DNA of 63,258 nt, counting the filler, from Neolecta irregularis DAH-3 (lineage: Eukaryota): the NCBI GenBank assembly GCA_001929475.1. It is 11 parts of 11 records of this genome, joined end to end, with 100 filler letters (N's around TTAATTAATTAA, not from the genome) between each part and the next. Parts side by side here need not be neighbours in the genome. Positions count along the whole stretch, not along the records: positions 37,380 to 46,603 come from LXFE01002357.1; 10 more parts are not named here. One strand, 5' to 3'. Shown here piece after piece: positions 1 through 63,258 of this stretch. A model generated the notes under the pieces. It saw only the letters and a list, made by a program, of their open reading frames with translations. It was not told the DNA's origin and searched no databases. A program made the translations under genes and the position numbers. The stretch's first letter is position 1, and every line of letters begins with the position of its first letter.

Positions 1-375
1 CAGATTTGGGGGTGTGGCTGTGCGATTCCACAAGTGGGACGATTCCACAGGTGGGACAGAACACATGTTTTTGTTATCTCTGATTGAGGCAGTAATCTCA
101 CATCTTTTTCTGAAGAAGTATATAGAAAGCAAGTATAAATTGCTATATAAGGTATATAATTCTTTTATATTTATCTAAATATTGGCAAGAAGGAACTGAC
201 AGGCAGGTGGGCAAGGCGGGCAGGCCAAACAGATAGGAGAAACGGGAGTTTGAGGTGGGCGAGAAGGGTGTGAGAAGCAAGAGAGGCAGGAGACGGGCAG
301 GAGAGATAGGAGAGGCAGGCAGGTGAGGGTGTTGTGGAAAATCAAGGATGTGTTGATCCTGGAGCGGGTATTGGC

Positions 376-450
376 CGGATAGACCGGGCTTTTTCCCTAG
401 TCCAGTCCATGGACTTTTAATGGGCCGGGCTAAGTCCATGGTCCATCCGC
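376..450. repeat. Repeat family E (hAT/MITE-like terminal sequence)
   Basis: GGGCTTTTTCCCTAGTCCAGTCCATGG core recurs at ~50016-50080 (inverted), ~52056-52125 and ~58912-59001. The other copies are bounded by CAGTGTTG/CAACACTG, a hAT-type terminus. Confidence 0.5.
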
Positions 451-653
451 CATATTGTCATTAAGCAGTGAAACGGTCGGTTTTCTCTCAAGTTGAGGCG
501 TCACCAGTAGTCGGTATATTTGTTGATTGTGCGTAGACATAGATTCATTCTGATTTTAAAGAGTAAATATACTAATTAATCATAAAAAGGTGTATGTGTC
601 ATTTGGCGGTATTGTGGTTCTTTAGTCCTCCCATCTTGAAAGGATATACTCAG

Positions 654-780
654 CAGTGTGTCCAACCGCCCGCCCGGCGGAGAAATTTGGACCGCCCGCC
701 GACGGATGGGCGGACAGATTTCTAAGCTGCCTGTCTTCCCTGGAAAAGACTCCGACGGCCGCGGGCGGGTGGGGAGTTTG
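654..780. repeat. Repeat family F, GC-rich DNA-transposon-like end
   Basis: CCAACC(C)GCCCGCC...AAATTTG..C.GCCC.CC also occurs at ~51505-51570. Confidence 0.4.
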
Positions 781-996
781 GGAAATGTGGTGCGAGATTT
801 CCACCGTTTCAATATTAAACAGGAGGTTATGCACTAATATGCCCAGTAAACAAAATCATAACATGATAGACTTGATGTGCTAATTAATCGATATACTGAG
901 GCCATAAAGAATTACTTGAGAACATATCTCTTTCCAGTTTCATTTCCATACCATCTAGAGCTTTCACAAAAGATCAGATTACTTGCGAATGACTTT

Positions 997-1897
997 CTAT
1001 GCTTGGTTTTTACAAGCAGCGCCCTTGTCCCAGCAACAAGAAAGATCTCCTACAGGGAGATTAAAGGGGAGACCGACGCTCTGAAATATCTGCGTGGCGA
1101 GGATATACCATGCGCAAATGGAAGTTATGAGAGCCGAAGCACCTCCGGCCTAGGGTTAGATTTTGACAAACAGAAGACAAACCTTTTGGAGATTTCCAGC
1201 CATGGTGACATGACCATGGCTTGTCATGAAGTATGAAGCAGATAAACAACAAAAAGCCGTATCAGCAGCCAAAAAGGTCAAAAAAAAGGCGACATTGGTC
1301 TTGGTAGATGCAATCAAGAATAGAAAGACAAGTAGAGCCCAGAAGACAAGGTAGAAACCTTACCATTAGATACTATATATGAGATCACTACCAATTGATC
1401 CGTAATAAGGAGAAAGATCATCTCCGAAGGCTGCTAGACCTGAAGTGGCCGGGACAAACATCAGGCTGAATGCCATCCAAAACCCGCCGAAGCTAGTGAA
1501 TACCTAGGCTTTCAACAGACCTTATTCTCAAATGGGTACCATGAACGGGAAAGTATTTCCTAAGAAAAACTCCATAAACCCACCAAGAATCATTAGTAAG
1601 CCGCCACACGCAAACATTGGACCACTATTCCATTAGTAGAGCCAACTGAGAAATGATCGCATACGCGAGACCATTAAGAATTGTAGTCTTTCCCCAACCC
1701 AGAAGGACACATGAAGTCGGTGTCATAGACAGCAAGAATCCAATTAAAGACAGTGGAGTCGGGTTAGCAAATTTATTTCGCAAATCGGCGGATCCACGTG
1801 GGCGCATTTCGAGGCAAATCTTCTCGACTGTCTCTGGAGATAAACATAACGCTGTTTCTTGATATCTCTGTTCTTGTTTTTGACCTTGGGAAGACAT
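997..1897 (-). CDS. GPR1/FUN34/YaaH (Ato/Ady2, AlcS-like) acetate transporter, multi-exon
   Basis: KFANPTPLSLIGF signature; MEFFLGNTFPF and FGGFW motifs; C-terminal PFNLPVGDLS; stop at 997-999. Confidence 0.85.
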
Positions 1898-2459
1898 TGA
1901 TAACCGATTCGGTCCAGGGTCTGGATGACTGGTAGAAAGCAAATCGCAAAGATTATGAGAGGCTTACGAGTACACAGAATAGTCTAGCAGCGAATGACTT
2001 GAATCTTATACTTTCTTGCTCAAGTGAAGTTGCTAGCGGTCACAGCATTATCCGTGCAACTGTTCGATCATAGCGGAGCCCAGCCCCTGAGATATCCAAG
2101 AGGAGATTCTGGCCTGATGAGCCTTACTTTTGCATTTTAGCAGGAAAATCCGGGGTGGTAGGCTGACGAAACTTTCAAGCGCATTCGAGAACAGTAAGGG
2201 TTGGTTCTCCTGGAAATGAAGGTGGGGCTATTCTCACCCAGCTATTTAAGTATTGGCCGATAGACTGAGGAGGGTTCCAGATATTCTCCTAGTGAAAATC
2301 AACTGTTCTTCAGCGAATGAGAAAGCGAGAAACTATTACGTGTCTAAATGGCAATTTCTATAACAGAGGTAGCGACTTGTATGGTCTTGCAAAGTACTTT
2401 GAAACTAAAATCCTCTACAATCAGTTTTTGTAAGATTGCGGCACAGTCGAGGCGCAAAA

Positions 2460-2826
2460 AGTGTGGGGACTTCATCATGTCCCACGATCAGACAGCACCG
2501 GCACCCCTCATCGCAAGCCACCATGACTCCCCCAATGGTTCAAGACTCGCTAACATCGACGCTGATCAATGCAGCCTGACTGTGGCAAGCAGTACCACCG
2601 AGCAAAGTCAGGACGATTACAAGCTTTGCCACCCGAGTGGAATGCAGTGAGGAACAGAGATGAGGAAGCACATGTGCCTGTTCTTCTATAAGTAGGGCCT
2701 GGCTTGATTAGCAAGCCAGGCCAACCCGGAGCAAGAATATACGTAGTTGCCTTTATTTCCTGAATCGCGATTGTATTTTCCCAGCGAAGCCTCCTGAGCG
2801 GCAAGTCCGGACACCCAACGCTCACG
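2460..2826 (+). mobile_element. Repeat family C, probable solo LTR or LTR fragment
   Basis: 2462-2632 matches ~14035-14197 inverted; 2618-2826 matches ~50085-50298 and 52126-52198. Contains TATAAG followed by a hairpin; the other copies end ...CCCAACGCTTACA. Confidence 0.65.
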
Positions 2827-3774
2827 TAAAGCCATTGAGAAGAACTACAAATAAATTCGGGACTCCGCTGCAATAGCAGGGTTCTAGTTGAAAGAAGGAA
2901 CGAAAGTTGCAGGCCATCTTGTCGAAAATCTATTTCTAGCAATTTCAAGTTAGGACTGAATAATTTTCTCATCTTCTATGTTGAATAATATTCCATTATC
3001 AATGGTTTCACCGCAACAAGTCGACCAATGTACCACAACTGTTCACTCCCATAGCATTATTTACTCGACAAGACACAAACAGATTAGTATTGGAATTATA
3101 TCCTTGCTATATTATAGTGTGATTGTCTCAGGGGTTTTACGGCCACCCTATCACATTAACTCAGGGGACCTACCCCTTGCAGAAAATCCTAAAAGGTTGG
3201 ACATGGGTCATTTTGTTCGTATCACACCAAAGGTTTGTGGTTTTCTGAGGTCATCGCAAAGGTGTAATGTCGAATGAAGAATAATATGCATTGTAAAAGG
3301 GATTCGGAGCATTAGCTTAAGCTATAAGGCTGCAAGTCGGATCTAACAAGTCTATTGGTCTGAATAAGGTGCGACACGTCTATATATATATCAATATATT
3401 ATATTATATTCTCCCCTCTCGTTGATATGCTTTTTTTCGAGATATGGTGCCCATAATCGCCTTGTCTCTACTCTCTAGTGGGAATAATACTCACAAAGTA
3501 GTATCCTGTAGTATCAATGTTCCGCATTCTGTACAGTGGAACACGCAGGAAATCTAAATAGGAGTATAAAATGTCCTTACCGTGATAGCTCGGCCATTTT
3601 AGTGAGAAATGTGCCCTGTAAGCTTGTCATACGCATGCTGAAGGCTTCCCTCCTTCCAACGCTTGCGCACTACGGTCAAACCCTTACCCTAAATGCTAGA
3701 ATTTAGAAAATCTATTTCTTTTTGGAATCATTCCTGTGCCCCGCTTTACATTAGCGCTAGATGGATCGCCTTGT

Positions 3775-3910
3775 TAACACAGGCTGTAGTTGTAGCGTCT
3801 TTGAGGTTTTAAGATTCTGGAAACATAGAGGAAAAAGAGGAAACCGATTCTTTGATTCTTAGCGGGATGGATAGAGCATTATCCAACCGTCCTACAAATG
3901 TGCAGATACA
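3775..3910 (+). repeat. Repeat family A (short dispersed repeat)
   Basis: GATTCTTTGATTCTTAGCGGGAT...GTCCTACAAATGTGCA.ATACA shared with ~41441-41590 and 26962-27036. Confidence 0.75.
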
Positions 3911-4010
3911 NNNNNNNNNNNNNNNNNNNNNNNNNNNNNNNNNNNNNNNNNNNNTTAATTAATTAANNNNNNNNNNNNNNNNNNNNNNNNNNNNNNNNNN
4001 NNNNNNNNNN
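3911..4010. other. Artificial contig linker (N-run, TTAATTAATTAA with stops in all six frames, N-run)
   Basis: The same ~100-nt linker occurs at ~26862, 37280, 46604, 49658, 52240, 53879, 55973, 57149 and 58588. Confidence 0.97.
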
Positions 4011-4175
4011 TGGATTGGGAAGTGACAACACTGAGCGCGAAGATGATGATCGAAGACGATGGGAAGATGGACTTGGTGTGAAAGACAAATAAGTACTCGT
4101 TAACATTTCATCATAGATTACAAAAGTAAACTTAATTACTATAACAATCCAAATATTATCTTGCATACAAAACTA

Positions 4176-5085
4176 TTACAAAAATAGCTGCGTCTGACTT
4201 ATGTTTTTATCACTTACGATTGTGTCAGTAAAAGCGCCAGTTCGGGCCTTTTGGAGCAAGCTCTTGGGGAACAGACCAGCTTTAATCTTTTCACATGCGC
4301 TAAAGAGCACTGCTGTTACGATATCGCGATAAAATATATTCTCCCTGTTCCACGGACTCAATCTTAAGGGAGATTGAGGTCGAAAAAGTGCCTCTGCTAC
4401 CGTGACCAATGCTGTTGCTGCAATCGATTGCTTGTCAATGTTGGAGGAGTGAAGCGTATCCCTATTCAGAGCATCAGGAATCGTAGCATGCTGATCAACA
4501 CGAGTCACTGTTTTTTTAAATAGCTCCAAAGCATCATTCTTTTGTTCATCGTCGATTTCAACGTTGTCTGCTACTATCGTAGTTTGGATAAGATTGTTTA
4601 CTCATTTAGTGTACCGTAATATTTCGGAATGTCCAGGGCCAATTGAAACGATAAGCAGGTACAAGTCTTTACTTTGAATGAAAGCATCCTCTTGGTTGAA
4701 TCGTATAAAGTGGTCACATCTTGATCAGCACTCTTGCTGAATATCTCGAGAAAAGTCAATACAATAGTGTCGTACCCTTTTGATAAGGTGTCTGAGTTAG
4801 TCGAATGCTGTGCCCATGAATTTAGTGTTAGGTCCATAAGTTGTCGTCTGGTATTTACCGATATTGGTGGATCAATTGCAATGTTGCAGACCCTTAGAAC
4901 ATTTTGATCTAACCGAGCTTGATCAAGATCTCTTCCCAATAGCCCATATCTAGTTTGAATCTCAATAGCCCAATCTTTTTCAGGCGTATCATCATTGTGA
5001 GAAAACCTTGCAGCAATGTCGTGAACTTGTTCTGGTTTACGTGTCCTAGTTATCAGAAATCGATCATTACTTGCAAGCTTTTACA
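4176..5085 (-). pseudogene. Degenerate member of an unrecognised multicopy gene family
   Basis: Broken reading frames with no clear ATG. KLASNDRFLITRTRKPEQVHD is paralogous to ELASNDRFLITRTLQPEHVQD at ~22455-22525, and the 3' end recurs at ~52983-53020. Confidence 0.45.
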
Positions 5086-5273
5086 GATATAACGGCACCT
5101 GGATTTTGGAATCAGAAGGATTAGAGATCCAGTTTGCATCAGATGTGGCAAACATTCGACACGTGAAAGGATAACCCACTCTTTAGCTGGAGAGCGATAG
5201 CGGATCAAAGAAGGCGCGCCAATCATTGCGCACTCGCAGCCAAATCTTTTTTCTTTCCTTCTACTCTCTAGCC

Positions 5274-7310
5274 ATGAGAATATCGGATAAACTCCAGACT
5301 GGTCTTCCCACATGGTCCTTTGAATATTTTCCTCCGAAAACGAACCAGGTACGGCCACTACTAATCGTTTCTCCTGATTCATTTGTGCAGGGATTGCAGA
5401 ATCTTTACGATCGAATGGAGAGAATGTACGAGCTCGGTCCGGCCTTCATAGGTATGCAATAAGATAATATTCTCCATTGACATATCCAGATATCACCTGG
5501 AATGCCGGAGGAAGACTTTCGAACCTAACATGTGAGATGGTTGCTACGGCTCAGTCAGTATACGGCCTCGAAACGTGCATGCACCTGACTTGTACTGGTA
5601 TGCCACAAGAGAAGGTCGCAGATGCGTTAAAAGTCCTTGCATTTAGTCGTTTCTGCCGCTAATTAAATAGTCTGCTTATGAAGCTGGATGTCAAAATATT
5701 CTTGCTTTGCGAGGCGATCCCCTCAGAGAGGAAGAGGAATGGAAAGCAACACCGGGTGGCTTTAAATATGCAAGAGATATAGTACGGTACATCAAAAAGA
5801 AATACGGAGATTATTTCTGTATCGTTGTCGCCGGTTATCCTGAAGGTCATCCTGATGAACCCGAAGAAGATAAGGACATCCAGCACTTGAAAGAAAAGAT
5901 CGATGCCGGGGGATCGCTCATCATTACTCAGATGTTTTACGACGTCGACAAGTTTCTATTGTGGGTGAAAAAATGTCGCAATGCTGGTATAACATGTCCA
6001 ATAATACCTGGGATTATGCCGATTCAGACATGGGCGGCGTTTATTCGTCGTGCAAAATGGGCTGGATGTCATATTCCACAGCATTTCATGGAACAGCTGG
6101 AGCCTATGAAAGATGATGATGCCGCATTACGAGAAAGAGGAACTGTCCTTATCATGGACATGTGTCAAAAGATATTTGATGCAGGAATCCAGCATCTTCA
6201 CTTCTACACAATGAATCTTGAACAAGCGACGAAGATGGTGTTGGAAGGGCTCGGATTGGTCCCATCAAAGGAAAGTCTTAGTCCTCTTCCTTGGAGACAG
6301 GTCCGTATATTTTTATCCTAATGGTTTTATAAATGTTGACATTGAAGTCTTTATCGTTGCGGCGGAAGGAAGAAAATGTTCGGCCTATCTTCTGGAAGAA
6401 TCGAGTGAAGAGTTATGTCGCGCGCACAGAGCATTTCGATGAGTTTCCAAACGGTCGTTGGGGCGATTCCCGGTCACCAGGTTTTCACATACAGAGTAAC
6501 CATTCTAACATATAGCCTTTGGTGAACTAGACTATTACGGAATTGGTCTCAAATGCTCGGTACACCTTTATTCTTGTGCGAGAACTGAAAGTCTTAGAGT
6601 GAAGTAGCAATTCGACAATGGGGAACTCCTACAACTATTGCTGAAATCGCAGAGCTCTTTGCTAAATACTGCCTCTGTGAAATAAAGTCTTTACCTTGGA
6701 GTGATGTGCCCATTTCTGCAGAAGCAAATAGTATCACCCAGGATCTCGTTAAACTGAATAAACGGGGTTTCTTGACCATAAACTCACAACCCGCCATCAA
6801 CGGGGAGAAAAGTTCACACCAAGTCTATGGTTGGGGACCACGTAATGGATATGTCTATCAAAAAGCATACCTCGAGTTCTTCGTCCATCCATCAATCGTC
6901 AATAATCTGGTTTCAGCCCTGAGTAGAGATCCATACAACAGCTTTTACGCAGTTAGCAAATCGGGAGATTTGAAAACGAATACACTAAGTGATGGTCCGA
7001 ATGCTGTAACTTGGGGAGTTTTTCCAGGCAAAGAAATTCTGCAGCCAACGATTGTCGAACCAGTTTCTTTTCTTGCTTGGAAGGTTTGATTCCTTTGATC
7101 AAGTCCTTGACTGAGCAACCACAGGACGAAGCATATAGACTAGGTTCCGATTGGGCCAAGTGTTATCCAGCAAACTCGCCATCTCGCAAGCTTATCAATG
7201 AAATTATGGATACCTGGTTTCTAATCAATATCGTGCATAACGACTATCACAATTCCCGAGCAATCTTTGAAATTTTTGAGAGTTTGGATATTATCACCCT
7301 GATGGTATAA
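5274..7310 (+). CDS. MET13: Methylenetetrahydrofolate reductase, multi-exon
   Basis: [73 protein letters not shown]. Confidence 0.96.
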
Positions 7311-7542
7311 TTTTCGTATTTCGGATTAGATTCATGAGATTCTTCAACTGGATCTTTTATGGCATAGAGTTATTTGGAGTCTGGAAACAAAAAGCGTAGA
7401 TTTATAGACAGAAGGAAGTCTTCAACTGATTTTCTCATGGAAGTTTATACATTAATTATGGAAATACAATTTTACTGATAAAGACCAATTTCTTCAAGCG
7501 ACTTCATTTAAACCACCTTTGCCCCGCAACCTTCATCCACCA

Positions 7543-8719
7543 ATGATACAGAGAGCCATAGAATACAAAACGATCGGTATATTTAATGTATAATACACAC
7601 TTTGATATTCACGTCTAAGGAAATCAAAACTTTAAGTTAAGCGATTTTCATGGCGCGATTACTGTATCCTTTAACAAACACTGGCTAAGTAACATCTGAT
7701 AAGGCATATGGGCAAGCAGTCATATGTGACCCGACGAACGCTTTACTTTACACAAATCGCGCGAATGCGTACTTGAAAATCAAGAAATATGAGGACGCTG
7801 GTTAGTCATCGCGAGATCAACTAAATATTTATTGACCTGGGCAGTTACTGATTCAAGAAAGGCTTTGGAGCTGATCATTAACGATCCAGGATCTCAAAGT
7901 GAATATATTCAAAAAAGAGTCTCTAATCTATAGTGAAAGCAAATTACTTTGTAATTCAATAATGGCAAGGCACGCTCCTGCATACTCATAAATGTAGCTC
8001 GGCCAAGCACAACTCGAACTTGGTCATGCAGAGGAAGCGGCAAAGTCACTTCGAGCGGCCCATGATCTGGCAATAAAAGTTCATTCGCCGTCTGTCGAGG
8101 CTATTTCTGCATCTGTGATAAGAGCGAAAGCAGTGGTTTGGGAAGTAACACGCTTTCTGGGCATTATTGACAAGGCAGATGAAAGAAAAGGCTAGGATAC
8201 AAAGAAGTTCTGATTTATACCTCTTTCTGGAAAATGTCCTTCAAGAGAAGCGAGACCATCACGTTGCGCAGATGCATGAACGAGCTCATAGAAAAATCTA
8301 TACCAAAGAACAGCTTCTTGATAAGATTGAAGAGATTGATGTAGTCTGGAGACGCCAGATAGATGATATGAGTGAAGTATTCACCAGAGCTGATCATCAG
8401 CGCACAGAATCTATGGTTATGCTGAATTTAGAAGTCCGAACTGATCGAGATAGAGGATTCCGGATTATCTTATTTGTCCAATATCGTTTGCATTATTTAA
8501 AGATCCAGTTATAACTCTACCAGGTATGCTTCACATGAAAGAGAGCTCACAAAAGGAATATCCTATGATCGGTCCTCAATAATGCATCATCTTAAAATGT
8601 ATTCAACAGATCCCATCTCCAGAGCTCCATTGAAGCTATCCGACCTCCGTCCAAATATAGCCCTACGCCAAGCAGTTGAAGATTTCCTCGAGAAGAACAG
8701 TTGGGCTGCAGATTTTTAG
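7543..8719 (+). CDS. TPR plus U-box E3 ubiquitin ligase (CHIP/STUB1-like), multi-exon
   Basis: TPR AYGQAVICDPTNALLYTNRANAYLK; U-box PDYLICPISFALFKDPVITST, SYDRSSI, DPISRAPL, PNIALRQAVEDFLEKNSWA. Confidence 0.85.
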
Positions 8720-8755
8720 TTTTAAGTAACAGGTTAATTTATCTCTTTCTAAATA

Positions 8756-10397
8756 TTACATCAATGAGGGCTCAATCTGTTCAACAATTCTGGTGTATTC
8801 CGTGATATGATCTGGATAGTCTAATTTTCCGGTCCAGAATAAACACCACTTTGAACCAGGTAATTTCCAGGAAAATTTACAACGTTCGAAATACCATTTG
8901 TTCGCAGGATTATCGACCCGACTGCGCCAGAAGATTTCGTTTGGATAAGTATCAGTTAAACTTCGAAATAAAATGTCGGCGAGACATGATGACCCTTGAC
9001 GGGATTTTAATACAGCAAGTTTATCAAGATACGGTATTTTTGACCCGAGATTGGTTTTCTCGTATGTAGTTATTGCGCAGCCTTCGTAGTCTCCAGCGAT
9101 AATCAGTGATGCAAATTTACCTTCAAGTCTGTTTTTATAATGGTTCAAATCTAATCTTCGGGCGAATGAATCTTCGATCAAGGTTAATAAACGTGGAAGG
9201 TCGATCTTGCTGTCTCGCAAGGAAGACTCGAGATTGAGATGCTTTACGATGGGGACCCCGTGACGAATAACCGACGTGGTACTCTTTGGCGTTCTGGCAG
9301 CCCCGATCGGTAGAGATGAGGAAAATGTCGGTCTGTCTGTGAGAAGATTATATATCAATGGATGAGGAGTCGTTTTAGAATCGTGACCATTAGACGTAGC
9401 GAGTTTGGGGGTCGTGATAATAGCGGATGAAGTAAATGGAAGCAGCGAGAGACATTTCTTTACCAATTCAAGATTTTTGAGATGACGAGCTGATGAAATC
9501 GTGTTTATTTCAACTAAACTCGTTTTAATATTTTCGAATTCCTGTTGTAGATTGATGAAAACATGGGATGAGCCTCCCCTTTCGTGAGATGGAATCCCTC
9601 CATCTTGGTTTAGAATGAATATTTTATTCACCAGAAACTTCTCCATTGTTTTCTCTCTTGATTTTTCAGAGTAGAGCTCTGTTAAGGCGTATAAAAGATC
9701 GTTCGTTCGTTCCTCGGCCGATTTTCTTGATATTTCTGAAGACGTTGTAATAATGGGCATTTGACCGCGCTTTAATGGACCTGATAACATTGCCAAGTTT
9801 TCAATGAAGGAGGAACCATCCTCTCTCATTCCGTAAAGCCCGTTCGTCACGGTCTGCGTCTGTCCGCCCTGCTTCTCAATTGCGCTGGCTACTTTCTCTG
9901 CCAAACTTGAGAGTTCGTTTTGACGTTGCATTCTGTTTAGTGAACTATTTGAATAGATCGAATTAGAAGGTTCGATGATGACTATACTAATCAATCCAAG
10001 ATGTCGTAATTGAACAATTGAGTGAGAAATTCCCGTTAACACAGAGTTTTCTTGAATATCGAATTCGCAGATTTTGAGCAGAGCTATGTCTATTCCTCCA
10101 TTCGTATGAAAGAAAGTAAAATGATCCTGCTCTGCAGGTCTCGGGGTTCTCAAAGAAGCCGACAGCAAAGGTAGAGGCTCAATCTGTAAGGGAGCAAATC
10201 TTTGCAGATATACTTTTGCATCCCGTTTCGTAGGCGAAGTCTTGAGAATTGTGAGAAGGAGGTTCTAAATTGCATTAGCAAAAAGCTTGGAAATCAATTG
10301 AGAGCACCTTGTTCTGTTCATTTTTTGAGTGGTAAATACCGGATGATGATAATTCTTTCTGTGCACAAGGAACCCCATTAGCCGAGACGAATTGCAT
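8756..10397 (-). CDS. ARG2: Mitochondrial amino-acid N-acetyltransferase (N-acetylglutamate synthase)
   Basis: HVFINLQQEF, LIYNLLTD, GDYEGCAI, YLDKLAVLKSRQG, FWRSRVDNPANKWYFER. The 5' exon start is inferred. Confidence 0.9.
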
Positions 10398-10527
10398 TGC
10401 CTTTGGTTTGAATGAAATACCCACAAAAGTCTTTCTTTTGAGTGTAGAATACATTGATCAATTGGCGGTAAGACAGGCTAAGACATCAATCACTAACAAG
10501 ATCTCGAACCCCCAAACCCCACGTAGT

Positions 10528-11202
10528 ATGGCACTCCCTCCACAATATCGGGGCGTTTTCACTCCGCAGGAATTGTCCTTCTCTGCGGAGAACATCAAAG
10601 TACAGATTGTCCCTCGAAGAGCTATGAATTCTATACCTCTAATTTCTGTATTTTCACCTTTACAGTCGGCTCTGAATTCAAAGGGAACAATTCCTCAGTT
10701 ACGACCTCCAAGAAGAGCAGAAGTACCGCTCTGGATTGCAATCCTCCTTAAGCAGCAACGATGCGCAAATATTGTTTCTCCGGATTGGCTTTCTGTGGAC
10801 GCACTGAAAGAGAAGTTAGACGAGGAGACTGTTCCTGGAGCGGCATTTTCTGCATTGCCATTTCAGTGGTTAGAGATCTCGGAAGCAATTCTCGAGACGT
10901 GCTTTTTTATCCTTGACAAGATGACTGAGTGTAGAGCTTCTGACGATGTGGAAGATGCAGATACAGTGCGGAGGCTACTGCGAGATTTACGAGAAGCACG
11001 TCAAGCAAAAGCAAGAGAGGGATTAACGGGGTTAAATGAGAGTCATTTACAGATGGATAATTTGGGCTGGATGGAGATCAATGAGATACGATTTGTGAGC
11101 AGGGCAATGGATCAATTGAGGCGCATAAAGGCAGTAAAACAAGACCAAGAAAAAGCAAGCGAAGACGAAATGGATGCTTCTAACGGCAACGACTCCGACT
11201 AA
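10528..11202 (+). CDS. PSF2: GINS complex subunit Psf2
   Basis: MALPPQYRGVFTPQE, PPRRAEVPLWIAILLKQQRCANIVSPDWL, LRDLREARQAKAREG, MEINEIR; two in-frame 36-nt introns. Confidence 0.95.
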   Translation: MALPPQYRGVFTPQELSFSAENIKVQIVPRRAMNSIPLISVFSPLQSALNSKGTIPQLRPPRRAEVPLWIAILLKQQRCANIVSPDWLSVDALKEKLDEETVPGAAFSALPFQWLEISEAILETCFFILDKMTECRASDDVEDADTVRRLLRDLREARQAKAREGLTGLNESHLQMDNLGWMEINEIRFVSRAMDQLRRIKAVKQDQEKASEDEMDASNGNDSD

Positions 11203-11340
11203 GCTATATGCCATAATGTGGACGACTCCTTGTAATTATTCGACGCCATCTATGTCACTCTTGTAAGAAAAATCTAAATTGCAAACGCCAATGCCCAAAA
11301 AGCTCCCGTATATTCTCATCTTCTGTTGTCACAATGAATT

Positions 11341-13250
11341 TCAGTTACCTGGAGTACCAGGGGGTGTACACATAATTCCCTCATCTTCTTCGTTCCCAGC
11401 AATCTCTCGATAGCCAGGGGTTCGTACGAATTTTGGGACAGAATCCTAATCAATTATACTTAACTCGAAAGGGCATGGAACCGTACACCAGCCATTAACT
11501 TGAAAACCTGCTTTCTAGCTCGCTCTAAAAGTTCTATGATTTCTTTTAACGCTATTCGCATCTTTTTGTCGTCGCTTCCGACTGCTCTAGTCATTCTGGT
11601 AGCCATATCTAATCGCAGACTTGATTCAAGATTAAGTTCGTTGGGAGAACCAGGAGCTAAGAAGCGATTATAGATACCTATTCAGTGAGTTAATCGCTTC
11701 TCTAACAAGGGGTATATACCATATGCTCCGGCGATACAATCGCGGATGCGATCTAGAGATAGGGCGGTAGTAGCATCTCTCATGAATTCAGTAAGATCGG
11801 TATAGAACGAAAGATTCTCCTCGCAGAAATTTTCTCGAAGAAATTCTGCGAACAGCATTCGTTGAGGTGGGTTGTTAAGAATAGATTCCAATTTTGATCC
11901 ATTCGTTTCTCTTTCGGAAACAGGTTTAGAAGCGTTAGATTTGACTGGATTGGAATTTTCTATGGAGCTAGGCGAATTCACAGATTTATCGGCTAAATAC
12001 GCCGGGGGAGATAACTGCTGAAGACTGATCCGTTCAGAATTTGGTCTCGATTCTATCGGAGACGATTCCCAAGCAATTCGTTTACCGCGAGCAGTTATTG
12101 CGTAAATCGAGTACTTTGAGACGAAGAATCCGCGACCTGCAGCTTGTTGCTCTCGGGAGACTTCATTCGCAGACTCAATAAGCCCTTTTTCGAGAAACGA
12201 GGTGGCGATCTGTACAACTTCAACGGGATCCATTATCGTAGAACAATCCATCAACCACCGAGCTCCAGTTCGACCCGTGAAACTATTATAAATATATTGC
12301 TCCCCAACTTGTCGTCTATCAAGAAGTTTCACACCGCTTAATCCATCGCTGTATTCTGAGACCGAATCTGAATCGCTGAGAGTGCTAGAATTCTTCAAGT
12401 TTGGCTTTTTCCCCACAAACCGACCGAAAAGAATCTCAATTGAGGTTTTATCGTGGGATAGTTTATCCATTCGTTCCTCCCTCTCAAGTATAACTAGTTG
12501 CATGGTATTCAGCGGACTTTGTAACAGCTTCGAAACATGATCTGCAGTTATTCCATTTCTATATACGAAACGCTGAAGAATGGCAATTCCTTTTGGTGTC
12601 AACTGCCAGAGACATTTATCCTTGAATAAGGTGATATCCGAATCGACGGCATTTTCAAAGAAACGAGCGTCGAAAAATCGCTGACAAAGAGATTTCGCCA
12701 TGTCCTTTGCCATACTGAACGTCGTCGTGGTTGTAGTCACAACAATTCTTTGAGGGTCCTGTTGAAAAGTTAGCAATTAAACTGATGGAGTGTGTGGCAG
12801 GGTGAGGACAAAGATGGGAATTGTGCAGAAATGGTTACATTTGGATCTGGCATTCTATTGGACTGAGAGAATCTTAGATTCCCCAAATTTGCCGTAGCTT
12901 CTTCGGTAGTAAATGTGAATGCGTATGTTCGGAACCGGGCACGATGGGAAGATAGAGGCAAGCTGACAATCAAAGTCCCAAAGAGATCTTTAAAGTCCTG
13001 GAGCGAATTATTGGCTGGGGTAGAACTTTGCTCGCACCTTGGTATAAGGACGGCCATCAGCAGTGGTCCGCATCAATCTGCTTGAAGTTTGATGCATCTT
13101 GTCTCCCGAGTGTGTTCTTAGCAATGGGGATGTGGTGGGTTTCACTGGACCAGTGCGGTTCGAGAGGTTTGCCAGAGTAGGGTCTAGAGCGAGGGAAGGG
13201 GAAAGTACTACAGGGGAATTGCGGTCAGGGTTGTTGAGGAAAGCCCGCAT
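11341..13250 (-). CDS. flbA: Regulator of G-protein signalling (DEP-DEP-RGS; FlbA/Sst2/Rgs1 family)
   Basis: MHQTSSRLMRTTADGRPY, LRFSQSNRMPDP, TTTTTTTFSMAKDMAKSLCQRF, WQLTPKG, FCEENLSFY, YNRFLAPGSPNELN, DSVPKF. The start could instead be the second Met (~13097). Confidence 0.92.
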
Positions 13251-14034
13251 GGCGGAAAGCTCCCTTTATGTCAAGCAGTGCCGATAGACGCTACGCTAGT
13301 GCACAAGCAAAAGGCACTGCTCGCGTGGCCGGTTCTTCGTAGTTTTAATCAGACGAAAGACGTTGTCCGATCCGAACGTGGCCCCTATGCTTAGCGAGAT
13401 TGATGCGCTATTTGTCACCGGGGCGTGAGGAAACCGACCTACCTTCTAGCGCAGCGTGGTGCTTCCAGCACTTGTAGGCAGGACGAGTTGGGTGGTTCTA
13501 GTATATGCTAGAAATCGCACTGCTATAGGGGATGGTGGGTCGCAGAGGGAAAGTGGTCAATTTAAAACAGGCGGAGCGGCCCGGCAATGTCTAAGACATT
13601 TGCCTATCCCAGTTTCGCTAGCTTCGCCGACAGCCCAAGGTCGTTTCCCAGGCTTGTTGTTTCACCCATAGTACACTTTTTAGGAATTGCAAGCCCATTG
13701 GCTCACAGATTTTTTCATTACTATGGTGCGGGGGACGGCGCCGCATAAGGCAAAACGTGGTGGCCATGCTTGTCAATTCTTCATTATTATGTCTCTAAAA
13801 AGACAAGGGTCTAGGATTTTCTTCCAATTTCCTACCATTTGCACTCCCTAAGTGGTGCTTCTGTCATAACAGAGCAGACTTTTTATCAGGCTATGGTTTT
13901 TTCTCGCTACATAATTTTTGGCCAAGTATAACTGACCGAGTTGCTTGCACGTTACACGAAGATGCACTCCATCTATTCAACTATTGCCGTACCACAACCT
14001 AGATATAGTGGCGGTTATTGTGAGCATTGAGTGT

Positions 14035-14197
14035 CCGTGGCAAAGCTTGTAGCTACTTGGGTCGGTGGTACTGCTTGCCACAGTCAGGCTGCATTGATCA
14101 GCGTCGACGTCAGTGAGTCTTGAACCGTTGGGAGAGTCATGATGGCTTGCGATGAGGGGTGCTTGTCTGATCGTGGGGCATGATTAAGTCCCCACAG
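14035..14197 (-). mobile_element. Repeat family C copy (inverted)
   Basis: Reverse complement matches 2462-2632. Confidence 0.7.
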
Positions 14198-15270
14198 CTG
14201 TCGTACAGAGCGCAATCCTGTCTCATGCAGGAGATTGTTTGCATTGCTAGTGGAGCTACATTGAGGGGGCTCGAGTCCCACATGGCCACTTTAAGGAGCT
14301 GCGGGAATAACAAATGGCGCATGCCAAATGAAGTCTGGGTCGACAATAATGGATTGGTCCATGTGGGTGCCTCGTGTTTGTGACCGAGAAAGCCGACAGG
14401 CAGTTCAGTGATAGATTTCATTCAAGGAGGTCCCTAGCATGTCACGACTAGTGTAGTGTAGGGTCCTGTTGGAATCGTATTTGGAGAATTATCCTGGGAC
14501 AGAACAGGCAGAGTGGATGATGAATTTGGCCGTCTTTACTGACGACTCTTCGCCTCGTATGTCTTCTCCCCGTCTATTTCTGGAATGAAAATATCTTTTG
14601 TGGGGGTTGAGACTTGTGAAATTCTTCAAACAAGTGCTAAGAAAATTACTTTTGATAACGAGTAATGGCGAGCACGCGATTGATTGATTATATAGAAGGC
14701 TAATATAGTAAACTAGTGTGATGCAGCAAATCTAGAGCAATAATTATTATTGAACACGAAATACAAAAGAACGTGTTACATACAGGCTACATTTGAAGAG
14801 TTTTCGAGGATTTTGACACGACTGGGATAACATGATTATTTAGACTGGAGGGCCCGAGTCCTACAACGGACTGCGACAGGACTATTCATATGATAACAGA
14901 AGCAGTCACATCAGTTGTAGCGACTAGAAAGGGACCCAAGAGAAGGAAAATAAACGAAACCCTTTAAATATCCTCCAAAATACAAAATATTAAGTGTACC
15001 ATTTACATGCCACGTGGTCCCCTCCAATCCACAAACACGAGGTTGTTCGTGTGTAAGATGATGATTACGGTACAGAGCTCTACATTTTATGCGGGGAAGG
15101 AGTATCCATAAGGGATGATGTGAAATGAAAATAGGCGACTAGGATGATCATTCAACCAAGCTGTTGATAGTTGGATATTGTTGAGACTGCTACAACTACT
15201 GATCATGCTGTCGTTGCCAATATCTAATGCCTTAAAACCTCCAAAATCATTCCCAAGATGCGAATTTCGT

Positions 15271-18142
15271 TCATGATTTGACCCACCTTTTCACAATGCT
15301 AGGCAACTTTGAACTGGACTCCTCTACAAAGCCCTGCAGCTCCCCCAGGCCCACCTCCAAACACCACATCCTGCATTCTCGTGCTAGCCCACCCCCAAAT
15401 GCACCCCCAGATGCTGTTACCATTAGTCCTTTACGACCTAGAATATCCCATGAATTCATAGCGGTAACTCTATCAACAATTCGGATTGCGCCACTGCTGG
15501 CTGTACTACCTGCTGACGCAGCCGACACTTCGGCTTTCTTCAAGATGACGCGGTACTCTTCGTAAGCCATGTTGAAATTTACAGTTTCGCTGTCACGGGC
15601 ATCGACTTGAGCTGCCGAGATGAGAAGCGCGAGTTCAAGCAGTGTAAGACCTGTGCAGTTAGTTTTGATTTTGATCTTACTACATATACCTTTGAGCAAA
15701 TAGGATCTTGAGGTTGGTAAAACTAACGCGTTTCCTCGAAATGATTGAGCGGAGGGGATTGATTCGACGGTCGTAAGCCGTTTGATAGGTAGCAAACATG
15801 TTAGATGGAACGCGCGCACGTCTTTACTCTCACAAAAGATCTGTTCGACCATGTCCCTGAATCCTAGATTCAAGAACAACAACTTGTTTGTCAGAATATT
15901 TAATCACAAGATATTACATCAATATGATGGTTCCACTGTTGAAGAATTCCAACTTCCTCGCCCGTCAGGACGTTTTGATCAAAATCGCCGGATTCTTCAA
16001 AGCTTATAAATAAACTTGCTTTACAGATCTCCTCAAAGGTTCCAAAAGATTCTGGCAAACTGATTTGATATGACCGATGACTGAATCTACTTTTAACCCG
16101 TTTCTCAAGCGAATCGGCGATATCCTCAACTATTAGTTACCTGCGAACAAATTGATTTACATAACGACACGTCAATCCAAGAACTGCAATCGGGGCCTTC
16201 TTGTTCTGCGCGATATCGAAAAGATTATAGAGTAAAGTCTGCCTCGGATGGTGAACAAACTGGTCAAATTCATCGAGAATAAATATGACAGAACTGGAAA
16301 TAGTGGCGCGTCCGATAGTTTCCTCGTCGTCCTGGGTGATTCCAAGTTCATCTGGATGTGATAATGTTCCAAGCAGTGCGGTAAGCATGTCTGAGTAACT
16401 CTTCTAACATATTCAAACGCTGAAATGGTAAAACGGCAGCATACGAGTTCTTTAGACTGAGATTCAATATCCATTTCATTGGCCAATTGCCTAGCAATCT
16501 CTTTGAGAGCTAAACGATCGTCCGTTTGTGCGTACCCTGAAAGTCGAACGACCATAAATGCATCATGATACGCGGTCCGAAGATTTCGAATTGCTGCATT
16601 AACGATCTAATAGAAGTCAACGCTACGGTCGGTCATAAGCCACTTACAGAGCTTTTTCCAACGGAACGTGGACCGTGGATAATGCACGAATTACTCTCAC
16701 CTGAAACAACTGTTTGTTGGAGTAAGTCATAAATTTTCCTGACGTTCACAAAAGTACCTTGACGATACGTACTTGTAGTAGCCATCTTGTCCAATGAGAG
16801 GAATTGGAATGCGTCCCATCAGTTTTCCAAGAATATGGTTTTGAATTCTGGTGAAAAACTCTTCAGGGAGAATACCGTCTGTAGCCAACGACATTTGAGA
16901 AACATTTCCCATTTCCTTCCCCTGCTCATCGATGCCATCGGAAGTTTGCGGTTCTTCCTCTTCGTCTGTTTCGTGGAATGGGTTTGCAGAGGGATCGATG
17001 TTGACGGATAGTTCATTTAGTTCGCACTCGTCTAAAGGGTTTGACTTGTCTGAATCTGTTTGAGATACTTCTTCTACCTCATCCTTAGGGATAGAGTATC
17101 GCTTTCCGAACTTGACAGGTGAAGAAGAAATAATTGATTCACTTTTTGAGGGAACTGAACGACGAGGCTTCTGCCCTGAAGAACCGGTTTCCTCCAGTTC
17201 TCCATCTGCCTCAAAATCATCATTGTCCGGCTTTTTCAGCGACAAGAGGCCCTTTCGAAAGGTAGAAGAGGGTGGATTAGTGATCACCACATGCTTCGCG
17301 TTGCCCAAGTTCAAAGGCTCTTGATCCGAGGATTCTCCATCTTTTACCTGGGAATTACTCTTGACAGGTTTTCGCCGAGGTAGTGTTTTGGCGCGTGATC
17401 TGACAGGAGAAGAAGCAATTGACTTGGTCTTAGCTGACGGTTTACGACCATATTTCTTTCTACCCGGCTGTTCAGTAATTGATGAATCAGATTTTTCGGC
17501 TTGCAGAGTCTCCTCTTCGGGCGATTCAAACTCTGTCGGGCTCTTTGAAGATGATAATTTTGCGTTTTCTGTAGTGGTTTTCTTTCTTTGAGATACCTTC
17601 TTGATAGTCTCTGCCTTTTTCTCACTTCCAACACGGTTATGGCCTACTCTCTTTTTGCTAGAATGAACTCTTTTCGAGCTTTTCTTTATTTCAGTATCGG
17701 GAGGTGGACCCTGACTTCTCAAACTCCTCCCGCTTCCAGGGGTCTTCTTGGATGATATTGACAACTGATGATGAACTGGTAGTTGTATATCTTTTGGAGT
17801 GTTTACAGGCCTTGTGGATTTGACTTGTTCTTTACTTTGTGTATTCGAGGGATGTTTCGACGAAGACTTGGATGGGGTCTTGTGGTATTGCCTCTTAGGC
17901 GTACTGGGATGTAAAGCGGCAGCAACTGTGGACCCTTCTTTCCGGTTTGATTTCTTGGTATGAAATGATTGAGAAGGCTGGGAGGATAGAGCAACTGATT
18001 CTGGATCCCAGTAGGCGGAGTCATACTCATTTTCTTCCCTTGGTATTGAAACATCTTTTACTCTGGTCTGTTTTCTTGCTCTTTTAGAGATTCGGTCCTC
18101 TTCTGGAGAGTCTCTTGGACGCTTAAGAGGGTTATTCTTCAT
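15271..18142 (-). CDS. ORC4: Origin recognition complex subunit 4 with a long basic, disordered N-terminal extension
   Basis: [17 protein letters not shown] (Walker A-like), [67 protein letters not shown]. Confidence 0.93.
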
Positions 18143-18215
18143 TGAGAGGCTGTCGTTGAAACTCTTGAAACTTGTCACACCAAATTTCGAACCAACGTTT
18201 ATCTAGATCCCTCAA

Positions 18216-18886
18216 ATGGCTCCAACCAGTCTCTCACCACACTGGGAATCACCCCAATTGCCACCTGAGGTCGTTTCATGCCTCAAACATAGTCGTTATG
18301 TACGAAGTTCTTTGATTTATGATCATTTCCTTATCAATAGCTCCATCTAGGAACATGCCATAATGATTATCCACACATTAGTCTGATGAACTTTACATAT
18401 GTCCCAAAAGGCAGTCAGTATGAAGAGCATGATTGTATCATTTTGACGTGCCGGCGAAACACAAAGAAATTCATCAATATAACTGCGGTATAATGAAGAG
18501 GGGATCGCTGACCGAACAGCTAGAACCCCAGGGTGTCTTTGCTAGTCCATGATTGGGTATCTCCACGTTCTCAAACGAACACGACCCCTAGCGCCAGCGC
18601 TCTTTCATTCTTCTTGCAGAACCTCAATCAAGCAGAATTGTCGTCTATCAGTGCCACTCTCAATGGGACTGCATGGCCACTCGAAGCCGCGGAAGCCGCA
18701 TACTACAAAGAACTACACCTGCAAGCCAACCCGCCAGAAGCCAGAAGGTACGTCGACTGTCCGGACATGGTGGTGGTGAAAGTGAGAATCACCAGCGCAC
18801 GAATAGTAGATACGGAAGACCATGTCGAGAAATGGGGCAGTGAGGGACCGGCGATGGGAACAGCGGGAAGTGAGAGCAGCATATAA
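18216..18886 (+). CDS. Pyridoxamine 5'-phosphate oxidase-like FMN-binding protein, multi-exon
   Basis: LPPEVVSCLKHSRY/LHLGTCHNDYPHISLMNFTY, NPRVSLLVHDW, SISATLNG. Confidence 0.85.
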
Positions 18887-19184
18887 GTGCATACAAGCAA
18901 CAAGGGGTGGAAAGGCATAGGAGGTAAAACAGTGCTAATTAGTCACAATAGGACACCTGCACAGGGACGGGGCCACTGATTGTCGGCAGGAGTCGGATCT
19001 CTGATAGCGCTTAGTCCCAAAACGGCAACGGGCGCACCCTTATGACGCGACTGGTGCCCTTTACCCCAGAACGCGCCAACCGTTCAAGGAAGATAAAAGC
19101 GTCTCAGGCTCTCTGGCCGCCTCCACTGCCGTCCTCCCAGCGCATATACTCCTCCAACATCCCCAAATCTATTCTTCAGCTACT

Positions 19185-19613
19185 ATGTCTGTACATCCCT
19201 GCAATAGCTACAATAACCGGTACTGCAACAACAACAACAAGCAGTATGCAGTTGACGAGTCCTCCTACGAAGTCATCTCGCATCTCGACGCTGACCCCCT
19301 CAGCAGCGTCTCCTTGCACTCTCGTATAGTTCCCCAGGAGGACGACGAGTTCACTTTTTTGAACTTTGAGAATCTTTCCTACGCGTCCGTCTTGAAAGCA
19401 GGTTCAAACAACAGCAAACAGTCTATCGTTCAAAGAAGATCTCTACCTCGGTCACCAACCAAAGTTCATCCTCCCAAGCACGATGGTTTGGGGTCTGACG
19501 ACGACTGGACGTTTGAGAATCAACTGCTCAAATCCATTCGACGGAACCAGCGAGCAGTGGGATTGAAGAAGGATAGACTAGCTCGACGGTCTTGGTTTGT
19601 CAGGGTGTTTTAA
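19185..19613 (+). CDS. Hypothetical 142-aa disordered protein
   Basis: ATG-initiated intronless ORF in gene-dense context, after a pyrimidine-rich leader. Confidence 0.55.
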   Translation: MSVHPCNSYNNRYCNNNNKQYAVDESSYEVISHLDADPLSSVSLHSRIVPQEDDEFTFLNFENLSYASVLKAGSNNSKQSIVQRRSLPRSPTKVHPPKHDGLGSDDDWTFENQLLKSIRRNQRAVGLKKDRLARRSWFVRVF

Positions 19614-19796
19614 GCGATCGGGATTTAAGGACGAGCCATTCACTCTTGTCCAACTCTTGCGCTTGGTATTCTATTTTGGCGGTGTTTCTCTTATTGGGTA
19701 ATAAGTAACTGTTCTTTCTTTCTGGTAACTTCGAAACTGTGGTGGACATATAGCAGTTGCAAGATGGGCATTATAGCGGACGGAGGCTTTGGGAAT

Positions 19797-20731
19797 TTAT
19801 CTATTAACCATAATATCTTGGGTGGTCTGAATCACAGTCTGGTTGTGCATATCCACCCACTCTGCCTCTGTTGTTTTGCGGTGACTCATGATGTTCATCA
19901 AACACCATATCTGATGGAGATAAGCAGGTCAACATTAAAGATAACAAACATGAACGAGCGCGCCTCCCCAACAATAAACATGAAACGCGTTTTCCTATCG
20001 AAGTTAAGCACATGTCACACACACAGATAACAAAATATACCAATGCATGCGCGATAACCCAGCCAACAGATCCCTTTCTAATGCATCTCTGTAGATCTCT
20101 CCAAAACATGCTTTTACTCTCGTCGGTCCAGCCCAAGTGAACACCAATCTTCCAATACCCGCGTTCCATGTCCCGAATATTCTTACTTCGGTAGATTTCC
20201 TTGTACTCTTGTAAATCGAGATTCTTCATGTACTCTGTGACAATGACCGGTGAAACGTCGCTCGATCTGGGTAGTATCAGCTTGCTTTCTCCAAAGAGGA
20301 TTTCAAGTGGAATACGTGGGTGAAAAAGCGGGAATTTGTCTGGTTGGCGATCAGGAGAGGTTGTTGTGTCTGCGATAGACGGCGGGGGCGGCGATAAAGT
20401 GTAAAGATCTGATATTTCCGGGGGCTTGTTGGCGAGTGTGTATATGGCGGACTGTTTCCAAGGGATCAGCGGTTGAAATGCGATTTGAACTTGGGATTGG
20501 GAGTCTGGGATTTGATCATCTTCCGAGTCGATGTCGATAGGAGACGGTTCTAGAGAGTTGGCGGGGAAATTTTGGAGAGATACTCCTTGATTGGTGGGTG
20601 TCTGGTGGATACTGTTTCTCGGGATAAAAGCAAGTGCTAGCGAGAGCTTGGCGGGTGTATTTCTGGTCGGATGAAGCAGAGGAAGACGCTGTTATGTGGA
20701 CGAGGATTGTGGGATTAGATGGCTGGTTCAT
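19797..20731 (-). CDS. Conserved fungal hypothetical protein, multi-exon
   Basis: Spliceable frame: ILVHITASS...ERGYWKIG...FWRDLQRCIRKGSVGW...HVYCWGGALVH/IWCLM...AEWVD. Confidence 0.65.
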
Positions 20732-20885
20732 TCATTGACCTTTTTTGGTTGTCTAACTTTGATCGAGTACGTAGAGAACACCGAGGTACTATAGTCAACC
20801 GGTGGATGAGGATGCGGGGATTCAAACGATTTTACCTAGATGGACAGCAAACTCCGCCTCGTCATCAGCATTGTCCAGACCAACA

Positions 20886-22165
20886 ATGTCTCTCGCCGAT
20901 TCCCTCTCCAATGTCAACAGTTTAACTTCCTCAAGCGACAAAGTGCAAGCCTACAGATCCGTCCTCGAGCAAATCTATGCCAATTCCCAAAACCTGCAGC
21001 AATCCCTCTCCGAATTCCTTCTCACGATCATCCAAGAATCTCATGGCCTCGCCATTTCCCGGCCCGCATTGACAGACTATGTCCATTCTCTCGACCAAAT
21101 AACCGATCCAAATCAAAAACTGGAAATTCTCAAGCTTGCTTTAGACACCGTTCAACCGCGTTATACAAGCTTTGAGGAACAAGTCTGCACGATTCGCGAA
21201 AACCTCGCCGCACAATATGAATTACTAAACAAACACGAGGAAGCCGCGAAAACACTACAAGGGATCCAACTAGAATCCGGCCAACGGTTGACACCTCCCG
21301 GTTCAATTTACAAGTAATTGATAGCATTCAGGGTAATCACCGAAGATTACAAACTCAAAATCCTCATTCGGATAATTCGCAATCTTTTAGAAATCGACGA
21401 TGCGATAACTGCTGATACATACCTTAACCGCGCTCAACTGTTGATCCATATAACCGACGACCCAGAACTATTACTTCCATTCAAAGCCGCACAGGCAAAA
21501 TGCTTTGACGCCAAGAGAATGTTTGTACAAGCCAGTTCCAAGTACCATGAAATAAGCTACGAAACCGTGGTGGATGGATCAGAACGTCTACAATGTCTTT
21601 CCAATTCGATAATTTGCGGTGTTTTAGCGCCCGCAGGACCATTGAGAAGTCGATTATTAGCGAATTTGTATAAAGATGATAGAGCTGCTGGATTAGCAGA
21701 GTTTGAAATGTTGGAGAAAATGCATTTAGACCGATTAATTTCTCCTGCCCAGACTGTTGAATTTTCGAAAAAGCTGAAGGGTCATCAATTGGCGACTGTC
21801 TCTGATGGTACGACGGTGTTGGAACAAGCTGTCCTTGAGCATAATTTGTTATCTGCGAGTATGGTGTATGATAATATTGGGTTTGGAGAGTTGGCTCGGG
21901 TTTTGGGGATAAATGAGGAGAAGGCAGAGGAGTATGCTGCCAAGATGATTGAACAGGGTCGATTGATGGGGGAAATTGACCAGATTAAAGAGTTTATTTA
22001 TTTCAATGTTCAAGAGGACGGGTTTATTGAGACGAGGAGATGGGACAAGAATATCGAGGCGCTGTGTCAGGCTGCGGAGAATATTGGTGTTGAGTTGGAA
22101 AAGATTGAGGTATGTTTATTAGGCGGGCGCTGTAGGTTAATGGGTAGAAGGTAGAGTCTGCGTGA
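20886..22165 (+). CDS. CSN4: COP9 signalosome subunit 4
   Basis: SFEEQVCTIRENLA, GIQLESGQR, VLAPAGPLRSRLLANLYKDDR, EHNLLSASMVYDNI, PCI domain. Confidence 0.93.
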
Positions 22166-22804
22166 CTAAGAGTGGGCGCTATAGGTTAACCGGTAGATGA
22201 TTCGTGACTAAGAGTTGAGTTTGTGCATGATCTGATGGAAAGCTGTATGGCATAGATAACAGATCGAGTCAAGACAGGGGGTTCTGAGGTAAACTGGTAA
22301 ATCTTCTGACTTGAAAAGTATCTTGGGAATAGAGGAGAATGCCCCTGCAACCCAACTCTATACAATTGTCTCGTATTCGGCAAAATGATTAATAAAGGTG
22401 CTAGAATACTGTGGTTCTTGCATGTGTCATGAATATAGAAGGAGTAGCTGTCACACAACGTCTTGAACATGTTCAGGTTGAAGAGTCCTAGTTATCAGAA
22501 ATCTATCATTACTTGCAAGCTCCTACATATATAATGCCAAGGCTTCAAAAAAGGGTTGAAAAGATGATTGAACGATTTTGCCTCAGATGCGGTAAACCTT
22601 ACATATTCTACATTTCCAATCGACTCTGACCACGGAAAAGGAAGGGCAAAGTATTGCAACGATGCCGGTCGGCCGTATTAATCTTGATTTGCGGACATAC
22701 TTCGGACAAATCACTCGAAATCTCTTTGAAATAGTCGAGCGAGGCGAAGCGGGATGCCATCCAGTGCGCCGTCTTTGTTTGCCGCGAGCGGGATTGCGTC
22801 GGCG

Positions 22805-22831
22805 ACACGTGACTTGCACCCACACGTGACT
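22805..22831. promoter_or_regulatory. Two direct ACACGTGACT copies (GTCACGTG E-box, Cbf1/bHLH-type) upstream of TFG2
   Basis: Identical 10-mers at 22805-22814 and 22822-22831, 34-60 nt before the ATG. Confidence 0.45.
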
Positions 22832-22864
22832 CTCTCCTTTGCCGCTGCCATCCTCCTATTCGAC

Positions 22865-23954
22865 ATGGCCGCCACGCCGCAACTCCCCGATGTCAAAATG
22901 GACGTCTATGAGGAGGACGAAGACCCGGATCTCGATGTTACGAATGCAAATCAAAAGGTTTGGCTCGTAAAGATCCCCAAATTTGTACTCGACAAGTGGG
23001 CCACAGTCCAAAAGGGCGACGAATTCCTCGGCAACGTTATTGTCGCTGGGTATACACTATCTTTTATAGCACACTGACCCACATATAGAGGAGGTGAGAA
23101 TGTGCGTATCCAGTATCAACACTCCTCACAAAAAACAGCTAAAGCTTCTGCTCCCAGATAACCCAACCTACTCCGACATCCCCATCGAATATGACCTGCA
23201 GATCCAGAATAGAGGCGTAGAAAATGTGTACGTTTTTACAGAAAAAGACATACCCGGCGTTCCTCCTCCTGATCTATCGCTTCCCTTCTACGACCGCCCA
23301 CCTGTTCCAAGTACCCGTCCGCCAACTTCTACGGCTAACCAATGGAACAAACCGCCATAGCAGGAAAAGTCATCTACGAATGCAACGCAAAGCCAATAAT
23401 CAACGCTCGCTATTCACATTACATGAAACAACGAAACAAGGCCGCTGTGCCTCAACGTCAAGCTCGCATGCTCAACGAAACTAGTTTCCATGGAACAGTC
23501 CTGGCCCCCGGAACAACAGGAGCCAGCGCTGGCCGCTTCAACTCCTTCACCGTATGCTCGCCCCCTGCACATACGCTGAAATTACAGAAAGGAACCAAAA
23601 TGATCAAAACAGGTAGTTCAACTGACTTGAAAATGACAAGACTCCCCAAAAATGAGCTTTTAGATCTTCTCTTTAAATGTTTCCATGACTATGAATACTG
23701 GAGTTTAAAAGGCTTGCGCGAAATCGTCAGACAGCCCGAGGTACCTCATTTTCTCGATCTCTTCTTGATCGTAGGTATATCTAAAAGAAATTCTCGAAGA
23801 TATCGCCATTCTTAATAAACGGGGACCATATGCGCTAAAATGGTGTCTGAAGCCGGAATTCAAAGGCACAAAGCCCTCCAATGAGGTGAACATGGATAGG
23901 CGCGGGGACATTAAAAAGGATGAAAGCAGCGATGAGAATATGGAGGATGTGTAA
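22865..23954 (+). CDS. TFG2: TFIIF beta subunit (RAP30), multi-exon
   Basis: QKVWLVKIPKFV, NVYVFTEKD, QTAIAGKVIYECNAKP, RLPKNELLDLLFKCFHDYEYWSLKGLR, QPEVYLKEILEDIA. Confidence 0.94.
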
Positions 23955-24022
23955 GTCGCATTGTATTTTATTATCAGGTTGCATTGGGAGCTTTGGCAAT
24001 ATATTTACCCCCGCACAATCAT

Positions 24023-26548
24023 CTAATGTGCGAGAAAATCCCACTTTGCTAGTCGTCCAAGACTTTGACCGCATTCCCGAACAATGCAAAATCTCTCCCC
24101 TTGCCATTTTAATGCTTTTTTTATACTCAGGGCACCAACACCCGTACTTCCTCCCTCACGTAAATTAAAACTCCCAGTCGTGATGAACCCGATCAGATCC
24201 TCCGGTTCAGGACATACCGGATACTATAATCAGTCTCGGTGTCCAAGGGAAACGTACGTTGGATGAACCCGCCGGAGGACAGTTCTTCCATAAATCAACC
24301 TCATCCTTGCTGATCCCATATATCCGTGAATTAGCAGTAGGAATTCCACGTCCCGTTATCGTAACCACAACACCAAAAACTGCAGAATCCAAATCTACGG
24401 GGATTTTCCCTATTGATCCAGAGAATACCTGTCGCGCGATACAAGTGGTTAACAACCAGACTGTACTTTCTGTTGGCATCGTAGTTGTTGGCACATTTTC
24501 GTCAGTAGTCATGGCACCCTCGCCATATATCTTGCGTTCATCGCCTTTTTTCCCATGGATCAAGTACTCCCAATCACACCCGAATGAGTTCCCAGTTTCC
24601 CCTTTTCCAGCACAAACCTTTTCAAATTTAATCCGTTTACTAGCTGGTCTTCGCGTCCATTTCGTGCAAACCTCTTTGCTTCTCTCTATTTCTTCGAGAT
24701 CTCCTGCTTTTGTACCTGGATAGTCTCGGGGAAAAAACGCAACTTTAGATTCAAAATTGAATTGTTCAAACTGTTTTTGTCCGCCGAAACGAATGAAAGG
24801 GAGGGATTGGAGTTGGTGCCACAGAATGGTTAGCCAGTCCCATGGTACAAGAATCGTCCAAGAGGACGTTGATTGGCGGAGTAGCAGTAGAGGGATCTGA
24901 GGATCCGTGGGAAGAGGGGAAATTGGCGTGGACATTTCAATCTATTGGTTAATTTCTTTGATATGAATTGTCATACTACTCGACGGCGAGAGTCGATTTC
25001 TGATTGCGGTGGCTTCAGAGAAGTTGAGCTATCTCGTTTAACTGAATCGAAAATACCAGCTCGAAAATTAATTCCTCGAGGCCATTCTTTGAGTGTGGCA
25101 GACAAGTCGGGGGTTTGTAAAGAGTCTTTTGGTTTTTTAGGGACGCTAAGAGATTAATATTTCAAGATCTGCAAGTCAATCGAGGCGAACCTGAATCGGG
25201 GATCGTAGATGGTGAGAGGTAAAACCGCACCGATGGGCAACATCCCGGTATCCGAAATTCCCTGCAAATTTTGCCAAATCTTGGAGTTTTCTTCGTCTGC
25301 GAGGATAAATATTGAATTCAACGCAGTCCAGCTTTCCGTTCCGACGATTTCAAAACCAGCGATATCGTAACGGCAGTCCTCAAGCTCGATGCCGTCCGCT
25401 CCTTCAGCGGCGGATTTGAAAAGTTTATACACGTCCGCATAGACCGCTGGATGAACCCGAATCAAAACTTTTCGACTATCCTCGGCCCAGACGATAGTCG
25501 CCGGACAAATCAATCCCTTGGGAAACTCCCCACGTCGATAAGCGTACGTTTCCAAACATCTCTTGCCACCAATATACCTATCCCGTAAACCAAACTCTCA
25601 TCCTAATTAATATACCTCGGCGCACCAACTCCACAACCTGGTTCGCAAAATTTCTCTAGTAAACCGCTTAATAACTGCACTTCACCGCTCATTATGATAC
25701 ATCCAAAATAACTCGTATCCCATGCAATACATCCCTTCTTCCAAAATGCCCGATGGGAAGGCCGATATGATTTATCTGTAGGTGTCTCAGGAATGCTAAA
25801 CCCCCATTTAACTTTCATATGAGCCCGTTTTGAATGATACAAATGAGTCGGCAACCACGCTTTATGTACTGTACCCAAACGTTAGACTAAAACCAACAAG
25901 ACATACGCTGTCGCTTTGTAAATTTTGCCTTTTGTATTTTTCGATGTTTGAAGAGATGATCGTCTTCAGTTTGAATTTCATCTTCCTGACGAGGGGATTT
26001 GTGATCTCTAAGTTTAACGCTTGCTCTTTTCTGAATTTGGGCTTTTAAGCGCTTCTTGCCCTGCGCTCGTTGTTTTGGAGGGATATCCGCTGTCTTGTCG
26101 TAAACGTTTGGAAAAAAAAGGTATCTCTGATATACCTCTAGTTTAGATTGATCACGGAGGCGCTTCGGAACACGTTTTGGATTATGGTTTGCGGCTCTTC
26201 TTCTCATGTCTCTTGGTAATCCCTGAAACGCTCTTTGGTTTGCCGAATTTCTAATAGAACGATAAAGAGATGCTTATAAAGGGGAGATTAAACACACCTG
26301 GATCGTTCCATCGCATCTTGCAACGCCTCGATCTCAAATTTTCGCGATTCTGCAAATTTATGCAAATCTAATAAACCGTCTTTCAACGCTAGATAGATGA
26401 GGAGTGACAAAAAGGAATAATGACCTGGAGATCCAGATTCTGTAGCAATGGTTCTTGCATCCCGGAACTTGATTCGTTTTCTTTCTCGGCCAGAGGACAA
26501 AGTATCGGCTATCGGTCGCTTCTTGGGCGATTGAGGGGTGCTTGCCAT
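24023..26548 (-). CDS. POP1: RNase P/MRP subunit Pop1, multi-exon
   Basis: FQGLPRDMRRRAANHNPKRVP, WLPTHLYHSKRAHM, TDKSYRPSHRA, DTSYFG, FPRDYPGT, W.RRPASKR, GFITTG. Confidence 0.93.
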
Positions 26549-26961
26549 GGTATTTTGCAATAAATTCGACAAAGTCGATGATATAACACGTGACTGTTGA
26601 ACCACAACTTTGATAAACACCTTTGGAATAAGGTAAATATTTTAACATTGAACTTTTCACTAGATATTCTAGTTTACATCCTCCATTCCGGTGGATAAAT
26701 CTATATTATACACAGCCCCACTTACTTTGATCATTCTACCTTGACGCTATTTGTACTAGTATGTGGGGACACGACTTTACCACAGTCCACAACGGCGCAA
26801 CCCCCACCAGCTTGCCACCGCCACCGCCAAAGTATCGGAACCGGCACAAGCAGCAGCAAGGNNNNNNNNNNNNNNNNNNNNNNNNNNNNNNNNNNNNNNN
26901 NNNNNTTAATTAATTAANNNNNNNNNNNNNNNNNNNNNNNNNNNNNNNNNNNNNNNNNNNN

Positions 26962-27036
26962 GTCCTACAAATGTGCAGATACAGGACTACTTATAGATTT
27001 ACAAGAATGAGCCACGTCATTGTAGTAAAATCAAGG
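26962..27036 (+). repeat. Repeat family A copy
   Basis: Matches ~41516-41590 and 3888-3910. Confidence 0.7.
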
Positions 27037-27407
27037 AAGAGAAACCCCATCACACGTATACGACTTTGTTGCGACAGGCTGCGTTTGGCGCGCGCTAAAT
27101 TCGTAAAATGTGGCTTTTAACAAAATTGTAATTTTAGGCTCGCGTTTGGTGCGCTCCACATTTATATGTCCAAATCTCACTGCTTGGACTGATTGAAGTG
27201 GAGGACGATGTAGGCGACGTCTCCATGACCGAAAGGACTTCCTTTGAAAGTAGGTTACACCGCAAGCATTGGATACAGACAACGAAGCAGGTTTGCAACC
27301 GCGCTGGACTGGCTCAAGGATCGAGTAAACAACATGATCTGGGAGGGCGGAGTGAGCGGGGCCGACGAGGTAGGGGGAGTGGAGTCTTGGTGATGCTGGA
27401 CGGGGAA

Positions 27408-27653
27408 AGAAAACGGCGTTGATCAGCGCGTCTAGGATTTCTGCGCGCTGCCAGCCGTAGGAGTACTCTGACGACGCCTTTCTGCTGCCGGCGAGCCTCA
27501 CGGCGTACAGCGCCACGAAGAGCGAGAAGTGTTGAGCATGTAGAACGAATGGGCAACCAGCGCCGGGGCATGGATCGTGTAGCCGCAGACAATCTAGACC
27601 GAGTCGATGGCCAGCAGGATGCCGATGCCGGTGGATCGCGAGAGGGGCGGCAT
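27408..27653 (-). pseudogene. 5' fragment of a ZRC1/COT1-type CDF zinc transporter, disabled
   Basis: MPPLSRSTGIGILLAIDSV*IVCGYTIHAPALVAHSFYMLN(frameshift)FSLFVALYAVRLAG...YSYGWQRAEILDALINAVF; premature stop, deletion and frameshift. Confidence 0.8.
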
Positions 27654-27907
27654 CAGGGCGGGTCCAGCGGTTATAGTCGGCCTTGGAGGTGAAGACGGCG
27701 AGGCAAACGGGATGCGGCAGGCTGGCGGACGAGGCAGGAGGGCCGCGCGGGACAGGTGAGGCGGGAGGGGAGAGCAGGCACGGGCGCGGGGCTGGAGGTG
27801 GAGGAGAGAGAATTAGCCCTGGACACCGAGTTCTCATACCACAGCGATCATTTGTCGGCTGGTCTGCGATGGTGGCAACCCTCGTCTAAAAAATCAATTT
27901 ATTATTC

Positions 27908-29027
27908 ATGACGAACCAGGATCCATCAACACCAGTAGCCCATTGTGTCAGAAAATTCAAAAAACAAATTGGGGCATTCAAGTCACAGTTTCCAAGGAAT
28001 AAACAGGCCGAGCGATCTGTCCTGATTGCATTTTCGGGAGGCATTTCTTCCACTGCTTTATTGGATCTCGCAGTAAGCGGACTGGCGCCTAGAGAAGGAC
28101 AGCATGAGCCTGTGATTTGGAAACTTATAGTCGCATTTATTACCGAAGACGGTAATGATCTTGACCTTTGTTGGATAAATGAGAGATATCCAAATGTTTT
28201 GGTTCGAAAGATTTCAATCGATAGTATATTCGATTATTCCAGTTCAACATATTCTTTGACATACTCGAATAATGCGATACACTATTGCTCGCTTTTACGC
28301 TCATCCTTTCGATCGGTTTCATCTTTACTTTTGTCAATACCGTCCGAGTCTGCTCGTATAGACATCCATCGTTACATCAGACAGAATCTATTACTTGCTA
28401 TTGCCAAGCAGGAGGAATGTTGTGGCATATTTTGGGGAGACTCTCGCACACGACTTGCCTCAAAAGTTCTGGAAAACACAGCTAATGGCAGGGGATATTC
28501 CTTGCCTTGGGAAGTTGGAATATGCGTAGAGATGCAAAAAGGTATACTTTGCAGATATAGTCATGCTAACTGTAGCACTATACTTTGTGCGACCGATGCG
28601 TGACATCGTGTTGGAGGAGATGAGGGAATATTTGACCGAGTGTAATCTACCATTTTCTGTAAACAGGGAACCTTGTGGCAGGCCAACAATTTCACGTCTC
28701 GCGTCAGATTATTTCGCCAAACTTGAAGGAGAGTATCCTAGTCTCGTTGGAGCTGTTGTGCGGACAGCAGGAAAACTCGCCTTTCCCCCAGAGACAAAAA
28801 TATATCGTTGCGGAATCTGTGGAATGCCAAAAGAAGATGATGCTGGAGAATGGTTGGCCGCTATTACCGTAAATGAACCTGCACCCGAAGAAGCATCTCT
28901 AAAATATGTTGAAAGAGTCAACACAGGACATGAAGATACATTTACAACTTGCTATGGGTGTCTAGTTGCTCTTCGGGATTGCAAAGATTTATTATGGCCC
29001 GTTATTGAGAATATCTGGGTATATTAA
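27908..29027 (+). CDS. NCS2: Cytoplasmic tRNA 2-thiolation protein 2; 5' end uncertain
   Basis: IAFSGGISSTALL, FWGDSRTRLASKVLENTANGRGYSLPW, RPMRD, YPSLVGAVVRTAGKL, CGICG, CYGC. Confidence 0.9.
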
Positions 29028-29382
29028 GGTTGTATTTTTCTTGCATTTCAACAAACAGATAGCATCAAGGCGGCATTGGAAGCGCACTGGTCCTGCATGG
29101 TCGTGAAAGAGATGATCATCTATTATCGCACAAATGTCAGAGTGTTGACTATTTCTGATAAAACGTGAATTCTACTAGTATGCTCTAGGCACAAATTCGA
29201 TCCTTTGTTCTCAAATAACGATGCAAAATGACATCTGGACGAATTTTGGCACGAGAAATCAGGAGTCTTCAATTCACTTTTTGATATCTTTGAGAGTAAA
29301 CGTGGTTGCGGCACTCCTAGTTTTTTGGGCAGGTATTGGTTGCAGATTGCAAACTTGACCACATCCATCCAAATTGTAACAA

Positions 29383-29838
29383 ATGGCCTGTCTTGGTATC
29401 CCCATCAAACTTCTGCACGAAACCCAGGTATTTCAAGTCTTTTCCCTATAATTACTTACATACAGGGTCATGTGGTTACTCTAGAGCTCAACAATGGAAG
29501 TACCTACAGGGGAAAGTTGTTTGAAGGTATTTGCACTTTCCGCATGGTTTGACGATGCGCCTAGCCGAAGATAACATGAATGTACAACTGAGAGATATTA
29601 CGGCTACTGCGAGGGATGGACGAGTGTCGCACTTGGATCAGGTGTATATTCGAGGAAGCTACGTTCGATTTTTTATTGTCCCGGACATGCTCAAGTTCGC
29701 TTCCCTCGCTTTTACAAGGATCGCTGATTACCTAGAAATGCACCAATGTTCAAGTCCAAAGTAGTTGCTTCGAGAGGTGCTGGACTTGTTAGAGGACGAG
29801 GTACATTGAATAGAGCAAGAGGACGAGGTGGAAGATGA
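29383..29838 (+). CDS. SMD3: snRNP core protein Sm D3, multi-exon
   Basis: [55 protein letters not shown] tail. Confidence 0.96.
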
Positions 29839-29956
29839 AATATATGGGAGATTTGAAGAACCTGACTTCAACTGTGACTGTAAAATATACGTATTGTATT
29901 AGAAAAATCCGAGAGTCCGACAAAACCCCCAGCTCTGTTTTGGACCTGCTTTTTAT

Positions 29957-30932
29957 ATGCCAGCACTCCAGCGGATACTTGTGGTAGGCCGAAAACATTC
30001 CGGAAAATTACGCTTACTACAACGTATGAATTTTGTACAGCTATGAATTGGTTTAACGACCTGCAAAGATCTAACAGGCTCAATTCCTATCGTTCCGAGA
30101 GATGCTGGATGTCACGCGGGGCTTACACATCTTCACACAATCAAAAATCGCTACTATGAGGCAGAAATCATAATTTGGGTTGATGAGTTTGAGAACCCAG
30201 AGGAGTGGGTCAATCCTTTCCTGAATGATGAAGCAGAAGAAGTTAGAAAAGTATTAGGTGCCGTAATCTTGACCTTTGATTTGGAGCAAGATAGGGTGAT
30301 CTAGCTTTCGCGCATTACCTAATAGGTCAGACCAAGGTACTTGAGGACCTCAAAAGTGTCGAAAAATTAATGGCTGCTTGTGGAGATGATTGGGACGGTA
30401 TATGTTTGGCAGTTGGATGTACAACGGGCACAAGGACGTCTGAAGGTGAATACTGGGATATGACATGCATGGATTGCGGATTCGAATATGTGGATCTTGG
30501 CCACGAAGAATCCGATTTGCATGGAGGTACGGCTGTTCCGGAATAAGACTCACATATACAGCAAAGACAGGAGTAGATAGGATCCGAGAAGCTTTAGAGG
30601 TATTTCATTGGACAGCAGAGTACGTCGATGCAGACCCAGACTCTCAGCTCGAAGAGGATTATGATATCACCGCGGAGGCTTCGACTGAGGGACAAGCATT
30701 TATCAACCTCCACCAGTCTTTATTGGATAGTGAAGATGGAGGTTCCAACGAAGATGTAGAAAATCTGCAAGAATGGCTGGACAAGTTAAGGGCTTTGAAG
30801 GGCACGCACTCAACAATATTGGGCTTGCTGACTGGCTATGCAGACCAAATGCACGACATGTCGTTCGCTGAACGCAAGAAGCGAGTGCGAGAGATGATGG
30901 CAAGTCCGGCAAGAGCAAAGAGCAACCGATAA
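29957..30932 (+). CDS. IRC6: Irc6/p34 adaptin-binding protein, multi-exon
   Basis: HTIKNRYYEAEIIIWVDE, EAEEVRKVLGA, GFEYVD, KTGVDRIREALEVFHW, ERKKRVREM. Confidence 0.8.
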
Positions 30933-31174
30933 ACGGAGGTGTGTAAATGGTGACCTCGCAGAGGCATATATGCACTTGTATGTATGTCAAGTGTATTCAG
31001 AATAGTGTTGCGTTTCCTCGTGCCAGACATATACGTCACCCTGACATCACCGCTCCAGAAGCGGCCGTGCTTTGACCGTCAGGCAGCATCTTTGAAATGA
31101 TGTGTCTAATTCTTTATATGCCGAATTCGGTATAAGATCAGCGACATCCTAACCTCCATATCCAGCTCTCAAAA

Positions 31175-32472
31175 ATGGATTCAACGTTAGAAGTAATCGA
31201 TTCCGAACATCCAGTACCGAGTGATGAAGAGTCCCAGCTCGGTCTGCATTCTCAACCAACCCAACACTATGGCCCTACACTGATGGCCACAGGCTCCTAC
31301 TCCACAAACCACGAAGCTCAACACATGCCCATTTCAGTTTGCTCTATCGATAAATCTATTTCAGAAAGTGGACACCACCACCCAACAGAGCTTTCATCTT
31401 TCCTTTCCCTCGAAAATGAACCACATGCTTGGTTCGATGATGCGCAGGGAACAGGTCAATGCGCAGTTTCCGCTAGCAATTTACATATTTCGTCTAAGAG
31501 ATATTCAAGTGGAGGTCGATCTGATTGTGCAACTCAAGGTTCAGTATCTTCCACCACAGATCGAAATAAACCGTTAAAAGAGCTAAACGATTCTAAACCG
31601 TCTACTCACCACGATAGACCATCCGCAACCGGTAGCTCATATAAGCCGTCCTCCAAATCTCGAGATGGTCGTCCACAATCCCCTTCAAAGCGAGTTTCGT
31701 CCAATGAAGCCCAAAATGCATCCTCTACTAGCAATGAAGAAAAAGGTTTATCTCCTAGTGAGCCTGCATCGTCCGACGATCTACCAAACTCGAATTTTAG
31801 ACATGATTTCCAAGATGACGAGATTATTCTTAAACCAATTTCTGCTGGAAGTGATGAAGGGGAATATATCGCTCACTTTAAACTAAATGACAATCTGGGC
31901 AGTCAAGTTCCAGCAAGTGCCAGTGCGAATGCTATTGATCACTCGAGTCAGATTGAGGAGCAACAGTATCAAATTTCGCAATCCCCTGCAGAAATACCTG
32001 TATCAGGGTTCGAAAAAAATGCTCGACGGATGAGCACTGGTCATTATGGCTTGTTGCCTAAAACAACCAACTACACTCCCGGAGTAATGGGAGGGGCTCA
32101 GCTGCCAAGAGAACCAGCTCGACCCCGAGAATTTGGAGATCCCAGTATAAGTTCGATGTCTTTTCACAACACTTGAGCTAATCTGTATCAGTTATCAAAA
32201 CGACTGGCTTCGCTGCCGAAGGCGGTAATTTTGATGCTTCTAAAGCAGGCGCAGGCGTTGAAGCACAGCGACTTCTCAATAAACCCGGAAAAGGTGAGCA
32301 GGCTCATCATCCTGACGAAAACTCTCCAAGTGATAAGCACTCCAACCAGAGTTCTTCCCTTGGCCACTCGGGAGAAAATTCGAGAGACTCCGGGACACGT
32401 CGCTTATCAATTGGAGAAAAATTCAAGCATGCTCTTCATATCGGGTCAAAGCACAACGACATCAAAGAGTAA
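31175..32472 (+). CDS. Hypothetical Ser-rich hydrophilic protein, two exons
   Basis: Long ORF plus a spliced exon carrying TGFAAEGGNFDASKAGAG and an SIGEKIQACSSY-type tail. Confidence 0.65.
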
Positions 32473-32669
32473 GAAGTTTTCAATTGAGGTTTCAATTTTG
32501 CCTATTTAACCTGCGGTCATTGAGTGATTGAAGTCGGTTTGTTTCTCCTGTTTGTACCCTGTGTATGTATCTAACAACGTGCCGAATCATGTCTATTACA
32601 ATCCTGTGGTGTCCTGTGGTTCTAGCTGGCTGCCCAAAATCCGATAAGATATCTGGAAATGAAAACAGG

Positions 32670-33638
32670 TTAGTGATCTTCTTCATGAATTCCAGGGCAG
32701 TTCTCCTCCAGATCCTCTTGATTATCGTATGCACAACCGCACCAGAAGCAGTATGCATGTTTATCACGCAAGTACTTCAATAGACGGTCAAGTTTCTCTA
32801 TAGACTCGCAATCAGTTGCAGTTCCCAACATTGAATTATAAACCTTGAGTGAATTGAATTCTTCCAGTTCTTCGTCTGGACCATCTTCTTCGTCCTCTTC
32901 CTCTATCACCGCATCCTTCCTTTTATAATCATCTGGACCAATAGAATGACTGATTGTTTCCGTGCGATCCGTTATTTGCTTCCTTATTAGCTTTTCTCGT
33001 TCGGCGGTTTGTCTTTCAACTAGGAATCCTCGCCACACAACATTTATCGATCGAAGAGGTTTAGATTCTGCTTCATCTCCTTCCAGAAGCTCGCATATTC
33101 GTTGGCAAGCATACATCTGGCCTTCGTATTTCTTCTCGTCATGAAATAAGCGTACTCGTTCTTGATAAGTCATCTTTTCTGTTTGCTGGCGCTTGGTCTC
33201 TTCCTCAACGGCTTCCTCCAATTTCCTTTTGACAGTAGTAGAATGGCCAATCCCGGTTCGATCTAAGCCTGAGACAACTTCTCCAATGCGGGACGATACC
33301 TTCTTTGAAGGTCAGGCTCACTGGTTCTGTACGGCCTTGGTTCTTGCCCAACCCACCCTGACTGAGACTCAGGATACTCTACCATATGAATGTCGATACC
33401 TGTAGCCCATCAACTTCATCATTTTCATCCCTTTATTCTGTTCGACCAGGATACTAGTCTTTAACCCTTCGATCCGCTTCTCTTCAGCAACCTTTAGTGG
33501 AGCCCGGGTTTTCGATCTTTCGTGTTGCTCGTTCAATTTCCGGGTCCTTTTTTTAACGTATGAATCAATTTTTGGCCCAACATCAGGAAGCGTCATTGTC
33601 ATGTAATCATCGAGATCATTTTCTATATTGCCTGACAT
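32670..33638 (-). CDS. G-patch domain protein (GPATCH11/Cmg1-like, DUF4187 C-terminus)
   Basis: DDYMTM, NKGMKMMKLMGY..GGLG, RTGIG, YLRDKHAYCFWCGCAY...CPGIHEEDH. Confidence 0.88.
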
Positions 33639-33887
33639 TTTTGTCGAGGGCTGGGTCTCATTCGGGGATTAAAGAGGTCAGTTGTAATACGTGGTCCGCA
33701 TTAGACAGATCTTTTATCTTCCCGCCTTGCCTCTAGTCAAACACCAATAAAAAGATTTGCAATAAATTTCAGTCATAGATAGCCTTTTACAGACAAATAA
33801 CCCTCATTTAGTGGTGTCTAGAATAATCCACGAGAATATGTCACCAATCATATTGGCTCATGGATGCAAGAGTAATAAGCAGATCAT

Positions 33888-34894
33888 TTAGATAAAAGGG
33901 TCTATTCCTGCAGCTTTACAAGTAAGAAGCCACCATTTCTTTTGAAGAGCTTGATCTTGGGCCAATGGGTTCAGTGAGGATTCTTTTCTATCTTTGTCAA
34001 TGAATAGCCCTAATTTCCCACTATATTCCGGGCTTGTTGCACACAAAGCAACTAATCGACCACCTATCTTTAGTATTGCTTGTGCAAAATATACCCTGCT
34101 CTAGTGTTCTTGTTTGCGGCAACAAATATAGTATATACTTCATGAATAGTCTTTTCCAAAGAGATAGGTTTCTACCTAGATCACTTTGGGGTATGAAACC
34201 TTGTTGTCAGAACAAGTTTAAAACAAAGTATACCCGGACTGCAGATTAAAATTTCTGGTACTTGTCCAGATTCTCTACTTCGCTCGAGTGCGTTGACAAA
34301 TGTCTTGACGCATAACACTTGCACAAGCTTGGCGTTTCCGTAGACTTTAACACCATCGTATGCATAATTTTGCTGACGTTGGTTGGAGATGAGACACTCG
34401 TCAGCACTGAGATCTACTTAATCAAATCTTGAGCCCGTTAATGAAATACCGCGTCCTTTTCTATGCAATGCAGAATTAACGAAAACAATTCGATCTATCG
34501 TCTTCCCGGCATCCAGGAGGAGCTTCAAGAGCAGCCAATATCCAACGTGGTTGACTTGGTATGTCGTCTCTAATCCGTCTTCTGTATATGTTGGTACACT
34601 ATCCATCACACATCCCGCATTGAAAATTAATGAATTAATAGTTCTTACTTCCTTTAGATTTGCTACAAAACTTCGTATGCTGGAAAATGACGCCAGATCG
34701 CAAGTGAAAGGAGCGAGCAGAGTATCTGAAGGTGCAATCTTTCGATAATCTTCAAGTGCACCAATCGCTTTAGTTGAACAATGATCTCTTTGACCAAGAA
34801 TAATTTTCCATCTGTTTTCATCATGTAGAAGAATTTCCTTGACACATTCGTAACCAATTCCTCCGCTTGCGCCGATAACTACCAGAGTTTTCAT
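33888..34894 (-). CDS. Short-chain dehydrogenase/reductase, multi-exon
   Basis: IGASGGIG, CDLASFSSIR, LIFNAG, YQVNHVG, catalytic YGNAK. Confidence 0.85.
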
Positions 34895-35136
34895 AGATTT
34901 TGTCAATATTTTAATCCGAAGAGAGGTTACAAAGCGAGATAAACAAATAGTTTCCAGGATTAGGTTTTGGATTGGACCTCACCATCTCACCACCCTTCTT
35001 TGGTTCAACACAGAAACTTCCCCCTGTCTCCTGGAAAAAAAGAAGATCGGATTCTTCCAAAATCAATTGTGTTTTGTAATTGTTTGCTGTAATTAACCAT
35101 AAGAATCAGAAAAAGCGTTCCCGAGTCCTGTCATTG

Positions 35137-36738
35137 ATGTCGGCCCCTAATCATCTTGTCAATCACTTGAATCCTCACAATCATGACCATCTGGCGCATG
35201 ATGTTGAATTCTCTTCTTCGCCTTCGAAACTCGAGGATCATAGCGGTCATTTCAAACCTCGGGGATTGAATTTAATCTATCCCGATATTCCGAGCACTCC
35301 CCCAACGTCTCCTCCCACTCTAGGCCATCAAGGACAAGCAGAGTTTGCTGTGCCTATCAGCAGAAGATCAGGACCAGATATCCGGGAAAATGGATTTCTT
35401 ATTCAGCCTTCTCCAACACCCGAGCTATTGTCGCAGCCAAATACACCGCATATGAATGTATTTAATTTCACTTCGACACTCACATCCGCACCAATGGTTA
35501 GAAAGACCGACGGCGCGGCCTTTCGCAAGGGACATAAACACGCAGCGAGTTCTGTTAGTCATAACTTGTTCCTTCCCCCTACCACTACACGAACTCAACC
35601 GACATTGCCGCTAGCTTTACCAACTCCGACTTTCAAAGAATGCGCTCAAAATATGACCACTAGACAAAAAATAAGGATTTTTGTTGGTGCTTTGCATATT
35701 CTCGCAGCTATCATGATTTGGAGAGAATCTGAGTATTCTCTTTCGAGTTCCGCTCTGGGGTATTTCGTCTTATTTGATGCATTAAGTTCGCTGGTTGGTA
35801 CCTGGGGTGTTATTATGGCGAATTTCAAAGTGTGGAGAGAATCCACTCTTACAAATTCATATGGGTATACTATTTGGGATCACTTTTGCTGATAATTCAG
35901 GTTACAGAGACGTGAAGTGTTATTGGAATTTTCGTTGGCGAGTTCATTATTATTTATGGGCATTTATGTTGTTAAAGAGATTACAGAACATTGGGTCATA
36001 AGATTCAGCATCGGTGATATTTACCCTACAACTTTGAGTGATCGGCCAGCAGGGTATGTATCACCGATATTTCATTCTCACGGTGCAGGGAACCATCAAC
36101 TGTGAAATTTTCAATCATGTTGGGCATACTTTCCACAGTCTGCAGCATGATCTTTTGCAATAACCATTCTCGTTTCGCAAAATGTCGGTGATTCTAATCA
36201 GTGGCATTCTCTAATAACAAGACATTCGGCTACCAGCAATATCGTCCCTTCCATCATTTTTCAGTAACGCATTTCATCTTGCAACCTTGTCATCATCGAT
36301 TATTCTTCTACTTGCACCGCTCTTCGGCACCTCAGCCGAGCATCCTTTAGATATCTGTCTCGCTTCAGTAATCGCCGCTCAAATGTGCACATTTGGATAT
36401 CAGCTTGCTAAAGTTCTTGGTGGAATGTTGCTGATGACCTATCCCAACCGTGATGTTACCACATGTGTCCGCGAAGTAATCTCTCCGTTGACGGTATCAG
36501 CTAATCCCAGTTATCACACGATTCCAACATCGTCTCGATAGAGCAATGTGAAATCTGGCAACCACATCACGACATCTGCGTCGCAAATGTATTCGCACGA
36601 GTCAAAGGGGGAGACAACGCCGAGAAACATGCTAGAGAGCGTATCACTAAAATCATTCGTGATAACCTGGGCGGTGGATATGGTGCAGGGGGAAATGCAA
36701 AGTGGGAGGTCACAGTTGAAACTGAGCGTGTATATTGA
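35137..36738 (+). CDS. ZRG17: Zrg17-type CDF zinc transporter, multi-exon
   Basis: RKGHKHAASSVSH, W.ESTLTNSYGLQRREVLLEFSLA, KEITEH, AKVLGGMLLMTYP, GGGYG...KWEVTV. Confidence 0.8.
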
Positions 36739-37469
36739 TAACATCTGAATTAGGTCATGTAACCATGGATATTGGGGATCTTTCGTTTCTAATTGTGTAG
36801 CTGGTCTAAGCTTAGAATAGTTCCTATACAAATAATTTTAATGCGTCGAAAATTGAATTAGCACTGACCGCCGTGTCTGGTTTCTTAGCATCAAAATTGA
36901 ATGGAACATCCATTTTTGACATTCGGTAATTTCATGAATGATAATACTCGACATGATTGAAAGATGATCAGAAAGGCACCAAAAAGGCGTAAATTGGATA
37001 TTCTTTTGTCATCGAGTGCAGTAATTAAATACATTACCATGGGCAATTCTCAAAGGAAACTATCCTGCAAGAATCAAGGAATGTGGCACTATTAGTTGAA
37101 CAGTTTTATTATAGGATCTTGTGATAATTTTACAGTCAAGATGTTGATCCTGGTTGACGACGATAAGTCACGTCAGAGATAGGCATTGTAATCGGTCTAA
37201 ATTACATTCCTGATCAAAAATTTGGCCAAAAAAAAGGGGGAATCTCCGCCGAAGCGAAGATTCCCCATATCCCTTTCGGNNNNNNNNNNNNNNNNNNNNN
37301 NNNNNNNNNNNNNNNNNNNNNNNTTAATTAATTAANNNNNNNNNNNNNNNNNNNNNNNNNNNNNNNNNNNNNNNNNNNNTGAATTAGATAAACATGTACC
37401 AGTAACTAGTACCCACTCACAACCGGAAGTACGCAGGCTCACTAATCGCGAAATGCCATTAAAAACATA

Positions 37470-37710
37470 GTTGGTCCCCGTAAAAAAGCCCAAGGCTGAG
37501 AAGGTGGCTATTAGCCTGAGCCAAGTTGATTTAAAGACTATGATCAACACCGGCACGCTTAATAAGGTCTAGTTTCTGTAAAGCCGAAGCTAACATTTGT
37601 AGTTAACCGTTGTTCAACTAAAGATAGCACTGCAAGAACTTGGCGTTTCTGTATCCGGTTTAAAGAAAGATGATTTGATTAAACGTATTGAAGAATACTT
37701 AACGAAGTAG
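37470..37710 (+). CDS. 3' end of a SAP-domain gene, probably Ku70 (truncated by contig start)
   Basis: KKPKAEK...GTLNK/LTVVQLKIALQELGVSVSGLKKDDLIKRIEEYLTK*, a C-terminal SAP. Confidence 0.55.
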
Positions 37711-38156
37711 ATTTATTGAGTTATAATAGGTTGGCAGGTGCAGGGGTCTAATGGTTCGACTTGCAATTATATTCCCGAGAATTATTTCCGGCTCCATTCC
37801 CTGGTCATTAAAAGGGGGATCATGAATCAAACTGTGATCAGTCATCTTCATATCTTTTTCTACTACGTACTATCCAAGAAAAAACCTCTATCTGTCTTCT
37901 AGTTTCTGGTTCAGATTATTATATTAACGTGGCCATAGGTTGCTCGATGAAACTCCCTTTAATTAAGCCGAAGGCCAGAATAACCCTATATAAACCGGGG
38001 GCACGTTGATCCTTACCGTGCTAGCAGCCAAACAGGGGACAATAGGTACTACGTAACATATTAAAGCTTACATCCACTCCAAGTGATTCCACTGAGCCTC
38101 TCAATGCTTACTTAATCCTTTGCCCCTTATTGTCATTCAGAAAATCGAAAGGAAAA

Positions 38157-38618
38157 ATGTCCGACTCAATCAAATCGTCACAAAATAAGCCTAAGTTGAT
38201 AACTCCCCAGTCTCTACAGCAAGGATCGGGAAAAGATGATTCAAATTCGCCGACAATAAGAGATTTTGTTGACCAACCCCCGGTCAACGAGTGCATCGAA
38301 CGACAGAGGATCAATAGTCAAATAATTTTCGGCAATGAAATGTCAACCAAGGTGATCGAAGAAGACATCGAAAGAGAACTATCAGACTGGGTATGCTCTT
38401 GCATTGCAACAAATTCCAATCAGTAGATCAACAGTGATGATTTGCATGACCGCCAAACTGAATCTTCTTCCCTGCATCTCAGTGTTAACACTACATCCAC
38501 ACTGGAGCGACATTTGAGTCATCATCAAGTTAAACCAAGAGAAATCGTGGAAAACGTGTGTTCGAGAACAAATACGATTGAACCAGGTAACGAAGATGTT
38601 GAAGCTGAAGGAAGTTGA
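38157..38618 (+). CDS. Hypothetical protein, two exons
   Basis: ATG ORF joined by a GTATGC...TAG intron to a second open frame. Confidence 0.45.
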
Positions 38619-38965
38619 AAAGATAATGAGCCCAATTTCGAACCAGGGATTATTACTAGCATAAGAAACGATATATTCTCCTATTATTATGAGCGATAAC
38701 ATGTATTTGTACATAATGAAATTGGGTGAATGCGACAGTAGATACGCATGTTTTCCTTTCATGTCTGTATTTCGTCTTCCCTTGAAATCAGGTTTCTTGC
38801 AATTTTTTTATCGACTTAAAATAAATGCATAATTTTCAAACTTCTGAAAAGAAAGTTCAACCCTGAATATATGTATTGACAATATTCCTTCGTGTTTAGC
38901 GGAGAGCGAAAACTGAACATCGCTTCACTTACGTCAAATACTCTCGACACAACAGTTTTCAGAGC

Positions 38966-40405
38966 ATGGATGCGTCGAAGCTCAAGGTCGTCGAACTCAA
39001 AGCCGAGCTCTCTGCACGGGGATTATCTACTAAGGGCCTTAAAAAAGATCTCGTCGAGCGACTGCAGGAAGCAGTTGATATAGAAGATAATGCAGAACAG
39101 ACCGGTGATCATGATACTGCAAAAGAAGGACCTATAGGAGATGCAGTGACTGAAAACACAAAAAAGCAAATGCGTGCCGAGAAAAACGAAGTGAATGGCG
39201 ATGCGATGGCAGAAGGAGTTGAAAACTTGGGAAATACAGATGTCGATCAATCTGAAGAACCAGAGTCCGCTACAAAATATGCCTCAAGTAAATTGCATAT
39301 CCAAGAAGAATCGAAAAATGAAACCCCAGGTCAGACCAATCAAAGTGGAGAAAGTGTGGACGAAAAACATGATTTCAATGTATCGAGAGACGGACCTCTT
39401 TTGGGACCAGCAGACCGCAGCTCTGAACCCGCTGAAATCTTGCAAGGATACTCTGAAAATGTTTCTGAGCCTCAGGAAGCCGATGAGCCTGACTTACAAG
39501 AGAGATCACACGAGAGAGACGACCTGAAACCAATCGAAAATAATGCGGAAACAACCAGCCTGGATCCCGGAGCGAACCACCAACTTTCATCAACACCTAA
39601 ATCGCAAGAGATGGACGAAGATAGTCGAATGGATATCTCAGCTATTGATGATGAGTCGAAGAAGCGCAAACGCCGCCCAGCAGATCCTTTCGCTCTGTCA
39701 AATTGTGTAGCTTCAAAAGAGGCTGATTCTGAGCCAGACCTGAAACGTTCACGTACAGAAGAACAGGCGGGTTCTCCGATTTCTACGACAGCAACTGAAT
39801 TGCCCCGCCATACCCCTACCAATTCTCTGTATATCCGCAATTTCTCGCGTCCATTGCAGCAGCAATCATTGAAATCGCACTTACATGCTCTCTCAAGATC
39901 GGAGACATCACAAGATGAAACGATCTTGAAATTTTGGGTCGATTCAATCAAAAGCCATGGGTTTTTCATGTTTGATAGTATTCCTTCGGCTGAGAGCGTC
40001 CGAAATCAATTACACCAGAATGTATGGCCGGAGGAGCGGGGACGTCATAAACTTTGGGCCGATTTTATTCCCGGAGACTTGATTGATCAATGGATTCAAG
40101 AAGAGGAAAGCACGGGCTTGAGGTATCACGTCTGGTATTCCGAGAATGGGGAATGTGAACTCGTTGAGCAAGGAAAGGAAGGTGGAATGAAGAACGTGCC
40201 TAAAGGACCGAGAGCTATGATGGGATCTCTTCAACAAGGTATCTGTTGCCCTGTGAGTTTGTTTATTGCTAATATTCTAGATACGAATGTAAGAGTATTG
40301 ACACTGGAAGAACTTTTTAGGAAAACTGAGTCGAAACCTGCGCTATATTATCTGCCAGTCGATGAGAAAATCGCTGAGCAGAGACAAAACACAGAAGCTA
40401 AATAA
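38966..40405 (+). CDS. Acinus-like protein (SAP, RRM and RSB motif)
   Basis: LKVVELKAELSARGLSTKGLKKDLVERL; TNSLYIRNFSRP..DSIKSHGF..WP...KLWADF; TLEELFRKTESKPALYYLP. Confidence 0.85.
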   Translation: MDASKLKVVELKAELSARGLSTKGLKKDLVERLQEAVDIEDNAEQTGDHDTAKEGPIGDAVTENTKKQMRAEKNEVNGDAMAEGVENLGNTDVDQSEEPESATKYASSKLHIQEESKNETPGQTNQSGESVDEKHDFNVSRDGPLLGPADRSSEPAEILQGYSENVSEPQEADEPDLQERSHERDDLKPIENNAETTSLDPGANHQLSSTPKSQEMDEDSRMDISAIDDESKKRKRRPADPFALSNCVASKEADSEPDLKRSRTEEQAGSPISTTATELPRHTPTNSLYIRNFSRPLQQQSLKSHLHALSRSETSQDETILKFWVDSIKSHGFFMFDSIPSAESVRNQLHQNVWPEERGRHKLWADFIPGDLIDQWIQEEESTGLRYHVWYSENGECELVEQGKEGGMKNVPKGPRAMMGSLQQGICCPVSLFIANILDTNVRVLTLEELFRKTESKPALYYLPVDEKIAEQRQNTEAK

Positions 40406-40465
40406 GAATAATCTATTCGTGATGAGCATTTTTTTCAATGGAAGGAAACTATCTACAAACATATA

Positions 40466-41346
40466 TTACTGGATAGCCCCGACTTCTTTAAGTCTAGATA
40501 TTAGTTCGTCAACATTTTTGACTTTGGCTCCGCCTTTCCGAGCGGGTGGTTCAGTCACTTTAATCGTCTTCAAACGAGGATATATGTCAATTCCAAGGTC
40601 CTCCGCTTTGATACTTTTGATAGGCTTTTTCTTTGCTTTCATGATGTTGGGGAGCGAGACTAGACGAGGTTCATTGAGTCTGCCAAACGTCAATGTGATT
40701 GTTGAGTAATGGAAGGCTACCTGAGATCCGTGGTAATGATCAAAGGAACATTGGCTGCGATGATCTCTTGTCCGCCGTCGATTTCTCTCGTGACGCGAAA
40801 TTTATCATCCTTGAATTCAACTTTCGCCGCGCAAGTGCACTGATTGTCTGAACTCCATATCATGGAAGTCTTTATACCTGAGGCCAATTTAATAATCCAG
40901 CCAACATCTGACCCGTCTGAGAACAATCGTCATCTATTGCCTGTTTGCCCAGAATAACCAGATTACATCCCTCGTCCTGCACTAATTTCTTCAAAAGTTT
41001 AGCTACTGCTAGTGGCTCCAATTCTTGATCCGTCTCAATGAGTATTGATCGGTCTGCACCCATTCCCATAGCAGTTCGAAGTATATCTGCCGATTTCGCA
41101 GGTCCCGCAGAAACAGCAATTATCTCGCTAACATTCTCTTTTAGAATCTCGCGAAGGCGAACAGCTTCTTCCATTGCAATTGCACAGAATGGATTCATGC
41201 TCATTTTAACATTTGCTTTGCTATGAGAAGAATTTCGAAATTTATAAGATACCTGTCTCGACGGCTGTCTGGGCACGATTCACGCGAGGACGAATCGCAT
41301 GATCAATCACTCGTTTTACAGGAATCAGTATCTTGAGGCTAGACAT
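40466..41346 (-). CDS. CIR1: Electron transfer flavoprotein beta subunit, multi-exon
   Basis: [60 protein letters not shown]. Confidence 0.95.
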
Positions 41347-41440
41347 GCTGAAGTGGTCTGTGGGTGTTGAAAGCGGAGAAGTGTCACGAGAGGATTAGAA
41401 TTGATTGCGACAATCCAGCGGCGGCAACTGATGGTAGCTG

Positions 41441-41590
41441 TAACACACAGGTTGTAGTTGTAGAGCCTTTGAGGAGAAATCGATTCTTTGATTCTTAGCG
41501 GGATCATTATCCACCCGTCCTACAAATGTGCATATACAGGACTAATAGATTTACAAGTACGAGCCACGCACCTCATTGTAGTAAACCAAG
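41441..41590 (+). repeat. Repeat family A copy, ~95 nt upstream of the ETF-beta ATG
   Basis: Matches 3775-3910 and 26962-27036. Confidence 0.75.
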
Positions 41591-43097
41591 GGAGCGTATA
41601 ATAATAGAAAATCTATCAGATAACCGCAAGATACTACTTGTACCATTTTCGGATGACAGTAGCTCTACGTAAAATACGTCTTTTCAATATATATTGTATT
41701 TGAATATTTGAAGATTCGGTCGGGTGATTCAGATCGGTTAATATCTCAATAATTCTAAATTCTCAAGTCTCTCTTTCCCATCAGAGCTTTTCTTTTAATC
41801 AGCACTGAAAACCTTCTTGACATTTCAGTTGAGGTTTTCATTCAGCTTTGGCTTAAACTTCGTCATATGGGAGAGACTTAAAAACAACACCTTATTCATC
41901 GACCTCTTACATTTCTCTGCCTTGGTCATTCGGGTTGAAAAACCTATATGTCATATTCAAACCTCCAGTCGCTGCCGTACCCCGACTGGACGAAATTTGC
42001 TGTCTTCAACAAGGGGCGAAAAAGGTGTAAGAACTGTTCGAGAACCAACCTTCAGATTTCCGTTCTAGCAGTGTCATCGAGATGTGCAAATCCCATTGGT
42101 CGATAGGATTATTCTCTCTGTATGACCAACCTTGTAGGTTGCTTTCAAAGCTTTAGTGAGAGTTTTCATCATTAGGTGGTGTGGAGTTCCAGTCAGTCCA
42201 ACCGCAACTCTGGTGTGGAATTAAATCTCCATACGTCTATTTGTACACCAGATTTTAATCCTGCATGCTCTAAGAACGATGCTTAATACGATGTAATATT
42301 TCCTTGTTAAGAGTTATCTTACTTTGTTACTTTAATCCCAACAATCAGTCTTTCAGTCTGTCGTAAAGAATTACTACGAGGATATCCGCCTAAAACAATT
42401 AGAAGAAAAGGCGTTGAGAATGAAATTTTTAGGGGGAGTACACGGCGGATGAAAGGAGCACTAGTTGATTGATTCCCTATAACATAGCCGGCATATATAT
42501 TAGGCCTGTCGTTTGATTATAATCAGGGTTGGTTGAATAAACAGCACCCTTTCAGTTTATCTTCAGATTTGATCGTATATATATATCACATATAATTAAA
42601 GTTAATTTACTAAGATCCTCGAACGATCAGACAGTTGACGACAAGTCATCAGAAAAGTTAGCTTAGTCCGAGAGAGAGAGAGCTCAGTGAGATCCTAAGA
42701 CGGAATGAGGCAAGTATTTCTGGAGTGACCTTCACAAAGTTAAACATTTAGAGCGTTTTTTTTCGTTCCTGGGGCGATGGATCCTGAGGGACTTGAAGGG
42801 ATTTATCTGGATTAGCACCATGAGTATATTCATTGCGGTAATTCAGAGCATCACAGTACGTTTTCAGCAAGATTTGCTTAATGGGGAGCTTAACGGGATC
42901 GTCTTACATCAAGATATAATCAGGTCATAGTGCTAGTGTCTCACAACGGTAACAAAGCAGCATTCTCTGAGTAATATAGAATGTAGAAAGATTAAAAAGC
43001 AAAGCGGATCATAACGATCTCGATACTAAGAAACTTGGGCAAAAACACGTTCTCGCGCTNNNNNNNNNNAGCAAAGCGGATCATAACGATCTCGATA

Positions 43098-44547
43098 CTA
43101 AGAAACTTGGGCAAAAACACGTTCTCGCGCTTTAACATCGGCTAAGAAAGAATTTCCAGCCATCAACATTGTGTACTTCTGCGGGTTCAGACTCTTATAT
43201 TTTCGAATGTCCTCAAGATAAGCATCAAACAGAGGTGCAGAATCTTGTGGTCCACCTAAGATGTAAATATACTTTCTATTTCTTTATTAGTACCTTTTGC
43301 TTCAGGGTGGAACTGGGTTGACATGATGGCTCGAGTAGTATGAAACATGCCTTCGTTTGAACCATCGTTGAGATTAATAAAGAGAGGCTTCCAGTCTGGA
43401 GGAAGGGTGTTGGCATCGACTGCGTATCCATGGTTTTGACTGGTAATGTAGCACTCACCGCTAACGAGATTTTTCACGCCAATATTGTGGGCTCGATTGC
43501 CGTACTGGCTGGTTAATTTTGAAATAGACGTGACGAGCTACCTTCAGTTTGATCGTTTTTGCACCAGCTGCCAATGCAAGAAGTTGATGACCAAGACAAA
43601 TACCCATGATTGGGCCTTCATAGGATTGAAGCAGACACCGAAGAGTTTCAATGGTTTTTGTACAGTGGGTTGGATCTCCAGGACCGTTTGAAATGAAGAT
43701 CCCATCGAAAAAGTGAGCAATTTGGTGAATAGGGTAATCAAAAGGGAAGACGGTAGAATTTATTCCTCGCCTAGCGAGACATCGGAGGATATTCTCTTTG
43801 ACGCCGCAATCGATAACAGCGACATGGGTGTCTCCGCCACAATCAATGTGAAAGGGTTGTAATGTGGAGACTCGAGAAACGAGATTAACTTGATCAGAGT
43901 CGATGAATGCTGCATCATCATCAGCGTCGTATTCATCACCAATGTTGATCTTTGCAAGAGAAGATCCTTGCTCGCGAAGATAAGTAACGATAGCCCGGGT
44001 ATCAACTCCAGAGACAGCCGCTATTCCTTCTCTAGTACACCACTCACCAAGGCTTTCGACGGCAGTCCAATGAGAATATCTCAGAGCAGAGTCTGCAACA
44101 ACAATACCTGAACATTGAATGTTAGGGCTCTCGAAGAACTTTAGGAGATTGAACTCATCTCGCGCGGAAGAACTCGGAACGCCATAATTTCCTGATAGGT
44201 TAGAAATCTACGAGGTTTTGATGTACCAATGAGAGGTTGTGTAAAAACCAAGAGTTGACCCTGATAGGATGGATCTGTCATACTTTCCGGATAGCCGACA
44301 AGCGATGTAGTAAAGACTGCTTCTCCAGAGACATTCCTTTTAGCTCCAAATGAATGTCCATGGAAGATTGGTCCATTCTATAATATCAAGATAAGCTAAT
44401 TTCAGTGACTCATACTCGAATAGTGAATGTCGCTCGATCAGTCAACACAGGGTGAAATTTTGGAGGAGCTCCGGGAAGAGAGCCGTTGGCGCTCACAACA
44501 GTTGCGAAAGTTCGTTTGTGCAATAACTGCTGTAGTAAACGCAACAT
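43098..44547 (-). CDS. CPA1: Arginine-specific carbamoyl-phosphate synthase small subunit with mitochondrial presequence, multi-exon
   Basis: [16 protein letters not shown] presequence, [69 protein letters not shown]. Confidence 0.95.
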
Positions 44548-44557
44548 TGACGATGAT

Positions 44558-44668
44558 TTATGAGGAGTTTTTGAATACTGGCAGGTCAGCAGAGTCTGGG
44601 ATTACTGGAATACTATGATCAGACAAGTAGTCAATAGAAACCTGGCAGACAGATCCAAGCAATTGCAT
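44558..44668 (-). promoter_or_regulatory. Arginine attenuator peptide (AAP) uORF, 24 aa, split by a 36-nt intron (44578-44613)
   Basis: Spliced product MQLLGSVCQVSIDYLSDHIFKNSS* aligns with yeast CPA1 AAP ...DYISDHIWKTSSH and N. crassa ...DYLSDHLWRA; stop lies 10 nt before the CPA1 ATG. Confidence 0.88.
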
Positions 44669-45299
44669 GCAGTTTATGGGGGACACTGGGAAAAGCGAAG
44701 AGCAGGGTCTGGGGCAACTACTCTTTAAGCCCCATCTTTCAACACGCATGTTACACAGATAGTACACCCACATACCAACCAACGAGATCTGTCCAAATAT
44801 GCATTTTTCTGTAATATTATATATTGTAACTACAGCGAAAGCTTCAGAATATTGAGTTTCAGTGCAAAGATATACCATTGGTATACTTTACCAAAGCAAC
44901 AGATGGCGTGCAATAATATTGCAGCTTTGGGAATGCGAGTATATAAGACGGAATGAGAGAGCTACCTAATCTAAGTTCTAAGGTCACTAAGATTAGGAAA
45001 TATACCCTAGTCTTATCGTAATTCGTAACTGAACCTCGTCACTTACATTCAGAATACAACGAGTTCTTCACGACAATCCTACATGTCACTCCAAAAGATA
45101 TTGGCTAGAAGATTATGCACGTGCGTAATCACGTTCCAGCAGGTTCCAAACCGGCTACAAGGTTGCAATGGATCAACGCCATTCACACGTAAAGAAAATT
45201 GAACCCATGAATATTCTATTTAACAGATTTATATTTTCCTTGCTAAATTTCAAGCTAAGAAAGTCATTGTAACTGTAAGTAGTGAAGCGTAGGGTACAA

Positions 45300-45590
45300 A
45301 TAAGATCCAATTATATTTCCTTAGCCTTAACCTAAGTAATCAGACCTTTATGCTTAGGTTAAGATATGCTGGCTCTGCCTTTATATACTCTCTATACTAA
45401 TTGCCCTTATTTAATTCTACGCCCCGTACTGAATTGGTAAGATATATCCAGGTAACGTGTAAGCTTAACGCCAGAAGTTATAAATAAGACCAGGATATAT
45501 CTCTAGCCTAAGTATTGTAACTCCGTACAGGGACATACCTAGCCTAAGGGTTGTAACTCAGGCTAGGTAAAACTATAAACTCCGCTACTT
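45300..45590. mobile_element. LTR family G fragment
   Basis: CTAGCCTAAGTATTGTAACT and GGGACATACCTAGCCTAA motifs shared with ~54270-54400 (inverted) and 59989-60294. Confidence 0.6.
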
Positions 45591-46010
45591 ATTCCACAAA
45601 CGCCTGATTACTGTATTGGTAAGGTGTACCGACTGGGTATATCCTTACATAATGCCCCAGATATATCGTTACAGTATCTGCGACGGATTCGCTAACACTA
45701 GCATTCATATCTCCACAAAAACGAATTTTTGGAGACGACATTGTCCAATAGCAGGATACATTAGATTCGAGACTAAGTCAAGCAACAGACGAAAGAGAAA
45801 TATAAAAGAATGGGCTGAAGTACGGCCCAATCACCTAGCTTACCGAGCAAACAATGAACATGTAGAAAATGTTATCTGATTTCTGTTAAATGCTACTGTT
45901 TTAGCTTAAAGTGTATTATCTCTGCATCCTATATATAAATTAACAGGTATATACAACATATACGCCTAAGGAGTATTCAACAAAGAGACAAGATCAAAGT
46001 TACAGTGAAG

Positions 46011-46596
46011 TCAGTCTGCTTTTACCATGGTGAAAATTTCCCCAAGAATAGGGTCAAGCTCTGGCCGCTGCTCTTTTCGAATCAACTCTCTGAACCCGTG
46101 ATGTTCTCTCAATTCTTCCCATTCGCTCCTGAGATACTTCATGTACATTTTTCGTATGTCTTCGTAGGTGAAAGCGAGACCAACTTCTCCGAACAGTAAA
46201 GGCCCAATTGTGTCGGTAGTAAGGTTGGCTGAGATGTATTGGCGAGCTCTGTTTTGAAGAGACGGAAGAAGAAAATAGTCTGCTAAACAGAAGATATGCT
46301 CAGCTTCGGAGACAGATGAAAATATAATGAAGTCAGTGTAAAGATAGAGTAACACTGAGCGGAAGACAACGGGATCGGCTTTGACTTTTATCACAACATA
46401 CTCGCGATCTTTAGAAGTTGATGGAGGCGAGACAGGTGGGNNNNNNNNNNGCAAACGCCTGATTACTGTATTGGTAAGGTGTACTGACTGGGTATATCCT
46501 TACATAATGCCCCAGATATATCGTTACAGTATCTGCCACGGATTCGCTAACACTAGCATTCATATCTCCACAAAAACGAATTTTTGGAGACGACAT
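46011..46596 (-). CDS. BTB/POZ-domain protein, interrupted by a gap
   Basis: ADPVVFRSVLLYLYTD, IFCLADYFLLPSLQNRA is a BTB/BACK-like C-terminal signature; the putative 5' exon is duplicated at 45597-45747. Confidence 0.7.
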
Positions 46597-46703
46597 TGTC
46601 CAANNNNNNNNNNNNNNNNNNNNNNNNNNNNNNNNNNNNNNNNNNNNTTAATTAATTAANNNNNNNNNNNNNNNNNNNNNNNNNNNNNNNNNNNNNNNNN
46701 NNN

Positions 46704-48050
46704 TAAGCCTTCATCTGCCATTGAATCGATGGTAGTCTTCCGGTCAATAGTTTCAAAAATCTTCTTCCCAGCTCCTGCAGCAGTTGTAAATGATGTAATA
46801 TTTGGCGCGATCTGACTCATCGACATAGACCCCATTACGACGGCGAAGAAGACGTTAACGACAATACCAGCTGTAAGTTCTCCTTGAATCACCATTCGGG
46901 CACCTTCCCAAAATGCAAGTGCCTACCTTGATAAGTAATTGATAGAAAGTCAACGATACTTACGTAGGCAGAATATAGGACAAACCAAATAATTGCCCCC
47001 ATAAGCCCTAACGCAATAGATTTCTTTTTACCTTCTTTGTAGGCAAGCCTAAGGTGACCATAATACATCGCCGAAATCATTTCCTGAGTTCCGAAAGCTT
47101 GAGCGGTACGAATACTGCTGAAAACCTCCTCCGCCAAAGCCCCTCCAGAAGAATAATGATCCAGTGCGGCATTCGCAAACTTCCTGAGGTAGGTTGAAAC
47201 TGTTCCCAACGTTACACAGAGAAATGGAATTGTGGAGGATAAAACCAAAGCGAGCTTCCAGTTTTTAATAAACGCAATAATGAAGGCGCTGAAGAATGTT
47301 GCGATGGCAGTACAACAAACGGCAGCCTTTTCAGAGATACCTTCTTGGATTAGAGCGGTATCGCTGAACTTTAGTGAGATGATAGTAGTAGAGCAGATAC
47401 TTTGTTATACGCGTAGTGACTTCTCCAGCGCCGAGCTTATCAAAGTATGCGATATTTTGTCGCATAATTGCTCGCAAGTACTGCTCCCGGATTTGCTTCG
47501 TTATTCGTTCTCCTGTAAACATCCACGAAAATGTGCAGATAAATGTAGATATGAAGACAACAATAGCCTTGATTTCAGTACAAGTCAAGGCGATGCAATA
47601 CAAGATAGACGAAGTATAAAGTGTCTTTGTTAACTTGCCTTTGGAATTCATGAGCATTACCGGACCCATTTGGTCGAAAGTACTTTGAACAATCAACAAC
47701 CCCTAATATGACATGTAGATACATCGGCGAATGTATCGGTGAGCTGACCAAATACAATCGAAAGCAGGGGCGTGGATGCACCAGCTGTAGACATTAGCTT
47801 CAGGTTCATCTACTTGTTTCGTCTTCAGACCAATGCATGCTGCAACGACACCGAGGAACATTAAGGCGTAATCCAATATAGTTGCATATCGGTACAATGC
47901 GAAGTATCCAACATCGCCCACTTGAGTATTCGATTGTCGTAGAACAATGGCGCGTTCTTCAAGAGACAACTGAGCAAGTGGTCCGTCTTGAATTATCTCA
48001 AACTCGGTCGTACTAGATTCCATAGTGGTGCATTTCTGTCCCGTCCCCAT
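46704..48050 (-). CDS. ABCB/MDR-type ABC transporter, 5' part only (contig end)
   Basis: GYFALYRYAT, TGERITKQIREQYLRAIMRQNIAYFDKLGAGEVTTRIT, GISEK, AEEVFSSIRTAQAFG, AGAGKKIFETIDRK. Confidence 0.92.
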
Positions 48051-48958
48051 CCAGTAGCGAACAAGAGGCGTATGAGAGACGATGGGGTTGAATCATGTTG
48101 GGCGTAGCAAAGATATATTAATGAGGGCCCGGAGATAAAACGGGGTTAATAGAATCAAAACTAAGTCAAACATACCGCCAGGGTGTACTTCACTAAAAGA
48201 ACCAGAGGAGAACCATTCTAACATAATAAAAACAAGCTAACAATTAGCCATGTCTATAACGTAAGTGGCCACAGGGCAGGTGTAACATGTAGATCCAAAT
48301 AATGTTGGCTGAGATCCATGTGTACGATTGACTAGGATTATATTTCTAGCTTAAGTTGCGAGAACCTTCTGGGTATGAAACCTGAGCTGAAACTGTGAGA
48401 ACCTAAGCTGAGTATAACAGGCTCACCGTTTATTGCTAACCCTTTTACTGCCAAGTTATTGAATGCATTGGAAAGGATGTTGTATATCCTGCAAATACGA
48501 ATGGGATGATAAAGAAAAGGCGCTTTTTAAAGAAAGGGCATAACTATGGTATTAGAGTAGCTAGATAGGTAGCAAGCATATTTGCTTCGAAACCTTTCCT
48601 CGATCTCACTGACCCGATTATAGTCTATCATCTTAATTTTTACTATTCTTGGTAATAATCCGTCGTACGTAGGACATCAATTTGAGAATCGATCTTGAAC
48701 ACTGTTCTGCAGGATGTTTCCTTCAGAAACAAGTTTCCACCACATCCCAATAGAGGACTAAATTTCTCCAGTCTTACGCGACACTTGTGACAGCAGGGAA
48801 AAGCTTCGGTGGTAAGACCTACCCACCTGATATTGGTTATAACATCTCTATTTCCCTATTATAGGGGCACTAATTTCTCACCTGAATGCAATATCATGGT
48901 CATGTTGCTATTGTCAAAAGAAAAAGGGGGAATTACCAAACCCTTGTTTATTCTAGCG

Positions 48959-49251
48959 TGTCATAAAGAAATCCTAAACTGAGGATTTTCGTCTAATGCA
49001 ACACTATCGGGACTCCTCACTCAAGCTCCCTCCTCCCCTCACCCTCTGCGATTTTTATTATCACCAATCTCACTTACAATTCACTATCCTATCTACTTTA
49101 GCACAGTCCTTTCGCCCCACTTGCTACATACAATGCAAAGAATATCAAAAGAATCAATAACAACTAGAACCCCATTCTCGCCCCATCAAACACTCACTCT
49201 ATTCTCCATCTTTTTCACGACTTTAACCCTTGGGACAGATTCTGTGCAACA
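48959..49251 (+). mobile_element. Probable solo LTR, family D
   Basis: TGTCA...CAACA ends; 3' CCATC.TTT..CGAC.TTA.CCCTTGGGAC.GATTCTG.GC.ACA shared with ~56350-56404; no clear TSD. Confidence 0.5.
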
Positions 49252-50084
49252 GGCGGATCAAAATTTGTATTTTGCTTATGATGATAGAACGATATAAAAA
49301 GATATCCCAATTAAAGGCTCATGGGAGGCAAGTAAGTATATTGCTCCTAGAACACTTTAAAGCACCGCAAGTAACACGGAAACACGCATTTCCTGTTACA
49401 GCGACAAACCTCACCTCCCTCACGTCTACCCTCTACCACTATCCCTATCTACCCCAACAATTATCCCCTCCTGCTCCTTCAGAACTCCCATCACAATCCC
49501 ATATCGTCACATCATTTACCTTAACTATCTTGTGCGGCATTTTTAGACATTTTCAGCACGCGGTCAGCCAAAACCTACGACGCCTTTCTACGTTTAACTT
49601 TGAAGAACTAGGTCATTGGATCGGTCTGGCTCGCCATCGGTCTCTCGTATAGGGGAAANNNNNNNNNNNNNNNNNNNNNNNNNNNNNNNNNNNNNNNNNN
49701 NNTTAATTAATTAANNNNNNNNNNNNNNNNNNNNNNNNNNNNNNNNNNNNNNNNNNNNGCGTCCTCGCGGGCGTCGTCGCAGTCGATGCCTCGCACTGTG
49801 CCGACTGCTCCCGGTTCGCGAACCTCGCCCTGTCGCTGCCAAGGCTAAGCCCCCGACCCTGTACTGCACCCCAAGGCTTAGAGGTTCTCTTGGGCTCCGC
49901 AGAGGTAAGTGGTAGGAGCTGATACGATTTCGCCTATAGGGCAGGAAGTGTAACAACAAAAGTTACAAGGATCTCGTGGTATAGACAGGTATATAGGTTA
50001 TTAGTATATAGGAAGCAGTGTTGGGGATGGACCATGTACTGGACTAGGGAAAAACCCTGGTCCATCCGGTCCATGGACTACGTC

Positions 50085-50298
50085 TACAAGCTTTGCCACC
50101 CGAGAGGTAGGTAGGGGGACAACGGAGGGGATGAAGGAAGCGCATGCACCGGTTCTTTTATAAGTAGGGCCTGTCTTGATTAGCAAGACAAGCCACCCTG
50201 GAGCAATAATATACGTAGTTGCCCGTATTCCTGAATCGCGGTCGTATAAACCCAGTGAAGCCTCCTGAACGGTAAGTCCGGACACCCAACGCTTACAT
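50085..50298 (+). mobile_element. Repeat family C copy ending in TTACA
   Basis: Matches 2618-2826; its 3' part and flank are nearly identical to 52126-52239. Confidence 0.7.
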
Positions 50299-50398
50299 CC
50301 ATCCATCATATCTATCTATAACTATCTATATATATCGTTTCTATCGTATACCATATCTATATCAAATCTACGGCATATTATCTAGAAAGTAGATACTA

Positions 50399-51083
50399 TT
50401 ACCCTGCAATATTTTCCTGCGCAGTCGCAAGCCCCTCGTGATCATCGATATCCGTCGCCTCCCACGGATAACATATCCACTGGTCCCCCGTTGTCTCCCC
50501 TGCCCAGTACCGGCTCTGCATCACCTCTCCAGGCAGCTCGCAGACCTTTTCCTTGTCTTTATTATGCACCACAAACACACCAAACACCGTCTCCTCCTCT
50601 CGCCCCATCTTTTCAGCTTGCGCCGATATATCTTTGCCCAGCTCAGTTACCGCATAATGAAGCGTCTGCCCTTAATTAATTTCCCTTTTTCAAAAACACA
50701 CCCGTCGCGAATCATCAACCTCGTCAACAATCAATATTCGCTTCCCAATAAGTCCTTCCGGCGACAACGTACTAAAATCCAACCACTGCGTCCGCACGAC
50801 TTCCTTTCCAGCAACTTCCCCGCTCCCCGAACAATGATCCTCATATAGCACAAGTCCAATAGCCTGGATAGGAATATTCTTCGCCCCGGGCCGTTTTAAA
50901 AATGTTCGCAGAATTCGGGCGGGTATGTATCCCCCGCCTGCTATTGCAATCATATAATCGGGTCGGAATTCATTCAATATCTGTTGAGCCGATTGTTGAC
51001 ATAATTTGTGGATCTGTAACTTAGCTTTGTCCATCCATCTTTTTTCATGCCTTTTTATAGGATACATATAATTTGGTGTCCAT
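50399..51083 (-). CDS. HPT1: Hypoxanthine/xanthine-guanine phosphoribosyltransferase, multi-exon
   Basis: YVSYKK/IHKLCQ, IAIAGGGYIPARILRTFL, VVRTQWLD, ILIVDEVDDSR.TL, FVVHNK.K.K, WICYPWE. Confidence 0.93.
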
Positions 51084-53099
51084 TTAATGCGAAGGGGAAA
51101 AAATAAAGTGCGGTGGAAGAGAAAATAGCAAAATAGTCAAGTGTGGTTAGAAATATCTCGAAAAATTCCTTCAACCTACTGAGTTTTAGTAATTTACATT
51201 TACATTTACATTTACATTCAAAGTTGAGACTGAGATTGGTTTATGTTTTTACAATTCGACAGTATTTTCCTCTAATTGGGCATGGAAATTTAGATGAACA
51301 GCCCTAATGCGGATAGTGTGGGCGGTGTTTTACTTTCCTCGCCTTTCTGCCAGATTTCAATCGCTGATGAGACTGCACGACACCAAGGGAGCTGATAAAG
51401 CAGCGGATGAGAAATCTTAGCAGGAACTCTAGATATATTAGAAGACCCAAGCCTAGTTTGTATAAATGTCCTTGAGAGATACCGGACGGTAACTTAACTC
51501 AGTCTGAGGGCTGTTGGCCAACCCGCCCGCCTGAAAAATTTGAACTGCCCACCCGGCAGCGGGCCGCCTAACCCTAATTTTTGCCGTGTCATGTTTTGGT
51601 GAACATTCCCAAAATCCCCAATTACACGATTCTTTACAACAGGCTTGTACTTGGATCGTACTAAAAATGCGGCCTGTGTCATATTGAGACTAGTGTCCCT
51701 CCTGCCCCTTTTAAGAGCAACATGAGAGTTCCAATGACCAACTCTAAGTTTACTCCACTTCTATGATTGTACTCTCCAAGACATTGAGAGTGTTTTCTGG
51801 CCTTTTAGGTAATACNNNNNNNNNNCGGATGGACCCTATCACGTGATATTCGATTGTTGGGATTTATCATGTGTTCCGCGCGAATAATAAAATCCGCGAA
51901 ATATGAAGGGAAATAACCAACACCACCACTACCACTCCAATGCTTTGCTTATACCCACCTAAATGCCTATTATCTTGCAACCGCTGCTTCTCCTCCTTAA
52001 GCCTTGCAATTTATTTGGTTCACTTTACATTAAACCTATGATTCTCATCCTCCACCAGTGTTGTGGCCGGCCATGGGCTTTTTGAGCCATTCCCAGAAAA
52101 AAGCCTATCCTAGCCCATGGGCCAGTATTCCTGAATCGCGATCGTATAAACCCAGTGAAGCCTCCTGAACGGCAAGTCCGGACACCCAACGCTTACATCC
52201 ATCCATCATATCTATCTATAACTATCTATATATATCGTTNNNNNNNNNNNNNNNNNNNNNNNNNNNNNNNNNNNNNNNNNNNNTTAATTAATTAANNNNN
52301 NNNNNNNNNNNNNNNNNNNNNNNNNNNNNNNNNNNNNNNCAGTCTTGTAACCAGTCGTTGAATGTCCCTGGTTTTTCTCATTCACTGACACTGCTAGCAG
52401 CACATGTGATAGAATCACAGTGTGAAACAACAAGGCACTTTTATCAGCTGGCAAAAAGTAATACGATTGGCTATCTAACAAGAGTGGAAATGGACCTCTT
52501 TTTTATAGCCATTGCTGGCAAGGCAGTCCTACAGGTCTAAGTGGGAAACAAAGAAAGCCAATATTGAAACAGTTGGCGGGTCAAGGATTGCAATAGCTGG
52601 GAGCTGTGGTACTTCTGACCTCCCAAGTAAGAGATCTATGATAGTAATTGAGATAAGCAGAGACTGAGAGGAGGCAGCTTGTGGGCTAACTGTCACGAAG
52701 GTAGGAATCTATGGGGTTGAAAAGTGAGACACGGTGATTGGAAAGTGTTCATTCTTTCGTTGGTGAAGTAAACTCGTGACCCTAGAAGTCGACATCCCCG
52801 GAAGTGGACACCTCCAAAAAGTACGGAAATTCCCCAAAACCAAAATTTCTCCAACACCACCTATTAAAAACGGAAACTAATGAGCAAATGGTACAATTAG
52901 ATATCACAGATTCAACACTGGATCTGTTCGGGTTGGGGTTGCAAAAGAAAACTTAATTACTAGAGCAATCCAACTCTTATTTTGCATACAAAAACTATTA
53001 CAAACCAGCTGCGTCTGACCCTTGCTTGAATTAGAATCAAGTGTCACTTTTTGTAAGTGATAATCAATTAGACCCGATTTGAGAGCATCACTGGCCTTG

Positions 53100-53760
53100 T
53101 TGCTGAATACCTTTTGGAATGATATAAGCTCGGCGGCGTATGAACAGGCACCCCCAATTGCTAGTGTCTGGGTATCTTATCAATATCCATCTACAGGATT
53201 GCAGAATGGGGGAAATAGGCAATATTTATTAAACCAAAAATACATTGAATTACAATTGTCTGTTGAACTACAACCTTGATCAGGGGCATTAACTTTCAGT
53301 AATGATATCAACATCGCCTGTCATGAGCTTCCTACCATCAACATCGCCTGTCATGAGCTTCCTACTCTTTTCCAACTGATGACTTTTGCGACTAGAACAT
53401 CAGATAACTTGTTAAATCACAACTTCATACTCATATACTGCCACCAGGTAACATTTCTGTTGGAACACATGATCCAAAGGCATTACATAGTTGATATTTG
53501 ATGATTTTGTATCAAACAGGTAGCTAATGAGCTGTAAAGAAAGAACGGCATCTCCGTGATTCGAGGCATTGTTGAGCACAATCTTCTATTGCAGGGGGTG
53601 TCGTGTAGTAGTGGACATCAGCAACAACCAGACCAGGTCGCAAATTAGCGCAATCTGTAACCTGACACCAGGCGATTGAGCATTTTCGAATTGGTCGATA
53701 TACAATGCATAGGAAAGCTTTCCGCACAGGGTGATGACAAACAAAATCGACAACATGGGT
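53100..53760 (-). pseudogene. Degenerate Cys-rich (PAN/Apple-like) secreted-type gene
   Basis: IEDCAQQCLESRRCRSF and QGCSSTDNCNSMYF patterns, interrupted by stops and by a 30-nt tandem duplication at 53307-53365. Confidence 0.4.
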
Positions 53761-54269
53761 GATTATTAGTTGGAAAAGATTTAAGGCGAGCACCTCATGG
53801 TTAAATAATTATTTAAAATACGAAAAGAGCAAATGGCTGACTCGTTTTCAACACGAATATTTCTGAATGCGGGACTGGNNNNNNNNNNNNNNNNNNNNNN
53901 NNNNNNNNNNNNNNNNNNNNNNTTAATTAATTAANNNNNNNNNNNNNNNNNNNNNNNNNNNNNNNNNNNNNNNNNNNNAGCCAGTCTCGCTAGCCTCTCC
54001 CATGGCTCGCGCCTCTCGCGAGTCCCTCCCGTCCCGCCCGTGCCTCCTCTTCTGTCCCGCCTCGCAGATGATGAGAACAAATCAAGCAAATATCGCAGCC
54101 CCTCAGCCCCTTCGGATTCATACCAATCATATCCATTCGTTTATACAGCACAGCCTAAGGATTTACACACAATAGAGGTTAGATAATATGCTTTCTTCGA
54201 TGATGCCTTTGGTTCTTGGGTATATCTTACCAACACGGCAAGGTGGCTCTTCGGGAAATATATAAAGGC

Positions 54270-54400
54270 AGAAGTTAAATATTCCTAGCCAAGTACGAAT
54301 ATTTAGGCTAGGTATGTCCCTTTGTAAGAAGTACGAATAATTAGGCTAGTTATAACACTTGGGCTTATTGTACTTCTAAGCGCATAGCTTACATGTGTAT
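54270..54400. mobile_element. LTR family G fragment (inverted)
   Basis: Reverse complement contains GGGACATACCTAGCCTAA and GTACTTGGCTAGG. Confidence 0.6.
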
Positions 54401-54661
54401 CTTACATACCTGTGCTTTATCATCATGCTAGGGGTTTTTCACTATCAAACTGATCTTTTCCATTACAGGAAATTCTTTTTAAAAGATACTCTTTTGAACG
54501 GCTTCTTTCCCTCAGAGTATTCTCGCGCTGTTGGGATATGATTAAGACGTCTTTCCGTATTTAGGAAATTTCACATTCACGAATTTCAGAGTTGAAGTTT
54601 TTAATTTACAGAAAATATGGATCTACATCTCTACAGGTCTACATCTCTACAGGCCCATGAC

Positions 54662-55419
54662 TCATGAAAATTGAGAAAATAAACCTAGGATTTGGAAATA
54701 TTTAGAGCAACGCACGTAACGGGTCTCATGTATACCAATGAGACCACCATATGGTGTTACATTTTGAAAAGAGCTAAAAGATAGGATGGTCGACAGTTTA
54801 TCCCAAGAGGCAGTTACCTTTGGGTCCAATAGAGTCGATAGTAGGTGTCTTGTTCCAGTTTGCACAGATGCCAAAACGTGTATCCCTTGAATTCGAATAG
54901 AGTTATCCCCTTATCAAAATTGAAGAGTTCCCATCTGTCAGCGGTATCTGTGAAGTTTGCGGCTGACTTAAACTCAAGCTTGTAGAGACCTGTCACGTTC
55001 TTGGATTCAACCCATGTGCCATAATGACCAGTCCTTATAACGTGAATCCGGTCATCTAAAGAAAGATCGAAAACTGCCGGTTCTTCCTTCTCGTGTATTG
55101 GCGAGAGGGATATGCTATCATCCGGGGAAATTGCGAGCGAACGATTGTAAACGTGATCCGGATCGTCATTTGGGGTGATGTCTCCAGTCTGGAAGGTGAC
55201 TAGTGAGAACGAACAACACATGGGATACATTTTGCTATCCGCGCAATCACGGCTACAGGATACGTTCGACGAAGCTGTGTTCTGCCGAATTACCTCTGCA
55301 ATCATGTCTGCAATATTTCTTTCCGAGGTTAGAGAAGAGTCATTGGATTTAAACTTGGCCAGGCCTTTCACAGAGAAAGTGTAAAGAGCGAATAGATAAA
55401 GAGTGGAAAGGAGCCTCAT
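54662..55419 (-). CDS. Small secreted Cys-containing protein of unknown family
   Basis: Signal-peptide-like MRLLSTLYLFALYTFSVKG, CSRDC and CC motifs, several N-x-S/T sequons; two small 3' exons inferred. Confidence 0.6.
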
Positions 55420-55683
55420 CCTGGAGTCCGTTTGTTTAATGGTGCAGACCAGCGAATGCCAGCTATTTTTGAAGAACCCTGAATTTTAAGGAACCAAGGA
55501 CGAAGAATTTTCTTTGAAGGGTAATAATTCAAAATAAAGATTAATTGGTTTAGAGAGAGTGAAATGCGTTTTTGTTGAGCTCGTGTTGGGGGTTTATAAA
55601 TGAATAAGGAAAGTCTGCTCGTTTGATAGTTACAGTTATTCATGTATTTAGATAATGCATAACACTCAACTTCGGTCAATTGA

Positions 55684-55766
55684 GCTCTAATGGCGCAATG
55701 GCTAGCGCGTGGGATTGCAGTTTGTCAATTATCCCAAGGTTGCTTGTTCGAATCAGGCTTAGAGCT
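55684..55766 (+). tRNA. tRNA-Cys(GCA) with a 10-nt intron (55721-55730)
   Basis: Acceptor stem GCTCTAA/TTAGAGC with U discriminator; D arm GCGC/GCGC; anticodon arm TGGGA-TT-GCA-G[intron]A-TCCCA; T loop GTTCGAATC. Confidence 0.93.
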
Positions 55767-56151
55767 AGTGTTACCTGTGCTTATGTTGTTGGTTTTCAAT
55801 TGTGATTTTTTAATTGAAATACGCTTAACAACTTCGGGGCCTCTTGCAGTACCATAAAAATAATTTCATGAAAATGAAAAACGTGAAATTTGAAATTTAC
55901 GAAACGAACACTATCGGGATCAAAATTTAAAGGCAAAACTAATGGTCTGCCAACAAATTCAATACAAGAAAANNNNNNNNNNNNNNNNNNNNNNNNNNNN
56001 NNNNNNNNNNNNNNNNTTAATTAATTAANNNNNNNNNNNNNNNNNNNNNNNNNNNNNNNNNNNNNNNNNNNNAGGAGGGCGGGGCAGTAATGGGCAGGAT
56101 AGTGAGACGAAGTGAGTAGGGGAGTAAGAGGAAGCAAGAGGGCCTTTTCCA

Positions 56152-56404
56152 TGTCACTTTGATAAACGCGATAAATCACTACAATCTATATCACGTGATA
56201 CCGCCCATTAGATCGATAGGCCGGGCTTTTCGACACTGTATAGATTAGTCCCGCCCATCTTTCTTCACATCAAAAATATCAAAGATCATAGGAACAACTT
56301 TAAGAACCCTACCCGCTACTACCCATCCATTTCACAGCAACCAACATTCACCCCATCTCCATCCTTTTCCCGACATTACCCCTTGGGACGGATTCTGCGC
56401 GACA
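56152..56404 (+). mobile_element. Probable solo LTR, family D
   Basis: TGTCAC...CGACA ends; 3' end homologous to ~49200-49251. Confidence 0.45.
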
Positions 56405-56483
56405 AGTCGTAAGATCTCAATATATCTTGTATTTACTTTTGATCTATAGTCGTATTTACTTTAGATCTATAGAGTCGTATTTA

Positions 56484-57148
56484 CTATATATCATGAATTA
56501 CAGGCGTCTCGTATATCCACTCATTCGTAGCAAGTTCTCTGTATATAAAATGTACAATATTGCTTCTTGAAGTTGTCAATATTCCTTGAGAATCAGTTTC
56601 ATATTCGAGCCTATATGGTGTGGGCTTTTTCATCGCGCTTCCATGCGGCACAAACAGTTTGAATACTGTAAACTGAAGGCCACTCGTGGAAATTATCTCC
56701 ACATAACGACTACATTCCATAAAAGCCGACTTCAATAAATGTATCGTGGCAGATGCTAGGATTTTTGCATTCCCATATTCCTTTTGGTCGTGTGCTGAGG
56801 ACATTGCAATAATACGATGGACACCCAGCTGCTTCATAACTAGTATCATGTCCTCATAGAATTTAGCAACAGGTTGCTCTTTTCCATGACCGAGACCACG
56901 AGGTTTCAATATGCTGACTACCGCATCCACATTAATTAAAGCCTTGCTTACGGTATCAATTGATAGTACATCTCCTTCGAATATCGTCAGACGATGACGC
57001 AAATCGGGAGGAATCATTGTTGATGATTTAACGACAACATGGATTTCATAGCCCCTTGCTAATCCTTGCGTACACAAGGCAGTCACATACTTTCCAATCG
57101 AATCGAGTATTAATAGTCGTTTTGGAGCTTTGATACTTTTGGATAATC
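56484..57148 (-). CDS. Atypical SDR / flavin reductase (BVR-B)-like NAD(P)-binding protein, 5'-truncated
   Basis: GLARGYEIHVVVK, IFEGDVLSIDTVSKALINVDAVVS, MKQLGVHRII, SGLQFT, SRSNIVHFI. Confidence 0.7.
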
Positions 57149-57248
57149 NNNNNNNNNNNNNNNNNNNNNNNNNNNNNNNNNNNNNNNNNNNNTTAATTAA
57201 TTAANNNNNNNNNNNNNNNNNNNNNNNNNNNNNNNNNNNNNNNNNNNN

Positions 57249-58587
57249 GCCATCATGAACTCACCTGGTGCATTGACAATCGACTTAGTACTACTTCTTG
57301 GAACCAAGTTTGAACTAGACAAGGTAGCCACGATTGAACTCCCTACCGGTATCGACCTCGCGATGCTCGTCCGCCTCACCGTAGGGAGAGTTCCAGAGCT
57401 ATTCGAGGTACTCTGTGAAGGATCTTGCTGGTCAGTTTGCATGGTCGCTGTCATGAACCCACCTGGTGCATTGACAGTCAACTCAGTACTACTGCTTGTT
57501 TGTTGTGTAACAGTAACAGAGCTACTTGCAGACTCCTGGTTGATGTTAGTAACACATTTCTTGATGAAAGACAAACCAAGTTTGAACTTGACAAGGTAGC
57601 CACGAATGAACTCGTTACCGGTGTAGCTGATGTAGAGAGAGTTTCAGCACTATTCGAGGCACTCTGTGTAGGAACTCGCTGGTCAGCTTGTATGGTCGCA
57701 GTCATAAACTCACTTGGTACATTGAAAATGGACACGGTACTACTACTTGTTTGTTGGTTAAGGGTAGCCGTCGGTGTGTCTGAGGGCAATCCAGGATCTG
57801 AAAACACTTGGCCAGATGGCAACACTGGGCCAGACGACTCGAGAGTGCTACTACTGGTAGAATGCTGCAAGATTTAGTAATATACTTGTAGAATAACAGA
57901 CCAAATTAGGTCCCGATGAGGAACCTGTTGCAGTGACATTAATGGAGCTACTTGGAGACTCCTTGTGAAAATTAGTAACTGATCACTTTGGTACAACAAA
58001 CCAAGTTTGAACTTGACAAGGTAGCCACGAATGAACTCGTTACCAGTGTAGCTGATGAAGCGAGAGTTTTAGCACTATTCGAGGTACTTTGTGTAAGACC
58101 TTGCTGGTCAGCTTGCATGGTCGCAAGTCATAAACTCACCTGGTGCACTGAAAATCGACTCAGTACTACTGCTTGTTTGTCCGCTGGCGGTAGAGGTCAA
58201 AGTCGTAGTAGATGTTGGGCTTTGAACGGATTTCGAGGTGGGCAGAAAAGATGTGAGAACACTGACAGTGACCGTCACGAATGTAGACTGACAATTTGCA
58301 TCTCCAGAAACACATCCTGGATCTGATTCTGTGACTGTAACTGACTGTGTAACCGTTTGCACTGTGATGATTTGTCCTGGCAAGGTACTGGCGACATCAG
58401 GATTCCCCGTACTGCCATGTCCATCACTAGGCTGGCCTGGTTGAGGCTCTTCTGTTACAATTCCGGGTACAGTCACAGTGACGACTTGAGAATTGGGTAG
58501 TGTGAATATTCCTGGAGTAGTGAATGTAAAGAGCGATCCAGATCCGCCCAGTCCTCCTGGTACCAACAGCGAGGCTACTGTTTCCTG
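57249..58587 (-). CDS. Ser/Thr-rich repetitive (mucin/adhesin-like) protein, internal fragment with an apparent frameshift
   Basis: Three or more units of QTSSST...APGEFMTAT.Q.DQ...QS.SNS...S.VATLSSSNL; extra A near 58126. Confidence 0.7.
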
Positions 58588-59127
58588 NNNNNNNNNNNNN
58601 NNNNNNNNNNNNNNNNNNNNNNNNNNNNNNNTTAATTAATTAANNNNNNNNNNNNNNNNNNNNNNNNNNNNNNNNNNNNNNNNNNNNGCGACTTGGCTAG
58701 GTATGAACCGCCTATCTATATTATATACTACAATTTTAATTGCCGCAATATTAATGCAAGCCTTCTTTCCGTATTAGTAAGCGTGTGCCATAGGTATATG
58801 CTTACACATGGGAGAAGGAGAAGATAGTGTAGCGCAGCAGGGTGAGGCAGATGGGGGTGGCGGAGAAGAATATGAAAAAATAATTGCTTCATACAGTCTA
58901 ATACCATATGATATGGCCCATTAGGCCCATGGGCCAGGCTTTTTCCATAGCCCAGTCCTTGGACATATAGCCCATGGATAAAGCCCGTATCTGCAACACT
59001 GCCCTGTATCCATACAATTCGATCCCCGACAGCAATACCATCAGTCAGCAGTATTCTGACTCTGCAGGATGGCTTCGTTATCATTGCAAAAAGGCACTTG
59101 GAAAGTCCTGTATTTGCTTCTTCTATA

Positions 59128-59940
59128 CTAAAAGACATAACCTATCGCATTTGAACTTCCTGGCTTCTTCTTTGTAGTTTTAATGCAATCTCGAGCAATG
59201 TGACCTCGCATACCACACTGGAAACATTCTCCGTTTTGTCGTTGCTTTGCTCGTTCACTGGTTTGTGGATACCCTCTATTGTGTTGTGCAGCTGCTGTAG
59301 CTGCAATATCTGATTCCATTAACATTGCAATTGCTACAAATGTGTTTAGAGATTTGCAGTGAATAATTTCTGGAATGCATTGGGTATAAATTGCTGGATG
59401 TAATCCATCTGCAAATTTCTTGATTGCAAACTCTTCAGAACAATAATTGGGCCCAATTTTGCGCCAGAGATTTCGAAATTCATCTGCAAACTCCTTAACC
59501 GTTCGATTGCCTTGTTTGCTATTCCAGAACTGAACTTTTGTAATGCTGATATCACTTTCCTCAATGTAATTCTCAGCAAACAAGGTAAAAAATTCGTCAA
59601 GAGATTTAATTTTGGTTTCATTTGTTTGGAACCATTTTGTTGCCGCGCCACTTAGAGAACATAATATATCATCAAATATATCATCATCTTCTTGTGATTT
59701 CTTTCGTTGTCGAGCACTGACAATTCGCTTGACAATAAACAACCAGGTATTTGCTGATGTTCCCGAAAAAACTGGTATAGCTCGATGATTTATTGATATG
59801 ATAGGACTATTGCCCCAGTCGATATCACCTTCAGGCTTGACCTTGCCTTTTGCAGCATCCAATGCTGTTACCATTTTCTTGACAGCTGCCTGCTGAGCTC
59901 GTCCTTTACCGTGAGTAATGATTTCCGAAACCTTACTCAA
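59128..59940 (-). mobile_element. Ty3/Gypsy-type gag with a CCHC zinc knuckle; no pol
   Basis: LSGAATKWF, KQGNRTVKEFADEFR, KFADGL (retrotransposon gag motifs); CFQCGMRGHIARDC. Confidence 0.85.
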
Positions 59941-59988
59941 CTCGTTTCACTAACAGTCTTTCCTGAACCAAAGTCGATTTGTAAAAGA

Positions 59989-60294
59989 TGTAACTGATCG
60001 CCCAAGGTACAAATATGACCCGGTATATTCTAACCTAGGTAATTGTACTTGGTTAGGTATGCGTAAGCCCACTAGTTTATATACCTGCTAATCCGATAAC
60101 ATCTACCACGACCCTAAGTGTAAGCGATCGCCGAAGTACGAATAAGACCCGGTATATTCTAACCTAAGTAATTGTACTTTACAGAGGCATATCTAACCTA
60201 AGTAATTGTACTTGGCTAAGTATCCCCGCTCGTTTATATACTTGCCACTCCGCCAACCTCTATCACGTATCTGGTAAGAACTTAGGTTCTTACA
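59989..60294. mobile_element. LTR family G with internal tandem repeats
   Basis: TGTAA...TTACA ends; GACCCGGTATATTCTAACCTA.GTAATTGTACTT occurs twice, plus a third partial unit. Confidence 0.7.
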
Positions 60295-60808
60295 CGGGGT
60301 GTCCAACAAGTTATCAAAGTATTAAGCAACCAAGACTCTGGCATATGACTCACCCTAGGGTTTCTGATGCCTGCAATGCCAAATACCTGAGCTCTAATAG
60401 AAGGGAGATAATTTGACGAATTTCTCTAGTGCAAGTTGCAATAGTAGCTAATTACTGTGGCTGCTGGGCTGATTCAGTGGACCCCAACTCCATCGATCCT
60501 CATGTCCAATCCGCATAAAACCGCATGAATCTCAAGTCCAACTTTATACTCAATTCAGATTTACCTATGAAATTAGCACCGGAATCAAGTCAAGTTCTGA
60601 TAACAGCAGAACTGGAGTTATCGGGCTTACTAACCTTAGGGTTAAGGATATCCGTGCCCGTAGTGTATATCGGGGAAACGACAGACCGAAATTAGGTGAG
60701 GTTAACCACTATAGATTAAGTGATGCGGCCTGTACTTCTTTCAATTTAAAGCAGGCCAAGAAACCTCTTGTCAATCGATTAAAAGTCTCTTTACACACAA
60801 TTTACAAC

Positions 60809-62589
60809 ATGGAGGATCTGCGACTCAAATGGAAACAGTCGCCAACTCACCCCAATATATATGTTCGTGATCTCCTTGGGGCAGAATTGATAGTTGATCG
60901 CGCTCACATCTGTCAAAATGGGGTATTTCACTCTCGTTCGTATAGGACTTAGATTGTAGAACTATTATCCTCTTTATCTTGTGCGGTTCCATATTGACCC
61001 AAAGGTTCTCTCTGGTGAGGATTTGCAGAGGTGTCAACTCCATGGGTTATTACAAAATCTGATTTAATTGAGGCGAATAAAATGTGCTTGGAAAGAAGTA
61101 CGCCGAAATGCTCCTCAACTCGCGATTCAAGTTTGTGGTCCTCCCAGTGGCCGCTACTTTCGGTATGAACGACCTAAATCTGAGGCCGCTGTCGACAAAT
61201 GGGTCGAAAGATCATGCCACATCTTTGAATTCGGCACTGATTTCGCATCTGTGCAAGATTTTCGAGAAGCCTTTCCTTCCGAAACACAAACCTCCTACTC
61301 TACTTTCTACCCAGCAGAATCTGAAATTGGAAAATCTCCAGATCATTTGGATTGCCGATGCAAAGCTTTCCTTAATGTCTCTCCCGGCGAGCATATCATT
61401 GCAATCAGTTGTCACCATTCACTTGTGAACTATCTTGTATCAAACCCTGAAATAATCTTCATAGAGCGATGGAATTGGAGGCGTCCAAATTTGCAGTAAT
61501 TTGATAGATGAGATTTCCTTTAATGAATATGGATCTGTTCCTTGGGATCTTGCTACCGAACACGAGCGATTAAGTCCGGCCTTTTATATACAACTAGGTA
61601 TTCGAAAGGAAGGTGAGGCTCTTCCGCCCGCTTCCGCTGCAGCTTTAGACGAGCTTATCGCAAAGATCGTTTCCTTTAAGGTACCAAGAACCATTTTGAC
61701 ACTCTCCTAACAAGCGTGGTCTTTGCAGGGCCTATACACTGACCTTTGTCCCAATGATTATTCTTATGACAAAGCTACCCCGAAGATCTACACTGAGATC
61801 ATAAATAAGGATGCAACTCACAAAATCAAACTCGCCTTCAAAGTCAAGGTTATTCGTATGAACCGGCATTATTAACAGAACCAAGGGTTATACAATTACT
61901 CAAGCATTCAATGCAGCTTCTGCAGTAGCATGCCAGACAATCCAAGTTCGGAAAACTGGTGTTGTCCCTGATAAATTTCGACAGATGAGTTTTCATCCCT
62001 GTAATATGCGGCAGCATTACCTTTCCGAATTCAAATTGTCAAAACACCACTATGAAGTTTCAATAATAAATATCCCAGGAATCTTAGTAGTTGACGGTAT
62101 CGGGGAGATTGACGATAGAATAAAGATGGAAATCTTATCTCGAGAGTGTAAGGCTTTTTGGCGAACTGATATGTGTCATGCGCGGCGATTTTTAATCTAA
62201 TAGGGCTGAATAGTACAGACATGTTGCTATGGCAACATGAAATGAATGTTAGCCTCCTTTCTAACTTATCCCCATCATTCGAGACTCCAATAGTCCCAAA
62301 ATTATCGTCAATTGGCAATGTGGACTCTTACTTCAGACTCAAACAACATGTAAAGGGTGGACAAAGCAATGGATGCTTGACTGTCTTGGAAAGCAATACT
62401 CAAGTCCGAGTAATACTTATTGTTCGGACAACACTGATGAATTAGTTATGTGGCCCAGAAGTATTAATTCATGTTACTGGTATCAACGGTGAAATATATT
62501 GGACCGCTTCATATGACAGTCAATGGCATAGTGAGAAGAGCATGAAAGAGTTTTTTGAGGAAACTAGGCGGTTGCTGCTTCTTTTCTAG
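60809..62589 (+). CDS. CoA-dependent acyltransferase (HxxxDG; Tri3/alcohol acetyltransferase-like fold), multi-exon
   Basis: Splicing joins CHHSL and SDGIG into HHSLSDG; AWKEVRRNAPQLA; LSSIGNVD; WTASYD near the C-terminus. Confidence 0.75.
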
Positions 62590-63258
62590 ACAGTACATCT
62601 CTGAATCTGGGGTGAGTTTCTACTAACCTTTTATATCTCTGAGGATTTTAAGATGTGTAGATGATGCTTCCGAGGCAGCTCTATTCGATTACGTTTTCTT
62701 TTGTAGAAAGATCTTCTTTTGGTATCACAGTGATTTTCACACACTATGATTTGTTCACATTTCCAGTCCCCTTTTTTACTTGTGCAGCCACTTTTGTAGC
62801 CTGAATTTCATGAAATTCAGAAAACAGGTCTGGACCTGTTCTTTGAATGTTTTTTTGAAAATGCAAGTACACTGTACACATCATCACTATTCACCTTGAA
62901 ACCCCAATTCATCTCAACAACACTTGAAGTTGAAAAACTGGTAGATAAAGCAGTCAACAAATTGCTGATTGAAAATTCGGTACTAATAGTGGCTGTTTCA
63001 GGAATTTTCCCTGCTCTTGCCTCATCAAGCAAGGCCCTCAACAATGCTTGCTCCTGAGCTGTGTTCTAATTTTCTCAACTCATTTTGGTTGGTTGAATTG
63101 TGGCTGTAATTGTCATAGAGATGGCAGTGATATTTTGAAAAATTTGGTAGGGGACTGCAAAACGTGTTTATTGGGATTAATACCCAAAGAAATTTCATAT
63201 TTCACGTTTTTCAATTTCATGGTACTGCAAAACGCGCCCTAAGTTACCCCAGATTAAG

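Follow-up and report, generated by a model that had tools for sequence, protein, structure and literature searches.

[quoted passage not shown] The AAP, a eukaryotic nascent peptide that arrests the ribosome making it when a small molecule is present, is one of the best-studied of its kind, and CPA1/arg-2 encodes the small subunit of the arginine-specific carbamoyl-phosphate synthetase. With moderate confidence we regard the frame as the AAP uORF that belongs to the CPA1/arg-2 orthologue in a deep-branching ascomycete, its 36-nt intron being removed constitutively and its spliced 24-residue peptide being of a Phe type. Gene and leader lie on the minus strand of the window, as the whole stretch of 63,258 nucleotides that was analysed is called in the following; their positions are collected in Table 1.

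Table 1. Features of the CPA1 locus, in positions of the window
Feature	Position	Strand	Remarks
TATA-like hexamer, weak	44940..44945	minus	consensus pattern only (script)
5' leader upstream of uORF	44669..44878	minus	in-frame ATGs 44878, 44773, 44749; two out-of-frame uORFs
uORF exon 1	44614..44668	minus	ATG 44668-44666 to codon 18 (His) and first base of codon 19; aligns without gap to positions 149-203 of the relative's contig (L001), with two synonymous differences
uORF intron	44578..44613	minus	36 nt, phase 1 in Ile19 codon (A|TA); 5' end GTATTC, 3' end CAG
uORF exon 2	44558..44577	minus	last two bases of codon 19, Phe20-Lys-Asn-Ser-Ser, stop TAA 44560-44558
Spacer from uORF stop to CPA1 ATG (44547-44545)	44548..44557	minus	10 nt
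CPA1/arg-2 gene	43098..44547	minus	five exons, 433 aa; stop TAG 43100-43098; spliced translation intact
CPA1 CDS introns	44415-44378, 44226-44192, 43541-43505, 43293-43256	minus	38, 35, 37, 38 nt; blocks absent from L001

The CPA1 locus and the intron in its leader

The five-exon model of CPA1 was assembled by hand and by script. Its largest exon (exon 3, P0001) matches ascomycete carbamoyl-phosphate synthetase small-chain and glutamine amidotransferase proteins with up to 75% identity, one of them bearing the name 'arginine specific carbamoyl-phosphate synthase subunit Arg5', and there is a 94% match to a protein without a name (P0002). On account of these protein matches and of the position of the small frame, in the 5' leader and on the same strand, we take the gene to be a CPA1/arg-2 orthologue and the small frame to be its leader uORF. 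Read without splicing, the uORF appears in the ORF listing as 36 codons from ATG 44668 to its TAA; removal of 44613-44578 by script leaves 24 codons, whose translation is the peptide that had been given in an earlier reading of this DNA from the sequence alone. That reading had also put the uORF stop 10 nt before the CPA1 ATG, which is the length of 44557-44548.

The scanning of metagenome contigs with P0002 yielded a contig of 1643 nt (L001) in which all 432 codons of a CPA1 gene are contiguous, with 236 nt of leader before them and 108 nt of trailer behind them. The CPA1 proteins of the window and of L001 are 91% identical (dS 0.435, dN 0.045). When L001 was compared with the window by blastn, exactly five blocks were found to be missing from L001, namely the 36 nt within the uORF and the four introns of the CPA1 coding sequence, and the flanks of the 36-nt block aligned base for base. 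All five blocks start with GTA, end with YAG, are 35-38 nt long and contain a branch-like motif YT[AGT]AY with its A at -9; thus 36 nt is a normal intron size for the CPA1 locus. The motifs are CTGAC, TTGAT, CTAAC, TTAAC and TTTAC, of which that of the uORF intron, CTGAC, whose A is 9 nt away from the 3' end, is the closest to the usual branch consensus.

Because all five introns are absent from it, L001 is most simply read as the transcript of a related species; it carries no poly(A) tail. Even were L001 intron-less genomic DNA, the contiguous form of the uORF would be a conserved reading frame. With its GT...AG ends, its branch-like motif, its local length and its absence from L001, the block 44613-44578 has the properties expected of a spliceosomal intron, and the spliced Phe-form is very probably a real product at the level of mRNA. 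The intron-split uORF of the sequence-only reading has therefore held up, down to the junction it named, L001 lacking exactly that block of 36 nt.

Two other accounts of these 36 nt have to be weighed. If there were no intron at all, the unspliced frame of 36 codons, which is indeed open, would be the true uORF and its likeness to an AAP after 'splicing' an accident. We consider this hardly credible in view of a relative whose sequence matches the flanks base for base and is without exactly those 36 nt, of the GT...AG ends, branch-like motif and local intron length of the block, and of the Pfam family Leader_CPA1, which is matched by the spliced form only and not by the unspliced 36-residue peptide. 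The other account accepts the intron and makes it a switch, as had been suggested from the sequence: regulated retention of an intron that is a multiple of three long (3n) and free of stops would exchange a stalling-competent peptide of 24 residues for one of 36 in which the DYLSDH core lies 12 residues off the stop. The premises are correct, since the intron has 36 nt without an in-frame stop, the retained frame has 36 codons, ends at the same stop and has no Pfam match, and of the five introns at CPA1 (36, 38, 35, 37 and 38 nt) only that of the uORF is 3n. Chance alone would, however, give such an intron about once in four to seven times (3n, about 1/3; freedom from stops, 0.45-0.76), the sole transcript-like sequence, L001, is spliced, and the standard local signals together with the best of the branch-like motifs argue for efficient, constitutive removal. 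The on/off switch is thus the part of the sequence-only reading that we do not retain, and we regard it as improbable. Were it true, regulated splicing would form a layer atop a nascent-peptide metabolite sensor, the choice being between an arrest peptide and an out-of-register peptide of 36 residues.

An alternative donor, GTAATC, which shares the acceptor (44578-44605, minus), was also considered. With these 28 nt removed, the uORF would be continuous in frame with CPA1; this splice was rejected because L001 shows the removal of 36 nt and because 28 nt is outside the local range of 35-38 nt.

The start of the transcript determines how much lies before the uORF. The frame is open upstream of ATG 44668, and the in-frame ATGs 44878, 44773 and 44749 would give spliced peptides of 94, 59 and 51 aa, respectively. 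The two out-of-frame uORFs of the leader begin at ATG 44804 (17 codons) and ATG 44735 (5 codons). In the alignment the 5' end of L001 falls near 44845, in keeping with a start on the downstream side of the TATA-like hexamer. A transcription start as far up as ~44845 would result in an mRNA with the in-frame ATGs 44773 and 44749 and with both out-of-frame uORFs, and depending on the start the peptide could therefore exceed 24 aa. None of the upstream in-frame ATGs and neither of the out-of-frame uORFs is conserved in L001, where the ATG equivalent to 44749 opens a frame of only 7 codons. According to a passage in PMC11550727, which cites Fang et al. 2004, it makes no difference to function where in a longer AAP the conserved residues lie, and for this reason an N-terminal extension would not by itself be expected to disable the peptide.

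The surroundings of the gene bear marks of the assembly. Directly 3' of CPA1 (42998-43131, minus) a gap of 10 N (43060-43069) lies between the exact copies of a 62-nt direct duplication (43131-43070 and 43059-42998), which spans the last CPA1 codons and the stop and looks like an artefact of an assembly join. Between CPA1 and the neighbouring gene there are two near-identical ORF fragments (45589-45741 and 46411-46596, minus), both starting MSSPKIRFCGDMNASV and ~820 nt apart, which adjoin the N runs 46441-46450 and 46604-46703 and are, to judge from their sequence, a local repeat or another assembly duplication. Exon-sized ORFs at ~46656-47669 (minus), upstream of the CPA1 promoter region and apparently split, as CPA1 is, by very short introns, look like the transmembrane domain of a putative ABC multidrug-type transporter. 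The window contains 23 N runs, mostly pairs of 44 N that are 12 bases apart (e.g., 3911-3954 and 3967-4010; 26862-26905 and 26918-26961), and the regularity of these pairs suggests masking or scaffolding rather than biology.

The spliced peptide and its relatives

The spliced peptide of the window contains the core DYLSDHIFK, with Asp as residue 13, which we take to be the yeast register, Tyr as residue 14 and Phe as residue 20. In the numbering of N. crassa, Asp12 and Tyr13 are thus present, as Asp13-Tyr14, and are followed by Leu-Ser-Asp-His; Trp19 is replaced by Phe both in the window and in L001, on which ground the element was filed as a diverged homologue and not as a functional AAP. The uORF of L001 (149-226) encodes 25 residues, which are the same as those of the window through residue 23, and its tail is one residue longer. 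Both peptides are of AAP-like length, the other uninterrupted uORFs having 20-25 codons (n=17, among the best 80 of 288 relatives), and the upstream in-frame ATGs could lengthen that of the window. The window has TTC as its Phe codon and L001 has TTT; a sequencing error of a TGG codon, which would have undone the claim of a Phe, is thus excluded by two independent sequences.

Within codons 1-23 the window and L001 differ at three positions, all of them synonymous (GGA/GGT, ATT/ATC and TTC/TTT), which by the method of Nei and Gojobori amounts to 3 changes at 14 synonymous sites and none at 55 non-synonymous ones. The backgrounds for comparison are a pS of 0.33 in the coding sequence and the leader just upstream (~44771-44669, aligned to L001 47-148), where 77 of 103 positions are identical and 26 differ; at either rate more than 10 non-synonymous changes would be expected without constraint. 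We conclude from three synonymous versus no non-synonymous changes that the amino acid sequence of the uORF, Phe included, is by this comparison maintained by selection, and we read this constraint at the level of amino acids as a dependence on the peptide sequence. Selection of this kind, as deduced from two sequences, shows the uORF to be translated and its product to matter; of what the product senses it says nothing.

Against the Pfam model PF08252 (Leader_CPA1) the L001 peptide obtains 20.7 bits (E 2.8e-4, residues 13-23 aligned), which is narrowly above the gathering cut-off of 18.5; the score belongs to the L001 peptide, to which the window peptide is equal through residue 23. Eight other AAPs from fetched loci obtain 41.8-58.5 bits, and by this measure the peptide of the lineage is by far the most diverged of those scored.

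How rare Phe is at this position was surveyed in 80 metagenomic CPA1 loci, the best 80 of 288 relatives, a sample that appears to be mostly ascomycete and says little on other phyla; the scope of the counts given below is the same. Of the 80 loci, 70 carry, shortly before CPA1, a DH-x-x-K/R element that runs into a stop; as the fourth residue of this element 69 loci, representing 62 distinct DNA sequences, have Trp, and L001 alone has Phe. Trp also occurs in two of the ten remaining loci, in variant contexts: one (L042:2590-2661) has Ser for Asp16 and obtains 45.7 bits on Leader_CPA1, the other (L015, near 2894) reads Glu-Tyr-Ile-Ala-Asp-His, with Glu for Asp12 and Ala for Ser15, and has no stop nearby. 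The eight other loci contain no element, the CPA1 match beginning there 8-262 nt from the contig end. Trp is thus found at 71 of the 72 readable loci among the best 80 of 288, the sole exception being the window's own relative, and the possibility that many known AAPs might already have Phe here found no support in these loci. Another variant, with Ala for Ser15, is seen at L029:154-225 (41.8 bits). A pattern match at position 6678 of L043 lies downstream of the CPA1 match and was dropped as spurious. No passage on Phe variants or on uORF introns was found in the excerpts of the literature that were searched; the primary literature may already list both.

The sequence-only reading had called the split uORF hidden. 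The split is real and it is ordinary: at 51 of the 70 loci with the element (best 80 of 288) one or two introns cut the uORF, so that as a kind the 'hidden', split attenuator uORF is nothing new. The 70 loci comprise 18 with an uninterrupted uORF, most of which are short, transcript-like contigs, 7 with a detached core, 44 with a split in the Asp16 codon and 1 that is cut by the contig end. In the 7 the core stands apart from the N-terminal part, the intron preceding Asp12 at the Gln11/Asp12 boundary and the acceptor being in the Asp12 codon. In the 44 the intron is in phase 1 of the Asp16 codon and has a YAG acceptor, and 41 of these contain a micro-exon of 13 nt (GAYTAYATCTCAG type, encoding Asp-Tyr-Ile-Ser plus one base) between two introns. 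Of the micro-exon's two introns one follows the Gln codon and the other lies in the Asp16 codon, as for example in L013, L035, L055 (2605-2617) and L070. The distance from the end of the first exon to the His codon is 147-474 nt in the split loci.

The intron of the window lies two codons further 3' (Ile19, phase 1), at a position used in none of the 70 loci (best 80 of 288). In a single-gene tree the CPA1 of the relative is on a long branch outside Saccharomycotina and Pezizomycotina, with weak support (80/77). Because of the position of the intron and the placement of the lineage, the uORF intron of the window is probably an independent one. Hood, Spevak and Sachs are said to have dealt with the evolution of the AAP uORF in 2007. 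For annotation the lesson is that genomes with introns of ~36 nt can hide conserved regulatory uORFs from ORF scans; most attenuator uORFs in the DNA of filamentous ascomycetes are likewise split.

The lineage departs from other AAP leaders in more than the Phe; the loss of a Gln before Asp-Tyr and the exceptional shortness of the spacer, along with the marginal Pfam score, had been missed when the uORF, its intron and the Phe were correctly described from the sequence. The residue before Asp-Tyr is Ile in the window and Gln in all 17 other uninterrupted uORFs (best 80 of 288); a Cys-Gln pair is found three residues further upstream of that Ile. After the aromatic position there are 4 residues in the window, 5 in L001 and, among the 69 Trp-type loci (best 80 of 288), 5 in all but one, which has 6. 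Since the tail of the window is shorter than that of L001, the register to the stop codon differs even between two relatives. The spacer to the CPA1 AUG is 10 nt both in the window and in L001, as compared with 33-106 nt in the 17 other uninterrupted loci, and is the shortest seen (best 80 of 288).

Possible function of the Phe-type peptide

By homology, the window uORF would be expected to stall ribosomes and to do so in dependence on arginine, and we lean slightly towards the view that the spliced Phe-form still responds in this way. As a mechanism we propose that scanning ribosomes would for the most part skip the AUG of the uORF, which has T at -3 in both species and thus a weak context, and start at CPA1, or else would translate the uORF. 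At high arginine the ribosome would be arrested by its nascent peptide at the stop codon of the uORF or close to it. With the AUG of CPA1 only 10 nt past that stop, the arrested ribosome would then stand at or over the main start and block the following ribosomes; as judged from the dimensions of the ribosome footprint, a ribosome whose A site holds the uORF stop would extend roughly as far as the CPA1 AUG. Since the uORF terminates ahead of four spliced junctions, the mRNA may in addition be exposed to nonsense-mediated decay. Over a spacer of 10 nt reinitiation is unlikely, and translation of CPA1 should therefore require ribosomes that scan past the AUG of the uORF (leaky scanning). Leaky scanning is described for CPA1 in a passage of PMC11550727.

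What the replacement of Trp means depends on the role of this residue in other AAPs. In an excerpt of PMC3130931, citing Spevak 2010, Asp12, Tyr13, 'Lys14' and Trp19 are listed as critically important. Trp-19, again described as critically important, is placed near nucleotide U2609 of the 23S/28S rRNA and compared with residues of TnaC in a section of PMC3299997, and data on the D12N exchange, which concern the role of the Asp, are given in part of PMC7038982. In favour of an AAP that still responds to arginine are the position of the uORF directly before a CPA1/arg-2-type gene, the presence of the critical Asp and Tyr (as listed in the excerpt of PMC3130931) and the aromatic side chain that Phe keeps at the position which the section of PMC3299997 places near U2609. 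Against it are a Pfam score not even half as high as those of eight ordinary AAPs, an alignment restricted to residues 13-23, and the missing Gln.

The reading to be set against this one is that the spliced uORF is homologous to an AAP and no longer senses arginine. It would then be a constitutive brake on CPA1, dependent on the peptide or only on position and acting via the 10-nt spacer and leaky scanning, or it would have an altered sensitivity or respond to another cue. Since Trp19 is called critical in the excerpts cited above and Trp is present in 71 of 72 readable loci (best 80 of 288), its replacement by Phe could abolish the arginine-dependent arrest; the marginal Pfam score (20.7 versus 41.8-58.5 bits) points in the same direction, and the shorter tail and the unique spacer suggest that the leader was rebuilt in this lineage. 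A pure positional barrier, however, needs no particular sequence, yet over 23 codons there are 0 non-synonymous changes against 3 synonymous ones at a pS of 0.33 in the coding sequence. The DYLSDH core is, moreover, intact, and Phe is a conservative, aromatic replacement of Trp. We therefore consider the loss of arginine sensing doubtful, though a good deal less so than either of the alternatives to constitutive splicing. The proposal of a natural AAP variant in the sequence-only reading stands to the extent that a diverged homologue has kept Asp and Tyr and carries a Phe that is maintained by selection; it does not extend to the splicing switch that was attached to it.

If the arginine-responsive reading is the right one, the peptide with Phe for Trp may represent another answer, found by natural selection, to the problem of arresting a ribosome from within its tunnel in dependence on arginine. 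A Phe kept under selection in two species amounts to a natural test of whether Trp is needed or only an aromatic residue, and it raises the question whether Ile for Gln, the shorter tail and the 10-nt spacer compensate for the Phe.

Comparison with known systems

With the AAPs of Neurospora crassa arg-2 and Saccharomyces cerevisiae CPA1 the window peptide shares the core Asp-Tyr-Leu-Ser-Asp-His-Ile-x-Lys; likewise its amino acid sequence is under selection, and the peptide of the relative passes the threshold of PF08252. It differs from them in having Phe for the Trp that is called critical in the excerpts cited above, and Ile for Gln. From other AAPs the lineage is set apart by its score (20.7 bits for L001 against 41.8-58.5), by the tail of 4 rather than 5 residues in the window and by the spacer of 10 nt against 33-106 nt (best 80 of 288).

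The intron-split AAP uORFs of filamentous ascomycetes, as found in the metagenomic loci, resemble that of the window in that the conserved peptide is obtained only after splicing of the 5' leader. Their introns are at Gln11/Asp12 and in Asp16, whereas the window has a single intron of 36 nt in Ile19.

Bacterial TnaC and uORF2 of hCMV gp48 are similar in that a small number of critical residues, each at a set distance from the peptidyl-transferase centre, touch nucleotides of the tunnel. Their sequences are unrelated to that of the AAP and their effectors are others; they are likened to the window peptide only for the logic of the aromatic residue.
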